A stretch of 64,000 nucleotides of DNA from Vicinamibacterales bacterium (GTDB lineage Bacteria; Acidobacteriota; Vicinamibacteria; Vicinamibacterales; CAVVIG01). The stretch lies in the NCBI GenBank assembly GCA_035693505.1, contig DASSGK010000567.1, forward strand, positions 4,734 through 68,733. Direction: 5' to 3'. The position numbers and the translations under genes are program-made. The notes beneath the pieces are model-generated. The model was not told the DNA's origin and did no database searches. It saw nothing but the letters and a program-made list of their open reading frames with translations. Positions 1 through 64,000 of this stretch are shown here, in pieces. Positions within the stretch are counted from its first letter, which is position 1. Every line of letters begins with the position of its first letter.

Positions 1-363
1 GATGGTGAGGTTGGCATGCGCGCCGAATGTCGCGCCGAAGGACGCCGCCCGCGCCAGCTTCTCGGAGACGACCAGCGAGGTCACCTTATCGAGTCCCAGG
101 CCCCCGTATGCCTCCGGCACGTCGACGCCGAGCAATCCAAGGTCGGCGGCGATCTTCACGAGTTGCCGCGCGAGCGTCCAGTCCTTCGTCTCGAGCTGAT
201 CGAGCTTGGTCAGCACTTCGTTGTCGACGAACTCCTGCGCCGTCCGGCCGATCAGCCGGTGTTCCTCCGTCAGGCGCTCGGGCGTGAACACGGAGTCGGC
301 CTCGGAGGGCTGGATCAGCCATTCGCCGCCGCGCAGGATCGATGTTTCGGTTGTTGTCGGCAT
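1..363 (-). CDS. acyl-CoA dehydrogenase, N-terminal 121 codons (gene runs off the left edge)
   Basis: Not in the ORF track because there is no stop in the window. My translation of the reverse complement of 363..1 gives MPTTTETSILRGGEWLIQPSEADSVFTPERLTEEHRLIGRTAQEFVDNEVL...VPEAYGGLGLDKVTSLVVSEKLARAASFGATFGAHANLTI, which looks like an ACAD N-terminal domain. The ATG lies 2 nt after the thiolase stop (TGAttATG). Confidence 0.75.
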   Translation of the reverse strand, partial: MPTTTETSILRGGEWLIQPSEADSVFTPERLTEEHRLIGRTAQEFVDNEVLTKLDQLETKDWTLARQLVKIAADLGLLGVDVPEAYGGLGLDKVTSLVVSEKLARAASFGATFGAHANLTI

Positions 364-365
364 AA

Positions 366-1604
<1,239 letters not shown>

Positions 1605-1616
1605 AACAGTTCTCAT

Positions 1617-1730
1617 GGTCCGGCTAAAGCCGGACACTACCGACGTCGAATCACGGTCCGGCTAAAGCCGGAGACCACCGATTTCAAACGGCCGCCGCCG
1701 TATTCGGTAGTGTCCGGCTTTAGCCGGACC
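1617..1730. repeat. Three copies of a 26-nt palindromic unit, GGTCCGGCTAAAGCCGGA(C/G)AC(T/C)ACCG
   Basis: Copies at 1617-1642 and 1655-1680 are direct. The copy at 1705-1730 is the exact reverse complement of copy 1. Each unit contains the hairpin GTCCGGCT-AA-AGCCGGAC. The element is intergenic, between the thiolase and the upstream hydrolase. Confidence 0.9.
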
Positions 1731-1731
1731 C

Positions 1732-2403
1732 TTATCCCTGCCAATCTCCCAACAAATCCTCGATCGCGTCGGCGACCTCGGCCACCTTCCCGTCGAACAG
1801 ATGATCGGCGGCGTCGATGACGACCATCTCCTTCGGCTCCGCGGCGCGCGCGTAGAAGGCGCGCATGTCTTTCAGGAAACAGATCTCGTCGAACTCGCCC
1901 TGGATGAAAAATTTCGGCTTCGTGCTGCGTTCGACGCTCCCGAAGTCGTAGCGCGTGATTGGCGGCGCGATGCCGATGAGCGCCGAGACACGCGGATCTT
2001 CGGCGCCGACCGACAGGGCCACCCAGGCGCCGAACGACATGCCGGCGGCCCAAATCGCCGCGCCGGGATAGAGCGTCGCCATGTAGTCGAGCGCGGCGCG
2101 AAAGTCGTCCTGTTCGCCCGGCCCGTTCGTGAAGCTCCCTGCGCTCGCGCCCGCACCGCGGAAGTTGAATCGCAGCACCGCGCAGCCGATCCGGCTGAGC
2201 GCCTTCGCCGCCTGATACACGACCTTCGTGTGCATCGTGCCGCCCTGGCTCGTCAGGGGATGCGCAAACACCACGGCGGCGCGCAAGCCATCCGGATGGC
2301 CCTGACTGACGCGGCCGTCGTGGCCGATCGCCCCGGGCGCCATGGGCTCCTCGAGGAGCGCTTCAAGCCGTCCGGCCGGTCCGGCGAATTCACGCGGCGG
2401 CAT
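1732..2403 (-). CDS. alpha/beta hydrolase (COG2945-like)
   Basis: GMSFGAW nucleophile elbow and overall alpha/beta-fold pattern. Start trimmed to MPPREFAGPAGRLEALL, which gives a 14-nt overlap with the upstream gene. Confidence 0.75.
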   Translation of the reverse strand: MPPREFAGPAGRLEALLEEPMAPGAIGHDGRVSQGHPDGLRAAVVFAHPLTSQGGTMHTKVVYQAAKALSRIGCAVLRFNFRGAGASAGSFTNGPGEQDDFRAALDYMATLYPGAAIWAAGMSFGAWVALSVGAEDPRVSALIGIAPPITRYDFGSVERSTKPKFFIQGEFDEICFLKDMRAFYARAAEPKEMVVIDAADHLFDGKVAEVADAIEDLLGDWQG

Positions 2404-3202
2404 GTTCTCTTCTCGACAGAAACTCGTGGACGATACGCGCGAATTCCCGGGAGCGCGTGTTGCAGCCAAGATGGCCGGTCTGCGGGATCGCGACGAGCTT
2501 GGCGCCGGCGATCATCTGCGCGTAGCGCTCCGTGCCGCTGACCGGAACGATGCGATCGAGTGTGCGATCCCCGGTGATGACGAGGGTCGGCGCCGAGACG
2601 CGCGCGCAGTCGCCTTCGACATCGAGCGAGCGCAGCAGTTTGGCGCGCTGCGCAAGGCGGTTGACTGAAATGGGAGCAGTCACCAGCTTCGCTGCCTGGC
2701 CGAGCCCGAACGCCGCCCGGTCGCGCAGCGACGGCAAGGCCGTCAGCATTTCCCGCCTGAGACGCAGCGGCGTTTCGGCGAGAAACAGCGGCATGAAAAT
2801 CCAGGGCAGGCGCACGTACACCTCGTGGCGCCGCTTGAGATGCCACGGCGGTCCCGGCGTCGACACCAGCACGAGCGCCGACGTGCGATCAGGTGCCGCC
2901 GCGGCAAAGCGCAGAGCCGCGAGACCGCCAAACGAGATGCCGCAGATCGCCGCGCGCTCCAGACCACGGTCGTGCATCACCGCGGAGATCTGATCGACAT
3001 AGTTGTCCAGGCCGCGCGCTTCGTCGAACGGCAGGCCGGAGGCACGCTCTCCCGCGAGCGCGAACGTGATGACGCGAAAATGCTCCGCGAGCGCGGCGAT
3101 CGCCGGCTCGACGTACTCCCATCGTCCCTGGACGCCAGGGATCACGATGAGGGCCGGTCCGCTTCCACGGTCGATCAGTTTCACGAAGCCTCTGTTTCTC
3201 AC
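2390..3202 (-). CDS. alpha/beta hydrolase
   Basis: 270 aa with GISFGG (G-x-S-x-G) and a C-terminal TGH histidine. It lies in the same operon as the beta-oxidation genes. Confidence 0.8.
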   Translation of the reverse strand: MRNRGFVKLIDRGSGPALIVIPGVQGRWEYVEPAIAALAEHFRVITFALAGERASGLPFDEARGLDNYVDQISAVMHDRGLERAAICGISFGGLAALRFAAAAPDRTSALVLVSTPGPPWHLKRRHEVYVRLPWIFMPLFLAETPLRLRREMLTALPSLRDRAAFGLGQAAKLVTAPISVNRLAQRAKLLRSLDVEGDCARVSAPTLVITGDRTLDRIVPVSGTERYAQMIAGAKLVAIPQTGHLGCNTRSREFARIVHEFLSRREHAAA

Positions 3203-3230
3203 TTCCTCAAAATCCGCGCTTCCTCGAACC

Positions 3231-5519
3231 CTAATTTCTGAGGGGCTTGCCGGTTTTCAACGTGTGCTGAATACGCTCCAGCGTCTTGCGCTCTCCGCAC
3301 AGTTTCAGGAACGCTTCGCGCTCCAGCTCGAGGATGTACTCCTCGCTGACCGTCGTCTGGTGCGGCAGTGCACCGCCCGATAACACGTTCGCGAGCGCGC
3401 GGCCGACGACCGCGTCGTGATCGCTGATGCGGCCGGCTCTCCATGCCAGGTGGACGCCGAGCTTGATCGCCGCGAGCACGGTCTGGCCGCCGGCCAGGAT
3501 CGCGGTCCGCCGCGCGGGACGCTGGTAGCCTTCCTGCACGCGCTCGAGCGCATACGCCTTGGCGTCGGCCATGAGGCGCTCGCGGTTCATCGTCACGCGA
3601 TCGGCGTCGCCCAGGAAACCGAGCCGTCTTGCATCCGCGGCGCTCGTCGACACTTTCGCAAATCCGATGGTCTCGAAGGCCTGCTGAACGAACGGCAGCA
3701 GGTCGGGGTGGTTGGCCGGCAGTCCGTGAACCGCTCGCGCCAGCATTTCCTTGGTGCCGCCGCCGCCGGGTATCAGGCCGACGCCGACTTCGACGAGTCC
3801 GATATAACTTTCCGCGGCAGCCTGGACTCGGTCGGCGTGCAATGCCATCTCGCAGCCGCCGCCGAGCGTCAGCCCGGCGGGTGCGACGATCACGGGAACG
3901 TCGGCGTAGCGCAGCGCCTGGGTCGCGCCCTGGAACGTGCGAATCATCAGGTCGATCTCGTCCCAGTTGCCCTCCTGCGCCTCCAGCAGGAGCAGCATCA
4001 GGTTGGCGCCCGCGGAGAAGTTCGCCGCGTCGTTTCCGACGACGAGCGCCGCGAAGTTCGCCGCAGCCTCTTTTACGCCGGCGTGGATCATTTGAATCTG
4101 ATCGCCGCCGATGGCGTTCATCTTCGCGTGGAACTCGAGGGCCAGGACGCCGTCGCCGAGGTCGACGAGGCTCGCACCGGAGTTCTTGCGGACGATCCTG
4201 TTCCGTTCACGCGCGGACTTCAGGATCCACAGGTCGCTCGGCTGAAGCGTTCCGTGATCGCTCGGCTGAAGCCTTCGCGCTACATTCGATGCTGAGGAGC
4301 CTTCCTGTAGCGCGAAGGCTTTAGCCGAGCGTTCGTCGGTGGCTTGAGCCGAGCGTTCACTGCCTGTGAGGGTCGAGCGCCCGAGCGCCTCGATGATCGC
4401 GAACGGGCCCAGCTCCCAGCCGAATCCCCATCGCATCACCCGGTCCACATCGTCAGGCGAGTGCGCGATGTCGGGAGTGACTTTGGCCGTGTACTCGAGG
4501 GTCGGACCCAGTGTCTCGCGCAGGAATTCGCCGACCTTGTCCTTGCCGTGATAGAGCGACTTGATCCGTTCGCCGGTGTCTTCGATCGACTTTCCGGCCT
4601 CGATGGATGCCAGGCGCGCCGGTTGCTTCGGCCGGTACTCGAGCGTCGCGGGATCGAGCGTCAGGATCTCGCTGCCATCCTTTGTCTTTACGCGCTTGTA
4701 GAAGCCTTGACCGGCTTTCTCGCCGATCATCCCCTTCTCGATCATCGCCTTCACGAACGCCGGCAGCTCGAAGCCGAGGTTCTTCGCGACGTGCGCCAGG
4801 ATGTCGATGCCGGCAATGTCCATCGTCCGGAACGTGGCGCTTTTGGGGCGCCCGAGCGCCGGCCCGGTGATCGCGTCAATTTCCTCGATCGTGTAGCGGC
4901 CGCTCTCGAGCGCCTTCAGCGTCAGCATCACGCCATACAGTGCGAGATGGTTGCCGATGAAGTTCGGCGTGTCCTTCGCGAGCACCACGCCTTTGCCGAG
5001 TCGATGATCCGTGAACTGTGAGACGCGTTCGACGACGTCCGGATCGGTTTCGGCCGTCGGGATGACTTCGACGAGATGAAGGTAGCGGGGCGGGTTGAAG
5101 AAGTGCGTGCCGAGCCAGTGTCGTCGAAAATCGTCGCTTCGCCCTTCAGCGAGCGTCGCAATCGGAATTCCGGACGTGTTCGACGACACGATCGTGCCGG
5201 GACGACGAACGGCGTCGACGCGCTCGAGCAGCGTGCGCTTGATGTCGAGCTGTTCGACGACTGCTTCCGTGATCCAGTCCACCGACGCCAGCGCCGCGAA
5301 GTCTGTGTCGAACCCACCTATCGTGATGCGGGTGGCGGTGTCGCCTGTAAAGAATGGATCGGGCTTGAGCGACCGCGCGCGCTTGAGCCCCTCGCGCGCC
5401 ACGTCCGCGGTCAGGTCGAGCAGCATCACCGGGACGCCCGCATTCGCGAAGTGCGCGGCGATCTGCGCGCCCATCGTTCCGGCTCCGAGAACCGCCACCG
5501 ATCGGATCGTGTGCGCCAT
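3231..5519 (-). CDS. fused 3-hydroxyacyl-CoA dehydrogenase / enoyl-CoA hydratase (FadB/FadN-like)
   Basis: N-terminal VAVLGAGTMGAQIAAH Rossmann motif and HAD domain, plus a C-terminal crotonase fold (GGGCEMALHAD). A 42-codon repeat-derived insert sits in the interdomain linker. Confidence 0.9.
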   Translation of the reverse strand: MAHTIRSVAVLGAGTMGAQIAAHFANAGVPVMLLDLTADVAREGLKRARSLKPDPFFTGDTATRITIGGFDTDFAALASVDWITEAVVEQLDIKRTLLERVDAVRRPGTIVSSNTSGIPIATLAEGRSDDFRRHWLGTHFFNPPRYLHLVEVIPTAETDPDVVERVSQFTDHRLGKGVVLAKDTPNFIGNHLALYGVMLTLKALESGRYTIEEIDAITGPALGRPKSATFRTMDIAGIDILAHVAKNLGFELPAFVKAMIEKGMIGEKAGQGFYKRVKTKDGSEILTLDPATLEYRPKQPARLASIEAGKSIEDTGERIKSLYHGKDKVGEFLRETLGPTLEYTAKVTPDIAHSPDDVDRVMRWGFGWELGPFAIIEALGRSTLTGSERSAQATDERSAKAFALQEGSSASNVARRLQPSDHGTLQPSDLWILKSARERNRIVRKNSGASLVDLGDGVLALEFHAKMNAIGGDQIQMIHAGVKEAAANFAALVVGNDAANFSAGANLMLLLLEAQEGNWDEIDLMIRTFQGATQALRYADVPVIVAPAGLTLGGGCEMALHADRVQAAAESYIGLVEVGVGLIPGGGGTKEMLARAVHGLPANHPDLLPFVQQAFETIGFAKVSTSAADARRLGFLGDADRVTMNRERLMADAKAYALERVQEGYQRPARRTAILAGGQTVLAAIKLGVHLAWRAGRISDHDAVVGRALANVLSGGALPHQTTVSEEYILELEREAFLKLCGERKTLERIQHTLKTGKPLRN
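4233..4358. repeat. 126-nt compound palindromic element embedded in frame in the fadB-like CDS
   Basis: Inner arms are 4259-4283 (CGCTCGGCTGAAGCCTTCGCGCTAC) and 4307-4331 (GTAGCGCGAAGGCTTTAGCCGAGCG), with one mismatch. Outer arms are CGCTCGGCTGAAGCG and TTGAGCCGAGCG. The element is 126 nt, exactly 42 codons. Confidence 0.9.
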
Positions 5520-6148
5520 TACCTGGCCCGCGCGCCGCTGATGAAGACGTCGACCACCGTGTCGGCCTCGGCTTCGAGGGAATAGCGGCGGCGACTCAGG
5601 ATCCAGTTGGTGGCCATCTCGTCGAGCGCGCCGAAGAGCATCTTCGCCATCGCCGTCGCCTTCACGTCGGAGCGGAATAGACCCTCACGCTGACCATCGG
5701 CAACCGCCTCGCGGATGAGCCCGAGGTAATCACGCAGCAGCGTTGCGGAAAAGCGTTCCATGAACTTCGTGGACTGTCGCAGCTCCACCTGAAACACGAT
5801 CGCCAGGTTGCGGTCGCGGCCAAGCCGTGCGAGGTGAGCGCGCGCCAGGCGCAACAGGCGCTCGCGGGGATCGGACTCGTCCGCCACGGCCGCGCGCCCC
5901 TTCGTCAGGCCTTCGCGCATGCTGCGCTCGAAGATGGAAACCAGGAGGTCGTCTTTGCTCTTGAAGTAGAGATAAACGGTGCCGGCGGCGACGCCGGCGG
6001 CGCGGGCGACATCGGCGACCTGTGCGTTGAAGAAGCCGCGCTCGGCGAAGACATCGATCGCCGCGCGGAGGATCGCGTCTCGTTTGGGACCCGGCGGCGC
6101 CTCAGGGGCGGCGGGCCGGCTGCGGCGCGCGACAACGTTCAGCGGCAT
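5519..6148 (-). CDS. TetR/AcrR-family regulator, probably a FadR-type repressor of the beta-oxidation operon
   Basis: TetR helix-turn-helix region (ILRAAIDVFAERGFFNAQVADVARAAGVAAGTVYLYFKSKDDLL). It is the first gene of the fad operon. Start trimmed to MPLNV (ATG at 6148) because the track start at 6166 lies inside the operator palindrome. Confidence 0.8.
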   Translation of the reverse strand: MPLNVVARRSRPAAPEAPPGPKRDAILRAAIDVFAERGFFNAQVADVARAAGVAAGTVYLYFKSKDDLLVSIFERSMREGLTKGRAAVADESDPRERLLRLARAHLARLGRDRNLAIVFQVELRQSTKFMERFSATLLRDYLGLIREAVADGQREGLFRSDVKATAMAKMLFGALDEMATNWILSRRRYSLEAEADTVVDVFISGARAR

Positions 6149-6172
6149 GACTGAATGAATGTTCATTCAGTC
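6149..6172 (-). promoter_or_regulatory. Palindromic operator GACTGAATGAA-TG-TTCATTCAGTC with an overlapping putative promoter
   Basis: Perfect 11-bp inverted arms with a 2-nt spacer, directly abutting the TetR start codon. On the minus strand there is a TTGACA at 6188-6183 and a GAACAT -10 candidate at 6164-6159 inside the operator, with an 18-nt spacer. Confidence 0.7.
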
Positions 6173-6196
6173 CGCCGCCGGATGTCAATGTTGCGA

Positions 6197-7237
6197 TTAC
6201 TCCGGCGAACGGGTTGGGAACTCGAACAGGCCCGGCGTGACGAGCAGCCGGCCCTTGCCGCCGAAAAACAGGCTGTTCGGCGACATGATTCCGGCCGCCC
6301 GAAACTGCACCGTCCGGATCTTGTCGCCGTCGCGATCGAACACGTAGGTGTAGGGAACGGTGAACGCGACCCAGAGACGGCCCGCCGGATCCACGGCGGC
6401 CGTACGAATCGTCGGCGTCACCAGCGGCAGCTCGCCCTCGTCAGTCTTGCGTGTGGGCCACTTCGACGGCAGGGCGGCGACCAGCGCATCGATCTCGCGA
6501 CCCTGGATGCGGCGCTCGAACACGAGTTGTCCTGCGGCGTCGTACTTCTGGAACACCGGCTCGCCGGTTTGAAAGACGAAGAAGAAGCCCCCCGACGGAT
6601 CGACGAGCGGAATCCCGCTGTTGAGTGCCAGGTGCAATTCCGCATCCTCTTCATGGCCGGTATGCCTCAGGCGGCCGAATGTCCGGTGCACGCCGCCGTT
6701 CAACTCGTACTCGCTGATGAGCGCACCCGTCTCGGGTTGCGACATCAGGATCGACGTGCCGGTGTATTGCAGGGACCCAATCCCGCTCAACACCGCGCTG
6801 TCGAAGACGACGCGTGGTTTCAACCGGCCGGGCAGCATGAACCCGCCGATCCGGAAACCGGCGGGCGAGAAAATCTGGATCCGCTCCCGATTGTTCGGAG
6901 CGTCGGCGACGATGAAGGTGCCGTTGGGTTCGACGGCAAACGCTGTGGGGTCGATGATCTTGCCAGATTCGCCGCCGATCGTGACGATCGTCCACGCGCT
7001 CGACATCTGGGCGTCGAGTCCATAGACCGTGTGCGCGCGTCGATCGAAGACGAAGTACTGCCCCGAGGACGACTGCTGGAACCCGACCGGCTCTCGAAAC
7101 TGACCCGCGACGTGCGCGGGCACGGCGCCTGACGAACGAATCACATCCGGCGCCAGCGCCTCCAGGGAGATCACGAACACGAAGAAACCGCAGAGACCGC
7201 TGAGACCGCGGAGAGATTTCCTGGAAAGAGAAAACAC
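6197..7237 (-). CDS. exported NHL-repeat beta-propeller protein
   Basis: NHL-like repeats (DPTAFAVEPNGTFIVADAPNNRERIQIFSPAG). N-terminal hydrophobic signal SLRGLSGLCGFFVFVISLEA. Start set to the GTG at 7237, because the track ORF (to 7636) would overlap the upstream E1 gene. Confidence 0.65.
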   Translation of the reverse strand: MFSLSRKSLRGLSGLCGFFVFVISLEALAPDVIRSSGAVPAHVAGQFREPVGFQQSSSGQYFVFDRRAHTVYGLDAQMSSAWTIVTIGGESGKIIDPTAFAVEPNGTFIVADAPNNRERIQIFSPAGFRIGGFMLPGRLKPRVVFDSAVLSGIGSLQYTGTSILMSQPETGALISEYELNGGVHRTFGRLRHTGHEEDAELHLALNSGIPLVDPSGGFFFVFQTGEPVFQKYDAAGQLVFERRIQGREIDALVAALPSKWPTRKTDEGELPLVTPTIRTAAVDPAGRLWVAFTVPYTYVFDRDGDKIRTVQFRAAGIMSPNSLFFGGKGRLLVTPGLFEFPTRSPE

Positions 7238-7281
7238 GACAACTCTGCGGTCTTTGCGGTCTCCGCCGTTCCTTCTTGCCG

Positions 7282-9402
7282 TCAGTAGCGTGCGGTTTCG
7301 CGGATTGCCTTCAGGATGTCGGAGGACTGCGGGAGGATCGCCTCTTCGAGATCGGGACTGTACGCCACAGGCACGTTCTTCGCCCCGATGCGCTTCACCG
7401 GCGCGTCGAGATGTTCGAACAGCTCGCCGGCGATCCTCGCGGCGATCTCGGCGCCGAATCCGCACATCAGCTGGTCCTCGTGCGCGACCACCACGCGGTT
7501 GGTCCGTTTGACGTGCGCGGCGATGGCGTTCCAATCGTAGGGAACGATCGTCCGCAGATCCAGCACGGCGACGCTGAAATGATCCTTCTCGGCCTGCTGT
7601 GCCGCCAGCAGCGAGCGCTGAACCAGCGCTCCCCACGTGATGACCAGCACATGGTCACCTTCGCGGCGCAAGCTCGCCTTCCCGAAGGGGATCATGAAAT
7701 CTTTGCCCTGATATTCACCCTTGTTGTAGGTCTGCCGGTAGAGATGCTTGTGCTCGAGGAAGAGGACCGGGTCGTCGCAGCGGATCGCGGTTCGGAGGAG
7801 TCCGGCTGCGTCGATCGCCGTCGACGGATAGGCGATTCGTATCCCCGGGCAGTGCGCGAAGATGCTCTCGCCCGACTGACTGTGGTACGGCCCGCCGCCG
7901 CGCAGGTAGCCGCCAATCGGCACGCGCATCACGACCGGCGCCGACCAGCTGTTGCCTGACCGGTACCGCATCATCGACAGCTCGTCGCGGATCTGCATCA
8001 TCGCCGGCCAGATGTAGTCGAAGAACTGAATCTCGACAACCGGCTTCAGCTTTCGCGCCGCCATCCCGGTCGCGCGTCCGACGATGCCGGCCTCGGCGAG
8101 GGGAGCGTTGAACACGCGATCGTCGCCGTAAAGCCGCTGCAGACCGTGGGTCAGCTTGAACACGCCGCCTTTGCCGGACACAACCGGCAGCGCATCCCGC
8201 TTGCTGGCGTCCGCGACGTCTTCGCCAAAGACGACGATGCGCGGATTCCGCGCCATTTCATCTTTCAGCGTGCGATTGATGGCCGAGACCATCGTGTCGG
8301 GCTTGCCTTCCGGTTGCGCCGGCGTCTCGAATGCCGACGAGGTCGGATCGACGTCCGGAGAATAGAGCCACATCTCGGCGCTGTTCTTCGGCGGCTTGGG
8401 CGCCGCGAGCGCCTGCAGTGCGGCCTCGTTGACCTCACGCTCGACGTCAGCGGCAAGCGCGGCGAGCTCTTCGTCTGTGGCGAGCCCGTTCTTCTTCAGG
8501 AACTCGCTGAACCTCGCGATCGGATCGCGCTTCGCCTCCGCCTCCCGCTCGGCCGGCGGCTTGTAGAGCTTCTCGTCGTCGGAGAGCGAGTGCGAATAAG
8601 GACGGATGCAGCGCGCGTGAACGAATGCCGGACCTTTCCGCTCGCGCACGTAGGCCGTGGCCTTGCGCATGGTCCGGAGGCTGCTGAAGAAATCGGTCCC
8701 GTCGATGGAGTCGACGTGCAAGCCGGGGAAGGAGCGGACGAGGCGCGAGATGTCGCCGCCGGCTGTCTGCACTTCGACCGGGACCGAGATCGCGTAGCCG
8801 TTGTCCTCGACGAGAAAGAGCACCGGAAGCTGCTTGATGCAGGTCGCGTTGAGCGCTTCCCAGAACTCTCCCTCGCTCGTGGCGCCTTCGCCGAGCGAGA
8901 CGTACGTGATTTCGTCGGCCTTGAATCGCGCCTCGCGATCGGGAATCTGCGTCACGCGGCTGTAGATGACGCCGGCTTCGGCGGCGCCCACGGCCTGCAG
9001 CACCTGCGTGCCGGTGGGACTCGAGCCCGACACGATGTTCAACTTCGGATGGCCCCAGTGCGACGGCATCTGCCGTCCGCCCGACGCGGGATCGTCCTTG
9101 GCGCCGACGGCCGCGAGCAGCATTTCGAGCGGCGTGACACCCAACTGGAGACAGAGCGCGCGATCCCGGTAGTACGGATAGAACCAGTCGTAGCCCGCGC
9201 GCAGCGTCAGGCCCGCGGCGGCCAGCACCGCTTCGTGTCCGGCGCCGCTGATCTGAAAGAAGATCTGACTCTGGTTTTTGAGCTGAATCTCCTTGTCGTC
9301 CAGCTTGCGCGACAGGAGCATGCAGCGGTGCACGGCGAGCAGTTGATCGCGCGACAATCCCTCGACGGATTGCGCGTCACGCTCGTTCAAAACGGCTTTC
9401 AT
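7282..9402 (-). CDS. 2-oxoacid (branched-chain type) dehydrogenase E1 component, fused alpha and beta subunits
   Basis: 706 aa. The N-terminal half is a TPP-binding E1-alpha ([32 protein letters not shown]). The C-terminal half is E1-beta ([32 protein letters not shown]). Confidence 0.9.
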
Positions 9403-9450
9403 CCGGGCGGAATTATATCATCCGGCCCTGTTGGTATATGCTCGACTTTC

Positions 9451-9813
9451 ATGAGCAGTCAGACGGTTCGTCTGCACCGGTGGGACGAGATCGCCCTCGA
9501 AAAAGTGACAGAAATGCTGTCGCGCAAGCTGGTGACCGGCGAGCGCGAGATGCTCGCGCAGATCTACCTGAAGCGCGGCTGCCTGGTACCGAAGCACTCG
9601 CACGAGAGCGAACAAATCACTTACGTGCTGCAAGGCGCGTTGAAGTTCCTGATCGGCGGCGAGGAGATCACGGTGCGCGAGGGCGAAGTGCTGCACATCC
9701 CGTCGTGGGTGGAGCACCAGGCCGAAGCGCTCGACGACACGTTCGAGCTCGATATCTTCAGCCCGATTCGGCAGGACTGGCTCGATCACACCGACGACTA
9801 CTTCCACCGGTAA
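9451..9813 (+). CDS. cupin-domain protein
   Basis: This is the last 121 codons of track ORF 8146..9813, starting at ATG 9451 (MSSQTVRLHRW...). Cupin motifs are PKHSHESEQITYVLQG and VLHIPSWVEHQ. The rest of that ORF is antisense to the E1 gene. Confidence 0.8.
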   Translation: MSSQTVRLHRWDEIALEKVTEMLSRKLVTGEREMLAQIYLKRGCLVPKHSHESEQITYVLQGALKFLIGGEEITVREGEVLHIPSWVEHQAEALDDTFELDIFSPIRQDWLDHTDDYFHR

Positions 9814-9875
9814 ACGGACGATCGCGGCCGCACATTTCACCGATCTCGCCGCGGCATCGTTGAAGGAGCTGTGTC

Positions 9876-12035
9876 ATGGCACCTCGTAAAGGCGCGGTAT
9901 CGCTTTTTGCGGTGCTCGCGTCGCTGGCGGCGGCCGGGTGGCTGTCCGCGCAGAGCACCACGCCTTCTGTGGCGCGCATCCGCGGATTCTCCGCGGCGGC
10001 GAGCGCAGCGCAGGCCGCCCGCGAGAACACGCTGAAGGCGATGCCGTCGGCAAAGGCCGCCGAAGCCGACTTCGACGTGATGACCGCCGAGCCGCATCAC
10101 ACCGGATCGCCCTACGAGATCAAGCTCGCCGACTACGTCAGCGATCAGTTCAAGCAGATCGGCATCGAATCGACGAAGTACGAGTACAGCGTTCTCCTCC
10201 CGTGGCCCAAACAGCGCCGCATCGACATTGTCGCGCCCGATCAGCTGCGGCTCGAGGTCGAAGAAGAGAAGATCCGCGGCGATCAGTGGGCCGACAAGCC
10301 GGGCATTCTGCCGGCGTACAACGCCTACTCTCCATCGGGCGATGTGACCGGCGAGATCGTCTACGTGAACTTCGGGATCCCCGCGGATTACGAGACGCTC
10401 GACAAGCTCGGCATCAGCGTCAAAGGACGAATCGTCCTCGCGCGATACGGCGGGAGCTGGCGCGGGATCAAGCCGAAGGTCGCGGCGGAGCACGGCGCGA
10501 TTGCCTGCATCATTTACTCGGATCCGCACGAAGACGGCTATTTCCAGGGCGATGTCTATCCCGACGGTCCGTATCGCGGGTGGGGCATGATCCAGCGCGG
10601 CAGTGTGATGGACATGCCGCGCTATCCGGGCGATCCGTCCACGCCGGATCGACCGTCGAAAGCCGGCGTCGAACGGCTCCCGATGGACAAGATCGAGACG
10701 TTCGCGCCGATTCCGGTGCAGCCGATGTCGTATCGCGACGGCGTCGAGCTGCTGAAACGGTTGAAGGGACCGGTCGCGCCACCGGAGTGGCGCGGTGCGC
10801 TGCCAATCACCTATCGCATTGGTCCAGGGCCCGCCCGGGTTCACATGAACCTGCAGATGGACTACGGCCAGCGGCGTCTGATCAACGTGGTAGGCAAGAT
10901 TACGGGTTCGGTCGCGCCTGACGAGTGGGTGATTGTCGGCTCGCATCGTGATGCATGGACGTTCGGCGCATCCGATTCGGTCAGCGGTCACGTGTCGATG
11001 ATGGCCGTGGCGCGCGCGATGAGCGCGATGATGAAGACCGGATGGAAACCGCGGCGAAGCGTCCTTTTCATCAGCTGGGATGGAGAAGAGCAGGGGCTCC
11101 TCGGCTCGACCGAGTTCGTCGAAGATTTGACGGCCGAGTTGAAGGCAAAGACGGCCGTCTACGTGAACCGCGACGCCGGCGCCGGCGGGTTGAACTTCTC
11201 GAGCAGCGCCGTTCATTCGCTGACGCCGTTCGTTCACGAGCTGGCGCAATCGATCCAGCCGCAAGGCGCCACCAGGAATTTGTACGAAGGATGGCTCGAG
11301 CGAGCCCGCGAGCAGGCGCCTGCCCGCGACGGCCGCCCGCTGCTGAAATCGCCGCCTGTGGGCGCGCTTGGCTCGGGATCCGACTACACCGCGTTCCTCG
11401 ATCACGCCGGCATCGCCTCGATGGACATGGGCCTGAACGGGCCCGGCGGCGACGGCAGCTATCACTCGACGTACGACAACCCGACCTGGTTCAAGAAGTA
11501 CATCGATCCGCAGTTCACCTTCAGCGTGCTCGCTGCGCAGGTCACCGGTGTCGCGTTGCTGCGGTTGGCCGATGCCGAAGTGCTGCCGTTCGATTACGAG
11601 GCGTACGGCAGGCAGATTCTCGAGTACATCGACGAGATCGAGCAGCAGGCGTCAAAAGCGTCGGCGGATGGCGCGAAGAAGGTCGACTTTGCCGGACTTC
11701 GGTCGGCGGCGAACGCATTCGCGCGGGCGGGCGCCGGCGCGCGCGATCGAGGCGACTCGCTGCTCGCCTCCGCCTCGACGCCGCAGGATCTTGCCGCGTT
11801 GAACCATCGCCTGATCATGGCCGAGCGGGATCTCATCGAGCCGGCCGGCCTGCCGGATCGACCCTGGTATCGCCACGTGATCTACGCCCCCGGCCTCTAC
11901 ACCGGTTACGGCGTGAAGACCATTCCGGGCGTGCGCGAAGCCGTCGACGCCGGCAACTACACGCGCGCGGCCGAGCAGGCGGCGATCGTCATTCGGGCGC
12001 TGCAGCGCGCGACCCGCACGCTCGAAGGCAGTTAG
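9876..12035 (+). CDS. M28-family metallopeptidase, glutamate carboxypeptidase II / transferrin-receptor-like, secreted
   Basis: Signal peptide LFAVLASLAAAGWLSAQS. HRDAWTFGASDSVSG and SWDGEEQGLLGSTEF zinc-ligand motifs. PA-domain insert and a C-terminal dimerisation-like helical domain. Confidence 0.85.
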   Translation: MAPRKGAVSLFAVLASLAAAGWLSAQSTTPSVARIRGFSAAASAAQAARENTLKAMPSAKAAEADFDVMTAEPHHTGSPYEIKLADYVSDQFKQIGIESTKYEYSVLLPWPKQRRIDIVAPDQLRLEVEEEKIRGDQWADKPGILPAYNAYSPSGDVTGEIVYVNFGIPADYETLDKLGISVKGRIVLARYGGSWRGIKPKVAAEHGAIACIIYSDPHEDGYFQGDVYPDGPYRGWGMIQRGSVMDMPRYPGDPSTPDRPSKAGVERLPMDKIETFAPIPVQPMSYRDGVELLKRLKGPVAPPEWRGALPITYRIGPGPARVHMNLQMDYGQRRLINVVGKITGSVAPDEWVIVGSHRDAWTFGASDSVSGHVSMMAVARAMSAMMKTGWKPRRSVLFISWDGEEQGLLGSTEFVEDLTAELKAKTAVYVNRDAGAGGLNFSSSAVHSLTPFVHELAQSIQPQGATRNLYEGWLERAREQAPARDGRPLLKSPPVGALGSGSDYTAFLDHAGIASMDMGLNGPGGDGSYHSTYDNPTWFKKYIDPQFTFSVLAAQVTGVALLRLADAEVLPFDYEAYGRQILEYIDEIEQQASKASADGAKKVDFAGLRSAANAFARAGAGARDRGDSLLASASTPQDLAALNHRLIMAERDLIEPAGLPDRPWYRHVIYAPGLYTGYGVKTIPGVREAVDAGNYTRAAEQAAIVIRALQRATRTLEGS

Positions 12036-12046
12036 CAGGCTGAGAC

Positions 12047-12523
12047 ATGGCGATCGATCGACAGGGCACCGGCCTCACCATCGTCCGCATCTGCATCGGC
12101 ATCTTCTTCGTCTTCGAAGGGATTGGGAAGGTTCGCTGGTTCGCCGACCCTTCGCAGCTTGCGAGCCAGCTTGCCGGCTGGGCGCAGGCGGTTCCGTCAG
12201 CATCGTGGAGCCACGCGTATCTGACGCGGGTCGCGATCCCTTACGTGTCCGTCTTTGCGCGGCTCGTCCCGCTCGGCGAAATCGTGTCGGGCGCCGCGCT
12301 GATTGCCGGATGCTGGACGCCGCTGTTTGCCTTCGTCGCCTTCTTCATGGCGTTCAATTTCCAGTTCGCGAGCGGCGCGCTCTTCAAGTACAGCTTCCTG
12401 ACGAGCGGATACGGTCTGCCGGTGCTCGGGTCTACGCTCGCACTGGTTGTGGGAGGAGTACGGCTGCCGTGGAGCATTGGCGTTTCAACACCGCCGCGTG
12501 CCATGAAAGCAAGAAGCAGTTGA
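12047..12523 (+). CDS. DoxX-family membrane protein
   Basis: 158 aa with four predicted TM segments and the N-terminal LTIVRICIGIFFVFEGIGKV pattern typical of DoxX. Confidence 0.7.
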   Translation: MAIDRQGTGLTIVRICIGIFFVFEGIGKVRWFADPSQLASQLAGWAQAVPSASWSHAYLTRVAIPYVSVFARLVPLGEIVSGAALIAGCWTPLFAFVAFFMAFNFQFASGALFKYSFLTSGYGLPVLGSTLALVVGGVRLPWSIGVSTPPRAMKARSS

Positions 12524-13802
12524 CGATCGCCAGGATCACCGTGAGGTCGATGACGGTGATGCCGCGTGGCACCGCGTAACCGATGCCGTCGCCAAATCCA
12601 TAAAACAGGTTCAGGTTCAGCGCGACCACCGCGCTGACGCCGACCGCAATCGGCGCGAAGGCTCGGCGCCCCGCAGACGCCAGGACGAGCAAAGGCACCG
12701 CGGCGAACAGGTGGTTTTCGTGGACCTGCGCCGAAAGCGTCGCGTACGCGTGGACGATGAACGCGGCCACGCCGGCGATCAGCCACAAATCAATTGAAAA
12801 TTGCCAATTGCTGATTGCAAATTGATAGGCCCTCCAGACTGCCCACGCGGCCGCGGCGACAGTCAGCACGATGCCGATCGTTCGCGGATCCGGATAGCCG
12901 ATCTCGATGACGCGCTGGATGCCGAGAATGCGCGCCGGCGCGGTGAACGCGGCCCACGCGCCCATGTCGTGGATCGAGTACCGCACGCGAAACAGATAGC
13001 CGATCACCCACCACAGGTTCGCCGCGTTGGCGGACAGCATGTCGTGCTGCGCCAACCGTCCGAGCGCCTGCAGCATGTTGCGCCATCCGCCGGCGGCGAT
13101 GACAGGGGCCAGGATCAGGACCGCGGCTGCGCTCGCTCCGCCCGCGGCAGACAGGAAGCGCCTGATGCGCGTGTCTCGCGCGCCGCTCGTCCATAGCGCA
13201 AGCGCCACAGCCGGCGCGACGAACACACCCTGCGCCTTGGTGAGGATCGACGCGGCGATCAGCGCACCGGCGATTGCGGGCCAGCCCGCGACGGCAGCGG
13301 CCAGGGCAGCCATCGCCGGCAGCACGTACGGCGCGTCCAGATAGCCGAGGATGCTCGCGTCGAACAAGGCCGCCGGGTTCAGCCAGAACGCGGCAGCCGC
13401 GAGCCGCGCGGCGCCGACTCCTAGGTTCCTTCGCACCAGGGCGAACAGGAGGACGACAAGTCCGACTTCCGCGGCGACTGCCGGCAGCTTGACGAAGGCG
13501 TTCAGCGGCGTGGCGTTGGGAAACCTGTGATGCGACCACAGCCAGTACGCGTTGCCCGCGACGCCGAGCTCGAGCAGCGCGAGCGGCGGATAGTCGACCG
13601 TGGCGCTGGCTCCGGCGTACATCAGTTCACGCCGTTCGAGCGGCACGCCGCCGACGCCGTACATGTCGCCGACGCCGTGTCTCGCGGCGTTATAGCTCCA
13701 GACTTTCCAGACCGTGAGATCGCCGGTGCCGGGCCCCGGCAGCGCAACGGCGCGGATCAGCGCGCCAGCAATGATGAGCGCAGCAAATTGGGAACGTGAC
13801 AC
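12432..13802 (-). CDS. GT-C fold polytopic membrane glycosyltransferase (PMT/ArnT/DUF2029-like)
   Basis: 456 aa with many TM helices. The first periplasmic loop carries an acidic/aromatic motif (TVDYPPLALLE), as in polyprenyl-phosphate-sugar-dependent GT-C enzymes. Confidence 0.6.
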   Translation of the reverse strand: MSRSQFAALIIAGALIRAVALPGPGTGDLTVWKVWSYNAARHGVGDMYGVGGVPLERRELMYAGASATVDYPPLALLELGVAGNAYWLWSHHRFPNATPLNAFVKLPAVAAEVGLVVLLFALVRRNLGVGAARLAAAAFWLNPAALFDASILGYLDAPYVLPAMAALAAAVAGWPAIAGALIAASILTKAQGVFVAPAVALALWTSGARDTRIRRFLSAAGGASAAAVLILAPVIAAGGWRNMLQALGRLAQHDMLSANAANLWWVIGYLFRVRYSIHDMGAWAAFTAPARILGIQRVIEIGYPDPRTIGIVLTVAAAAWAVWRAYQFAISNWQFSIDLWLIAGVAAFIVHAYATLSAQVHENHLFAAVPLLVLASAGRRAFAPIAVGVSAVVALNLNLFYGFGDGIGYAVPRGITVIDLTVILAIVNCFLLSWHAAVLKRQCSTAAVLLPQPVRA

Positions 13803-13817
13803 GCGTGTGCGCCGCGT

Positions 13818-14558
13818 TCAATGCACGCGGCGATCGTAATCGTTGGCCCGGCCGCCCGAGTAAACGTCGAACTTCTTGCGGACGCGGTTGATCTTCCACT
13901 TCAGGTAGCGGTACTTCAGTTCCGAAATCGGGTGAATCCGGGCGCCCTTCAGTAGCAGATACCCGACGACGAGACCGCCGAGATGCGTGGCGTTCGCGGT
14001 GCCGCCCGACTCGGAGAGCGAGGTGAGCAGCGCGATGCCGGCGAGAATCGCGACGCACACCTTGGCCGGAACCCAGAAGACGATCATCAGGATGGGACGG
14101 TCGGGGAAATACAGCGCGTACGCGAGCAGGAGTCCGTAAATCGCACCGGACGCGCCGATGATGACGGAGTGCTGCACCTGCTGCGCGAAGCCGAACGGCA
14201 GCAGCGAGAACACGACCGTGAGTGCGCCGGCGCCGATGCCCGTGAGGAAATAAAACTTCAGGAAATAGCGCGTGCCCCAGATCCGTTCCAGCTCCGTTCC
14301 GAACATCCAGAGCGCGAGCATGTTGAACAGGATGTGAAACAGCCCGCCGTGCAGAAACATGTACGTCGCGATCTGCCACAGCCAGAACTGGTGCAGGACG
14401 AGCGCGGGCACAAGGCCCAGGTAGTCCTGCAGCGTTGGCATGAACGACGTGAGGACGAACATCGCAACGTTCGCCCCGATGAGCGCCTTGAGCGATGTCG
14501 AGAGCGGGCCGGGACCGAATGAGAAAGAAGAGCCGTAGTACGAGGCAGGACGTCGCAT
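13818..14558 (-). CDS. rhomboid-family intramembrane serine protease
   Basis: FLHGGLFHILFNMLALWMFG, GASGAIYGLL (catalytic Ser) and HLGGLVVG (catalytic His). Start trimmed to MRRPASYYG (14558), because the track start at 14735 lies inside the upstream intrinsic terminator. Confidence 0.85.
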   Translation of the reverse strand: MRRPASYYGSSFSFGPGPLSTSLKALIGANVAMFVLTSFMPTLQDYLGLVPALVLHQFWLWQIATYMFLHGGLFHILFNMLALWMFGTELERIWGTRYFLKFYFLTGIGAGALTVVFSLLPFGFAQQVQHSVIIGASGAIYGLLLAYALYFPDRPILMIVFWVPAKVCVAILAGIALLTSLSESGGTANATHLGGLVVGYLLLKGARIHPISELKYRYLKWKINRVRKKFDVYSGGRANDYDRRVH

Positions 14559-14704
14559 GTTCAGCTTCTCGAGAATCGTATCACTTGCCGAGCAACAACC
14601 GTACCCCGCGAACATCTCACAGCCAGCGACAACGACGTGGCCCACCAGGTCGGCCTCGTCGAAAAAACTTACGCGCGAGCAAGGCGGGCGCAGTGCGGAA
14701 CGGC

Positions 14705-14740
14705 AAAAAAAAGGCCCTTGCCGGGTGAAGGGCAAGGGCC
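14705..14740 (-). terminator. Rho-independent terminator downstream of yqeY
   Basis: On the minus strand: GGCCCTTGCC, an 8-nt loop, GGCAAGGGCC, then TTTTTTTT. The stem is a perfect 10 bp followed by a T8 tract. Confidence 0.85.
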
Positions 14741-14808
14741 AAAGGAGGATGGATGAGAGGCTATGTTTGCCGTCTCGAAACCTTAGACGGACGCCCCTCG
14801 AAGAAAGT

Positions 14809-15261
14809 TTAAGGACCAGCCAGCTTTCGGCGTACGAGTTCGTTGATCGCTTTTCCGTCGATGGTCTGGCCGGAAAGTCGAGCCAGAACGGCCTTCATCA
14901 CGCGGCCCATGTCCTTCGGCGACGTCGCGCCGGTCTCTTGAATAGCATCCGCGACGGCTTGCTCGACTACGGCTGGCTCAGCAGCAGCGGGCAGGTATGT
15001 TTCAAGGACCTGAATCTCGGCGCGCTCTTTATCGGCCAGTTCGAGCCGACCACCCTGCGTGAACTGCTCGATGGAATCTTTACGCTGTTTTACGAGAGAT
15101 GCGACGACCTGGAGCGACTCGCCGTCGTCAAGCGTATGGCCGCGTTCGATTTCGCGATTCATCAACGCGGCTTTGAGCATGCGGAGCGTGCTCAGACGGA
15201 CGGCGTCGTGCTTCTTCATCGCGTCCGCGATGCCGGCGCTGACTTGTTCGACGAAGGCCAA
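14809..15261 (-). CDS. GatB/YqeY-domain protein
   Basis: 150 aa. DAMKKHDAVRLSTLRMLKAAL...KQRKDSIEQF...AEIQVLETYLP matches the YqeY family pattern. Confidence 0.85.
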   Translation of the reverse strand: MAFVEQVSAGIADAMKKHDAVRLSTLRMLKAALMNREIERGHTLDDGESLQVVASLVKQRKDSIEQFTQGGRLELADKERAEIQVLETYLPAAAEPAVVEQAVADAIQETGATSPKDMGRVMKAVLARLSGQTIDGKAINELVRRKLAGP

Positions 15262-15264
15262 CGG

Positions 15265-16014
15265 CTACTGACCGCCGGGTCCACCGGGCCGGCGGACAGG
15301 CGGCACTTGCCCGGGTACTTGTCCCTGTGTCGGCGGCGGCGGCGCCACCATTCCAGGAACGGCCACGCCGCCGTACGGTGCGACGGGCGTCGGCGACGTC
15401 GCCGGCGCGGGGTTGCCGTTGGGCACCGGGACGGCGTTCGGGACATTCGGCATCTGCCCTGGCATATTGGGCATCGGCTGCGGCTGCGGCTGCTGTGGGT
15501 TCCCAACCTGCGGCTGCGGGAACTGGTTGAAAACGGGTCCCCGCGCTGGGACAGGCACGTTCGGCATCGGCCGCTGATCGTCGTCGTCGTCGGCCGGCTG
15601 CGGCGGCTGGAACTGCGGGTTCTGCTGCTGGAACACCGGCGACGGTGACGATTGCGTCGGCGGCCGCGCGGCCGCGAGCGTCGGCATCAGGATGATGCGA
15701 TCGAATCGCGAGAGGTTTGACGCTTCGACCGGGCGCGGCGCCGCAATGTAGCCGCTCAGCGAACGCAGCACGACGTCGAGCGCCTGCGCCTCCGGCACGT
15801 TGGTCAGTTCGAGCGTCACCGGTCCACCCGGCACGCGTTCGATGTTCACGATTTTCGTGTCGCCGACGCGCGCCCACTCGGTCAGGATCTGGCGGACGGT
15901 CGCGTCTTTCGCGACGAGCGAGACGCGCCCGTTCTGCATCGTGAGCTGCACCTCGGCCGACGCGGTGGTGACCGCAAAGAGCCAGGCGACGACGCCGATG
16001 GTTGCTGTCTTCAT
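15265..16014 (-). CDS. secreted protein with an STN/secretin-N-like domain and a long Pro/Gln-rich tail
   Basis: Signal peptide MKTATIGVVAWLFAVTTASA. A roughly 90-aa domain (ATVRQILTEWARVGDTKIV...AQALDVVLRSLSGY). About 140 aa of P/Q/N/V low complexity follow. Confidence 0.5.
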   Translation of the reverse strand: MKTATIGVVAWLFAVTTASAEVQLTMQNGRVSLVAKDATVRQILTEWARVGDTKIVNIERVPGGPVTLELTNVPEAQALDVVLRSLSGYIAAPRPVEASNLSRFDRIILMPTLAAARPPTQSSPSPVFQQQNPQFQPPQPADDDDDQRPMPNVPVPARGPVFNQFPQPQVGNPQQPQPQPMPNMPGQMPNVPNAVPVPNGNPAPATSPTPVAPYGGVAVPGMVAPPPPTQGQVPGQVPPVRRPGGPGGQ

Positions 16015-16039
16015 GGTGAGATTTCAGTATACGCCCAGG

Positions 16040-17002
16040 CTATTTCTTGCGGAAATAATCGATCACCTGCGTCAGAATTTCGTCAAGCTGGAGCGTCGCC
16101 TTGTACCCGATGAGCCCTTCGACGCGGGTCAGGTCGGGAACCCGCCGCGGCATATCCTCGAATCCCGATTCATACGCGTCGTCGTAGGGCACGAGCTTGA
16201 TCGGGGAATCCGAACCGCTGAGTTCCCGCACCCGCTCGGCGAGCGCCAGGATCGTAATTTCCTGCTTGTTCCCGATGTTGATGACCTGCCCGACGGCCTT
16301 CGGCTCTGCGATCAGCTTCAGCAGCGCACCGACGACGTCGGTCACGTGTGTAAAAGCGCGCTGCTGCGTGCCGTCGCCGAAGACGGTGATCGGCTCGCCG
16401 GCGAGCGCCTGACGGACGAAATTCGGAATGACCATCCCGTACTGCCCCGACTGCCTCGGGCCGACCGTGTTGAAGAAGCGCACGATGATCACCGGCAGCT
16501 TGCGCTCTTTCCAGTAGGCGAGCGCGAGGAACTCGTCGATCGCCTTGCTGCACGCGTACGCCCAGCGGTGCTTCGGCGTCGGTCCCATCACCAGGTCCGA
16601 ATCTTCGCGGAACGGCACATCTTCGCTCTTGCCGTAGACCTCGGACGTCGACGCGATGACGACGAGCTTCTTCTTCTTGTTCGCGTGCTTCAGCACGACT
16701 TCCGTGCCGTGCACGTTCGTCTCGATGGTGTAGACCGGCTGCTCGACAATCAGCTTCACGCCGACTGCGGCGGCAAAATGAAAGACGACGTCGCTGCGAT
16801 CGATCAGTTCGGCGAGCAGCGGTTCGTTGGTCACCGTGTCGACGAAGTACTCGAACCCGCGGCGTCCCTTGAGGTGCGCGATGTTGTCGATGGAACCGGT
16901 CGACAGGTTGTCGAGGATGAGCACGTCGTGCCCGTTGTCGAGCAGCGCCTCGGAGAGATGGGACCCGATGAACCCGGCCCCGCCAGTTATCAACGCTCGC
17001 AC
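16040..17002 (-). CDS. NAD-dependent sugar-nucleotide epimerase/dehydratase, ArnA C-terminal (UDP-GlcA decarboxylase)-like
   Basis: GGAGFIGSHL, STSEVYG, GPTPKHRWAYACSK (YxxxK), RFFNTVGPR and GQVINIGN resemble my recollection of the ArnA decarboxylase domain and UXS. Start is a GTG at 17002 preceded by GGAAAGGA. Confidence 0.75.
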   Translation of the reverse strand: MRALITGGAGFIGSHLSEALLDNGHDVLILDNLSTGSIDNIAHLKGRRGFEYFVDTVTNEPLLAELIDRSDVVFHFAAAVGVKLIVEQPVYTIETNVHGTEVVLKHANKKKKLVVIASTSEVYGKSEDVPFREDSDLVMGPTPKHRWAYACSKAIDEFLALAYWKERKLPVIIVRFFNTVGPRQSGQYGMVIPNFVRQALAGEPITVFGDGTQQRAFTHVTDVVGALLKLIAEPKAVGQVINIGNKQEITILALAERVRELSGSDSPIKLVPYDDAYESGFEDMPRRVPDLTRVEGLIGYKATLQLDEILTQVIDYFRKK

Positions 17003-17018
17003 TCGGCTGTCCTTTCCG

Positions 17019-18128
17019 TCAGGAGACCACGGCCCGCGGCTTGAAGGCGTGCACGGCCGCGGCAATCTCGTCTACTTCATCGTCGCGCAAGGCGGGGTGA
17101 AGGGGTAACGAGAGTATCTCGCGGCACGTGCGTGCCGCAACCGGACAATCGTCCGGGTGCTGTCCCGCCAATGCAGGCTGCCGCGGGATGGCCACAGGGT
17201 AGTGAATCAGCGTCTCGACGCCGTTCGCCGCGAGATGCGCCTGCAGCGCGTCGCGCTCGCTCGATCTTACGACGAACAGATGATAGACGTGGCCGTCGTC
17301 GCGCTGCGGCAGCACATCGACTGGCGCGCCTGCGAGGCGGCTGCGGTAGCGCGCGGCCAGCGCGCGCCGGCGTTCGGTCCAGCCTCGCAGCCGCGGCAGC
17401 CTCGCGCGCAGGACGGCCGCCTGCATGTCGTCGAGACGCGAGTTGATGCCGGGTTCCTCGTGGTGGTAGCGGTCGATCTGCCCGCCGTTGCGGATGCGCT
17501 TCACGCGGTCTGCCAGGGCACGATCGTTGGTAACCACCGCACCGCCGTCGCCAAGCGCGCCGAGATTCTTCGTCGGGTAGAAGCTGAACGCGCCGGCGAC
17601 GCCGATCGTGCCGACGGGTCGTCCCTGACAGGTCGCCAGATGGGCCTGGCAGCAGTCCTCGACGATAGCGAGAGCGTGGCGCGCGGCGACGCGCTCAATC
17701 GCGGCCATGTCGGCCGCCTGGCCGTAGAGATGCACCGGCAGGATCGCGCGCGTGCGAGGACCCACGCGCTCCGTGATCCGCTCGGGGTCGAGTGTCGCGC
17801 GTTCGGCGTCGATGTCGGCGAAGACAGGTCTTGCACCCACCATCATGATCGCGAGCGCGCTGTACGCCGCCGACAGCGGCGACGTGATCACCTCGTCGCC
17901 GGCGCCGATCCCGAGCGCTCGCAGGATGAGTGCGATGGCGTCCGTTCCTGTACCGACGCCAACCGCGCGGGCCGCGCCGGAAGCGGCGGCGAATTCCTCT
18001 TCGAAGCCGACGACTTCCGGCCCGAGGATGAACCATCCGCGATCGATCACGCGATCGATCGCGCGACGCACGTCGTCGGCGTCCTCGCGGGGCACCAGCG
18101 ACATGAACGGGATTCGATGCGCGCTCAC
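17019..18128 (-). CDS. DegT/DnrJ/EryC1-family PLP aminotransferase (ArnB-like)
   Basis: The pattern RIPFMSLVPRED...GWFILGPEV...FYPTKNLGALGDGG (PLP lysine). Start is a GTG at 18128 overlapping the upstream stop as GTGA. Confidence 0.85.
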   Translation of the reverse strand: MSAHRIPFMSLVPREDADDVRRAIDRVIDRGWFILGPEVVGFEEEFAAASGAARAVGVGTGTDAIALILRALGIGAGDEVITSPLSAAYSALAIMMVGARPVFADIDAERATLDPERITERVGPRTRAILPVHLYGQAADMAAIERVAARHALAIVEDCCQAHLATCQGRPVGTIGVAGAFSFYPTKNLGALGDGGAVVTNDRALADRVKRIRNGGQIDRYHHEEPGINSRLDDMQAAVLRARLPRLRGWTERRRALAARYRSRLAGAPVDVLPQRDDGHVYHLFVVRSSERDALQAHLAANGVETLIHYPVAIPRQPALAGQHPDDCPVAARTCREILSLPLHPALRDDEVDEIAAAVHAFKPRAVVS

Positions 18129-19195
18129 GTGCGCGACGGCTCCTGTTCGCCGCCGATGTACCGGCCCAGATGCTCGCGGTAGTACGCGACCGTGCGCCGC
18201 AGACCTTCGGCGAGCGGCACGGCAGGCGACCAGCCCGTCGTCTTCTTGAATTTCGAGGAGTCGGCGTAGAAGCTGCCGATGTCGATCGCCTTCTTGTCCG
18301 CAGGCCACTCGACGTACTCTACACGGCCGGTTCCCGCCACTTTAAGAAGCAGGCTCGTCAGGTCACGGTGGCTGACGGCTTCCTCGCCTCCGACGTTGAA
18401 GACTTCGCCGTTGCACGCGTCGCTCGCGCCAGCCCGGAGAAATGCGTCGGCGGCGTCGTCGACGTACACGAAATCGCGAAGCTGTGAACCGTCGCCGTAG
18501 ATCTGAATCGTCCGATCTTCGATGGCGAGACGGATGAACCAGCCGATGAAGCCTTGCCGGTTGTGGCTGATCAACTGCCGCGGACCGTACACGTTCGTGA
18601 GGCGCAGCGAGCAGCCGCGCACACCGAACACATTGTTGTAGACCAGGTGGTAGTACTCGCCGGCGGCCTTGTTGATGCCGTTGACGTCGGTCGGCCGCAC
18701 GAGATGCCGTTCGGTCACCGGCAGCGAGTCGGGTTTGCCGTACACCTGGCGCGTGCCCGCGAACACGACCTTGACGTTCGGGTTGTGGTTCCGGCACGCC
18801 TCGAGCACCGTCAGCTGACTGCGGCAGTTGATCTCGAGATCGGTGTACGGATCGCGCATGCTGTCGATGTGGCTGACCTGTCCGGCGAGGCTGAAAATCA
18901 CATCAAGCCCGCGGACGAGATAGTTCATCGTCGACTGCTGCCGGATGTCCGCGACGTTGACCTGTACTCGGCCGCTGAGACCGTCGATGTTGAACAGATT
19001 GCCGCCGTAATCGGGAATGAGCGAGTCGACGAGCAGCACGTGCGCGCCGAGATCCGCCAGCGCGCGCGCAAGGTTGCTGCCGATGAAGCCAAGGCCGCCG
19101 GTGATCATGACCGCGCGGCCGCGGTAGAACTCGCGGTAGTCGCCGGTCACCCCTAGACCAGGCTCGGGGTGACTCTGAGACTGTCGAAGAGTCAC
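18125..19195 (-). CDS. NAD-dependent epimerase/dehydratase (SDR)
   Basis: ITGGLGFIGSNLARAL Rossmann motif and YHLVYNN (YxxxK-type region). The GTG at 19195 overlaps the upstream stop (GTGA). A GTG at 19150 is the alternative start. Confidence 0.8.
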   Translation of the reverse strand: MTLRQSQSHPEPGLGVTGDYREFYRGRAVMITGGLGFIGSNLARALADLGAHVLLVDSLIPDYGGNLFNIDGLSGRVQVNVADIRQQSTMNYLVRGLDVIFSLAGQVSHIDSMRDPYTDLEINCRSQLTVLEACRNHNPNVKVVFAGTRQVYGKPDSLPVTERHLVRPTDVNGINKAAGEYYHLVYNNVFGVRGCSLRLTNVYGPRQLISHNRQGFIGWFIRLAIEDRTIQIYGDGSQLRDFVYVDDAADAFLRAGASDACNGEVFNVGGEEAVSHRDLTSLLLKVAGTGRVEYVEWPADKKAIDIGSFYADSSKFKKTTGWSPAVPLAEGLRRTVAYYREHLGRYIGGEQEPSRT

Positions 19196-19992
19196 GACCG
19201 CGGAGAGCTCCGGTAAGCGTGTTCGGCGTCGGAGTGCGAGGTGAGCGGCCGGACACCCGGCCGCAGATGCTGCTTCCGGATCACCAGTTCGTACCACAAG
19301 CGGAGCACGTCGACGCCGGTCTTGGCGATGCGGCGGAAGTTGAAGAACTGCGATTTGCCGAAGGCGCGGTGATAGTGGTGCACCGGAACTTCCACGATCC
19401 GGAAGCCCGCGTCCTCGATCTTCTTCATCAGTTCCAGGCAGATCACGCCGCTGGTCTTCTCGACATCGATCTTTTCGAAAATCGCGCGGCGCATCAGCCG
19501 GAAATCGCAGTCGACGTCGCGCACGGTCAATCCGAACATCACCTTGACGATGTGATGGTAGACGCGGCCGATGACGATGCGATGGAACGGATCGGACCGG
19601 CTGATCTTGTAGCCGTTGACCATGTCCGCGGTGGGCGACATCTTCGCCCAGAGCGCCGAGAGCTCCGCCGGGTCGTACTGAGCGTCGCCGTCGGTGTAGA
19701 AGATGAATTCCTTCGATGCGGATCGAAACCCCGTCTGAAGCGCTCCACCGTAGCCGCGATTCTTCGGGTGGTGGACGACGCGCACGTGCGGGTACGTGCG
19801 CGCGAGCTCGTCGAGGATCTCGGGCGTCGAGTCGGCGCTGCCGTCATTGACGACGATGACTTCGTAGTCCGACGTCAACTCCGACGCGGCCTGCACGGCG
19901 CGAATCACCATGCTCGCGATGGTGCCGCTGTCGTTGTACGCCGGGAAAAAGACGCTCAGACCCGCAGGTTTTTCAGCGGGAGCGGCTGACAT
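19192..19992 (-). CDS. glycosyltransferase family 2
   Basis: GT-A signature FFPAYNDSGTI...VIVVNDGSADST...YTDGDAQYD (DxD). Confidence 0.85.
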   Translation of the reverse strand: MSAAPAEKPAGLSVFFPAYNDSGTIASMVIRAVQAASELTSDYEVIVVNDGSADSTPEILDELARTYPHVRVVHHPKNRGYGGALQTGFRSASKEFIFYTDGDAQYDPAELSALWAKMSPTADMVNGYKISRSDPFHRIVIGRVYHHIVKVMFGLTVRDVDCDFRLMRRAIFEKIDVEKTSGVICLELMKKIEDAGFRIVEVPVHHYHRAFGKSQFFNFRRIAKTGVDVLRLWYELVIRKQHLRPGVRPLTSHSDAEHAYRSSPRS

Positions 19993-20026
19993 GTGAAAAG
20001 TCTCTAAACCATAGCACGAAAAGGGC

Positions 20027-20776
20027 TCAGCGGGCCGTGGGCCGCGCCGACTTTCGCGAGGCGATCAGGCGCCACGGCGTGATGGCCGATTCGAGGAGGA
20101 CGGCGTTCGACAGCTTCGATTCGCCGAGTCTCCGTTCGACGAACGTGATTGGCACCTCGGCGAACGTGAGCCCCGCGGCGGACGCCGCAAACAGCATCTC
20201 GACCAGGAAGGAATAGCCCTCGGAGCCGGTCTGATCGAGCGGCACCGACGCCAGCGCTTCGCGCCGCCAGCAGCGATAGCCGCTGGTGCAGTCGCGCGCG
20301 CTCAGGCGCGTGACCAGCCGGATGTAGCTGTTGGCGAACCGGCTGAGCAACCGCCGGCGCAAGGGCCAGTTCACGACCGCACCGCCGGGAATGTATCGGG
20401 ATCCGATGACCACGTCGGCGCGCTCGCTGGCCGCGATCAGATCGCGCAGGTGACGCGGGTCGTGCGACAGGTCGCAGTCCATCTGGCAGATCACATCGAC
20501 CGGGCGATTGAGCACGGAGCGGATGCCGTCGACGTAGGAACGGCCAAGGCCCGGGCGCTCGGTACGGTGCATCACGTCGACGCGTCCCGGGTATTTCCGC
20601 GCGAGGTCGTCCGCCAGCGCGCCGGTTCCGTCGGGCGACGCGTCGTCGACGACGAGCACGCTGACTTCGGGGTACGCCATGAGTGCGGTGACCAGCACCG
20701 GCAGGTTCTCACGCTCGTTGAACGTCGGCACGACCACGAGCGCCGTTCGCGCCGGCTTGTGCGCGTCCGCGGTCAT
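20027..20776 (-). CDS. polyprenol-monophosphomannose synthase (Ppm1/DPM1-like GT2)
   Basis: VVPTFNERENL...VLVVDDASPDGTG...MDCDLSHDP matches the DPM1/Ppm1 soluble catalytic-domain pattern. Confidence 0.75.
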   Translation of the reverse strand: MTADAHKPARTALVVVPTFNERENLPVLVTALMAYPEVSVLVVDDASPDGTGALADDLARKYPGRVDVMHRTERPGLGRSYVDGIRSVLNRPVDVICQMDCDLSHDPRHLRDLIAASERADVVIGSRYIPGGAVVNWPLRRRLLSRFANSYIRLVTRLSARDCTSGYRCWRREALASVPLDQTGSEGYSFLVEMLFAASAAGLTFAEVPITFVERRLGESKLSNAVLLESAITPWRLIASRKSARPTAR

Positions 20777-21645
20777 TGCCGGCGCCCTTCGACGCGAAGC
20801 GAGGAGATTTGCTCGGAGACGAGACCCACGAGCAGGATGACGACGCTCAGGAGAATCAGCAGCACCGACGAGTTCGTGACATGCGATTGCGTGGCGATCG
20901 TCCAGCCGGCGTAGGCCGCGCCCAGCAGGAACGCGGCGGCGCTGACCGGCGCAAAAATCCGCAGCGGGCTGAAGATCGTGATCACCTTCAGCAGGATCAG
21001 AAAGAAATTGAAGCCATCCGCACCGAGGCGGATCTTCGACACGCCTTCGCGCTGACCTGCGTCGATGGGCTCGAAGCGCACGCTGTATCCGGCACGCATG
21101 AACGCAAGCGTCGTCGTCGTCGGTGTGGAGAAACCGTTCGGCAGCAGATGGATGAACTCGAGAAGGTACTCACGCCGCGCCGCGCGGAAGCCGGAGGTTA
21201 AGTCTGGAATCGGCTGCTCGGTGAGATAGCTGGCGATGCCGTTCAGCGTAGCGTTGCCGAGCCTGCGCGCGAGCGTCGCCTGCGACTGGCCGGAGCGCGC
21301 GCCGACGACGAGATCGTAGGCGCCAAGATGCGCAACCAGACGCGCGGCGTCGGCTGGACGATGCTGACCGTCGGCGTCGGTGATCAGGATGAACACGCCG
21401 GCCGCATTCCGGATACCTGTCTTGACGGCCGCGCCGTTGCCTTTGTTGTACGGATGCCGGATGACGCGGGCGCCGGCCGCGGCCGCACGCGCTCCGGTCT
21501 CGTCCGTCGAACCATCGTCGACGACGAGAATCTCCTGCCAGCGTGCCGCGGACGAGAGATCGTTGACGACGCCAGCGATCGACACGGCTTCGTTGAAGGC
21601 GGGAATCACGACCGAGGTCTGCGCGGCGATTGGAGCCTCAGCCAT
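20773..21645 (-). CDS. GT2 polyprenyl-phosphate glycosyltransferase with C-terminal TM hairpin (ArnC/GtrB-like)
   Basis: VVIPAFNEAVSI...VVDDGSTDET...TDADGQH plus two C-terminal TM helices (FFLILLKVITIFSPL..., LLILLSVVILLVGLV). Confidence 0.8.
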   Translation of the reverse strand: MAEAPIAAQTSVVIPAFNEAVSIAGVVNDLSSAARWQEILVVDDGSTDETGARAAAAGARVIRHPYNKGNGAAVKTGIRNAAGVFILITDADGQHRPADAARLVAHLGAYDLVVGARSGQSQATLARRLGNATLNGIASYLTEQPIPDLTSGFRAARREYLLEFIHLLPNGFSTPTTTTLAFMRAGYSVRFEPIDAGQREGVSKIRLGADGFNFFLILLKVITIFSPLRIFAPVSAAAFLLGAAYAGWTIATQSHVTNSSVLLILLSVVILLVGLVSEQISSLRVEGRRQ

Positions 21646-21649
21646 GCGA

Positions 21650-22690
21650 TCAACCTTCAGCCATCAGGCGATCGACCACGCCATCCCAGGTGATTGCCGA
21701 GGCCCGCTCGTAGCCAGCTTCACCGAGTGAGGCCGCCACACGCGGATTGGCGGAGAGTCGAGCGATCGCTGATCCGAGCGCCTCGGGCGTCGGATCGCAC
21801 ACCAGTCCGGTCACCCCTTCCTCGACGAACTCGAGAGGGCCGCCGGCATCGGTCGTCGTGATCACCGCCTTGCGGGCCAGGAATGCCTCCAGGGTGACGT
21901 AGCCGTAGTCCTCGTCGAACGGTGGAAACACGACAGCGAGCGCTCCTGCGTAAAGGTCGATCAGCTGCTGCTCCGACACGCTGCCGGTGAATGCCACTCG
22001 ATCGGCGACCCGCAGCTCCTCCGCCGTTTGCTCGAGCTGTCCGCGCAGCGGCCCTTCTCCCGCGACCACCAGACGCGTGCGAGGACCGGCGTGGACGAGC
22101 GCGCGCACGATCAGGTCCACTCGTTTGTTCGCCTCGAGCCGTCCCACCGACAGCACGTAGTCGCCCGTCGCGCCGGCCTTCAACTTTCCGGCAAGCGGTG
22201 GAGGATGGTACAGCGGTTCGGCTGTGAGTCCGTTGTAGCGCGAAAGCCGCTCGGCGGTATTGCGCGCATTCGAGAACAGGCGCCTCGATTCGCCGAGTAC
22301 CTCGTTGTCGAGCTCCATCAACCGTGCGCGCAGACGCACGTCAGCCTCGGTGTGCGCGAACTCGCTGTACGGCGTCCCGAACAGGTCGTAGATGGCCCGG
22401 TACTGATGGAACAACCACGTGACCTTGCGCGGATGGCGCACGAAGTAGGTCGGAAACTTCGTCGCGATGACGGTGTCGATCCGTTCGCCGTTCGATTCCG
22501 ACAGATCGACCAGCCGCCAGGCCGCGGCCTGCGCGAGCAGCTCGGTCTTGGGATACCACTTGAACGGAACGGACACCTTTTCCGCCCGGTACCCGCGTCG
22601 CGTGAGCTCGGCGACGAGACCTCGTACGTGCAACTCAGCGCCGCCATGGACGAACGGCACGTGCGCCTCGCACACGAGCACCGACTTCAT
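21650..22690 (-). CDS. glycosyltransferase family 4 (GT-B)
   Basis: 346 aa. N-terminal HGGAELHVRGL and a C-terminal EDYGYVTLEAFLARKAVITT EX7E-like motif. Confidence 0.8.
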   Translation of the reverse strand: MKSVLVCEAHVPFVHGGAELHVRGLVAELTRRGYRAEKVSVPFKWYPKTELLAQAAAWRLVDLSESNGERIDTVIATKFPTYFVRHPRKVTWLFHQYRAIYDLFGTPYSEFAHTEADVRLRARLMELDNEVLGESRRLFSNARNTAERLSRYNGLTAEPLYHPPPLAGKLKAGATGDYVLSVGRLEANKRVDLIVRALVHAGPRTRLVVAGEGPLRGQLEQTAEELRVADRVAFTGSVSEQQLIDLYAGALAVVFPPFDEDYGYVTLEAFLARKAVITTTDAGGPLEFVEEGVTGLVCDPTPEALGSAIARLSANPRVAASLGEAGYERASAITWDGVVDRLMAEG

Positions 22691-22922
22691 GCGTAAGTGG
22701 TCGGCTGGAACCGGGCGGGTGCGGCGAAGGCCGCGATGCCGAAGCGGGCTGATCCCAGCATTGTGAAGCCCTCATCGTATACCGCCTACGCGGAACGGAC
22801 CCGAATCGCGAGCTGTGGCCTTGCGTCTGGGGTGGGATCGATGGCGTACCCAACCGGTTGTAGGACTGGGCGATTAAAAGGCGAAAATTTGGCGTAACTT
22901 ACTGAGTGGCTGGATTTTGCGG

Positions 22923-22951
22923 TTGACAGGCACGTGGCCGTCCCTTAGTAT
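22923..22951 (+). promoter_or_regulatory. sigma70-type promoter of the dcw cluster (Pmra)
   Basis: TTGACA (22923-22928), a 17-nt spacer, then TAGTAT (22946-22951), about 50 nt upstream of the mraZ GTG. Confidence 0.65.
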
Positions 22952-22955
22952 CTCC

Positions 22956-22980
22956 GTGGAAATTTGTGGAGAAAAGTGGG
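22956..22980 (+). promoter_or_regulatory. MraZ operator: three direct GTGGR repeats with a 10-bp period
   Basis: GTGGA at 22956, GTGGA at 22966 and GTGGG at 22976, immediately downstream of the -10 element. The architecture matches the described E. coli MraZ site. Confidence 0.7.
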
Positions 22981-22999
22981 TCGATTCTGAGGGTTCGGT

Positions 23000-23440
23000 G
23001 TGTTTAGAGGGCACGAACAGGCACGCATAGATGATAAGGGCAGACTCAAGGTTCCGAACGTTTTTCGTTCGCTCCTCGAGAGCAAGTACGGCCGCGAGCT
23101 GTTCCTCACCAGCCTCACGGGCGAATACGTGCGCCTGTACCCGATGCCGGTCTGGCTCGACATCGAAGAGAAGCTCGGAAAAATGCCGTCGACCCATCCC
23201 TCCCGACTCCGGTTTCTCGATCGCGTGAACTTCTACGGGCAGGCCGTGGAGCTGGACACGCAGGGACGCGTGCTGATCCCCGCGCGCTTGCGCGAAACGG
23301 CCGCGATCGCCGGCGACGTCGACGTGCTCGGCCAGTACAACTACCTCGACACCTGGAACCACGATCGCCTGCAGGCCAGGCTCCAGCGCGATCCTTTCAC
23401 CGACGACGACGCGAAGGCGCTGTCGGAGTTCGGGATCTGA
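23000..23440 (+). CDS. mraZ: transcriptional regulator MraZ
   Basis: MFRGHEQARIDDKGRLKVP and a second SpoVT/AbrB-like repeat (LDTQGRVLIPARLR). GTG start with GAGGG 6 nt upstream. Confidence 0.95.
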   Translation: MFRGHEQARIDDKGRLKVPNVFRSLLESKYGRELFLTSLTGEYVRLYPMPVWLDIEEKLGKMPSTHPSRLRFLDRVNFYGQAVELDTQGRVLIPARLRETAAIAGDVDVLGQYNYLDTWNHDRLQARLQRDPFTDDDAKALSEFGI

Positions 23441-24324
23441 TGACGCACGTTCCTGTCATGACCGCCGAGGTCCTCCAGCATCTTCGGCCCGAACAGGGCG
23501 GGCTCTTCGTCGATTGTACCGTCGGCCTCGGCGGGCACACGCGCGCGCTGCTCGAAGCTGGCGCCTCTCGCGTCATTGGTTTCGACCGCGACCCGGATGC
23601 GCTCGCACGCGCCCGCGAAACCCTCGCGCCGTGGAACGACCGCGTCGAGCTCGTGCACGCCGACTACCGCGACATCGACGAAGTGCTCGACAGCCGCCGG
23701 ATCGCCCGTGTCGACGGCGCGCTCGCCGATCTTGGCGTCTCGTCGATGCAATTCGACGCGCCGGGCCGCGGCTTCAGCTTTCAGCGCGACGAGCCCCTCG
23801 ACATGCGGATGGACCGCACGACTCACGAGACCGCCGCGGATCTCGTCTCACAGTCGAGCGAGGAGGACTTGGCCAACGCGATCTTTCAGTACGGCGAGGA
23901 GCGTTTCTCGCGCCGCATCGCGCGCGCCCTCGTGGAGGCGCGCCGCGAGGCGCCCGTCGACACGACGGGGCGTCTCGCGACGATCGTGCGGCGAGCCATT
24001 CCGCACCGGGGCAGACACGTACGCATCGATCCCGCGACCAGGACGTTCCAGGCGCTGCGCATCTGGGTCAACCGTGAGCTCGACGGCCTCGATCGCTTCG
24101 TCGAAGCGGCGGCTCGCCGTCTGCGCGCCGGCGCACGACTCGTCGTGATCACGTTTCACTCGCTCGAAGACCGTATCGTCAAACACACATTGCGCGCCCT
24201 GCAGCAGCGCGACCAGCTGGTGCAGGTGCTGACGAAGAAGCCGCTGGTGCCGACCGGCGGCGAGGTGGACCGCAATCCCAGAGCCCGGAGCGCCAAGCTC
24301 CGCGCGGCGGAAAGGTTGGCCTGA
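23440..24324 (+). CDS. rsmH: 16S rRNA (cytosine1402-N4)-methyltransferase
   Basis: HVPVM, DCTVGLGGH, DLGVSSMQFD and FHSLEDRIVK motifs. Second gene of the dcw cluster. Confidence 0.95.
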   Translation: MTHVPVMTAEVLQHLRPEQGGLFVDCTVGLGGHTRALLEAGASRVIGFDRDPDALARARETLAPWNDRVELVHADYRDIDEVLDSRRIARVDGALADLGVSSMQFDAPGRGFSFQRDEPLDMRMDRTTHETAADLVSQSSEEDLANAIFQYGEERFSRRIARALVEARREAPVDTTGRLATIVRRAIPHRGRHVRIDPATRTFQALRIWVNRELDGLDRFVEAAARRLRAGARLVVITFHSLEDRIVKHTLRALQQRDQLVQVLTKKPLVPTGGEVDRNPRARSAKLRAAERLA

Positions 24325-24710
24325 TGGAAGCATTCGAGTACGCCATCAAAAAAGACGTCCGCAACAACCCGATCGTCCGCGAGGTGGACGACCAGCGTCA
24401 GCGCGAGCTCTGGCAATCGATCGGCGTCGCCGGGTTCCTCGTCCTCGTCCTGCTCGTCTCGGCCTGGCAGCACTTCGAGCTACTCCGTCACGGCTACCAG
24501 GTCGAGGAACTGCAGCGGCAGCGCGCGGCCGAGGAAGACGTCGCACGCCGGCTGCGCCTCGAGATCGACACGCTGAAATCGCCGAAGCGCATCGAATCGC
24601 TCGCCACCGGCCAGCTGCACCTCGTCGTCCCATCGCGCGACGAGGCCATCGTCATCGAACGCGTCGTTCCGTCGGAGCCGCCGGCGACGTCTGTGGTCGC
24701 GCGCCGGTAA
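24324..24710 (+). CDS. ftsL: cell division protein FtsL
   Basis: 128 aa with a single TM segment (IGVAGFLVLVLLVSAW) followed by a coiled coil. It sits in the conserved position between rsmH and ftsI. Confidence 0.8.
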   Translation: MEAFEYAIKKDVRNNPIVREVDDQRQRELWQSIGVAGFLVLVLLVSAWQHFELLRHGYQVEELQRQRAAEEDVARRLRLEIDTLKSPKRIESLATGQLHLVVPSRDEAIVIERVVPSEPPATSVVARR

Positions 24711-24717
24711 GAGAGAC

Positions 24718-26748
24718 ATGACGTCGCCCGTGACCGCCGCAACACACGACTGGCGTCCGATCCTGAAGCGCCGCGTCGCGTTCGTGTCGGTGCTGATCGG
24801 CCTCTGGGTCGCGGGGATCGAAGCCAGGCTGGTCTACCTGCAGGTGTACGATCGCGCCGACCTTGCCGCCCGCGCGGAACGGCAGCAGGAACGGACGCCC
24901 CCCTCCCCGGCACGGAGGGGCGACATCCTCGATCGACGCGGGCGCGTGCTGGCGACGAGCGTCGACGCGGACACCATCTACGCCGTTCCAACAGAAATCA
25001 GCAACCCGGCAGACGTCTCGAAAAAGATCTGCGACGCGCTGGGTGATTGCGACGCGAAGGATCGTCAATCAATCACGGAGAAGCTGGGCCAGAAGCGCGC
25101 GTTCGCGTACGTCAGACGCCAGGTCGCGCCCGACCAGGCGGAGCGCGTCGCGGCACTGAATCTCGACGGCATCGGCTTCATCAAGGAAAGCAAGCGCTTC
25201 TATCCGAACAAGGAACTCGCGTCGCACCTCCTTGGCTGGGTCGGCGTCGACAACACCGGCCTCAGCGGCCTCGAGCACACCTACGATCCGCAGATCCGCG
25301 GCAAGGCCGGCACGATCCTGGTGCACACCGACGCGCGCCACAAGGCGTTCAGCCGGTCCGAGCGGCCGCCGACGACCGGCTCGAGCATCGAATTGACGAT
25401 CGACGAGAACCTGCAGCACATCGCCGAGCGCGAGCTCCACGCGGGCGTGCTCGAGAATCGCGCCGCCGGCGGCACGGCCATCATCATGAATCCGCACACC
25501 GGCGAGATTCTCGCGATGGCGAACGAGCCGACGTTCAACCCAAATGCGTTCCGCGATTTCGGCGATGACGACCGCCGCAACCGCGCGGTGCAGGATCTGT
25601 ACGAACCCGGATCGACGTTCAAGGTCGTGACCGCGTCGGCGGCCATCGAAGAGAAGCTGATGCCGATCGATACGATCATCGACGTCAGCGGCGGGCAGAT
25701 TCGTGTGGACAAGGGCCGGATCGTCCACGACACGCACAACTACGGCGCGCTGTCCTTCACCGACGTCATCGTCAAATCGAGCAACGTCGGCGCGATCAAA
25801 ATCGGATTTAAGCTGGGCAAGGAGCGCCTGAGCGAGTACGTCGCGCGGTACGGCTTCGGCCACACGGTGTCGCCCGACTTTCCCAGCGAGAGTCCGGGCA
25901 TCGTCTGGCGCCAGGACAAATGGACCGACAGCGCGCTGGCCTCCGTGTCGATGGGCTATCAGGTCGGCGTGACGCCGCTCCAGATGCTTGCCGCCGTCAG
26001 CTCCGTCGCCAACGGCGGACAGTACGTCGAGCCGCGGGTGATCCGCGCGGTCTACAAGGACAACCGGCGCTATGCGGTCCAGCCGAAGATCGTGCGGCGG
26101 ACGATCAGCGCCGACACTGCGGCCACCATGACGGGGATCATGGAAGGCGTCGTCGAGCGCGGCACCGCGAAGGCGGCGCAGATTCCCGGCTACACGATCG
26201 CCGGCAAGACGGGCACCGCCGCAAAGCTGGTGAACGGCCACTACTCCACGACGAACTGGAACGCGTCGTTTGTCGGGTTCCTGCCGTCGCGCGATCCAGC
26301 CGTCGCCATCATCGTCGTTACCGATTCGCCGCACACGAAGGGACATACCGGCGGCGTTGTGTCGGCACCCGTCTTCAAGAAGATTGCCGAGGAGACGCTG
26401 CGTTACCTCGGCATCGGCCCGACGATCAATCCCTCGTCGCCGGTGCTCGTAGCGCGCAGAGACGACTCGGGCGAACACGCGACCGCGGAGAGCGAGCGCG
26501 AGGCCTCGCCCGTGGTCAGCCTCGTTGCTGACGGACCGCCCGGCACAGTGCCGGATCTGACCGGCCTGAGCGCGCGCGACGCGGTTCGACGGCTCGTAAA
26601 GCTCGGCATGAGCGCACGCGTGACCGGCGACGGATTCGTCGTGTCGCAGACACCCTCGGCCGGTTCACCGATCGACGGTGATGCCGTCTGCAAACTGGTC
26701 CTGGAACGCTGGCCCACACGGCACGCCGCCGCTGCGAACCATCCATGA
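24718..26748 (+). CDS. ftsI: penicillin-binding protein 3-type transpeptidase (FtsI) with C-terminal PASTA domain
   Basis: STFK, SSN and KTGT motifs, plus a C-terminal PDLTGLSARDAVRRLVKLGMSARVTGDGFVVSQTPSAG PASTA-like module. Confidence 0.9.
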   Translation: MTSPVTAATHDWRPILKRRVAFVSVLIGLWVAGIEARLVYLQVYDRADLAARAERQQERTPPSPARRGDILDRRGRVLATSVDADTIYAVPTEISNPADVSKKICDALGDCDAKDRQSITEKLGQKRAFAYVRRQVAPDQAERVAALNLDGIGFIKESKRFYPNKELASHLLGWVGVDNTGLSGLEHTYDPQIRGKAGTILVHTDARHKAFSRSERPPTTGSSIELTIDENLQHIAERELHAGVLENRAAGGTAIIMNPHTGEILAMANEPTFNPNAFRDFGDDDRRNRAVQDLYEPGSTFKVVTASAAIEEKLMPIDTIIDVSGGQIRVDKGRIVHDTHNYGALSFTDVIVKSSNVGAIKIGFKLGKERLSEYVARYGFGHTVSPDFPSESPGIVWRQDKWTDSALASVSMGYQVGVTPLQMLAAVSSVANGGQYVEPRVIRAVYKDNRRYAVQPKIVRRTISADTAATMTGIMEGVVERGTAKAAQIPGYTIAGKTGTAAKLVNGHYSTTNWNASFVGFLPSRDPAVAIIVVTDSPHTKGHTGGVVSAPVFKKIAEETLRYLGIGPTINPSSPVLVARRDDSGEHATAESEREASPVVSLVADGPPGTVPDLTGLSARDAVRRLVKLGMSARVTGDGFVVSQTPSAGSPIDGDAVCKLVLERWPTRHAAAANHP

Positions 26749-28262
26749 CCTGGGCCGAGCTTCACGGTGTGCTCCGCGAATGCGGACTCGTCCCCGCGGG
26801 GGACGCGCCGCGAGGCGAGGCCGGTGCCCGCGCCGTGACCGGCGTCGCCTACGATTCGCGCGCGGTTGCTCCCGGGTATGTCTTCGTCGCGCTCAAGGGA
26901 CAGCACGCCGATGGCACGGCGTTCGTCAGGCAGGCGATCGATCTTGGCGCCGCAGCGATCGTGTCTGAACAGGCGCCGTCAGGCGACGTCGAGGCGCCGT
27001 GGGCGATCGTGAAAGACGCGCGTCTTGCGCTCGCGCAACTCGCCGTCGCGTTCTACGGCAACCCGAGCCGCGAGATGCGGGTGATCGGGATCACCGGCAC
27101 GAACGGCAAGACGACGACGGCATATCTGGTCGCTGCGATTTTCGATGCCGCAGGCATCCGGTGCGGAATCCTCGGCACGGTCGGTTATCGGATCGGCGAC
27201 GAAGTGCGCGAATCGACGAGGACGACGCCTGAAGCGCCGGACGTGCAGGCGCTGCTGCGCGAGATGGTCGATCGACGCTGCGGTGCGTGCGCGATGGAAG
27301 TGTCGTCGCACGCCCTGTCGCTGCACCGCGTCAGCGGCATCACCTTCGCGGCGGGCGTCTTCACGAACCTCACGCGCGATCACCTCGACTTCCATGCCGA
27401 CATGGACGACTACTTCCGCGCGAAGCGCCGGCTGTTCGAGATGCTGCCGCGCGACGCACCGAGCCTGATCAACCTCGACGATCCGCGCGGCGCCAGCCTG
27501 CTCGAAGCTGGCGGCCGGCCGACGACGTACGCGATTCACCGGGCCGCGGACGTCATGCCGGGACCGCTCTCGTTCTCACTCGGGGGCTTGTCGTTCGATG
27601 TTCGAACGCCGCGCGGGCCGCTGCGGGTTGTGTCGAAGCTCGTGGGTCGACCCAACGTCTACAACATTCTCGCGGCTGTCTCGGTGGCCAACGCGCTCGA
27701 CATTCCGCTGGACGCGATTGAGCGGGGACTCCGATCGCTCGAGGGCGTCCCGGGCCGGTTTCAGGTCGTCTCCGACACCAAGGACGAAGTCACCGTCGTC
27801 GTCGACTACGCGCATACCGATGACGCCCTTCGCAATCTGCTCGAGACCGCACGGCCACTGGCGCACGGGCGGCTCATTACGGTGTTCGGGTGCGGCGGCG
27901 ATCGCGACCGGACGAAGCGTCCGTTGATGGGCGCCGTCGCAGGGCGCCTGAGCGACCTCATCGTGATCACGTCGGACAACCCCCGCAGCGAGGATCCGAA
28001 CCGGATCATCGAGGAAATCCGCCGCGGGATCACGCCGGACACCCGGAGGGACAGCTCGCAGGGCGTGCTGACGATCGTCGACCGGCGCGCGGCGATTGCC
28101 AAAGCGATCGAGGTCGCCGGTTCCGGCGACGTCGTGCTCGTCGCCGGCAAGGGACACGAGAAGTACCAGGTGATCGGCGATCGCACGCTGCCATTCGACG
28201 ACGTTGCGGTCGCGCGTGAGGCGTTGGCGCGGCGGCGGACCAAGCCGAGCGTCGCGAAATGA
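26745..28262 (+). CDS. murE: UDP-N-acetylmuramoyl-L-alanyl-D-glutamate--2,6-diaminopimelate ligase
   Basis: GITGTNGKTTT P-loop, a DNPR motif (meso-DAP type), and dcw position. Confidence 0.95.
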   Translation: MTWAELHGVLRECGLVPAGDAPRGEAGARAVTGVAYDSRAVAPGYVFVALKGQHADGTAFVRQAIDLGAAAIVSEQAPSGDVEAPWAIVKDARLALAQLAVAFYGNPSREMRVIGITGTNGKTTTAYLVAAIFDAAGIRCGILGTVGYRIGDEVRESTRTTPEAPDVQALLREMVDRRCGACAMEVSSHALSLHRVSGITFAAGVFTNLTRDHLDFHADMDDYFRAKRRLFEMLPRDAPSLINLDDPRGASLLEAGGRPTTYAIHRAADVMPGPLSFSLGGLSFDVRTPRGPLRVVSKLVGRPNVYNILAAVSVANALDIPLDAIERGLRSLEGVPGRFQVVSDTKDEVTVVVDYAHTDDALRNLLETARPLAHGRLITVFGCGGDRDRTKRPLMGAVAGRLSDLIVITSDNPRSEDPNRIIEEIRRGITPDTRRDSSQGVLTIVDRRAAIAKAIEVAGSGDVVLVAGKGHEKYQVIGDRTLPFDDVAVAREALARRRTKPSVAK

Positions 28263-29713
28263 CGATGGCTTCGGCGGTGCTGCACCTGATGGCGGGCTGG
28301 GTCGCGACGCAGATGGACGGGTCGATCGTGGCCGGCGAGCGCGCGCGGGAGTTTACCGATGTTTCGATCGACAGCCGCACGGTGAAGGCGGGCGAGTTGT
28401 ACGTCGGCATCCGCGGCGAACGCTTCGACGGCGCTGAGTTCGCGTCGGCCGCGATCGAGGCCGGTGCCGCCGGCGTCGTCGTGCCGCGTGGATGGAGCGC
28501 GAACGCTTCAGCCGAGCGAGATGCCGTGACAGGTAGCGCGAAGGCTTTAGCCGAGCGGGGCGTCGTCGTGATCGAGGTCGACGATACGACCGCGGCGCTG
28601 CAGGCGCTGGCGCACGGAGTCCGGCGCGAGGCGGGCACGAAGGTCGTGGCGATCACCGGGAGCGCCGGCAAGACCACGACCAAGGAAGTGACGAGCGAGT
28701 TTCTCGAGACGCGGTACCGCGTGGTCCGCAACCGGGGGAATTTCAACAATCACATCGGCTTGCCGCTGTCGCTGATTGAACTGAGGCTGCGGCCGGAGGT
28801 CGCCGTCGTCGAGCTGGGAATGAATCACGCGGGCGAAATCAGCACGCTGGTGCGAGTTGCCGAGCCGGACGTCCGTGTGTGGACGAACGTCGGCGAAGCG
28901 CACCTGGGCTTCTTTGCGTCGATCGATGCCATCGCCGATGCCAAGGCGGAGATTCTCGAGAGAGCCGACGCTTCGACGCTGCTCGTCGCGAATGCCGACG
29001 ATCCCAGGATCAGCGCGCGGATCGGTGCGTTTCCCGGCCGCGTCGTCACGTTCGGAATCGACTCCGACGCCGACGTGCGTGCCCGCGACGTCGTGGACCG
29101 CGGCATCGAGGGGACCAGCGCGCGGGTGAGCGCGCGGAGCGGAGTCGTGGAGATCTCCACGCCGCTCGTCGGAAAAGCCAATCTCGCGAACATCCTCGCG
29201 GCCACGGCCGTCGCCGAGGAGTTCGGTGTTCCACTGGCGGAGATCTCGGCGAAGGCAGCCGGCCTTCGGCCGGCCGCGCACCGCGGCGAAATCGTCCGCC
29301 TTGCCAGCGGCGTGACCGTCGTCGACGACAGCTACAACGCGAACCCGACGGCGACCAGGAAGGCCCTCGAGGTGCTGGCATCGGGACGAGCATCACGCCG
29401 GATCGCGGTCATCGGCGAGATGCTCGAGCTCGGAGACGGCTCGGCGGAACTCCATGCCGGCGTTGGACGAGCGGCGGCGAAAGCCGGCGTGAACCTGCTC
29501 TTCGCGGTCGGGGGCGCTCCAGCGAAGGCGCTGGCTGATGCCGCCGTTCAATCAGGCATGACGGCAGCGAGCGTGCAGTACTTTGCGACGAGCGACGACG
29601 CTGCGCTCGCCGTCGTGGCGTCGGTGAAGGCCGGCGATCTCGTGCTGGTGAAGGGATCGCGTGGCGTGAAGACGGATCGTGTCGTCGAGCGCCTGAAGGC
29701 GGAGCGTGGCTGA
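28259..29713 (+). CDS. murF: UDP-N-acetylmuramoyl-tripeptide--D-alanyl-D-alanine ligase
   Basis: ITGSAGKTTTKE P-loop and MurF order in the dcw cluster. The N-terminal domain carries a repeat-derived insert of about 20 codons. Confidence 0.95.
   Translation: MTMASAVLHLMAGWVATQMDGSIVAGERAREFTDVSIDSRTVKAGELYVGIRGERFDGAEFASAAIEAGAAGVVVPRGWSANASAERDAVTGSAKALAERGVVVIEVDDTTAALQALAHGVRREAGTKVVAITGSAGKTTTKEVTSEFLETRYRVVRNRGNFNNHIGLPLSLIELRLRPEVAVVELGMNHAGEISTLVRVAEPDVRVWTNVGEAHLGFFASIDAIADAKAEILERADASTLLVANADDPRISARIGAFPGRVVTFGIDSDADVRARDVVDRGIEGTSARVSARSGVVEISTPLVGKANLANILAATAVAEEFGVPLAEISAKAAGLRPAAHRGEIVRLASGVTVVDDSYNANPTATRKALEVLASGRASRRIAVIGEMLELGDGSAELHAGVGRAAAKAGVNLLFAVGGAPAKALADAAVQSGMTAASVQYFATSDDAALAVVASVKAGDLVLVKGSRGVKTDRVVERLKAERG
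28497..28557. repeat. Repeat element inside murF (a degenerate copy plus an exact 25-mer copy)
   Basis: 28533-28557 is GTAGCGCGAAGGCTTTAGCCGAGCG, identical to 4307-4331. 28497-28518 is GCGCGAACGCTTCAGCCGAGCG, a degenerate direct copy. Translated in frame as SANASAERDAVTGSAKALAERG. Confidence 0.9.
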
Positions 29714-30801
29714 TGCTGTATCACCTGCTCTACCCGTTCCACACTCAGCTGTCGGTGCTGAACGTGACGCGCTACATCACGTTCCGCACGGCCGCGTCGA
29801 CGTTGTCCGCACTCGCCATCAGTCTCGTGTTCGGACCCTGGCTGATCCGGAAGCTGCGCGAGTTCCAGATCGGGCAGGTCATCCGCACCGAAGGTCCGCA
29901 GTCTCATCGTCCGAAAGCCGGAACGCCGACGATGGGAGGTCTGCTGATCCTGACGGCGGCGCTCGTTCCGACACTGTTATGGGCCGACCTGACGAACGCG
30001 TACGTCTGGATCGCGGTGCTGACGACGGCGGGATACGGCGGCATCGGGTTTGCCGACGACTATTTGAAGATCGTGCGCCGCTCTCACCATGGCCTGCTGC
30101 CGCGCTACAAGATGGGCTGTCAACTCGCCATCGGCATCGCCGTTGGGATCGCGTTGATCATCCTGCAGCGCGAGGGCCTGTACAACACGCGCCTGGTTTT
30201 TCCATTTTTCAAGCGCCTGATTCCCGATCTCGGCTACGGCTACCTCGCGTTCGCGGTGTTCGTGCTTGTCGCGGAGTCGAACGCGGTGAACCTCACCGAT
30301 GGCCTGGACGGACTCGCGATCAGCGTGTTCGCGATTGCCGCGAGCGCGTACACGGCGCTCGCGTACGTCACCGGTCACCGCGTGTTCGCCGAGTATCTGC
30401 TGCTCGTTCGCTTTCCGCAGGCCGCCGAGCTGACGGTGTTCTGCGGATCGCTGGTCGGCGCCTCGCTGGGTTTCCTTTGGTACAACTCGTACCCGGCAGA
30501 AATATTCATGGGCGACGTCGGATCGCTGGCCCTTGGCGCCGCGCTCGGCATCGTCGCCATCCTGATCAAGCAGGAACTGCTGCTGTTGATTGTCGGCGGT
30601 GTCTTCCTGCTCGAAGCCGCGTCGGTTGTTCTCCAGGTCGGCTACTTCAAGGCGACTGGAGGTCAACGCATCTTTCGCATGGCGCCGCTGCACCACCATT
30701 TCGAACTGATCGGTTGGAGCGAGCCGAAGGTGATCACGCGCTTCGTGATCGTCGGAATCATCTTCGCGCTGTTCAGCCTTGCGACGTTGAAGCTTCGCTA
30801 G
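29713..30801 (+). CDS. mraY: phospho-N-acetylmuramoyl-pentapeptide transferase
   Basis: Polytopic membrane protein with NAVNLTDGLDGLA and MGDVGSLALG motifs. Confidence 0.95.
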   Translation: MLYHLLYPFHTQLSVLNVTRYITFRTAASTLSALAISLVFGPWLIRKLREFQIGQVIRTEGPQSHRPKAGTPTMGGLLILTAALVPTLLWADLTNAYVWIAVLTTAGYGGIGFADDYLKIVRRSHHGLLPRYKMGCQLAIGIAVGIALIILQREGLYNTRLVFPFFKRLIPDLGYGYLAFAVFVLVAESNAVNLTDGLDGLAISVFAIAASAYTALAYVTGHRVFAEYLLLVRFPQAAELTVFCGSLVGASLGFLWYNSYPAEIFMGDVGSLALGAALGIVAILIKQELLLLIVGGVFLLEAASVVLQVGYFKATGGQRIFRMAPLHHHFELIGWSEPKVITRFVIVGIIFALFSLATLKLR

Positions 30802-30871
30802 GGGCTGGGGACTTAGGGGCTAGGGACTAGGGATTTAGGGGCTAGGGCTAAGGGCTGGGGGCTAGGGCTAG
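30799..30871 (+). repeat. G-rich heptamer array (about 10 units of GGGNCTA) filling the mraY-murD spacer
   Basis: TAGGGGCTGGGGACTTAGGGGCTAGGGACTAGGGATTTAGGGGCTAGGGCTAAGGGCTGGGGGCTAGGGCTAG. It has ten G3-5 tracts and six CTAG tetramers, and starts on the mraY TAG stop. No inverted partner is present. Confidence 0.9.
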
Positions 30872-30875
30872 AAAC

Positions 30876-32237
30876 GTGGGATTCGACGTGACCAACAAAC
30901 GCGTGACCGTTGTCGGCGCAGCGAGGAGCGGCCTTGCCGCCGCCGAGTTGCTGGCGCGCCGTGGTGCGCGCGTCACGCTGTCGGATGCGCGGGCTGATGT
31001 GCCTGAAGCCGACTATCTGCGCGGACTGGGCATCGCGCTGGAGCTTGGCGGACATGTGCCGGACACGTTCACCTCGGCGGACCTCGTCGTCCTCAGCCCC
31101 GGCGTGCCGCCGGAGCAGGACGTCGTGCAGGCGGCGCGCGATCGCGGCGTTCCGGTGATCGCGGAGATCGAGCTCGCGTCGCGATGGCTCCAGGGCCGCC
31201 TCATCGCGATCACCGGCACCAAGGGGAAGTCGACGACGACGGCGCTGACTGGCCGGATTCTGGAGGCGGCGGGATTCAAAGTGACCGTGGGCGGCAACAT
31301 CGGATCACCACTGAGCGCGCAGGTGTCGGAGTCGACGCCCGAGACGTTCCATGTCGTCGAGACGAGCAGCTTTCAGCTCGAGCAGATCGACACCTTCCAT
31401 CCGTGGATCGCGGTGATGCTCAATTTCTCGCCGGATCACCTCGATCGTCATCCAGACGTCGCGGCGTACGGAGCCGCGAAGGCGCGGGTCTTCGAGAATC
31501 AGGCCGTCGGCGATTTCGCTGTGATCAATGCCGACGATCCCGCGGTCCTGGCGCTCGCGAAGAAGGGAAGGGCGGCGGCGCGGAGATTCTCGGCCAGCGG
31601 ACAAATCGACTTCGGCACGGTCGTGGACGAGGGATGGATTGTCGATCGGCAGCCGGCGCGGTCGCAGCGGCTCGTGCCACTCGACGCGATTCATCTGCTC
31701 GGTCCGCACCTGGTCAACGACGTCATGGCCGCGGCTACCGTCGGCGCGATCGCCGGTGCCGCGCCGGAAGCGATGACATCAGCCGTCGACGCGTTCCACG
31801 GTCTCGAGCACGCGATGGAGCTCGTTGCCGACGTGGACGGCGTGCGGTTCGTCAACGACTCGAAGGCGACCAACGTCGAATCGGCGCTCCGCTCGATTGA
31901 GAGCTTCGATCGGGATCTGGTGCCGATCATGGGTGGACGGTTCAAAGGCGGCGATCTCCGGCTGCTGCGCGATCCGCTGAAGGCGCGCGGGAAGGCGGTC
32001 GTGGCGATCGGAGAAGCGAGAGCGCTCCTGCGCGATGCGTTGAGCGATGTCGTACCGGTCGAAGAGGCCGACAGCTTCCCGGCGGCCATCGATCGCGCGT
32101 ACGAGCTTGCGAAGCCGTCGGGCGTGGTGCTGCTCGCCCCTGCATGCGCGAGCTTCGACATGTTCCGTGACTACGCGGAGAGGGGGCGGCGCTTCAAAGA
32201 AGAAGTGAAGCGACTCTCGAGGAGGGCTGAGAGCTAA
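30876..32237 (+). CDS. murD: UDP-N-acetylmuramoylalanine--D-glutamate ligase
   Basis: VVGAARSGLAAA Rossmann-like N-terminus, GTKGKSTTT P-loop, and dcw position. A GTG at 30888 is an alternative start. Confidence 0.95.
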   Translation: MGFDVTNKRVTVVGAARSGLAAAELLARRGARVTLSDARADVPEADYLRGLGIALELGGHVPDTFTSADLVVLSPGVPPEQDVVQAARDRGVPVIAEIELASRWLQGRLIAITGTKGKSTTTALTGRILEAAGFKVTVGGNIGSPLSAQVSESTPETFHVVETSSFQLEQIDTFHPWIAVMLNFSPDHLDRHPDVAAYGAAKARVFENQAVGDFAVINADDPAVLALAKKGRAAARRFSASGQIDFGTVVDEGWIVDRQPARSQRLVPLDAIHLLGPHLVNDVMAAATVGAIAGAAPEAMTSAVDAFHGLEHAMELVADVDGVRFVNDSKATNVESALRSIESFDRDLVPIMGGRFKGGDLRLLRDPLKARGKAVVAIGEARALLRDALSDVVPVEEADSFPAAIDRAYELAKPSGVVLLAPACASFDMFRDYAERGRRFKEEVKRLSRRAES

Positions 32238-32318
32238 GGGCTCAGGGCAGAGTCGAGGGCCACTGAGCGCTCTGCGCCAATGAGCCCTCAGCGCTAAGCC
32301 CTAAGCCCTGACAGGTTC
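32225..32318. repeat. GGCTNAG heptamer-based imperfect hairpin overlapping the murD stop
   Basis: Left arm GGCTGAGAGCTAAGGGCTCAGGGCAGAG and right arm CTCAGCGCTAAGCCCTAAGCCCTGACAG pair in a 7-nt register. The inner pair is GAGGGCCACTGAGCGC / GCGCCAATGAGCCCTC. Confidence 0.75.
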
Positions 32319-32328
32319 TATACGTCTT

Positions 32329-32449
32329 GAGCGGTGAACAGTCGTCAGTCGGTTCTCGCGGTGGAGGACTGACTGCTGGGAACCCAGGCTGCCCCGGTCT
32401 GGGAAGTTGGTGCCTCGGCCCGAGCCCGACTGATGACTGTTGACCGCTC
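32329..32449 (+). ncRNA. 121-nt stem-loop element in the murD-ftsW gap (candidate structured RNA or MITE; function unknown)
   Basis: The 24-nt arms GAGCGGTGAACAGTCGTCAGTCGG (32329-32352) and CCGACTGATGACTGTTGACCGCTC (32426-32449) are complementary at 22 of 24 positions. The 73-nt interior has further small hairpins (for example CTGGGAACCCAG). Confidence 0.35.
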
Positions 32450-32513
32450 ACGGCGATCGTATATCCGTTGCCGGGGATAGTTTCGGGACGACGAGCCAGG
32501 ATCTTTAGGAAGT

Positions 32514-33614
32514 ATGGCGAGAAAGCTGAAGTCGGACAAAGTGATGTTCATCGCGACCCTGCTGCTGGTCGCGTTGAGCGTGGTCATGGTCTACAGCGCC
32601 TCGGCGCCGATGGCCCTGGATCGCTTCGGCCGCGCGACCAGGTTTCTGACGACGCAGGCGATGTGGGCCGTGCTCGGCATCGCCATGCTCACGCTCGTGA
32701 TGCGCATCGACTATCGCCACTACCGCGAGCCGACGTTCATCTGGTGCGGCCTGGCGTTCGTTGCCTTCGCGCTCGTCTGCGTCTATTTCCGCGCGCCCGT
32801 GAACGGCGCGCGGCGGTGGTTCGGCGTCGGCGGCATTGGCGTGCAGCCATCCGAGCTCGCGAAGCTGGTCGTCATCTTCTTCATCGCCGCGCTGCTCGAA
32901 CGGCGGATGCACCGCATCGACGAGGTCACCTATTCGGTGCTGCCGATCGCGATCGTCGTGCTCGGCCTGGTTGCGTTGATTCTCCCCGAACCTGATTTCG
33001 GGACGTCGATGGCGATCCTCCTGATTGCGGCCGTCATGATTTTTGCCGCCGGGCTCAACTGGCGCTACCTCGTGGGGGTCACGCTCGCTGCGCTTCCAGT
33101 CCTCTACTTCGTGGTCATGGGCTCCGCCTATCGCCGGCGGAGGACGCTGGCGTTCCTCAACCCGTGGGACGACCCGCTTGGCGACGGTTTTCAGATCATC
33201 CAGTCGTTGATCGCGATCGGTACGGGCGGCGTGTGGGGCAAGGGGCTGATGAACGGCGTGCAGAAGCTGTTCTACCTCCCCGAACCGCACACGGACTTCA
33301 TCTACTCGGTCATCTCCGAGGAGCTCGGGCTCGTCGGCGCCACCGCCGTCGTGATCTGCTTCTGCGTCGTCACGTGGCGCGGCATGCGCGTCGCGATGCG
33401 TGCGCCCGACACCTTCGGGTCGTTTCTCGCGCTGGGCCTGACGACGATGGTCGCGGTGCAGGCGTTCGTGAACATCAGCGTGGTGCTCGGGTTGATGCCG
33501 ACGAAAGGCATTCCGCTGCCGTTCGTCAGCTCCGGCGGATCGTCACTGCTCATCAATCTGGTCGGCATGGGGATTCTGCTCAACGTCTCGCAGCACGCGT
33601 CGACAGAAGCATGA
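32514..33614 (+). CDS. ftsW: peptidoglycan glycosyltransferase FtsW (SEDS family)
   Basis: 10-TM SEDS protein with PEPHTDFIY and GIPLPFVSSGGSS motifs. AGGAAG RBS upstream. Confidence 0.95.
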   Translation: MARKLKSDKVMFIATLLLVALSVVMVYSASAPMALDRFGRATRFLTTQAMWAVLGIAMLTLVMRIDYRHYREPTFIWCGLAFVAFALVCVYFRAPVNGARRWFGVGGIGVQPSELAKLVVIFFIAALLERRMHRIDEVTYSVLPIAIVVLGLVALILPEPDFGTSMAILLIAAVMIFAAGLNWRYLVGVTLAALPVLYFVVMGSAYRRRRTLAFLNPWDDPLGDGFQIIQSLIAIGTGGVWGKGLMNGVQKLFYLPEPHTDFIYSVISEELGLVGATAVVICFCVVTWRGMRVAMRAPDTFGSFLALGLTTMVAVQAFVNISVVLGLMPTKGIPLPFVSSGGSSLLINLVGMGILLNVSQHASTEA

Positions 33615-33635
33615 AAGGGATCTGGGGCTGTTCTC

Positions 33636-34784
33636 GTGATGACCGATTCGGGCGCTTCCCGCGCGACGCAAAGTCCCACCGGCGACTTGCGTGTGGTGAT
33701 TGCCGGCGGCGGCACCGGCGGTCATCTCTATCCGGGGATCGCGGTGGCGCGCGAGCTGCTGGCAAGACGGCCTGCAGCGACGGTGACGTTTGCCGGGACG
33801 GCGCGTGGAATCGAGTCGCGCGTCGTGCCGCGCGAGGGGTTCGTGCTCGACGTGATCCGCAGCAGCGGCGTGAAGGGCAAATCCGTGTTCGATCGTGCGC
33901 GCGGTGCGGCCCTGGTGCCGATCAGCCTGATGGATGGCTGGCGGATCGTGTCGGCGCGGCGTCCGTCGCTCGTGATCGGCGTCGGCGGCTACAGCTCGGG
34001 ACCGGTCGTCATGGTCGCCGCGCTGCGCGGCGTGCCGACGATGCTGCTCGAGCAGAACGCGGTGCCCGGATTGACCAATCGATTGCTCATCCGGGTCGTG
34101 CAGGCGGCGGCGGTGACGTTCGACTCGACGCAGGCGTTGTTTGGAGAGAAAGCGTTCGTCAGCGGTAACCCGGTCCGGCCGGAGTTTTTCGCGACGTCCG
34201 GATCTCACAAGGAGTCGGCGCTCGATGACCAGACTTCCGTCACGCGGGTTTTAGTTTTTGGCGGCTCTCAGGGCGCGCACGCAATCAACGTGGCCATGGT
34301 GGAGGCAGCACCGCAGCTGGCGGCCGGCGGCTCGCATCTTCGTCTCGTTCACCAGACCGGCGAACGAGACGTGGAGATGGTGCGCGCCGCCTACCGGCAG
34401 GCGGGGCTTCAGGCCGACGTCGAGCCGTTCCTCTTCGACATGGGACGGCAGCTCGGAGAAGCGGACGTAGTCGTCTGTCGTGCCGGCGCGACGACGCTGG
34501 CCGAGATTACCGCGGCGGGAAAGGCTTCGGTGCTGATTCCGCTGCCGACGGCGACCGACGATCACCAGCGCAGGAATGCCGAAGCGCTGGTGGCCGCGGG
34601 CGCCGCGGATTTGCTGCTGCAGCGCGAGCTGACGGGCGCAGCGCTGGCGGCGCGCGTCCTCGCGCTGGCGGGCGATCGCGGCAAGCGAGAGCGCATGTCG
34701 GCGAACGCGCGCACGCTCGCAAGGCCCGACGCGGCGCGAGTGATCGTCGATCGAGCGTTGCAGCTCGCGGGGCAGGGATCGTGA
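33636..34784 (+). CDS. murG: undecaprenyldiphospho-muramoylpentapeptide beta-N-acetylglucosaminyltransferase
   Basis: GGGTGGHLYPGIAVA G-loop and a GT28 C-terminal domain (RAGATTLAEI). Confidence 0.95.
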   Translation: MMTDSGASRATQSPTGDLRVVIAGGGTGGHLYPGIAVARELLARRPAATVTFAGTARGIESRVVPREGFVLDVIRSSGVKGKSVFDRARGAALVPISLMDGWRIVSARRPSLVIGVGGYSSGPVVMVAALRGVPTMLLEQNAVPGLTNRLLIRVVQAAAVTFDSTQALFGEKAFVSGNPVRPEFFATSGSHKESALDDQTSVTRVLVFGGSQGAHAINVAMVEAAPQLAAGGSHLRLVHQTGERDVEMVRAAYRQAGLQADVEPFLFDMGRQLGEADVVVCRAGATTLAEITAAGKASVLIPLPTATDDHQRRNAEALVAAGAADLLLQRELTGAALAARVLALAGDRGKRERMSANARTLARPDAARVIVDRALQLAGQGS

Positions 34785-34786
34785 CG

Positions 34787-34932
34787 GGTGCTGGGTTCAG
34801 CGTGCCGAGTTCAGGGTTCGTTCGCAGTTCGGGGTTCGGGGTTCGGGATTCGAAAGAACGCTGCACCCTGCACTCGGAACCCGGAACCCTGGACGAATGC
34901 TGCACTTTGAACCCTGAACCAGGAACCCGACT
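34787..34932. repeat. GGGTTCR heptamer-based imperfect hairpin filling the murG-murC spacer
   Basis: The left arm is G/T-rich (…GAGTTCAGGGTTCGTTCGCAGTTCGGGGTTCGGGGTTCGGG). The right arm is the imperfect complement (…CTCGGAACCCGGAACCCTGG…TTTGAACCCTGAACCAGGAACCCG). Confidence 0.8.
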
Positions 34933-34941
34933 GGTGACAGC

Positions 34942-36423
34942 GTGCTAGGGAAAACTAGGCACGTTCATTTTGTCGGGATCGGCGGGATCGGGATGAGCGG
35001 CATCGCCGAGCTGCTCGCGAACCTTGGGTACGTCGTGAGCGGATCGGATGCGAAGGGATCCGCGGTCACCGATCGGCTGAAGACGCTCGGCATCCGGGTT
35101 GACGTCGGACACGACGCGGCAAATGTCGGCGATGCCGACGTCGTGGTCATCTCGTCGGCGGTGCGGCCGACGAACCCGGAAGTCATCGAAGCGGGGCGCC
35201 GGCAGGTACCCGTGATTCCCCGGGCCGAGATGCTCGCCGAGCTCATGCGGCTGCGCTTTTCGATTGCGGTGGCCGGGGCACACGGCAAAACGACGACGAC
35301 CTCGATGATCGCGCTGGTGCTGGAGCGGGCGGGGCTGGATCCGACAGCGGTGATTGGCGGACGTCTGAGAGCGTTCGGCAGCAACGCGCGGCTGGGGCAG
35401 GGCGAGTTCATGGTCGCCGAGGCGGACGAGAGCGACCGATCGTTTTTGAAACTGTTTCCGACGATTGCGGTGATTACGAACATCGACCACGAACACCTCG
35501 AGAACTACGGCGGCTTCGAGGACCTGCAGCAGGCCTTCGTCGACTTCGCCAACAAGACGCCGTTCTACGGCGGCGTGGTCGCGTGTCTGGACGACCGGAA
35601 CCTGGCGTCCGTGCTGCCGCGGATGACTCGTCGCGTCACGACATACGGTCTCGACTCGCCGACGGCCGACGTCCTCGGTACCGGCGTGACCCTGGCGCCG
35701 ATGAGCGTGTCGGCGACGGTCATGCGGCGGGATCGCGTGGCTCGTGGTTCCACCTATTCGACAGGCTCAGGGCAGGCAAGCTCACCGCGAGCGGAGTCCG
35801 CTGCTGCTGAGCGGCCCCTTGTGCCGCTTGGGACGCTGACTCTCGCGGTTCCGGGGCGTCACAACCTGCTGAACGCCCTCGCGGCGATCGCGGTCGGCCT
35901 GGAACTGGGCCTGTCGTTCGAACGGATCGCATCCGGGTTGAAGGATTTCCGCGGCGCCGAACGGCGCTTCGACGTTCGCGGTGAACCGCGCGGGATTCTC
36001 GTGGTCGACGATTACGGACATCACCCAACCGAGATCGCTGCGGTGCTCGCCGCCGCGCGAACGCTGGGCCGCCGCATCGTGGTCGCGTTCCAGCCGCACC
36101 GGTATTCGCGGACAGCGTCGCTGATGGACTCCTTCGGTCCAGCGCTCTCCGACGCCGATCACGTCGTCTTGACCGACATCTATTCCGCCGGCGAGGAACC
36201 GATCGCCGGCGTGACTCTCGACACGCTGGGCGCGGCGATCCGGAAGAGCGTCGCGGCTCCCGTCGATCTGGTGCCGCGCCTCGACGATGTCGTGGCCGCG
36301 ATTGTGCGCATCGTGAAACCGGGCGATCTCGTCATCACGCTCGGCGCCGGGTCGATCGGGAACGTGCCCGATCGGCTGATTGCGGCGCTGGAGAGCGGAG
36401 CCCCGGCAGGAGTCGAATCGTGA
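34942..36423 (+). CDS. murC: UDP-N-acetylmuramate--L-alanine ligase
   Basis: HFVGIGGIGMSGIAE, GAHGKTTTTSM P-loop, PGRHNLLNALAA. A low-complexity insert of about 25-30 codons (GSTYSTGSGQASSPRAESAAAERPLVP) precedes the PGRHN motif. Confidence 0.95.
   Translation: MLGKTRHVHFVGIGGIGMSGIAELLANLGYVVSGSDAKGSAVTDRLKTLGIRVDVGHDAANVGDADVVVISSAVRPTNPEVIEAGRRQVPVIPRAEMLAELMRLRFSIAVAGAHGKTTTTSMIALVLERAGLDPTAVIGGRLRAFGSNARLGQGEFMVAEADESDRSFLKLFPTIAVITNIDHEHLENYGGFEDLQQAFVDFANKTPFYGGVVACLDDRNLASVLPRMTRRVTTYGLDSPTADVLGTGVTLAPMSVSATVMRRDRVARGSTYSTGSGQASSPRAESAAAERPLVPLGTLTLAVPGRHNLLNALAAIAVGLELGLSFERIASGLKDFRGAERRFDVRGEPRGILVVDDYGHHPTEIAAVLAAARTLGRRIVVAFQPHRYSRTASLMDSFGPALSDADHVVLTDIYSAGEEPIAGVTLDTLGAAIRKSVAAPVDLVPRLDDVVAAIVRIVKPGDLVITLGAGSIGNVPDRLIAALESGAPAGVES
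35757..35830. repeat. GCTCAGGGCAGGC-type repeat element embedded in murC
   Basis: TTCGACAGGCTCAGGGCAGGC (35757-35777) shares TTCGAC-N3-GCTCAGGGCAGGC with the reverse complement of 44113-44134. A small central palindrome GCGGAGTCCGC lies at 35791-35801. Confidence 0.7.
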
Positions 36424-37268
36424 GCGCCGTCGCCGCTCAGACCGATCGCCGATTCCGGAGGGCGCACGTGAAACCAGCGCGCCGGAAGAAGAGCTGGCGC
36501 GGCTTGCTCGTGCCGTTGCTGATCTGGGTCACCCTGACGCCGGCGTTGATCTTCGGCGCCTACCGCAGCGTGGCGATGGCCGCGCACGCGCACGTCCTGC
36601 AGGTCGACAAGATCGCGGTGCACGGCAACGAGCGGCTGTCGAAGGAAGACGTGATCGCGGTGCTCAGCGGGCTGCGCGGCGAGAACATCATCTGGACCGA
36701 CCTCGAGCACTGGCGCACCCGGCTGAAAGCGTCCCCCTGGGTGCGGGACGCCGTGATGCGCCGTTCGCTGCCGTCGACGGTCGACGTCTTCGTCTCCGAG
36801 CGCGAGCCGATCGGCATCGGCCGCATCCACTCGGACATGTACCTCGTCGACGAGCGGGGCGTCATCATCGATCAGTACGGTCCCCAGTACGCGGATCTGG
36901 ACCTGCCGATCATCGACGGCCTCTCGGCGGCGCCCGGCGAGAACGGCGCGCTGACCGATGAAGGCCGCGCGGATCTCGCCGCACGGGTGATCGCCGCCGT
37001 GAAATCGAAGCCGGCCATCGCCAAGCGCCTGTCGCAGGTCGACGTGTCCGATGCGCACAACGCCTCGGTGATCCTCAACAGCGATCCCGCGATGATTCAG
37101 CTCGGCGAGGACCAGTTCCTCGCACGGCTGCAGTCGTACCTCGATCTGGCGCCCGCGTTGCGCGAGCGCGTGACCGACATCGACTACGTCGATCTGCGGT
37201 TCGACGATCGCATCTACGTAAGACCGACCAAAGGAAGTCAGAAGTTACAAGGTAGAAGGCAGAAGTAA
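36420..37268 (+). CDS. ftsQ: cell division protein FtsQ
   Basis: N-terminal TM segment (LLVPLLIWVTLTPALIFGAY), POTRA-like region (IAVHGNERLSKEDV), and dcw position. The GTG start overlaps the murC stop (GTGA). Confidence 0.9.
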   Translation: MSAVAAQTDRRFRRAHVKPARRKKSWRGLLVPLLIWVTLTPALIFGAYRSVAMAAHAHVLQVDKIAVHGNERLSKEDVIAVLSGLRGENIIWTDLEHWRTRLKASPWVRDAVMRRSLPSTVDVFVSEREPIGIGRIHSDMYLVDERGVIIDQYGPQYADLDLPIIDGLSAAPGENGALTDEGRADLAARVIAAVKSKPAIAKRLSQVDVSDAHNASVILNSDPAMIQLGEDQFLARLQSYLDLAPALRERVTDIDYVDLRFDDRIYVRPTKGSQKLQGRRQK

Positions 37269-37288
37269 GAAGGCAGAAGTTAGAACGC
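37233..37288 (+). repeat. Purine-rich heptamer array (8 units of AGAAGKN) spanning the ftsQ stop codon
   Basis: GGAAGTC AGAAGTT ACAAGGT AGAAGGC AGAAGTA AGAAGGC AGAAGTT AGAACGC. It encodes the FtsQ tail KGSQKLQGRRQK and contains its TAA stop. AAGTCAGAAGTTA is shared with 53511-53523. Confidence 0.85.
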
Positions 37289-37310
37289 AGCGCAGGCCTG
37301 CGGGTCTGCC

Positions 37311-38564
37311 GTGAGGGGAGTGGAGTTGGCGCGAAAAGAGCGATACCTGGTCGGCCTGGACGTCGGTACTTCCAAAGTGTCGGCCGTCGTCGGTGAGATC
37401 CTCGAGGGGAACAGCCTCGACATCGTCGGGATCGGCGTCGCCGAGTCGCGCGGGATCCGGCGCGGCGTCGTCGTGAACCTCGAAGCCGCCGTCGACTCGA
37501 TCAAGAAGGCGATCGAGGAAGCCGAACTGATGGCGGGCGTCGAGATCGACTCGGTGCACCTGGCGCTGTCGGGCCCGCACATCAAGGGCTTCAACAGCCG
37601 GGGCGTGATCGCGGTGGCCGGCAAGAACCGGGAGATCACCCGCGAGGACGTGCGCCGTGCGATCGACGCGGCCAAGGCCGTCTCGCTGCCGACCGGCCGA
37701 GAGATTCTCCACGTGCTGCCCCAGGATTTCGTGGTCGACGAGCAGGACGGGATCGGAGCACCGGTGGGGATGACCGGCGCGCGTCTCGAGGTCAACGTCC
37801 ACATCGTCACCGGCAGCCAGAGCTCGACGCAGAACATCGTCGCGTGCGTGAACCGGGCCGGCGTGACGGTGGCCGAGACGCTCGTCGAGCAGTTGGCTGC
37901 GAGCGAGTCTGTGCTGACGGAGGACGAGAAGGAACTGGGCGTCGCGCTCGTCGACATCGGCGGCGGCACGACGGACATCGCGATCTACGAGCGTGGCAGC
38001 CTCTGGCACACGGCCGTGATCGGCGTCGGCGGTGATCACTTCACGAACGACATCGCCGTCGGCCTTCGAACGCCGGTACCGGATGCTGAAAAAATCAAGC
38101 GCAAGTGCGGCTGTGCGCTCTCGGGGATGGTCGACGAAGAAGAGACGATGGAAGTCGCGAGCGTCGGCGGGCGCAAGCCGCGCGTGATGGCGCGCCGGAT
38201 CCTGTCCGAAATCCTCCAGCCGCGTGCGGAGGAGATCTTCCATCTCGTCTGGGACGAAATCCGGCGCGCCGGGTACGAGAAGAGCCTGAATTCAGGAATC
38301 GTCCTGACCGGCGGCGGCGCGATTCTCGACGGCATGCCTGAAATCGCCGAGCAGATTTTCGATCTGCCGATCCGTCGCGGCTGCCCCGTCGGCGTCGGCG
38401 GGCTCGCCGATCACGTGAACAGCCCCACGTTCGCCACGGGCGTCGGGCTGGTGCTGTACGGCTGTCGGAATTCGACGGGTGAATCTTCGCGTGCTCCGCT
38501 CGGTGCGGGCGCGCTGGTGCGGGCCGCGGGGCGACTTCGCGGCTTGTTCAGGGAATTTTTCTAA
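37311..38564 (+). CDS. ftsA: cell division protein FtsA
   Basis: Actin-fold motifs (VGLDVGTSKV, VDIGGGTTDIA, LTGGGA). The start is uncertain: GTG at 37311, GTG at 37320 or TTG at 37326. Confidence 0.95.
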   Translation: MRGVELARKERYLVGLDVGTSKVSAVVGEILEGNSLDIVGIGVAESRGIRRGVVVNLEAAVDSIKKAIEEAELMAGVEIDSVHLALSGPHIKGFNSRGVIAVAGKNREITREDVRRAIDAAKAVSLPTGREILHVLPQDFVVDEQDGIGAPVGMTGARLEVNVHIVTGSQSSTQNIVACVNRAGVTVAETLVEQLAASESVLTEDEKELGVALVDIGGGTTDIAIYERGSLWHTAVIGVGGDHFTNDIAVGLRTPVPDAEKIKRKCGCALSGMVDEEETMEVASVGGRKPRVMARRILSEILQPRAEEIFHLVWDEIRRAGYEKSLNSGIVLTGGGAILDGMPEIAEQIFDLPIRRGCPVGVGGLADHVNSPTFATGVGLVLYGCRNSTGESSRAPLGAGALVRAAGRLRGLFREFF

Positions 38565-38599
38565 AGCGGGCTTCCAGCACCGCTGCATAGGAGCGATGA

Positions 38600-39958
38600 A
38601 TGGACGATTACACCAGCACCAGTGACGAGGCTCGACGACTGAGACTGCGCCTCGACGAGGAGGCGTGCGCGGGCGCCCGCATCAAAGTGGTCGGCGTGGG
38701 CGGCGGCGGCAGCAACGCCGTCAACCGGATGGTGCAGGCCGGATTCGACGGCGTGGAGTTCGTGGTCGCGAACACCGACCTCCAGGCGCTGCGCGCCAAC
38801 GCCGCGACCGTCAAGCTGCAGATCGGGAGCAAGCTGACGAAGGGGCTCGGCGCCGGCGCGGATCCGAACGTCGGGCGCCAGGCGGCGCTCGAGGACACGG
38901 AAAAAATCATCCAGGCGCTCGACGGCGCCGACATGATCTTCGTCACGACCGGGCTCGGCGGCGGCACCGGCACCGGCGCGGCGCCGGTAATTGCGAGTCT
39001 CGCCAGCGAGCTCGGCGCGCTGACGGTGGCCGTGGTCACCAAGCCGTTCAAGTTCGAAGGCCGCAAGCGCCAGATTCAGGCGGAGCAGGGACTCGAGGCG
39101 TTGCGCGACTGCGTCGACACGATCATCACGATTCCGAACGAGCGGCTGCTGACGATCATCGACCGCACGACCTCGATGACAGATGCCTTCATGACGGCCG
39201 ACGATGTGCTGCGTCAGGCGATTCAGGGCATCTCCGACCTCATCCTGGTGCCAGGCCTCATCAACCTCGACTTCGCGGACGTGAAAACGATCATGTCCGG
39301 CATGGGGTTGGCGATGATGGGCACCGGCATCGCCGAAGGTTCCGATCGCGCGATGGAGGCGGCGCGCCGGGCGATTTCGAGCCCGCTGCTCGAAGGCGCA
39401 TCGGTCAACGGCGCCCGCGGCGTGATCATCAATGTCACCGGCGGGCCGGACCTCTCGCTCGTCGAGGTCAGCGAAGCCTCGTGCATCGTCCAGGAAGCCG
39501 CCGACGAGGACGCCAACATCATCTTCGGCGCGGTGATCGATCCTTCCTTGAAGGGCAAGGTCAAGATCACCGTGATCGCCACCGGGTTCGCGGCATCCGC
39601 AATCTCGCAGCCCGTTGCGCCGTCGGCGCAGACCACGCCGGTGGACATGACGCAGTACACCGACTACGCGAAACAGCGCGGCGACATCGCTCCGGCGCCG
39701 GCGCCGGCGATGCCGGCGGCACGGATGACCATCGCGCGGCGTCCGCTGCTCGATCTGCCGATGGCCGCCAGCGGCGGCTCCTCGATGCCTTCCAGCTCGT
39801 CAGCGCCGCCCGCGAGTCAGCAGACATCGTCGGCTGCACTGCCCGGAGCTGATTCCCTGCGAATCAGGGCTGGAGTCGATCCCGAACCGGCGGATCCCGA
39901 CTACGAGCTCAGCACGACGTTCGATGTCCCGGCGTTCCTCCGGAGGCAGGAAGGCTGA
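38600..39958 (+). CDS. ftsZ: cell division GTPase FtsZ
   Basis: [11 protein letters not shown] and [13 protein letters not shown] tubulin signature. Disordered linker and a conserved C-terminal DVPAFLRRQ peptide. AGGAG RBS upstream. Confidence 0.97.
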
Positions 39959-39982
39959 GCGATCGGCGCCTTTCCCTACGAT

Positions 39983-40032
39983 CGGCGTTCTCGGTGGTAG
40001 AGTAGATAGATCCACGGCACACGAGAACGCCG
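39983..40032 (+). terminator. stem-loop downstream of ftsZ (possible terminator; no U-tract)
   Basis: CGGCGTTCTCG (39983-39993) pairs perfectly with CGAGAACGCCG (40022-40032). The 28-nt loop contains a smaller GTGG/CCAC stem. Confidence 0.35.
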
Positions 40033-40091
40033 ACGTCCGAGCGTGAGCGCGCGGACGCCCCGACCCGGTGCAGGACAGGCCGGATCACCGC

Positions 40092-41837
40092 ATGAATTCC
40101 TGGGAACAGCGCGAACGCGCACAGCTCACCCTTTCGAAAGAAGTCGGCTACGTCAAGAAGCCGCACGGCAGCCGCCTGCGCGTCGCCCTGGCGTTTCCAA
40201 ACACGTACTGGGTCGGGATGTCGAATCTCGGCTTCCAGACCATCTACCGGCTCTTCAACGCCGAAGACGACATCGTCTGCGAGCGGTTCTTTCTGCCGCC
40301 GAAGCAGGAGCTTGCCGCGATGTCTTCGGCGAAATCGCCGCTCCTGACGCTGGAATCACAAACGCCGGTCGGCGACTTCGACGTGGTGGCGTTCTCCGTC
40401 TCCTTCGAGTGGGACTACGTGAACGTGCTCACGCTGCTGCGCCTCGCCGGCATTCCTGCCTACGCCGCCGAGCGCTCGTCGCGTCATCCGCTGATTGTCG
40501 TCGGCGGCGCGGTGACGTTCGTCAACCCTGAACCGCTCGCGCTGTTCGCCGACGTGATTGCCGCCGGCGAAGGCGAAGTGCTCGTGCCCGGCCTTCGCCG
40601 CTCGGTTGCGGCCGCCGCCGACCGAGATCACCTGCTGCAACTCCTCGCCGCGGAGCGCGGCTTCTACATTCCCGCCTTCTACGAGCCGCGCTACGCCGCC
40701 GACGGGACGCTGGCGGGATACGCCGTGCGCGAAGGCATCGACGCTCCGGCGATCGTGAAGAAGGCGGCGCTGAAGGTGACCGACGCGGTCGATCCACCGG
40801 CGACCGGCATCTTCACTCCCGACACGGAATTCGGATCGCGCTTTCTGGTCGAAGTCGTTCGCGGCTGCGCGAACCTCTGCCGCTTCTGCTGGGCGGGCTA
40901 CAACTATCTACCCGTCCGTGCGTTCCCCGCCGATCGGATCCTGCAGCTCGCGCGAGAGGCGCGGGTACATTCGAACCGGGTCGGCCTTGTCTCGATTGCA
41001 CTCTGCGATCATCCCGAGATCGATCGCATTCTCGCGAACCTTCTCGAGATGGGGTACGCCATCAGCCCCGCGTCTTTACGGCTGGACGATCTCACGCAGT
41101 CGATCGTCCAGGTGCTGACGGCGAGCGGCGAGCGAACGATCACCATCGCGCCGGAGACCGGTTCCGATCGCCTGCGCCGCGTGATCAACAAGACGGTGAC
41201 CAACGACGAAATCCTCGATCGCGCCGATTTGATCTTCGCGAACGGCATCGAGAACCTGAAGCTCTACTACATGATCGGCCTCCCCACCGAGACGGACGAA
41301 GACCTGGTGGCGATTCGGGATCTCACCCTCCAGATCCGCGATCGCATGTTGAAGTACGCGCGCTCCAAGGGACAGGTCGGCCGGATTGTCGGCAGCGTGA
41401 ACCCGCTGATTCCCAAACCCGGCACCGCGTACCAGTGGATCCCGATGGAGGACCCGGCCGTGATCGATCGCAAGATCAAACGGCTGCGGTCGCTCACCGC
41501 CGACATCGACAACGTCTACTTCAACATCAAGTCGGAGCGGCACTCCTACTTCCAGGCGCTGCTGTCGCTCGGCGACCGTCGCGTGGCGCCGGCGATTGCC
41601 ATCGCCGAACAGAACGGACAGAACTGGCGCGCCGCCGTCGCCGACGCGGGCATCGACGGCGACTTTTACATCTTCCGCGACCGCAGCAAGGACGCCGCGC
41701 TGCCGTGGGACATCATCGACGGCGGCATGAAGCGCTCGTTCTTCGAGGCCGAGTACGGCAAGAGCCTTCGAGAGGAGTGGACGCTCCCACCCAAGCGCGC
41801 GCAGGAGAACGCCAAGCTACTGCCGGTAATTCAGTAG
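40092..41837 (+). CDS. B12-binding-domain radical SAM protein (TIGR03960-like)
   Basis: LRVALAFPNTYWVGMSNLGFQTIY N-terminal domain and the CANLCRFCWAGY CxxxCxxC cluster motif. A GTG at 40068 is an alternative start. Confidence 0.8.
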   Translation: MNSWEQRERAQLTLSKEVGYVKKPHGSRLRVALAFPNTYWVGMSNLGFQTIYRLFNAEDDIVCERFFLPPKQELAAMSSAKSPLLTLESQTPVGDFDVVAFSVSFEWDYVNVLTLLRLAGIPAYAAERSSRHPLIVVGGAVTFVNPEPLALFADVIAAGEGEVLVPGLRRSVAAAADRDHLLQLLAAERGFYIPAFYEPRYAADGTLAGYAVREGIDAPAIVKKAALKVTDAVDPPATGIFTPDTEFGSRFLVEVVRGCANLCRFCWAGYNYLPVRAFPADRILQLAREARVHSNRVGLVSIALCDHPEIDRILANLLEMGYAISPASLRLDDLTQSIVQVLTASGERTITIAPETGSDRLRRVINKTVTNDEILDRADLIFANGIENLKLYYMIGLPTETDEDLVAIRDLTLQIRDRMLKYARSKGQVGRIVGSVNPLIPKPGTAYQWIPMEDPAVIDRKIKRLRSLTADIDNVYFNIKSERHSYFQALLSLGDRRVAPAIAIAEQNGQNWRAAVADAGIDGDFYIFRDRSKDAALPWDIIDGGMKRSFFEAEYGKSLREEWTLPPKRAQENAKLLPVIQ

Positions 41838-41953
41838 GGCATTGAGTAATTGGGTAATCTGGTAATTGGGTAATGGTTGGGTGATTGCCAATCAACTACC
41901 CGACGATCCGATTACCCGATTACCCGATTATCCAATTCCCCAATTACCAGCTG
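41838..41953. repeat. TGGGTAA heptamer-based imperfect hairpin between convergent genes
   Basis: Left arm GAGTAATTGGGTAATCTGGTAATTGGGTAATGGTTGGGTGATTG. Centre GATTG-C-CAATC at 41883-41893. Right arm CAACTACCCGACGATCCGATTACCCGATTACCCGATTATCCAATTCCCCAATTAC. It fills the whole gap between two stop codons. Confidence 0.85.
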
Positions 41954-42250
41954 CTAACTGGCGATTGCGGCTCGCTCCTCGTATTCCTGAAACGCTTCCA
42001 GAATCAGATCCCGCAGCTTCGCCTGCGCCGTACTGTCGACGATGGGCCGCAACAGCGCGAAGCTGCGGCGGTCACCGTTGACCACGTACGATCGCGCCGG
42101 GAACGTGACGTTGCGGCCGTTGCCGCCGCGGCGTTCCCAGACGGAGAAGCCAATCAGCTTCAGGCCTTCCATCGGACCATCGCTGAAGTGGAGCTCGGCG
42201 TCGGCGAGCTTTCCGGGCGGATTCCCTTTGTCGTTCGGCATAATCTTGAT
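41954..42250 (-). CDS. small SpoVG-like protein (hypothetical)
   Basis: MTIKIMPNDKGNPPGKLADAELHFSDGPMEGLKLIGFSVWERRGGNGRNVTFPARSY...FALLRPI... follows the beta-rich SpoVG-like layout. That assessment rests on my pattern recognition, not a search. Start chosen at the ATG at 42250; 42274 is possible. Confidence 0.4.
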   Translation of the reverse strand: MKIMPNDKGNPPGKLADAELHFSDGPMEGLKLIGFSVWERRGGNGRNVTFPARSYVVNGDRRSFALLRPIVDSTAQAKLRDLILEAFQEYEERAAIAS

Positions 42251-42405
42251 CGTCATGCCGCCGGAATCATCAAGGCGCATGCCGGTTGCATGATTCGAAC
42301 GGCGATGCCGCAAGGGGAAGCGAACGTTGATGTTGATGGATCGGGACAGGCGGACTGCTCGTGGGGGGCGCGAAGAGACGGCGGAGAATGCCAACCGGCG
42401 TTGCG

Positions 42406-42789
42406 TCAGTCGCCCAGAATCATCACCTGCGCCATCGCCAGCGCGTCGGTGTGAGTAATAGTCAACAACGAGGATCGTCCGCCCATCGTCGCGAATCGGC
42501 GGGCGGCGCCGCCATGCAACCGTAGTTGCGGAGGACCGCCGCGGCGGACCACTTCGACGTCACGCCAGAGGACGCCCTGCGAGTGGCCGGTCCCGAGCGC
42601 CTTCATTGCCGCTTCCTTCGAGGCGAAGCGACCCGCGAAATGAATCGCCGCCTCCTTCCGGCGCATGCAGTAGGCGATCTCGCCTTCCGTGAAGATGCGC
42701 TGCAGGAACCGTGTCCCGTACCGATCGATCGTGCTGACGATGCGGGGGATCTCGGTGAGGTCGATACCCAGGCCGATGATGTTTGGCAT
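42406..42789 (-). CDS. acpS: holo-[acyl-carrier-protein] synthase
   Basis: IIGLGIDLTEIPRI, FTEGEIAYC, FAGRFASKEAAMKALG and LTITHTD are the classic AcpS pattern. Confidence 0.95.
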   Translation of the reverse strand: MPNIIGLGIDLTEIPRIVSTIDRYGTRFLQRIFTEGEIAYCMRRKEAAIHFAGRFASKEAAMKALGTGHSQGVLWRDVEVVRRGGPPQLRLHGGAARRFATMGGRSSLLTITHTDALAMAQVMILGD

Positions 42790-42807
42790 GATCAGGAATC
42801 AGAACCG

Positions 42808-43599
42808 ATGAATTCACAGCCTAACGACGGTTTCGAGTGGGTGCAAGCGGCCGGCGGCCCGGCGCTGGTGTGTGTGCCACTCCGGCCGTTTGCCGATCAT
42901 CTCTTTACGACGCGCGATTGGGCGCTCGGGTCCCCCGCCGGCGGCGCGGACGCGGATTGGCAGCCGGTGGCGGCCTCGCTCGGCGTCGATGCGGCTCACC
43001 TCGTCCGATTGCACCAGGTCCACGGCGCCGCGGTCGTCGTCAGGCGCGCGGGAGACGGCCGGCCAGTCCAGCCGCGTCCCAATGCCGACATCGTTGTCTC
43101 AGACGACGCGTCGGTGGCGCTGGCCATCCAGACGGCGGACTGCGTGCCTTTGCTGATCGCGGACCGCGCGACCGGTGTGGTAGCGGCAGCGCACGCGGGG
43201 TGGCGCGGCCTTGCCGCCGGGGTTCCAGGAGTGACGGTCGTCGCCCTCACGCACGAGTTCGGAAGCGCGCCCGCGAACTTGATCGCCGCGGTCGGCCCTT
43301 CGATCAGCGCCGAGCGCTACGAGGTCGGGGAGGACGTGCGAGCGCATTTTCTCGCGTCGGGATGGCCCGCCGCCCGGCTCGAACGATGGTTTCCGTCCGC
43401 CACGCGTCAGGGTCACTGGCTGTTCGATGGATGGGAATCGGTGCGCGATCAGTTGCTGTCGGCGGGCGTTCCTGGTTCCAGCATCTATTCGGCGGCGCTC
43501 TGCACGTCCGCCAATCCCGATCTGTTCTGCTCGTACCGCCGCGATGGCAAAGGCGCCGGGCGGATCGCGGCTGCTATTCGACGATCGTCGCTCGGCTAA
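42808..43599 (+). CDS. pgeF: peptidoglycan editing factor PgeF (YfiH/DUF152 laccase-domain protein)
   Basis: LHQVHGAAVVV, TADCVPLL, HAGWRG and CTSANPDLFCSYRRDG motifs. Start is the ATG at 42808; the track ORF start at 42526 is antisense to acpS. Confidence 0.9.
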   Translation: MNSQPNDGFEWVQAAGGPALVCVPLRPFADHLFTTRDWALGSPAGGADADWQPVAASLGVDAAHLVRLHQVHGAAVVVRRAGDGRPVQPRPNADIVVSDDASVALAIQTADCVPLLIADRATGVVAAAHAGWRGLAAGVPGVTVVALTHEFGSAPANLIAAVGPSISAERYEVGEDVRAHFLASGWPAARLERWFPSATRQGHWLFDGWESVRDQLLSAGVPGSSIYSAALCTSANPDLFCSYRRDGKGAGRIAAAIRRSSLG

Positions 43600-43613
43600 A
43601 GCCTTCGCGCTAC
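43589..43613. repeat. Third exact copy (reverse orientation) of the 25-mer element, containing the pgeF stop codon
   Basis: CGCTCGGCTAAAGCCTTCGCGCTAC is the reverse complement of GTAGCGCGAAGGCTTTAGCCGAGCG. The TAA at 43597-43599 in the GGCTAAAGCC loop is the pgeF stop. Confidence 0.9.
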
Positions 43614-43652
43614 GGCCTGCATCGGATGAAAACGTTTTCGGCGTTCGATGAG

Positions 43653-44141
43653 TTAGCGCGACGCGGCGTCGTCCATCGCCGTGTTGGCCAGACGATCGGC
43701 GTGCGCGTTCAGCGAACGTCCCACGTGCTCGAAGGTGACGCGGCCGATCTCGTGCGCGAGCATGCGCGCCTTGGCGTGCAGCGGCTGCAACCCTGCGTTC
43801 TTCACCTTGTAGTTGCCGAGCATCTGCTGGACGAGCAGGAGCGAATCGGACCGCACGTGCAATCGCTCCGCGCCATGACGTTTGGCCCAGTCGAGCGCGG
43901 CCAGCAGCGCGCGGTATTCGGCCACGTTGTTCGTAGCGACGCCGATGGATTCCGCGAATTCTTCGACGAGCGTGCCGTCAGGCTGCTCGATGCGGACGCC
44001 GAAGCCCGCCGGTCCCGGGTTACCACGCGCGCCGCCGTCGATGTAGGCCACGATGTGGCCCGTTGACGGGCCGTCCGAGAAAGGCAGCGTCTGCCCTGAG
44101 CCCTTTTGAGGGGCCTGCCCTGAGCTTCGTCGAAGGGTCAC
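43653..44141 (-). CDS. rnhA: ribonuclease HI
   Basis: YIDGGARGNPGPAG, TNNVAEYRALL and HADRLAN catalytic motifs. Start set to the GTG at 44141, which overlaps the upstream stop (GTGA). If the repeat-derived first ~28 codons are untranslated, the GTG at 44051 is the start. Confidence 0.85.
   Translation of the reverse strand: MTLRRSSGQAPQKGSGQTLPFSDGPSTGHIVAYIDGGARGNPGPAGFGVRIEQPDGTLVEEFAESIGVATNNVAEYRALLAALDWAKRHGAERLHVRSDSLLLVQQMLGNYKVKNAGLQPLHAKARMLAHEIGRVTFEHVGRSLNAHADRLANTAMDDAASR
44061..44137. repeat. Two GCTCAGGGCAG units at the rnhA 5' end
   Basis: The minus strand reads TTCGACGAAGCTCAGGGCAGGCCCCTCAAAAGGGCTCAGGGCAGACGCTGCC. The 16-mer AAGGGCTCAGGGCAGA is also present at 32236-32251. 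Confidence 0.8.
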
Positions 44142-44890
44142 GATGCCGGCTGGGGCGACGCGTCTGCCGCGGGAGTCGCCGCCTTCACGGGAACGAAGAA
44201 CAGGATCCGGTTGCAGCTGTCGCACTGAACGATCTCTTCGTTGCGGCGCACCGTGTTGAAGACCTGCGGGCGGAGCCGCACGTGGCAGATCGTGCAGATG
44301 CCATCGCGCGCCTCGGCCACCGCCACACCGTTGCGCTTGCGCGACACGGCCTCGAACGTCGTGAGCACCTGTTTGTCGAGGCTGCCGACCAGCGAGGAAC
44401 GTTCCGCGACGATGCGCTCGAGCGCGGCTTCCATTTCACCGTGGGCGGCCTTCATCGTCTTGCGATCGGCATCCACGGCCTTCGTTTCGGCGGCAAGCTT
44501 GCCCTCGGCGGCTTTCAGGCTGGCGGTGAGGTCGTCGCTCTCCACCATCCGCTCGAGGATCGAATCTTCGATTTTCTTGACTTCGGTTTGCGCGAAGGTG
44601 ATTTCGTGCTGAATCGCGTGGTATTCCTGGTTGGTCTTGACCGCCATCGCCTGCTCGCGGAACTTCGACAGGCGTCCCTGCTGCACCGCGACATCCTTCT
44701 CGAGCGCGGCGCGGGCGCTCTTGTTGGCCGCGACCCGGTCTTTCGCGGCGGCCACCTCCTGCCGCGCCGCTTCGAGCCGCGCTTCGAGCGCGCGCTCGTG
44801 CTCCGGCTCCGACGCGAGCTGCTTGCGCGCGGCGTCCGCCGTGTTGTCGAGTTTCTGCAGTGCGATGAGTCGTTCCAGGTCGGCGTTCAT
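44138..44890 (-). CDS. zinc-ribbon coiled-coil protein (COG1579/DUF164 family)
   Basis: Long coiled coil followed by CTICHVRLRPQ...CDSCNRILF, a C4 zinc ribbon. It shows the usual neighbourhood with RNase H. Confidence 0.8.
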   Translation of the reverse strand: MNADLERLIALQKLDNTADAARKQLASEPEHERALEARLEAARQEVAAAKDRVAANKSARAALEKDVAVQQGRLSKFREQAMAVKTNQEYHAIQHEITFAQTEVKKIEDSILERMVESDDLTASLKAAEGKLAAETKAVDADRKTMKAAHGEMEAALERIVAERSSLVGSLDKQVLTTFEAVSRKRNGVAVAEARDGICTICHVRLRPQVFNTVRRNEEIVQCDSCNRILFFVPVKAATPAADASPQPAS

Positions 44891-44904
44891 GAGTCCTTTG
44901 GGGC

Positions 44905-44932
44905 AAAAAAAAGGCCCCGCCGAAGCGGAGCC
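44905..44932 (-). terminator. Rho-independent terminator downstream of tRNA-Met
   Basis: On the minus strand: GGCUCCGC-UUCG-GCGGGGCC followed by U8. The stem is 8 bp with one G-U pair and a UUCG tetraloop. Confidence 0.8.
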
Positions 44933-45045
44933 TGAATTCTACACGTTGTGATGACCGTGTCCGCCTTCGCCGCCTTGCGGCTTCGGCGCGACACCTTCGC
45001 GTGGGCTTGCCACGCCGAAGCTCGCGCGGCAAGCGCGAGCGAAGG

Positions 45046-45118
45046 TGGGCCCACCAGGATTCGAACCTGGAACAGGCCGGTTATGAGCCGGCGGCTCTAA
45101 CCGTTGAGCTATGGGCCC
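45046..45118 (-). tRNA. tRNA-Met (anticodon CAT), elongator-type or possibly tRNA-Ile2
   Basis: The reverse complement folds as a cloverleaf: GGGCCCA TA GCTC AACGGTTA GAGC C GCCGG CTCATAA CCGGC CTGTT CCAGG TTCGAAT CCTGG TGGGCCC A. The G1-C72 pair argues against an initiator tRNA. CCA is not fully encoded (ACCt). Confidence 0.9.
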
Positions 45119-45122
45119 TTGG

Positions 45123-45206
45123 GAAGTATGAAGGAAGAAGTTAGAAGTGAGAAGGAAGAACTTTCCCGCTTCCACTTCTAACTTCTTCCTTCTCCCTTCT
45201 ACCTTC
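45123..45206. repeat. GAAGKNA heptamer hairpin immediately after rpoD (probable terminator)
   Basis: Perfect 20-bp stem between GAAGGAAGAAGTTAGAAGTG (45130-45149) and CACTTCTAACTTCTTCCTTC (45173-45192). Both arms are tandem heptamers. The pyrimidine arm runs into the rpoD stop codon. Confidence 0.85.
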
Positions 45207-46989
45207 ATGAAGTGCGTCCTTCGAGGAACGCCCGAAGTTTGCGCGACCGCGACGGATGCCGCAGCTTGCGCAGCGCCTTGGCTTCGATCTGACGGATGCG
45301 CTCGCGCGTGACCGCGAAGCTCTGGCCGACTTCTTCGAGCGTGTGCTCGCTGCCGTCGCCGACGCCGAACCGCATCTTGATGACTTTTTCCTCGCGCGGC
45401 GTGAGCGTCTTCAGCACCGATTCGGTCTGTTCCTTGAGATTCAGGTTGATGACCGCTTCGGCCGGCGACACCACCTGCCGATCCTCGATGAAGTCGCCAA
45501 GATGCGAATCTTCCTCCTCGCCGATCGGTGTTTCGAGCGAGATGGGCTCCTGCGCGATCTTCAGCACCTTGCGGACCTTCGAGACCGGGATGTCCATCCG
45601 CTTGGCGATCTCTTCAGAGGTCGGTTCGCGTCCAAGCTCCTGCACCAGCGCGCGAGAGGTTCGAATCAACTTGTTGATCGTCTCGATCATGTGGACCGGG
45701 ATGCGGATCGTCCGCGCCTGGTCGGCGATCGCGCGCGTGATGGCCTGGCGGATCCACCAGGTTGCGTACGTCGAGAACTTGTAGCCGCGGCGGTACTCGA
45801 ACTTGTCGACCGCCTTCATCAGGCCGATGTTGCCTTCCTGAATCAGGTCGAGGAACTGCAGTCCGCGGTTGGTGTACTTCTTTGCGATCGACACGACGAG
45901 GCGCAGGTTGGCTTCGACGAGCTCTTTCTTCGCCTGCTCGGCCTGGTACTCGCCGCGCAGAATCACGTCGAGCGTCTGCTTCAACTCGTCCGGCGACTGC
46001 TCGAGACTGTCGGTGATGCCCTTGATCTTGAGCTTCAGCTCCTTGATCTGGCGCTGGATGTTCTTCTTTTCCTCGTCCTTCAGCTTCGACTTCTTGTTCT
46101 TCGGGTTCAGCAGCCGCTCGTTCGCGTCGACCTCGCGCTGCACCGCGCGCACGCTCTCGACGGCATCTTTCATGTCCTCGATCAGGCGCCGCTTGACCGA
46201 TTCGGTGAACTCGATCTTCCGGATGTAGTTCGACAGCTCCACCTGCGCGCGCATCGTCTGCCACTTGCACTTGCGGTACTTGCGCTTGTCGCGGCTGGTC
46301 GTGCCTTTCGGCGTCTCCTGGAGCTTCTCGTCGAGTTTCTCGTAGACGGCGCGGGCGCGGCGGACTGCGTCGATCTGCTTCTGCACCTGCTTCGAGCGCT
46401 CGACGATGCGCTCGTCGGTGATTTCCTCGTCGTTGAAGATCACCAGTTCGCGGATCGTGCGGTCGCCGGTGTGCAGCTGGTCGCCCAGGTGGATGACCTT
46501 CTTCGAAATCAGCGGCGTGCGCGAGATCGACTTGATGACCGCCAGCTTGCCTCGCTCGATGCGGCGGGCGATTTCGACTTCGCCCTCGCGCGTCAGCAGC
46601 GGCACGGTGCCCATCTCGCGGAGGTACATCCGGACGGGGTCGTTGGTCTTGTCGAGCGCTCCTGGTGTGAGATCGAGCTCGAGCTCTTCCGCGCCTTCCG
46701 CGGTGCGGTCGATCGGCTTGACGTCGTCGCGCAGATATTTCTGATCGGAGTCGATGACTTCGATGCCCGCGCTGCCGAACGTGTTGAACAGATCGTCCAG
46801 CTCGTCGGGCGACGTGATGTCGGCCGGCAGGAGCTCGTTCACCTCGTCGTAGAGGAGATAGCCCTTCTCCTTGCCGATATTGATGAGCTGCCGAACCTCG
46901 TCGTATTTCTCCTCGATCGAGAGGTGCGGGGCGCCGGGCGCTACGTCAGTTCCTCGATGCGATGGAGTAGGTCTTTTTTCCGCTGCCAT
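45205..46989 (-). CDS. rpoD: RNA polymerase sigma factor RpoD (sigma-70)
   Basis: Regions 1.1 to 4.2 are present ([48 protein letters not shown]; [20 protein letters not shown]). Confidence 0.97.
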
Positions 46990-48713
46990 AAAGTATCAAT
47001 CTCTCGTCCGTGTTGAGTGGCGCCCAGCTCCTGTAGCCGGTCGATTTCCCGTTGAATGGCCGCCCGTTCGCGTTCCCACCTGAGCCGCTTGAGCGCGCGT
47101 GCGCAAGCGGCCGGCGGGGCCTGGGCAATGTCGGTGGCTGCGATGCTCGTGACCAGCTGGGCGTTCACTGTACTTAGACGCTGCAATAGCGTCGACGGTA
47201 AGAGGTCCAGCGGCTCGTCGTGCAGGCTCCGCGCCATTTCCAGGATGTGGCGGCCGGCCAATTCTTCGAGATCTTCGTCGTCCAGCCCGGCGAGCGCCTC
47301 CAGCGCCGCGCTGGTATTGTGGATCAGTCCCCAGATGAGTGCTTTTTCAGCGTGTTTGAGCTGTCCAAACGAGGGCAGCTCGCGGGTGGTGACGACCGTC
47401 TGGCGATTGACGGCCGCCTTCCGGATTTCCGCCCGAACGACGTCCTCTGTAATCCTCGCTTTGTGAGCGATCCGGTCCGCGAATTGGTCTCGTGCGGCAG
47501 CGTCCGGGATCCGCGCCGCGACCGTGAGCATCTTGCCGAGAAACTGGCGCCGGTTGTCGTCGTGGTTGAGGTCAAGTCCTTCCGCGGCCTGGTCCAGCAG
47601 ATATTCCAGGTACGGCCGCGACGCCTTCAATCGATCTCTGTACTGATCGCCGCCCTTGCGCCTGATGAACGTATCGGGGTCTTCGCCCTTGTCCAGCACC
47701 ACGACATTGACGTCAAACCCTTCCGCAACCAGAAGTTCACACGATCGAACCGCCGCCCCGAGTCCTGCCGCGTCGGGATCGAAGCTCAGAACGACCCTCG
47801 AGGTGAATCGCCTGAGCAACTGCGCCTGCTGCGGCGTCAACGCGGTGCCGCACGAGGCGACCGCCGGGGCCGCCTGTGACTGAAACACCTGCGCAAAATC
47901 GAAATACCCTTCGACCAGGACCGCGAACCCGACTTTTCGAATCTGTCCCTTCGTAAGATGTAGGCCGTACAGCAGCCGACCTTTCGAGTAGATCGGTGTT
48001 TCCGGCGAATTCAAATATTTGGGGCCGCCCTGATCCTGGTCCATTTGACGGCCACCGAACGCGATGACCGAACCTGTATCGCGATAGATCGGGACCATCA
48101 GCCGATTACGAAATCGATCGATCACCTCGCCGCTGTCGCGCTGCACGAGCAGACCGCCCTGTAGTAATACGCCTTGCGCGAAGCCCTGTTTCAGCAGCCG
48201 CTGCTTCAATCCGTCACGCGAACCGGGAGCGAAACCGAGGCCGAGCTGGTCGATCGTCTCCTGCGTCACGCCTCGATCGGCGAGCTGCTTGCGCGCGCGT
48301 CCACCGGCTGGTGACGCCAACTGCTCCTTGAAATAGGCGGCGGCAATCTCGTGCGCTTTCAGCAGTCCCTCGCGCAGCGCCGAATCGCGGCGGGCGTCGT
48401 CGCCGCTGCCTTCGACCGGCTCCGGCAGCGCGACGCCGAATTTCTGCGCCAGCATCCGGACGGCGTCCTGGAATCCCACCTTCTCGTGCAGTTCCAGGAA
48501 CTTGAACACGTCGCCGCCCGCGTTGCACCCGAAGCAGTGAAAGAAACCTTTTTCAGGGTTCACGCCGAAGGACGGCGTCTTCTCGTTGTGAAACGGGCAG
48601 AGTCCGGTGTACCGCGTCCCGGAGCGCTTCAGCGGTACGTATTCCTGCACGACCTGCAGGATGTTGGCCTGCAGCCGGAGATCGTCGATGAACGCTTGGG
48701 GAAACAGCGCCAT
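46941..48713 (-). CDS. dnaG: DNA primase
   Basis: Zinc finger [31 protein letters not shown] domain (VLVEGYFD), and a C-terminal helicase-binding region. Start trimmed to [10 protein letters not shown] (ATG at 48713). Confidence 0.95.
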
Positions 48714-48720
48714 CAGTCGA

Positions 48721-51105
48721 TCATTCCTTGAGCTCCACGACCGTGACGCCGCCGCCGCCCTGTTCCGGGGGCGCTGTTGCAAATCTCGCGACCAACGGGT
48801 GCTGCTGCAGAAAGCCGGTAAGCGCGCGCTTCAACTGACCGGTGCCGTACCCGTGAATCAAACGGATGACGCGTTGATCCGTGAGCAGCGACTCGTCGAG
48901 AAAACGCTCGGCGCGCGTCAACGCTTCATCGACGGTGCAGCCGATCACGTTCAGATCCAGCGCGGTCGTCTCGCGCGGCTGAAGTTCGACGTTGACGTTG
49001 ACGCGAGGCGCAGCCGGCTGGCCTCCGATAATTCGGAGGTCGCGGATGCTCGCGCGCATGCGCTTGCCTCGGACGTCGAGTTCGGCGGTGCCGTCGTGGA
49101 CGGCAGTCACCGTTGCTTCGAGGCCGAGGCCGCCGACTATTACGCGACAACCGACGACGACATGGCTCAAGGCGGAGGGCTGAGGGCTCAGGGCTGAGGG
49201 CTCAGGAATCGCCTCACCGGCGTTCGCGCGCGCCGCGATCGCATCGACGGCGTTGCGCGCGTCGCTGCGTGCCGTGCCGGCGTCGCCGGTCGACACCAGC
49301 CGCGGCGCCTTAGCCATCGCGTCTGCTTTTGCCTTCAGCGCGGCGATGACTTCGTCGATCTCCTTGCGGGCTTGACGCACCTGTGTGTTCAACTCGTCGT
49401 TCAGCCGGCGCTTGAACGTTTCCTCACGCTGGTGCAGCGCGTTCTCGCGGTGCTGCATCCGCGATTCGGCGTCCTTCAAGGTCTCGCGCTCGCGTGCCGC
49501 GAGGCGCTGCTCGTGCTCGAGCGCGCGCATGTCGCGATCGATCTTCGCCAGATGCTCGGCGAGTTGAGCCTCGCGCGCGCTCAGGTTGTCGCGCGCGGCG
49601 GCGACAACGGCGGGGTTCAGGCCAAGCCGCCCGGCGATCTCGAGCGCCAGGCTCCGTCCGGGGCTGCCGTAGATCAACTGGTAGGTCGGCTCGAATGTCG
49701 TCAGCTCGAAACCGAACGCCGCGCTCGCGACGCCCTCCGTCGTTGACGCGTACGTCTTCAGCTGGTCGTAGTGGCTCGTTGCGATCACGGTCGCGCCGCG
49801 GCGCCGGAAGTGATCCACGATGGCCACGCCGAGCGCGCCGCCTTCGATCGGATCGGTTCCCGACCCGACTTCGTCGAGCAGCACGAGCGCAGGCGTGACC
49901 AGCCCACGGTCCATCGACGCAATGTTCGTGATGTGCGCCGAGAAGGTGCTCAGGCTGGCTTCGATCGATTGCTCGTCGCCGATGTCGGCGAACAGCGACC
50001 GGAACACCGGCAGCTGCGACCCATGCGCGGCAGGAATGCGAAGACCGGCCTGCATCATGATGGCGAGTAACCCTGCCGTCTTCAATGCAACGGTTTTGCC
50101 GCCCGTGTTGGGGCCGGTGACGAGCAGGATGGTCGCCGGCGGGATCACCTTGATCGTGACCGGGACAGGGTTTTTCAGCAGCGGGTGTCGGGCCGCCTGC
50201 AGTTCGAAGGCGCCATCGGTTGAAATCCGCGGCTCGGCGCCGTCGATCGACTGGGAGAACCGGGCGCGTCCCTGCCTGATGTCGAGCTCGGTCGCCGCCT
50301 CGATCGTCCGCTCCATCTCGCCGGCGCGGCGTCGGAACGCATCGGTCAGGGCGAGCAGAATTCTCCGGACCTCTTCGGCCTCCTGCTCTTCGAGTGCGAC
50401 GATGTCGTTGTTGATCTCGACGGTGCTCAACGGCTCGAGAAACAGGCTGGCGCCGCTGGTCGACGTGCCGTGAACGATGCCGGGGATGCCGCTGCGATGC
50501 TCGGCCTTCACGAGCAGGACGTACCGGCCATTCCGTTCCGAGACGACCTGATCCTGGAGGTATTTCGCGGTCTCCTTGCCTCGCAGGTACGACTCGAGCG
50601 TGCTCCGCAGGCGCGTCTTCTGCTTGCGGACCCGTTCGCGAATCAGCCGCAACTCCGGGCTGGCGTGATCGACGACCTCACCCGACGGGTCGATCTTCTC
50701 GCGCACTTGAGCCGACTCGCCCTTGAACGACGCGGCGCCCGCAGCGACGGCCTCGAGCAGCGGAAAGGCTTCGGGAGCGCGGCGGATGCTGGCGCGCGAT
50801 TCGTCAATCGAATCGAGAAACGTCGCGAGCCCCAGCAGCCGAAGCGATTCGAGCGCCCGTCCCTGGACCCCGAGCGCCTCGAGAATCGCCGGCAAATCGC
50901 TCGAGGCGCGCAGCGGAAACAGGCCGTGAGCCGTTACGAACCGCACGGTCTCGCTCGTCGCGGCCTGCCAGTCGGCGACCTGCTGCGGATCGGTGGACGG
51001 CGCCAGCCGCGACAGCCGCTCGGCGCCCATGGGCGTTACGGCGAAGCCGGCGACGGCTTCCACAATGCGGTCGAATTCGAGAGCCCGAAGGGCGCCTTGT
51101 TGCAT
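48721..51105 (-). CDS. mutS2: endonuclease MutS2 (MutS domain plus C-terminal Smr)
   Basis: This is the real part of the 1520-aa track ORF, running from MQQGALRALEFDRIV (ATG at 51105) for 794 aa. GPNTGGKT Walker A and Smr domain LIHGYGTGQLK. Confidence 0.9.
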   Translation of the reverse strand: MQQGALRALEFDRIVEAVAGFAVTPMGAERLSRLAPSTDPQQVADWQAATSETVRFVTAHGLFPLRASSDLPAILEALGVQGRALESLRLLGLATFLDSIDESRASIRRAPEAFPLLEAVAAGAASFKGESAQVREKIDPSGEVVDHASPELRLIRERVRKQKTRLRSTLESYLRGKETAKYLQDQVVSERNGRYVLLVKAEHRSGIPGIVHGTSTSGASLFLEPLSTVEINNDIVALEEQEAEEVRRILLALTDAFRRRAGEMERTIEAATELDIRQGRARFSQSIDGAEPRISTDGAFELQAARHPLLKNPVPVTIKVIPPATILLVTGPNTGGKTVALKTAGLLAIMMQAGLRIPAAHGSQLPVFRSLFADIGDEQSIEASLSTFSAHITNIASMDRGLVTPALVLLDEVGSGTDPIEGGALGVAIVDHFRRRGATVIATSHYDQLKTYASTTEGVASAAFGFELTTFEPTYQLIYGSPGRSLALEIAGRLGLNPAVVAAARDNLSAREAQLAEHLAKIDRDMRALEHEQRLAARERETLKDAESRMQHRENALHQREETFKRRLNDELNTQVRQARKEIDEVIAALKAKADAMAKAPRLVSTGDAGTARSDARNAVDAIAARANAGEAIPEPSALSPQPSALSHVVVGCRVIVGGLGLEATVTAVHDGTAELDVRGKRMRASIRDLRIIGGQPAAPRVNVNVELQPRETTALDLNVIGCTVDEALTRAERFLDESLLTDQRVIRLIHGYGTGQLKRALTGFLQQHPLVARFATAPPEQGGGGVTVVELKE
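49165..49206. repeat. Six GCTNAGG heptamers (42 nt, 14 codons) in frame inside mutS2
   Basis: GCTCAAG GCGGAGG GCTGAGG GCTCAGG GCTGAGG GCTCAGG on the plus strand. I checked the codon boundaries against the mutS2 frame; it is translated on the minus strand as PEPSALSPQPSALS. Confidence 0.9.
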
Positions 51106-51138
51106 TTGAGGGGGAACCCTCAATACTACCGTACAGAC

Positions 51139-51226
51139 AGGGGCTAGGGACTGGGGACTAGGGGCTAGAAAAAAAGAAAAAGCGCCTGGCCTCAAGCTAG
51201 CCCCGAGTCCCGAGCGCCCAGCCCCT
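51139..51226. repeat. GGGNCTA heptamer hairpin after larB, overlapping its stop codon
   Basis: The left arm AGGGGCTAGGGACTGGGGACTAGGGGCTAG (51139-51168) pairs imperfectly with CTAGCCCCGAGTCCCGAGCGCCCAGCCCCT (51197-51226). The A-rich 28-nt loop is T-rich on the larB sense strand. Confidence 0.85.
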
Positions 51227-51986
51227 ACAAGTGATTGATCAGCGAGGCAATTGAAGCGGCCCCGAACCCGTTGTCGATGTTGACCACCGACACGCCGGAC
51301 GCGCAGCTGTTCAACATGCCCAACAGCGCGGCAATGCCGCCGAAGCTGGCGCCGTAGCCGATGCTGGTGGGGACCCCGATCACCGGCACGCTGACCAGGC
51401 CCGCGACCACGCTGGGCAGCGCGCCTTCCATCCCGGCGACGACGATGATGACGCGCGCGGCCGCGAGGCGTTCGCGCTCTCCCAGCAGCCTGTGAATACC
51501 AGCCACGCCGACGTCGTACAGGCGGCCGACCTCGTTTCCCATCAATTCGGCGGTGAGCGCCGCCTCTTCGGCAACCGGCAAATCCGACGTCCCGGCGGCG
51601 GCGACGAGGATGGTGCCCCGGCCCGGGCTCACGTCTTGCTGGCGAAGCGTGATGAGAGCGGCATCGGCATGGTAAACGGCACTCGGGACAGCGGCTCGGA
51701 CGGCCTCGTAGGAGGCGCTGCTCGCGCGTGTGACCAGCAGCGTCGAGCCGCGGGCTACGATTTCCTGCGCGATCGCCGCGATCTGGGCCGGCGTCTTCCC
51801 AAGGCCAAGGACGACTTCCGGAAAACCCTGGCGGAGCGATCGGTGGTGATCGACGCGCGCAAATCCCAGATCCTTGAAGGGTTGCGCACGCATCGCCTCC
51901 AGCAGCCGCTCCTTGGCGATCGCCGGATCGAGTGCGCCGGACGCGACCTGATCGATCAGATCCTGGAGCTGTTTGTTTGACGTCAT
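51225..51986 (-). CDS. larB: nickel-pincer cofactor biosynthesis protein LarB (NaAD carboxylase/hydrolase, PurE-like)
   Basis: About 250 aa with a PurE-like C-terminal domain (ILVAAAGTSDLPVAEEA...VIIVVAGMEGALPSVVAGL...VIGVPTSIGYG) and the typical LarB N-terminal extension. Confidence 0.8.
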   Translation of the reverse strand: MTSNKQLQDLIDQVASGALDPAIAKERLLEAMRAQPFKDLGFARVDHHRSLRQGFPEVVLGLGKTPAQIAAIAQEIVARGSTLLVTRASSASYEAVRAAVPSAVYHADAALITLRQQDVSPGRGTILVAAAGTSDLPVAEEAALTAELMGNEVGRLYDVGVAGIHRLLGERERLAAARVIIVVAGMEGALPSVVAGLVSVPVIGVPTSIGYGASFGGIAALLGMLNSCASGVSVVNIDNGFGAASIASLINHL

Positions 51987-52041
51987 CGAATACCCAACAG
52001 TACAATAACTGCTTGTGCCGGTGGGGGTTCCACCTTAAACC

Positions 52042-53538
52042 ATGACGCCAGCTGAAACCCTCACCCTCGCCGCATATTTCTTCGTCGTCATCGTGCTCGC
52101 CATCTACGGATGGCACCGGTACTACCTCGTGTACCTCTACATGAGTAACCGGGACAAAGAGCCGCAACTCGGCCGCCCGCTCGATCCGCTGCCGATCGTG
52201 ACCATCCAGCTTCCGCTCTACAACGAGATGTACGTCGCGGAGCGCCTGATCGACGCGGTGTGCGCGATCGACTATCCGCGGCACCTGCTCGAGATTCAGG
52301 TACTGGACGACTCGACCGACGAGACGCGCAATATCGCCGAGCTGGCCGCCCGCCGCTACGCCGACGAAGGCATCGATATCAAATACATTCACCGTATCGA
52401 TCGCGTCGGATTCAAGGCCGGCGCGCTCGAGGCCGGGCTGAAGATCGCCCGCGGGGAATTCGTCGGCATTTTCGACGCTGACTTCATCCCGACCACCGAT
52501 TTCCTGACAAGGCTGCTGCCGCATTTCGCCGATCCGAAGGTCGGGATGGTGCAGGCGCGCTGGGGGCACATCAACCAGGACTACTCGCTGCTCACGAAGA
52601 TCCAGGCGATCCTGCTCGACGGCCATTTCATTCTCGAACACGGCGGCCGCAACCGCGGCGGGCGTTTCTTCAATTTCAACGGCACCGCCGGCGTGTGGCG
52701 GCGAACCGCAATCGACGAGGCTGGCGGGTGGCAGCACGACACCCTCACCGAAGATCTCGATCTGAGCTACCGCGCGCAGCTCGCGGGCTGGCAGTTCGTG
52801 TTCGTCCCGGGCCTGATTGCGCCCGCGGAAGTGCCCGTCGAAATGAACGCCTTCAAGTCGCAGCAGCACCGCTGGGCCAAGGGTTCCATCCAGACCTGCC
52901 GGAAGCTGCTGCCGCGGATCCTGAAATCGAACCTGCCGATCGGCGTGAAGGCCGAGGCGTTCTTTCACCTGACGGCGAACTTTAACTACATCCTGATGTG
53001 CATCCTGTCCATCCTGATGTTCCCGTCGATGGTGATCCGCTACAACATGGGCTGGTACGAGATGATCCTCATCGACGTCCCCCTGTTCTTCGCCGCGACC
53101 TTTTCGTTCTGCAATTTCTACATGGTGTGTCAGCGTGAACTGCACAAGGACTGGGTGTCGCGCCTGAAGTACGTGCCGTTCCTGATGTCGGTCGGAATCG
53201 GGCTGTCGGTCAACAACACCCGCGCCGTGTTCGAAGCGCTGTTCAACAAGAAAAGCGAATTTACGCGGACGCCCAAGTACCACATCGAAGGCGACGGCGA
53301 CGAGTGGGTCGGCAAGAAGTACCGGCAGTCGGTTGCCGTGCAGCCGCTGGTCGAGCTGGCGCTGGGCCTGTACTTCACGTGGACGGTCTTCTACGCGCTC
53401 GCCAACGGCATCTATGCGACCATCCCGTTCCTGGTCCTCTTCCAGGTGGGTTTCCTCTACACGGGCCTGCTCTCGATCGTGCAGCAGTACGCGAGCTCGG
53501 TCGGTCTTGAAAGTCAGAAGTTAGAGGTTAGAAGTTAG
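52042..53538 (+). CDS. membrane-embedded processive-type GT2 (cellulose-synthase-like / CslA-MGlcDG-synthase-like)
   Basis: N-terminal TM, QLPLYNE, VLDDSTDET, FDADF, TEDLDLSYR and the QQHRWAKG (QxxRW) motif, plus C-terminal TM helices. Confidence 0.85.
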   Translation: MTPAETLTLAAYFFVVIVLAIYGWHRYYLVYLYMSNRDKEPQLGRPLDPLPIVTIQLPLYNEMYVAERLIDAVCAIDYPRHLLEIQVLDDSTDETRNIAELAARRYADEGIDIKYIHRIDRVGFKAGALEAGLKIARGEFVGIFDADFIPTTDFLTRLLPHFADPKVGMVQARWGHINQDYSLLTKIQAILLDGHFILEHGGRNRGGRFFNFNGTAGVWRRTAIDEAGGWQHDTLTEDLDLSYRAQLAGWQFVFVPGLIAPAEVPVEMNAFKSQQHRWAKGSIQTCRKLLPRILKSNLPIGVKAEAFFHLTANFNYILMCILSILMFPSMVIRYNMGWYEMILIDVPLFFAATFSFCNFYMVCQRELHKDWVSRLKYVPFLMSVGIGLSVNNTRAVFEALFNKKSEFTRTPKYHIEGDGDEWVGKKYRQSVAVQPLVELALGLYFTWTVFYALANGIYATIPFLVLFQVGFLYTGLLSIVQQYASSVGLESQKLEVRS

Positions 53539-53543
53539 AAGTG
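53509..53543 (+). repeat. AGAAGTT heptamer array bridging the GT2 stop and the DUF362 start
   Basis: GAAAGTC AGAAGTT AGAGGTT AGAAGTT AGAAGTG. The TAG stop (53536-53538) and the GTG start (53541) both lie inside heptamer units. Confidence 0.85.
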
Positions 53544-54719
53544 AAGGCGTCGAAGTCGAAAGTTGCGGTCATCCGCGTTACTCCCGACACCATCCTTTCA
53601 GACATCGATCGGCTGATCGACCTGGCCGGCGTCTCCACGGCGCTCGCGCCGGGAAAGACGACGATCCTGAAAGACAACATCTCCTGGCACTTTCCGTTTC
53701 CCGCCGCCAACACGACGCCGTGGCAGCTCGAGGGCACCATCCAGGCGCTGGCCAGACGGGGCTACCGCGATCAGGTCTGCGTTCAGAACAAGACCGTCGT
53801 CACTAACGCGTTCAAGGGCGAAGATCTCAACCACTACGTCCCGATCTTCAAGAAGTACGAGATTCCCGTTCTCTACAACTTCAAGGACGAGGACATGACG
53901 TGGGTGCGGTTTCAGCCGAAAGCGCGGATGCGCGTGCTGGATCGCATTTTTCCCGAGGGCATCCAGATCCCCGACTACTTCTTCGGCAAGAACATCGTCC
54001 ACCTGCCGACGACCAAGTGCCACATCTACACGACGACCACGGGGGCGATGAAGAACGCGTTCGGCGGCCTGCTGAACACGCGGCGGCACTACACGCACTC
54101 GTGGATACACGAGACGCTCGTCGATCTTCTCGCGATTCAGAAGGAAATCCACGCCGGGCTGTTCGCGATCATGGACGGGACGACCGCCGGCAACGGCCCG
54201 GGACCGCGCACGATGTATCCCGTCGTGAAGAACGTCATGCTGGCATCGGCCGACCAGGTCGCGATCGATGCGGTGTCGGCCAAGATGATGGGTTTCGATC
54301 CGATGTCGCTGGACTACATCCGTCTCGCGCACGAAGACGGACTCGGCGTCGGCGATCCCAGGGACATCGAGATTGCCGGAGATGTTGACGCCGCGCGCGA
54401 GAACTGGAAGTTTCACGTCGGCAAGAACCTGGTGCGGGTCGGCGGCGGCGATCTGATCTGGTTCGGTCCTCTGAAGCGCTTTCAAAAGCTGTTCTTCCAC
54501 ACGCCCCTGGTCAACGGTTTCATCCTGGCGAGCGACGTCTACCACGACTTCTATCGATGGCCGCTGGTCGACCGCAAGGTGTTCGAGCGCTGGTGCGAGA
54601 CGACCCCCTGGGGGCAGATGTTCCTGCGCTACGCCCAATCCGGACCCCAGGGCGTGCCGATCGACGCGCTCGTTCCGCCCCTCGACACGACGGTTTCCCC
54701 CTCCACGCGAATCCACTGA
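53541..54719 (+). CDS. DUF362-domain protein
   Basis: 392 aa. KVAVIRV...ILKDNISW...TTKCHIYTTTTGAMKNAFGG...DGTTAGNGPGP...ASADQVAIDAVSAKMMGF matches my recollection of the DUF362 family pattern. Confidence 0.7.
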   Translation: MKASKSKVAVIRVTPDTILSDIDRLIDLAGVSTALAPGKTTILKDNISWHFPFPAANTTPWQLEGTIQALARRGYRDQVCVQNKTVVTNAFKGEDLNHYVPIFKKYEIPVLYNFKDEDMTWVRFQPKARMRVLDRIFPEGIQIPDYFFGKNIVHLPTTKCHIYTTTTGAMKNAFGGLLNTRRHYTHSWIHETLVDLLAIQKEIHAGLFAIMDGTTAGNGPGPRTMYPVVKNVMLASADQVAIDAVSAKMMGFDPMSLDYIRLAHEDGLGVGDPRDIEIAGDVDAARENWKFHVGKNLVRVGGGDLIWFGPLKRFQKLFFHTPLVNGFILASDVYHDFYRWPLVDRKVFERWCETTPWGQMFLRYAQSGPQGVPIDALVPPLDTTVSPSTRIH

Positions 54720-54737
54720 ATCGTTCAACCCCATGTA

Positions 54738-54923
54738 ATGCAGGTCTTCAAGCCTGCCACGACGGCGGACCTGAACTACGCCACGCTCAACATCGGCCGC
54801 AAGCTGGCGGTTACCGACGCTCCTGCCGCGTTTGTCGAGTGGCTGGCTATTGGAACGATCATCGGCCTGGTTTACAAGCCTGCGCAGAAGTCGGTGCGCC
54901 AGCTGCCGGCGCGGTATGATTGA
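54738..54923 (+). CDS. small hypothetical protein (61 aa, one hydrophobic segment)
   Basis: Strong G/C third-position bias consistent with coding sequence. FVEWLAIGTIIGLVY hydrophobic stretch. No obvious Shine-Dalgarno sequence. Confidence 0.35.
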   Translation: MQVFKPATTADLNYATLNIGRKLAVTDAPAAFVEWLAIGTIIGLVYKPAQKSVRQLPARYD

Positions 54924-54928
54924 GCGTT

Positions 54929-56077
<1,149 letters not shown>

Positions 56078-56091
56078 GGCCGGCCGATTTC

Positions 56092-56523
56092 CTAGGCGAG
56101 GATCGGTTTTGGAAGGATCGGCCAGATCGGCCCGGTCCCCGGTTTCACGTGCGGACGGCTCGTTGATTCGCCGCCCCCGTCGGTGCGGTCCAGAAACTCC
56201 GACAGATCTTCGGCCGTCATACCTCTGACCTGTTCGGTCCTGGTCTGGTTGGACGGCGGAGTGCCGTCGGACCATTCGGATTCGAAGAGGTCGCCCAACA
56301 TCGCCACCGACAGCGAGTCATCGTCGGCCTCGGCGGCTAAAGTCGCGCCGTTCGTTGCCGGGTGAACGACCGGCGCGCCGTTCCCGGTGGCTGCCGCGTC
56401 AGCCTGGAACCGGTCTGCAATCCAGTGCAACACGCGGGCGCGAGTGGGCTGATCGAGGTGATGGAGAATTGTCGCGATATCCTGCATCGCACGCAGTTCG
56501 GCGTCGAGGCTGACATCCGCCAT
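56092..56523 (-). CDS. hypothetical protein (small helical N-domain plus acidic disordered tail)
   Basis: Coding-like third-position GC. I recognised no family. Start trimmed to MADVSLDAEL (56523). Confidence 0.45.
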   Translation of the reverse strand: MADVSLDAELRAMQDIATILHHLDQPTRARVLHWIADRFQADAAATGNGAPVVHPATNGATLAAEADDDSLSVAMLGDLFESEWSDGTPPSNQTRTEQVRGMTAEDLSEFLDRTDGGGESTSRPHVKPGTGPIWPILPKPILA

Positions 56524-56608
56524 GTCGAAACATTGTTTCACCGCGTAGACTAAAATGCTACCTGTCAATAACTGACGAGACAGAAACGTTCCTGCGTTCG
56601 AACTGACC

Positions 56609-58416
<1,808 letters not shown>

Positions 58417-58417
<1 letters not shown>

Positions 58418-59118
58418 TGGCTGACTTCAAGAAATCGACGCTGCGGGAGTACTTCGAGTCGATCGTCATCGCGGTGATCCTCGCGCTCTTCATCCGCACG
58501 TTCGTCGTGCAGGCCTTCAAGATCCCGACCGGATCGATGGAGGAGAACCTGCTCATCGGCGATCACCTGCTCGTCAACAAGATGGTCTTCGGTCCGACCG
58601 AGACCGGACTCGAACGGGCAGTGCTTCCCATCGGGACCATCAAGCGCCGCGACATCATCGTGTTCAAGTATCCCGAGGAGCCGGAGCGCGACTTCATCAA
58701 GCGTGTGATCGGCCTCCCTGGCGAGACGGTGGAAGTGCGCGAGAAGAAGGTCTACATCAACGGCACCATGCTGGATGAGCCCTACGTGCACTTCCTCGCG
58801 CCGCCGAGCGGCCCGTCCGAGTTTCGCGAGGTGACATCGTTCGACGTCCGCGAGCGCTACGGTCCGGTCACCGTGCCGCCCAATCATTACTTCGTGATGG
58901 GCGACAACCGTGACAACTCGCAGGACAGCCGCTACTGGGGCTTCCTGTCGCGGGACCTCATCAAAGGCAAGTCGCTGGTCATCTACTGGTCGTACCAGGC
59001 CGAACGCGAAGACTATCAGGACGAGAGCGCAAGCGCGACGGCGAAGGGGCTCGTGTCGGTGTTCGCGCACTTCTTCACGCGCACACGCTGGGATCGGATG
59101 TTTCACCAGACGCGCTGA
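58417..59118 (+). CDS. lepB: signal peptidase I
   Basis: TM anchor, the catalytic Ser (PTGSMEENL) and Lys (DFIKRVIGLPGE) boxes, and GDNRDNSQDSRYWG. The ATG at 58417 overlaps the lepA stop as TGATG. A GTG at 58414 is also possible. Confidence 0.95.
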
Positions 59119-59462
59119 TGCTCCGCACGCTCCTGAAACTGGCGGTCGTGGCGTTGGTGGCCAATGCGGCCTGGCACCTCTTCGGTGCCTACTCGCCGAA
59201 CTACCGGTTTCAGGACAGCGTTCAGTACGTCGCGCAGAATCGCGGGCAAATGAGCGACGAGACCTTGAGGGACAAGGTCGTCGAGCTCGCGGGCCAATTC
59301 GACGTGCCTGTCACCGCCAATGATGTGACGGTCAGCCAGCAGGGCACGCACACTCTCGTCGACGTCTCGTACGTGCGGCGAATCGAGCTGGCGCCCGGCT
59401 TCACGTATCCGTGGAATTTCTCCGTCCACGTCGACGTCATCAGTCTCTCGTCGCTAAAGTAG
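59118..59462 (+). CDS. small membrane-anchored protein, DUF4845-like
   Basis: N-terminal TM (LLKLAVVALVANAAW) followed by a YRFQDSVQYVAQ...DVTVSQQGTHTLVDVSYVRRIEL layout. It is translationally coupled to lepB (TGATG). Confidence 0.5.
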   Translation: MLRTLLKLAVVALVANAAWHLFGAYSPNYRFQDSVQYVAQNRGQMSDETLRDKVVELAGQFDVPVTANDVTVSQQGTHTLVDVSYVRRIELAPGFTYPWNFSVHVDVISLSSLK

Positions 59463-60068
59463 CGCGTCAGCCTCGTCGGCAGAGCGCGCGGCCTCCGCGC
59501 CCAGCCGGTTGATTTCCGCGGTCACAGAGCTGGTGTATTCGGCGTCGGTCAGGCTGCCGACGTTGATCTCGACGTTCAAGCGAGCTCCACGCAGTCCCGC
59601 GCGGAGCAAGGCGATCGCGACTCCCACATCGCTCCCAGCGGCTTTGTGCCCGTGCGCGGCGACGAGTGCGGCCTGCACGAGCGCCGCGGCCGAGAGGCGA
59701 ACGACGCCGAGCGGAACGTCGGTCGCCTCGCGCAGCGCGCGCTGAATGGCGGCCTTTCGCGCCCTCTGCTCGTCAGCGGACATCTTCGGCATCTTGTAGG
59801 CGGCGACGACGTGGTCGTAAGCCGCGGTGTCGGCGTCGACCGCTTCGGTCAAGCGGTCTCTGAGATCGGCGAGCACGGCACCCGCCGCTGTCAGCCGCGC
59901 ACGGTCATCGTCGGATCCCGTGCGTGTCTTCGGCAGGCCGGCGACCATCATCAGGAGTGAAGCGCCGATCGCCGACGAGAGGGCCGCGGCCGACCCGCCG
60001 CCGGGTGTCGGATCGGAGGAGCTGAATGCGGTCAGCAAATCCCGAACGGAGCGATCGATGAGCGACAT
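59454..60068 (-). CDS. cyclodeaminase/cyclohydrolase-family protein (FTCD C-terminal domain)
   Basis: FSSSDPTPGGGSAAALSSAIGASLLMMV is the characteristic N-terminal motif. It lies downstream of hutI. Confidence 0.85.
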   Translation of the reverse strand: MSLIDRSVRDLLTAFSSSDPTPGGGSAAALSSAIGASLLMMVAGLPKTRTGSDDDRARLTAAGAVLADLRDRLTEAVDADTAAYDHVVAAYKMPKMSADEQRARKAAIQRALREATDVPLGVVRLSAAALVQAALVAAHGHKAAGSDVGVAIALLRAGLRGARLNVEINVGSLTDAEYTSSVTAEINRLGAEAARSADEADALL

Positions 60069-60080
60069 ATGCGTTTCCAG

Positions 60081-60352
60081 GGAGCGGAGGGTACGGAGGA
60101 AACGGAATCACACAGAGGAACGGAGGAGCAGAGGACGAACGGAGCAGGATGTGCGCGACCGGCGGCCGGCGAAGCCGGCCTCGCACCGGGACAGAACGAA
60201 CGACGCAAAGCAAAACACACGGACTCAAGTTTTTGCTTTGCGTCGTTCGTTCTATCCCGGTGGCCCGCGTTGCGGGCCGGTCGCGCACGCATCTCTTCTC
60301 TGCTCGTCTCTGCTGCTCCGCTGCTCTGTGTGATCCCGTTCCCTCCGTCTCC
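60081..60352. repeat. 272-nt compound palindrome (cruciform / MITE-like) between hutI and the cyclodeaminase gene
   Basis: Apical perfect 23-bp stem (60193-60215 with 60231-60253). A 7-bp CACCGGG/CCCGGTG stem. Two side hairpins (GGCCGGC-GAA-GCCGGCC and GGCCCGC-GTT-GCGGGCC). A 12-bp GTGCGCGACCGG/CCGGTCGCGCAC stem. Imperfect outer arms of about 65-70 nt share AACGGRATCACACAGAG. Confidence 0.85.
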
Positions 60353-61603
60353 TCAGTTACCAATGACGACCTTGCCGCGTTTGATCACGGCACGTATCGT
60401 GTCGGCGCCGACGCGGATCAAGTTGATGGCGGGGCCGTGGACGACGACGGCGTCCATCTGCTTGCCCAGTTCCAGGCTGCCGATGCGATCCTGGCGGCCC
60501 AGCGAACACGCCGCGTTGATGGTCGCCGCGACCAGTGCCTCTTCGAAGGTGAGGTGCATGCCGAAGCAGGCCAGCGTCATCGCAAACGGGATCGACGGCG
60601 AGTAGCCGGCGCCAGGGTTGACGTCGGTGGCCAGCGCCACGGCGACGCCGCTCGCCATCAGCATGCGCGCCGGCGCAAAGCGTCCCAGCTTGAGATAGAA
60701 CGACGCGATTGGCAACAGCGTGGCGACCACGCCGGAGGCCGCCAGGCCAGCCGCATTCACCTCCTCGATGAAGATCAAGTGATCCGCTGATCGCGCACCG
60801 ACTTCAGCCGCGACGACCGATCCGCCGCTGGACGCGAACTCGTCGGCGTGAATTCGCGGCGCGAGACCCGCGGCGCGGCCGGCTTGCAGGATCTCGCGCG
60901 ATTCATCCGGCGTGAATACGCCTGTCTCGCAGAACACGTCGCACGATTCCGCCGAGCCTTCGCGGGCGACGGCCGGAATCATTTCGTGCACGACGAGATC
61001 CACGTAATCGCGACGCCGATGGCGATACTCGACCGGCACTTCGTGTGCGCCCATGAATGTCGGCGATATCTCAATCGGATGCGTCGCGGCGAGCATCCGA
61101 ATCGTTCGCAGCATCTTCAGCTCGCCGACGGTCGTGAGCGCGTAGCCGCTCTTGGCTTCGCACGTCGTCGTGCCGCAGCGCAGCATCTCGTCCAGTCGCT
61201 GTCTTGTGACAGCCGCGAGATCCTCGCCAGACGCAGCACGCGTCGCCTTCACGCTGCCGACGATCCCACCTCCCTCGGCGGCGATTTCAGCATAGGTGGC
61301 GCCGGCGAGGCGACGACGGAGTTCGTTGCGCCGATCGCCGGCGAAGACGACATGCGTGTGGGGATCCACGAAGCCGGGGACGACGGCACCGCCTTCCGCG
61401 TCGACGACAAGAGCAGCGTCAGCCAGAGTGCCGTTGCGGCGCCAGTCCGCCTCGTCGCCCACGAAGACGATCGTTCCGCGATGAGCGGCGATGACGGCCT
61501 TCGGCCTGGAGACCGCGTCTGCCTGGCGCGGTCCGATTCGCGGCGCAGGACCGGCGCAGGTGAGGACCTCCGATGTGTTGTGGATCAGGAAATCGGCGAC
61601 CAC
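60353..61603 (-). CDS. hutI: imidazolonepropionase
   Basis: Amidohydrolase fold with PGFVDPHTHVVFAG, SGYAL, ADEF and DVNPG motifs. GTG start. Confidence 0.9.
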   Translation of the reverse strand: MVADFLIHNTSEVLTCAGPAPRIGPRQADAVSRPKAVIAAHRGTIVFVGDEADWRRNGTLADAALVVDAEGGAVVPGFVDPHTHVVFAGDRRNELRRRLAGATYAEIAAEGGGIVGSVKATRAASGEDLAAVTRQRLDEMLRCGTTTCEAKSGYALTTVGELKMLRTIRMLAATHPIEISPTFMGAHEVPVEYRHRRRDYVDLVVHEMIPAVAREGSAESCDVFCETGVFTPDESREILQAGRAAGLAPRIHADEFASSGGSVVAAEVGARSADHLIFIEEVNAAGLAASGVVATLLPIASFYLKLGRFAPARMLMASGVAVALATDVNPGAGYSPSIPFAMTLACFGMHLTFEEALVAATINAACSLGRQDRIGSLELGKQMDAVVVHGPAINLIRVGADTIRAVIKRGKVVIGN

Positions 61604-61609
61604 GACGCC

Positions 61610-61870
61610 CTATTGTAGGGCGAGCGCGTGAATCTGTTCCGCGGTGACGCCGTCGATCGCCACGCGCTTCTGGCGGCTGCGATCGCCGCTGACGATGCGC
61701 ACGGCCCGTCTGGGGACACGAAGCGCGGCGGAGAGAAACCGGACGAGGGCGATGTTGGCGGCGTCGTCGACCGGCGGCGCGGCGATGCGCACGACGAGGA
61801 CGTCATCCCTGAACCCCGCGCATTCCGTTTTGCGGGCTCGCGGGATGACGCGGACGTCGAGCGTGATCAC
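61610..61870 (-). CDS. yggU: DUF167 (YggU) family protein
   Basis: LDVRVIPRARK...VRIAAPPVDDAANIALVRFLS...VSGDRSRQKRV pattern. The GTG at 61870 overlaps the divIVA stop (GTGA). Confidence 0.8.
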   Translation of the reverse strand: MITLDVRVIPRARKTECAGFRDDVLVVRIAAPPVDDAANIALVRFLSAALRVPRRAVRIVSGDRSRQKRVAIDGVTAEQIHALALQ

Positions 61871-62412
61871 CCGACGATTTTGCGGGCCTGGTGTGCCTCG
61901 GGGTCGAGCGGTTCGGCGAGCCGCGGCCAATGGAACCGGATCCGTTCGTCGCGTTCGCGCGCTTCCTGTTCGCGAACGAACTCCAGCGTATTGCGCAATG
62001 TGGCGATGTTTGCTTCGATGGACGTCTCGACGTCCTTGCGTTTCAGCTTGAGCCCGTCGATCTCCCGCTGAATGTCCTCGAGACGGGCCTGGGTCCGTTC
62101 GAGCAGCAGCTCCGAATGGCCTTCGGCCTCGCGAACGATCCGCTGCGCGTCCAGCTCGGCGGTGGCCCTGATGTCGTCGGACACCTTTTGAGCGGTCAGC
62201 AGCGTGTTCTGAAGGTTCTTTTCGTGCTCGCGGTGCTCGTTGAGGACCGCCTCCATGCGCATGAGATCCTGCCTCAGCCGGTCGGTCTCGCGGAGGGCCT
62301 GCTCGTAGTCGTCGGCGACAGCGGCCAGGAACGAGGTCACCTCGACCGGGTCGAAACCGCGGAAAGCCTTGCGAAAGCGCTGCTGGCGAAGGTCGAGCGG
62401 GCTGACATTCAT
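61867..62412 (-). CDS. divIVA: DivIVA-domain protein
   Basis: SPLDLRQQRFRKAFRGFDPVEVTSFL N-terminal DivIVA motif followed by a coiled coil. Confidence 0.9.
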   Translation of the reverse strand: MNVSPLDLRQQRFRKAFRGFDPVEVTSFLAAVADDYEQALRETDRLRQDLMRMEAVLNEHREHEKNLQNTLLTAQKVSDDIRATAELDAQRIVREAEGHSELLLERTQARLEDIQREIDGLKLKRKDVETSIEANIATLRNTLEFVREQEARERDERIRFHWPRLAEPLDPEAHQARKIVG

Positions 62413-62473
62413 GCGAGTCGTTCTCCCCGGTGTGGGTTATCGGACGGAACGCGTCCCTGGGACAGGGGTCGGG

Positions 62474-63178
62474 TCAGGGGTAGGAGCGCTCTCCGAAGAT
62501 CGCCGAGCCCACTCGTACCATCGTTGCGCCTTCTTCGACGGCCACCTCGAAATCGTGGCTCATGCCCATGGACAACTCCTGGAGCATCGACGCGTCCACG
62601 CCTCGAGCCAGCAGCCGGTCCCGCACGTCGCGGAGCTCGCGGAAGTAGGGTCGTGCGGCGTTGGGATCGTCGACGGCCGGCGGCAGGATCATCAGCCCGA
62701 TGCAGCGGCACGAGCGCGCGGATCGCGCCTGCTCGAAAATCGCTGTCAGCTGGTCTTCGCGAGCGCCGTGCTTGGTGGCTTCGCCCGCGAGATCGGTTTG
62801 AACGAGCAGATCCAGCCGGCGTCCCGCGGCGTTGGCCGCTTCGTCGAGTTTTTCCAGGAGGGGAGCGGTGTCGACCGAGTGGACCAGATCGAAGCGTGCG
62901 GCCTTCCTGGCCTTGTTCGATTGGAGGTGTCCGATCAAATGCCAGCGCAGGTGCAGATCCGAGGTCTGGTCCATCTTGCCCAGCGCCTCTTGAACCTTGT
63001 TCTCGCCGAAGTCGATTTGACCCGCGTCGGCGGCCGCGCGCACGTGCTCCGCAGAAAATGTTTTCGAGACGGCGATGAGCCTGATGGAGGAAGGATCGCG
63101 TCCGGCCCGGCCGGCCGCGCGCGCGATGCGCGCGCGAACGTCAGCCAACCGGGCCTGGAGCGCGGAAGGGTCGATCAC
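62474..63178 (-). CDS. yggS: YggS-family pyridoxal-phosphate homeostasis protein
   Basis: LIAVSKTF (PLP lysine), FGENKVQE, HLIGHLQSNK and SMGMSHDFEVA motifs. Confidence 0.9.
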   Translation of the reverse strand: MIDPSALQARLADVRARIARAAGRAGRDPSSIRLIAVSKTFSAEHVRAAADAGQIDFGENKVQEALGKMDQTSDLHLRWHLIGHLQSNKARKAARFDLVHSVDTAPLLEKLDEAANAAGRRLDLLVQTDLAGEATKHGAREDQLTAIFEQARSARSCRCIGLMILPPAVDDPNAARPYFRELRDVRDRLLARGVDASMLQELSMGMSHDFEVAVEEGATMVRVGSAIFGERSYP

Positions 63179-64000
63179 TATTTCTTCAGCGTGCCGAGAA
63201 TGCCCTTCGCAGTGGCCGCGTTCGGGCCCGAGGGGGCCAGCTTCAGATAGGTTTCGAATTCCGTCGCGGCGCCTGCGAGGTTGCCTTCGTTCACGAGCGC
63301 CATGCCGAGTTGATAGTGCGATTCCGCGTGGTTCGGGTTCGCGGCGATCGCGCCCTCGAACTGCTTCTTCGCCTCAGGAATCTTCCCGGCGTTCCAGAGA
63401 ATCACGCCCTGGTTGAACATGGCGTCCGCGTTGCCGCCGCCGCCCGCCGCACCTGCGGCGCCGCCGCCGCTCAATTCCATCGCCTTCGCGCTGGCCGTCG
63501 CGGCCTCGTCGAACTTGCGCTGCGCGTTGTACACGTTGGCGAGCCCGCTGTACGCCTCGGCGTAATCCGCCTTGAGCTCGATCGCCTTCTTGTACGCAGC
63601 CTCGGCCTTGTCGTAGTCCTTCTTCTGCGTCTGCGAGTAAGCGATGTTGTAGTAGCAGTCGAAGCAGTTCGGGTTCATCTCCGCGGCCGACTGAAAACTC
63701 GTGATCGCCGCGTCGTGGTTTCCCGCGCGGCTCGCGGCGACGCCTTCCTCGAAGGCCTTCTTCATCGCGGTCGCCTTGGCCGCGGCTTCAGGCGACACGC
63801 CGCCGCCAGCGCCCAAGACGAGTGTGATCGGATTTCCCGCCGCGATTCGCACGGTCACGTTGCTCGGTGCCGAGACGACCTTGTCTTTCTCGGCGGTCAC
63901 CTTGTAGGCGCCGGGCGCCAGGCCGATTTGCAGGAACTCGCCCTTCTTGTCCGACTTGGTCTCGAAATGGCGGTTGTTGGCGTCGGCGTCGATCGTGATC
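63178..64000 (-). CDS. TPR-repeat protein with an upstream Ig/CarboxypepD_reg-like segment (5' end beyond the window)
   Basis: At least four TPR-like units (AITSFQSAAEMNPN..., AEAAYKKAIELKADY..., AKKQFEGAIAANPNH...). The frame stays open from 63900 to the window edge (ITIDADANNRHFETKSDKKGEFLQIGLAPGAYKV...), so the GTG at 63900 is probably not the true start. Confidence 0.7.
   Translation of the reverse strand, partial: ITIDADANNRHFETKSDKKGEFLQIGLAPGAYKVTAEKDKVVSAPSNVTVRIAAGNPITLVLGAGGGVSPEAAAKATAMKKAFEEGVAASRAGNHDAAITSFQSAAEMNPNCFDCYYNIAYSQTQKKDYDKAEAAYKKAIELKADYAEAYSGLANVYNAQRKFDEAATASAKAMELSGGGAAGAAGGGGNADAMFNQGVILWNAGKIPEAKKQFEGAIAANPNHAESHYQLGMALVNEGNLAGAATEFETYLKLAPSGPNAATAKGILGTLKK

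Follow-up and report, generated by a model that had tools for sequence, protein, structure and literature searches.

A palindrome at the hutI junction of a Vicinamibacterales bacterium belongs to a multicopy repeat family and is probably an ORF-less copy of a nuclease-associated palindromic cassette

A palindrome of about 280 bases lies between two co-oriented minus-strand genes of a Vicinamibacterales bacterium, the upstream one being the histidine-utilisation gene hutI. The question raised by this locus is whether such a structure serves the genes on either side of it or is an element in its own right. The original prediction, made from the 64-kb stretch of DNA analysed here over its whole length (the window), had placed the palindrome at 60081–60352 and regarded it as a MITE or a large structured RNA, not a simple terminator. 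The analysis described below assigns it to a family of MITE-like, non-autonomous repeats that occurs in many copies within one taxon (Vicinamibacterales, Acidobacteria subgroup 6). In our preferred reading it is probably an ORF-less, long-form, non-autonomous copy of a Vicinamibacterales nuclease-associated palindromic cassette, REPIN/RAYT-like but with a different enzyme.

Anatomy of the palindrome and its flanking genes

The palindrome is real and every feature ascribed to it is present, although homology to other copies (alignments of 21 arms and 18 long forms) makes it slightly longer than first delimited, at about 60079–60361. Its imperfect outer arms, expected to be GA-rich on the left and CT-rich on the right around a shared core, form inverted repeats of 54 nt (60080–60133 against 60308–60361) that are 81% complementary. 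By homology the arm on the fchA side spans 60079–60150, is GA-rich on the plus strand and consists of GAGnnAACG-like units of about 9 nt (arm profile match 60068–60135, E = 1.1e-14); the arm on the hutI side spans 60289–60361 and is GA-rich on the minus strand (profile match 60368–60302, minus strand, E = 4.7e-15). The shared core AACGGRATCACACAGAG occurs once per arm, at 60101–60117 on the plus strand and 60324–60340 on the minus strand. The motif that defines the family is the core 20-mer GGAAACGGAATCACACAGAG (60098–60117, plus strand), which has its counterpart in GGGAACGGGATCACACAGAG on the opposite arm (60324–60343, minus strand).

Inside the arms, the perfect stem, two side hairpins and apical hairpin that had been described were all found. 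The stem, P2, comprises 13 bp with 100% complementarity, formed by GTGCGCGACCGGC at 60151–60163 and GCCGGTCGCGCAC at 60276–60288. It encloses a small hairpin GGCCGGC-gaa-GCCGGCC at 60164–60180 (hairpin C in the family orientation, which follows the minus strand), the long apical hairpin B at 60184–60262, and a second small hairpin GCCCGC-gtt-GCGGGC at about 60263–60277 (hairpin A in the family orientation), which overlaps P2 by 2 nt. The 32-nt arms of hairpin B (60184–60215 and 60231–60262) are 97% complementary, pairing over 7–8 bp, one mismatch and then 23 bp, and are closed by a loop of 15 nt (60216–60230). The predicted minimum free energy of the element was -202.9 kcal/mol on the minus strand and -194.9 kcal/mol on the plus strand, compared with -108 and -113 kcal/mol, respectively, for dinucleotide shuffles (sd 5.4; z = -17.6 and -15.2), and none of 200 shuffles folded as stably as the element.

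The upstream gene, hutI (imidazolonepropionase; 60353–61603, minus strand), matches TIGR01224 with E = 1.8e-129 and has homologues of 416 aa. The downstream gene (59454–60068, minus strand) encodes a 204-aa FTCD_C or FchA-like cyclodeaminase or cyclohydrolase, which scores 155.6 bits against NF045657, below the cut-off, and whose orthologue carries PF04961. The element does lie between these two co-oriented genes, as predicted, but does not simply fill the spacer, since it runs into the end of hutI and leaves 12 nt (GGAAACGCATAT, minus strand) before the ATG of the FchA-like gene. On the hutI side, the arm's terminal unit GGTAACTGAGG (60351–60361, minus strand) holds the last two sense codons of hutI and its TGA stop (GGT AAC TGA), so that the element overlaps the final three codons of the gene.

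No second copy was found within the 64-kb window, in agreement with the original prediction: the core pattern, the apical-stem pattern and the arm profile HMM matched only the element's own two arms. A scan of the region and seven related loci with Rfam covariance models at a permissive E-value matched no family and returned only sub-threshold miRNA and snoRNA noise. Between 59300 and 61700 no terminator-like sites were detected on either strand, and no T-run follows any stem. The absence of a U-tract after the GC-rich hairpin distinguishes the element from an intrinsic terminator, as had been expected of it.

A repeat family in Vicinamibacterales and its fate at the hutI junction

To search for further copies, 185,579 species, each represented by one genome, were scanned for the 20-mer GGRAACGGRATCACACAGAG, which is present on both arms. 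The scan retrieved 17 loci in eight MAGs, with up to five loci per genome, and all belonged to Acidobacteriota, Vicinamibacterales, gp6. By our own arithmetic about four chance matches are expected in such a scan, and these would not all land in one order. A metagenome scan for the same 20-mer added at least 120 loci, mostly from soil and rhizosphere, and no copies of the core 20-mer were found in viral contigs. Using nhmmer with an arm profile, 267 arms were identified, 108 paired into elements, among the matches listed. A rough estimate is that genomes carry tens of elements each. The original prediction had allowed for a single-copy hairpin conserved nowhere else; the element is instead multicopy and its architecture is conserved.

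The arms of the family are about 70 nt long and follow the consensus GAGGGAACG GAGGnnACG GAGGGAACGG GATCACACA GAGmAACG GAGCAACG GAGAAGAAC, a run of purine-rich units of about 9 nt. They end in AGnnAACGGAGG, homology begins at a conserved AG, and the count of terminal units varies. Conservation of the core is overstated in this collection because loci were retrieved by the exact core pattern; partner arms, which were not selected by pattern, carry substitutions in it.

The length of the interior is bimodal, with short hairpins of 5–113 nt and long forms of 153–204 nt, the latter measuring about 290 nt overall. Among the matches listed there were 30 long copies, of which 20 were unique, and 18 long forms, including the window copy, align over their full length and can be oriented. 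All follow the order 5' arm, stem P2, small hairpin A, long hairpin B, small hairpin C, P2', 3' arm. In an RNAalifold consensus of the 18 sequences 93% of cells were paired, compared with about 40% when the partner was shifted by 1–3 columns. Compensatory change was observed at 34 pairs (151 cells), a level reached by none of 500 shuffles, and covariation is thus strong. It affects 9 of the 11 pairs of P2 (helix 4 of the family consensus), and in hairpin B (helices 6 and 7) the sequence varies among copies and pairing is kept; hairpins A and C correspond to helices 5 and 8. The long forms fall into three subfamilies that co-vary across modules, which is the pattern expected of replicating lineages whose structure matters to the element itself. 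The covariation is compatible with selection on a DNA hairpin and on an RNA hairpin alike.

The positions of the elements relative to genes bear on the possibility that the host has adopted the hairpin as RNA, using it to terminate or attenuate transcription, to stabilise mRNA 3' ends or, through RNase III cleavage, to set hutI against fchA expression, in the manner of REP/BIME or ERIC sequences. Such a role, which would be compatible with a selfish origin, is consistent with the extremely stable fold on both strands and with the placement of the copies. Where genes were called on both sides (n = 37), 13 contexts were convergent, 22 tandem and only 2 divergent; gene calls in the metagenome loci relied on a heuristic frame rule, GC1>GC2, GC3 alone being too noisy. 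Of the 85 stop codons next to an element, 51 are no more than 15 nt from its terminus and 31 no more than 5 nt. The same bias towards gene 3' ends and stop codons is on record for REPs (PMC3733652), and since REP-type selfish repeats share it, the bias does not prove function.

The behaviour of the two strands points away from RNA. In tandem contexts the transcribed strand had 99 G:U pairs and its complement 104, and neither orientation bias nor G:U asymmetry was found as a mark of RNA-level selection. The long-form interior in tandem contexts was sense in one case (the window copy) and antisense in three (L048, L138 and L054). The lack of strand asymmetry, and of any tie between orientation and transcription, argues against a strand-specific RNA function.

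The history of this particular copy was followed in the contigs of close HutI homologues, all of them MAG or metagenome contigs, in which percentages refer to HutI identity to the window. At 98% identity (L018) the same long element is present and the contig stops within it. At 94% (L019) the arms, P2 and one small hairpin are found without hairpin B or C; this interior is inverted relative to the window, with alignment scores of 40 and 30 for the reverse complement compared with 20.5 and 23 for the direct sequence. A short form with a spacer of 142 nt occupies the junction at 91% (L020), and at 90% (L021) the interior differs and the contig again stops within the element. Only remnants are seen at 87% (L022; one arm, 46 nt) and 82% (L023; degenerate, 48 nt). 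At 81% (L024) a 132-nt copy is present, and the last 12 codons of the hutI ORF lie in its arm. At 80% (L025) the site is empty: there is no spacer, and hutI and the FTCD_C gene overlap, the ATG lying inside hutI. Because long, medium, short, remnant and empty states are found at the orthologous junction, the element is read as an old insertion into an originally overlapping hutI/fchA pair, which entered in an ancestor and has persisted, decaying in sister lineages. The operon is intact across these relatives although the element is shortened, flipped or almost lost.

These states bear unequally on the two regulatory explanations. Retention of a copy at the hutI junction down to about 81% HutI identity favours adoption by the host and, together with the tight stop-codon adjacency, would also fit some host benefit. 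Against it stand the 46–48-nt remnants in two relatives and the absence of the element from a third with the operon intact, as well as an interior whose orientation is independent of transcription and flips between orthologues; with no U-tract or terminator-like site, symmetric G:U counts and a 3'-end bias that selfish repeats share, we regard adoption by the host as unlikely, although it deserves weight, and none of the results calls for it. A hut-specific regulatory RNA, whether riboswitch, attenuator or sRNA, in the gap before the cyclodeaminase gene fares far worse. In its favour are the strong fold and the way the element takes up the space between two hut genes, but the same element adjoins dozens of unrelated genes, no Rfam family matches it, and it is vestigial in some relatives and missing, with the genes overlapping, from one at 80% HutI identity. 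Given these unrelated neighbours, the decayed and absent orthologous states, the lack of strand asymmetry and the flipping interior, a dedicated hut RNA is ruled out, and with it the structured-RNA half of the original prediction as applied to these genes. The element has no dedicated role in histidine utilisation and, instead of switching that pathway, is probably selfish DNA.

How such an insertion came to be tolerated may be explained by its fold. In the hut mRNA a very stable hairpin would set the hutI stop beside the fchA start at the base of the stem, and the insertion may have been tolerated because the two are brought together in this way, perhaps preserving their coupling.

GxxExxY nuclease genes within and beside the palindromes

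In one member of the family (L036) the arms lie 818 nt apart and enclose an ORF that matches GxxExxY TIGR04256 (E = 1.4e-39) and PDDEXK_3 PF13366 (E = 2.8e-38); its interior further includes modules similar to hairpins A and B. With tblastn, more GxxExxY copies were located in or beside the elements of L118 and L112; L097 and L008 have truncated remnants. The order in L097 is 5' arm, left half of P2, hairpin A, start of hairpin B, an internally deleted ORF and 3' arm, which shows that interior modules of the window type and the nuclease ORF occur within one element. The association was also seen from the opposite direction, as both of two homologues selected purely on protein similarity (L146 and L152) were flanked by the same arm family. 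GxxExxY ORFs are thus bounded by window-type arms in L036, L146, L152, L112 and L118. A single palindrome encloses the ORF in L036 and L146, and two complete palindromes stand on either side of it in L112 and L152, those of L152 being short ones. No GxxExxY gene was detected by tblastn in the 64-kb window; the window copy is without the ORF and is therefore filed as a non-autonomous derivative.

Comparable arrangements occur in other phyla, where GxxExxY genes on plasmids or megaplasmids were flanked by purine-rich inverted repeats of 16–35 nt in five of seven cases. The five belong to Gemmatimonadota, Bacteroidota (two), Alphaproteobacteria and Spirochaetota, and their repeats have a TCAC..CAGAG flavour; their resemblance to the window core GATCACACAGAG was judged by eye, without statistics. 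In Gemmatirosa a complete palindrome (TGAACCGCAGAGGACGCAGAGGGCCGCAGAGGAGA) stands on either side of the ORF, in Bacteroides finegoldii an inverted repeat (TTCACCACAGAGGACGCAGAGGACACGGAG) flanks the GxxExxY gene, and in Bernardetia, Sphingomonas and Treponema comparable purine-rich repeats do so. Where the plasmid is annotated, the gene forms a compact cassette with co-oriented neighbours on both sides, such as fabD and fabG in Sphingomonas, or radA and its neighbour. Independent ORF-bearing loci are few throughout: three and two remnants when selected by arms, 2/2 when selected by protein and 5/7 in other phyla.

We considered whether hairpin C might be the collapsed remains of a stem that once flanked the ORF, and rejected the idea. 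The ORF of L036 lies at the position of hairpin C, but the ORFs of L097 and L008 lie by hairpin A or B, and the polarity of the stem is mismatched.

The ORF-bearing copies encode a PD-(D/E)XK protein of 130–145 aa, the only type of ORF found inside the arms. Residues G29, E32 and Y35 of the GxxExxY motif, and D72, E82 and K84 of the D..ExK nuclease motif, are invariant or almost so. An AlphaFold (AF2) model built from a diverse alignment reached a pLDDT of 91.6; a model from close homologues only (pLDDT 54.5) was set aside. The closest solved fold to the model was that of the Cas4 nuclease SSO0001 (E = 6e-4, with a modest TM of 0.54), followed by the nuclease domains of AdnAB and of lambda-exonuclease/RecE. 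Sequence searches of the nuclease against the PDB, PADLOC and PHROGs gave nothing useful. The GxxExxY family comprises 18,044 clusters at 50% identity (E <= 0.001), and a superfamily survey of 2012 lists the function of GxxExxY (PF13366) as 'unknown' (PMC3424549). In the open-access literature no description was found of an association of GxxExxY, TIGR04256 or PF13366 with repeats, or of such repeats in Acidobacteria.

Taken together, the preferred reading envisages a family in which two inverted arms of about 70 nt around the GATCACACAGAG core enclose nothing, a four-helix interior or a GxxExxY / PDDEXK_3 gene. The nuclease, with its Cas4/RecB-like fold and intact D..ExK motif, would recognise, in DNA form, either the arms or the hairpin junction and drive the copying of the element to new sites, much as in homing or in the REPIN/RAYT system; ORF-less copies would arise through loss of the ORF and deletion inside the palindrome. 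That the nuclease mobilises the repeats is suggested by their physical association, and we put the chance that it does so at close to even, if not quite.

The principal alternative to mobilisation by the nuclease is that GxxExxY is a passenger, or an independent selfish gene that lands in or beside palindromes, the repeats themselves being spread by an unidentified transposase, by recombination, or by slippage or template switching. The varying arrangement (ORF inside one palindrome or between two) and the majority of copies that have no ORF would accord with this, as would the compact cassettes between housekeeping genes such as fabD and fabG in other phyla, which show that the gene itself is mobile. 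Against a passenger stand an association seen in both sampling directions, from arms to gene and from protein to arms, its recurrence beside different repeat sequences in five phyla, the kind of pattern by which RAYTs were matched to REPINs, and the family-specific interior modules and ORF combined in L097. We consider this explanation rather improbable. The broader proposal, that GxxExxY / PDDEXK_3 proteins are dedicated nucleases of widespread, unrecognised mobile palindromic cassettes in at least five phyla, which insert by stop codons without duplication and spawn ORF-less palindromes, is advanced tentatively, as a possibility that falls somewhat short of an even chance.

Only for one system, REP/REPIN with RAYT, is it understood how bacterial extragenic palindromes arise. 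The repeats newly delineated here form a structurally richer palindromic family in Vicinamibacterales, abundant and little-studied soil Acidobacteria, and are tied to a very large protein family without an assigned function. If the nuclease does mobilise them, a function would be gained for the GxxExxY family together with a new route by which non-autonomous elements spread, and recurrent breaks in soil-metagenome assemblies would be explained, such as those of the two hutI contigs that end inside the element. If the cassettes do constitute a class, they would represent a second palindrome-generating system, independent of RAYT/REPIN. The hutI locus offers a natural series from full to empty sites, and the arm, core and four-way-junction substrates are defined. 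For annotation, intergenic hairpins of this kind should not be read as locus-specific regulators.

Comparison with known palindromic elements

A classical MITE, derived by deletion from an insertion sequence and mobilised when a DDE transposase acts on its terminal inverted repeats, would account for the long terminal inverted arms, the small size, the many copies and the existence of ORF-bearing and ORF-less versions. A target-site duplication would be expected of it, and the ends of 78 unique elements showed no consistent direct repeat. Comparison of empty and filled hutI sites revealed a TCGCTCA-like string in both, which was judged uninformative on duplication because the same string is already repeated within the empty site. 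The termini carry a variable number of 9-nt units, and in place of a transposase-encoding parent the only enclosed ORF is the small PD-(D/E)XK protein, which is no known transposase. A classical MITE is thus very unlikely, and of that half of the original prediction what stands is a multicopy, MITE-like, non-autonomous repeat. Among MITEs, the Correia elements of Neisseria and the ERIC/IRU elements of enterobacteria are alike, by description only, in being intergenic inverted repeats of 100–300 bp that are co-transcribed and form long RNA hairpins, and in having size variants that arise through internal deletion or insertion. Correia and ERIC elements duplicate TA on insertion. The present family differs from them in having no target-site duplication, and no DDE transposase parent was found for it among the loci retrieved.

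The intervening sequences of 23S rRNA, exemplified by the Coxiella IVS (PMC4990558), resemble the family as selfish palindromic insertions whose stem joins the flanks and whose small interior ORF can be lost. They occupy rRNA helices, from which RNase III removes them, whereas the window copy lies between hutI and the FTCD_C gene and the others likewise lie between protein-coding genes; the ORF of the Coxiella IVS encodes S23p, not GxxExxY (PMC4990558). Free-standing homing-endonuclease genes and Cas4/RecB-type nucleases share with GxxExxY the form of small nuclease genes that sit as compact cassettes between conserved genes; GxxExxY genes differ in lying outside introns and inteins, and they encode a shorter protein than Cas4. 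Measured against the GxxExxY-flanking palindromic cassette, a class delineated here and unpublished, the window copy has the arms and the core and is without the ORF.

The closest parallel is the REPIN/RAYT system (REPtrons; also TIRtron/TIRYT; PMC3733652, PMC3116915). In both, multicopy extragenic palindromes are built as inverted doublets without target-site duplication, lie between tandem and convergent genes near stop codons, and include one small gene bounded by cognate repeats, most copies being non-autonomous. It could be supposed from this likeness and the shared 3'-end bias that the element is itself a REP/REPIN sequence mobilised by a RAYT tyrosine transposase. Separate GTAG-tagged REP-like repeats do occur in the window, at 1617–1735 and 4235–4355; these are distinct families, and their sequences are unrelated to the element. 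REPs measure 20–40 nt and carry a GTAG or CGTC tag, whereas the arms described here are about 70 nt of 9-nt purine-rich units and untagged, and the gene that they flank encodes a PDDEXK_3 protein in place of the HUH/Y1 (RAYT) transposase, so that literal membership of the REP/REPIN class is highly improbable. The long forms further differ from REPINs in their extra conserved four-helix interior. The family compared here therefore has the organisation and genomic habit of REPIN/RAYT, with longer arms, a structured interior and a PD-(D/E)XK (GxxExxY, PF13366) nuclease gene where that system has its tyrosine transposase.

The repeat element at the 3' end of hutI and at contig ends

The element that follows hutI in the window can also contribute to the gene itself. 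In L024, one of the relatives compared at the hutI junction, HutI is 428 aa long, and its final 12 codons are additional ones that read into the element arm before a stop codon is reached (L024 11240-11290), so that here the repeat supplies coding sequence. Two further junction relatives, the metagenome contigs L018 and L021, have 3' ends that fall within the element, just 3' of hutI, and the majority of homologues of GxxExxY, the PDDEXK_3 nuclease family whose genes lie in or between element arms at other loci, are found on very short contigs. These contig ends and short contigs are consistent with the element being a repeat that breaks short-read assemblies.

Variant elements and GxxExxY genes

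A G-rich relative of the palindrome, with units of GGGGGAACG / CCCCGT and a large interior, was observed in L015, a locus from another Vicinamibacterales MAG, at 3433-3760 and 7492-7708. The 13.7-kb contig L112 carries at least four palindromic elements together with a GxxExxY gene (4400-5350 and 11124-12276), and one element arm contains five tandem units similar to GGGATCACGAC.

A motif resembling (A/G)AT(T/C)TGC(A/G)ACA was spotted by eye approximately 60-90 nt 5' of the GxxExxY start codons in L036, L112, L118, L146 and L152; it could be a promoter element. Some family members of approximately 275-295 aa (P0241-P0243, P0246 and similar proteins) contain two tandem GxxExxY domains. The GxxExxY gene at L156 1159-1587, carried by plasmid NZ_CP155749.1 of Sphingomonas parapaucimobilis, is located between fabD and fabG, within a conserved fatty-acid synthesis gene cluster, and is flanked by inverted repeats of 25 nt.

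Other palindromic repeats in the window

A GA-rich/CT-rich hairpin beginning GAAGGAAGAAGTTAGAAGTG (window 45123-45206) directly adjoins tRNA-Met, which is encoded on the minus strand at 45044-45118. Similar sequences are present in three hutI junction relatives (L023, L024 and L025) and in the comparison locus L037, and the hairpin may represent a further purine-rich palindrome family.

Two GTAG-tagged repeats were also identified. The second, GTAGCGCGAAGGCTTTAGCCGAGCG, forms a palindrome with 50-nt arms at window 4235-4355 and gave 15 matches in 8 sources. The first, GGTCCGGCTAAAGCCGGACACTACC (reverse complement GTAGTGTCCGGCTTTAGCCGGAC), is present at window 1617-1735 in three copies, two direct and one inverted, and was matched 37 times in 16 of the sources compared when up to 4 mismatches were allowed; this REP-like repeat looks like a GTAG-tagged REP.
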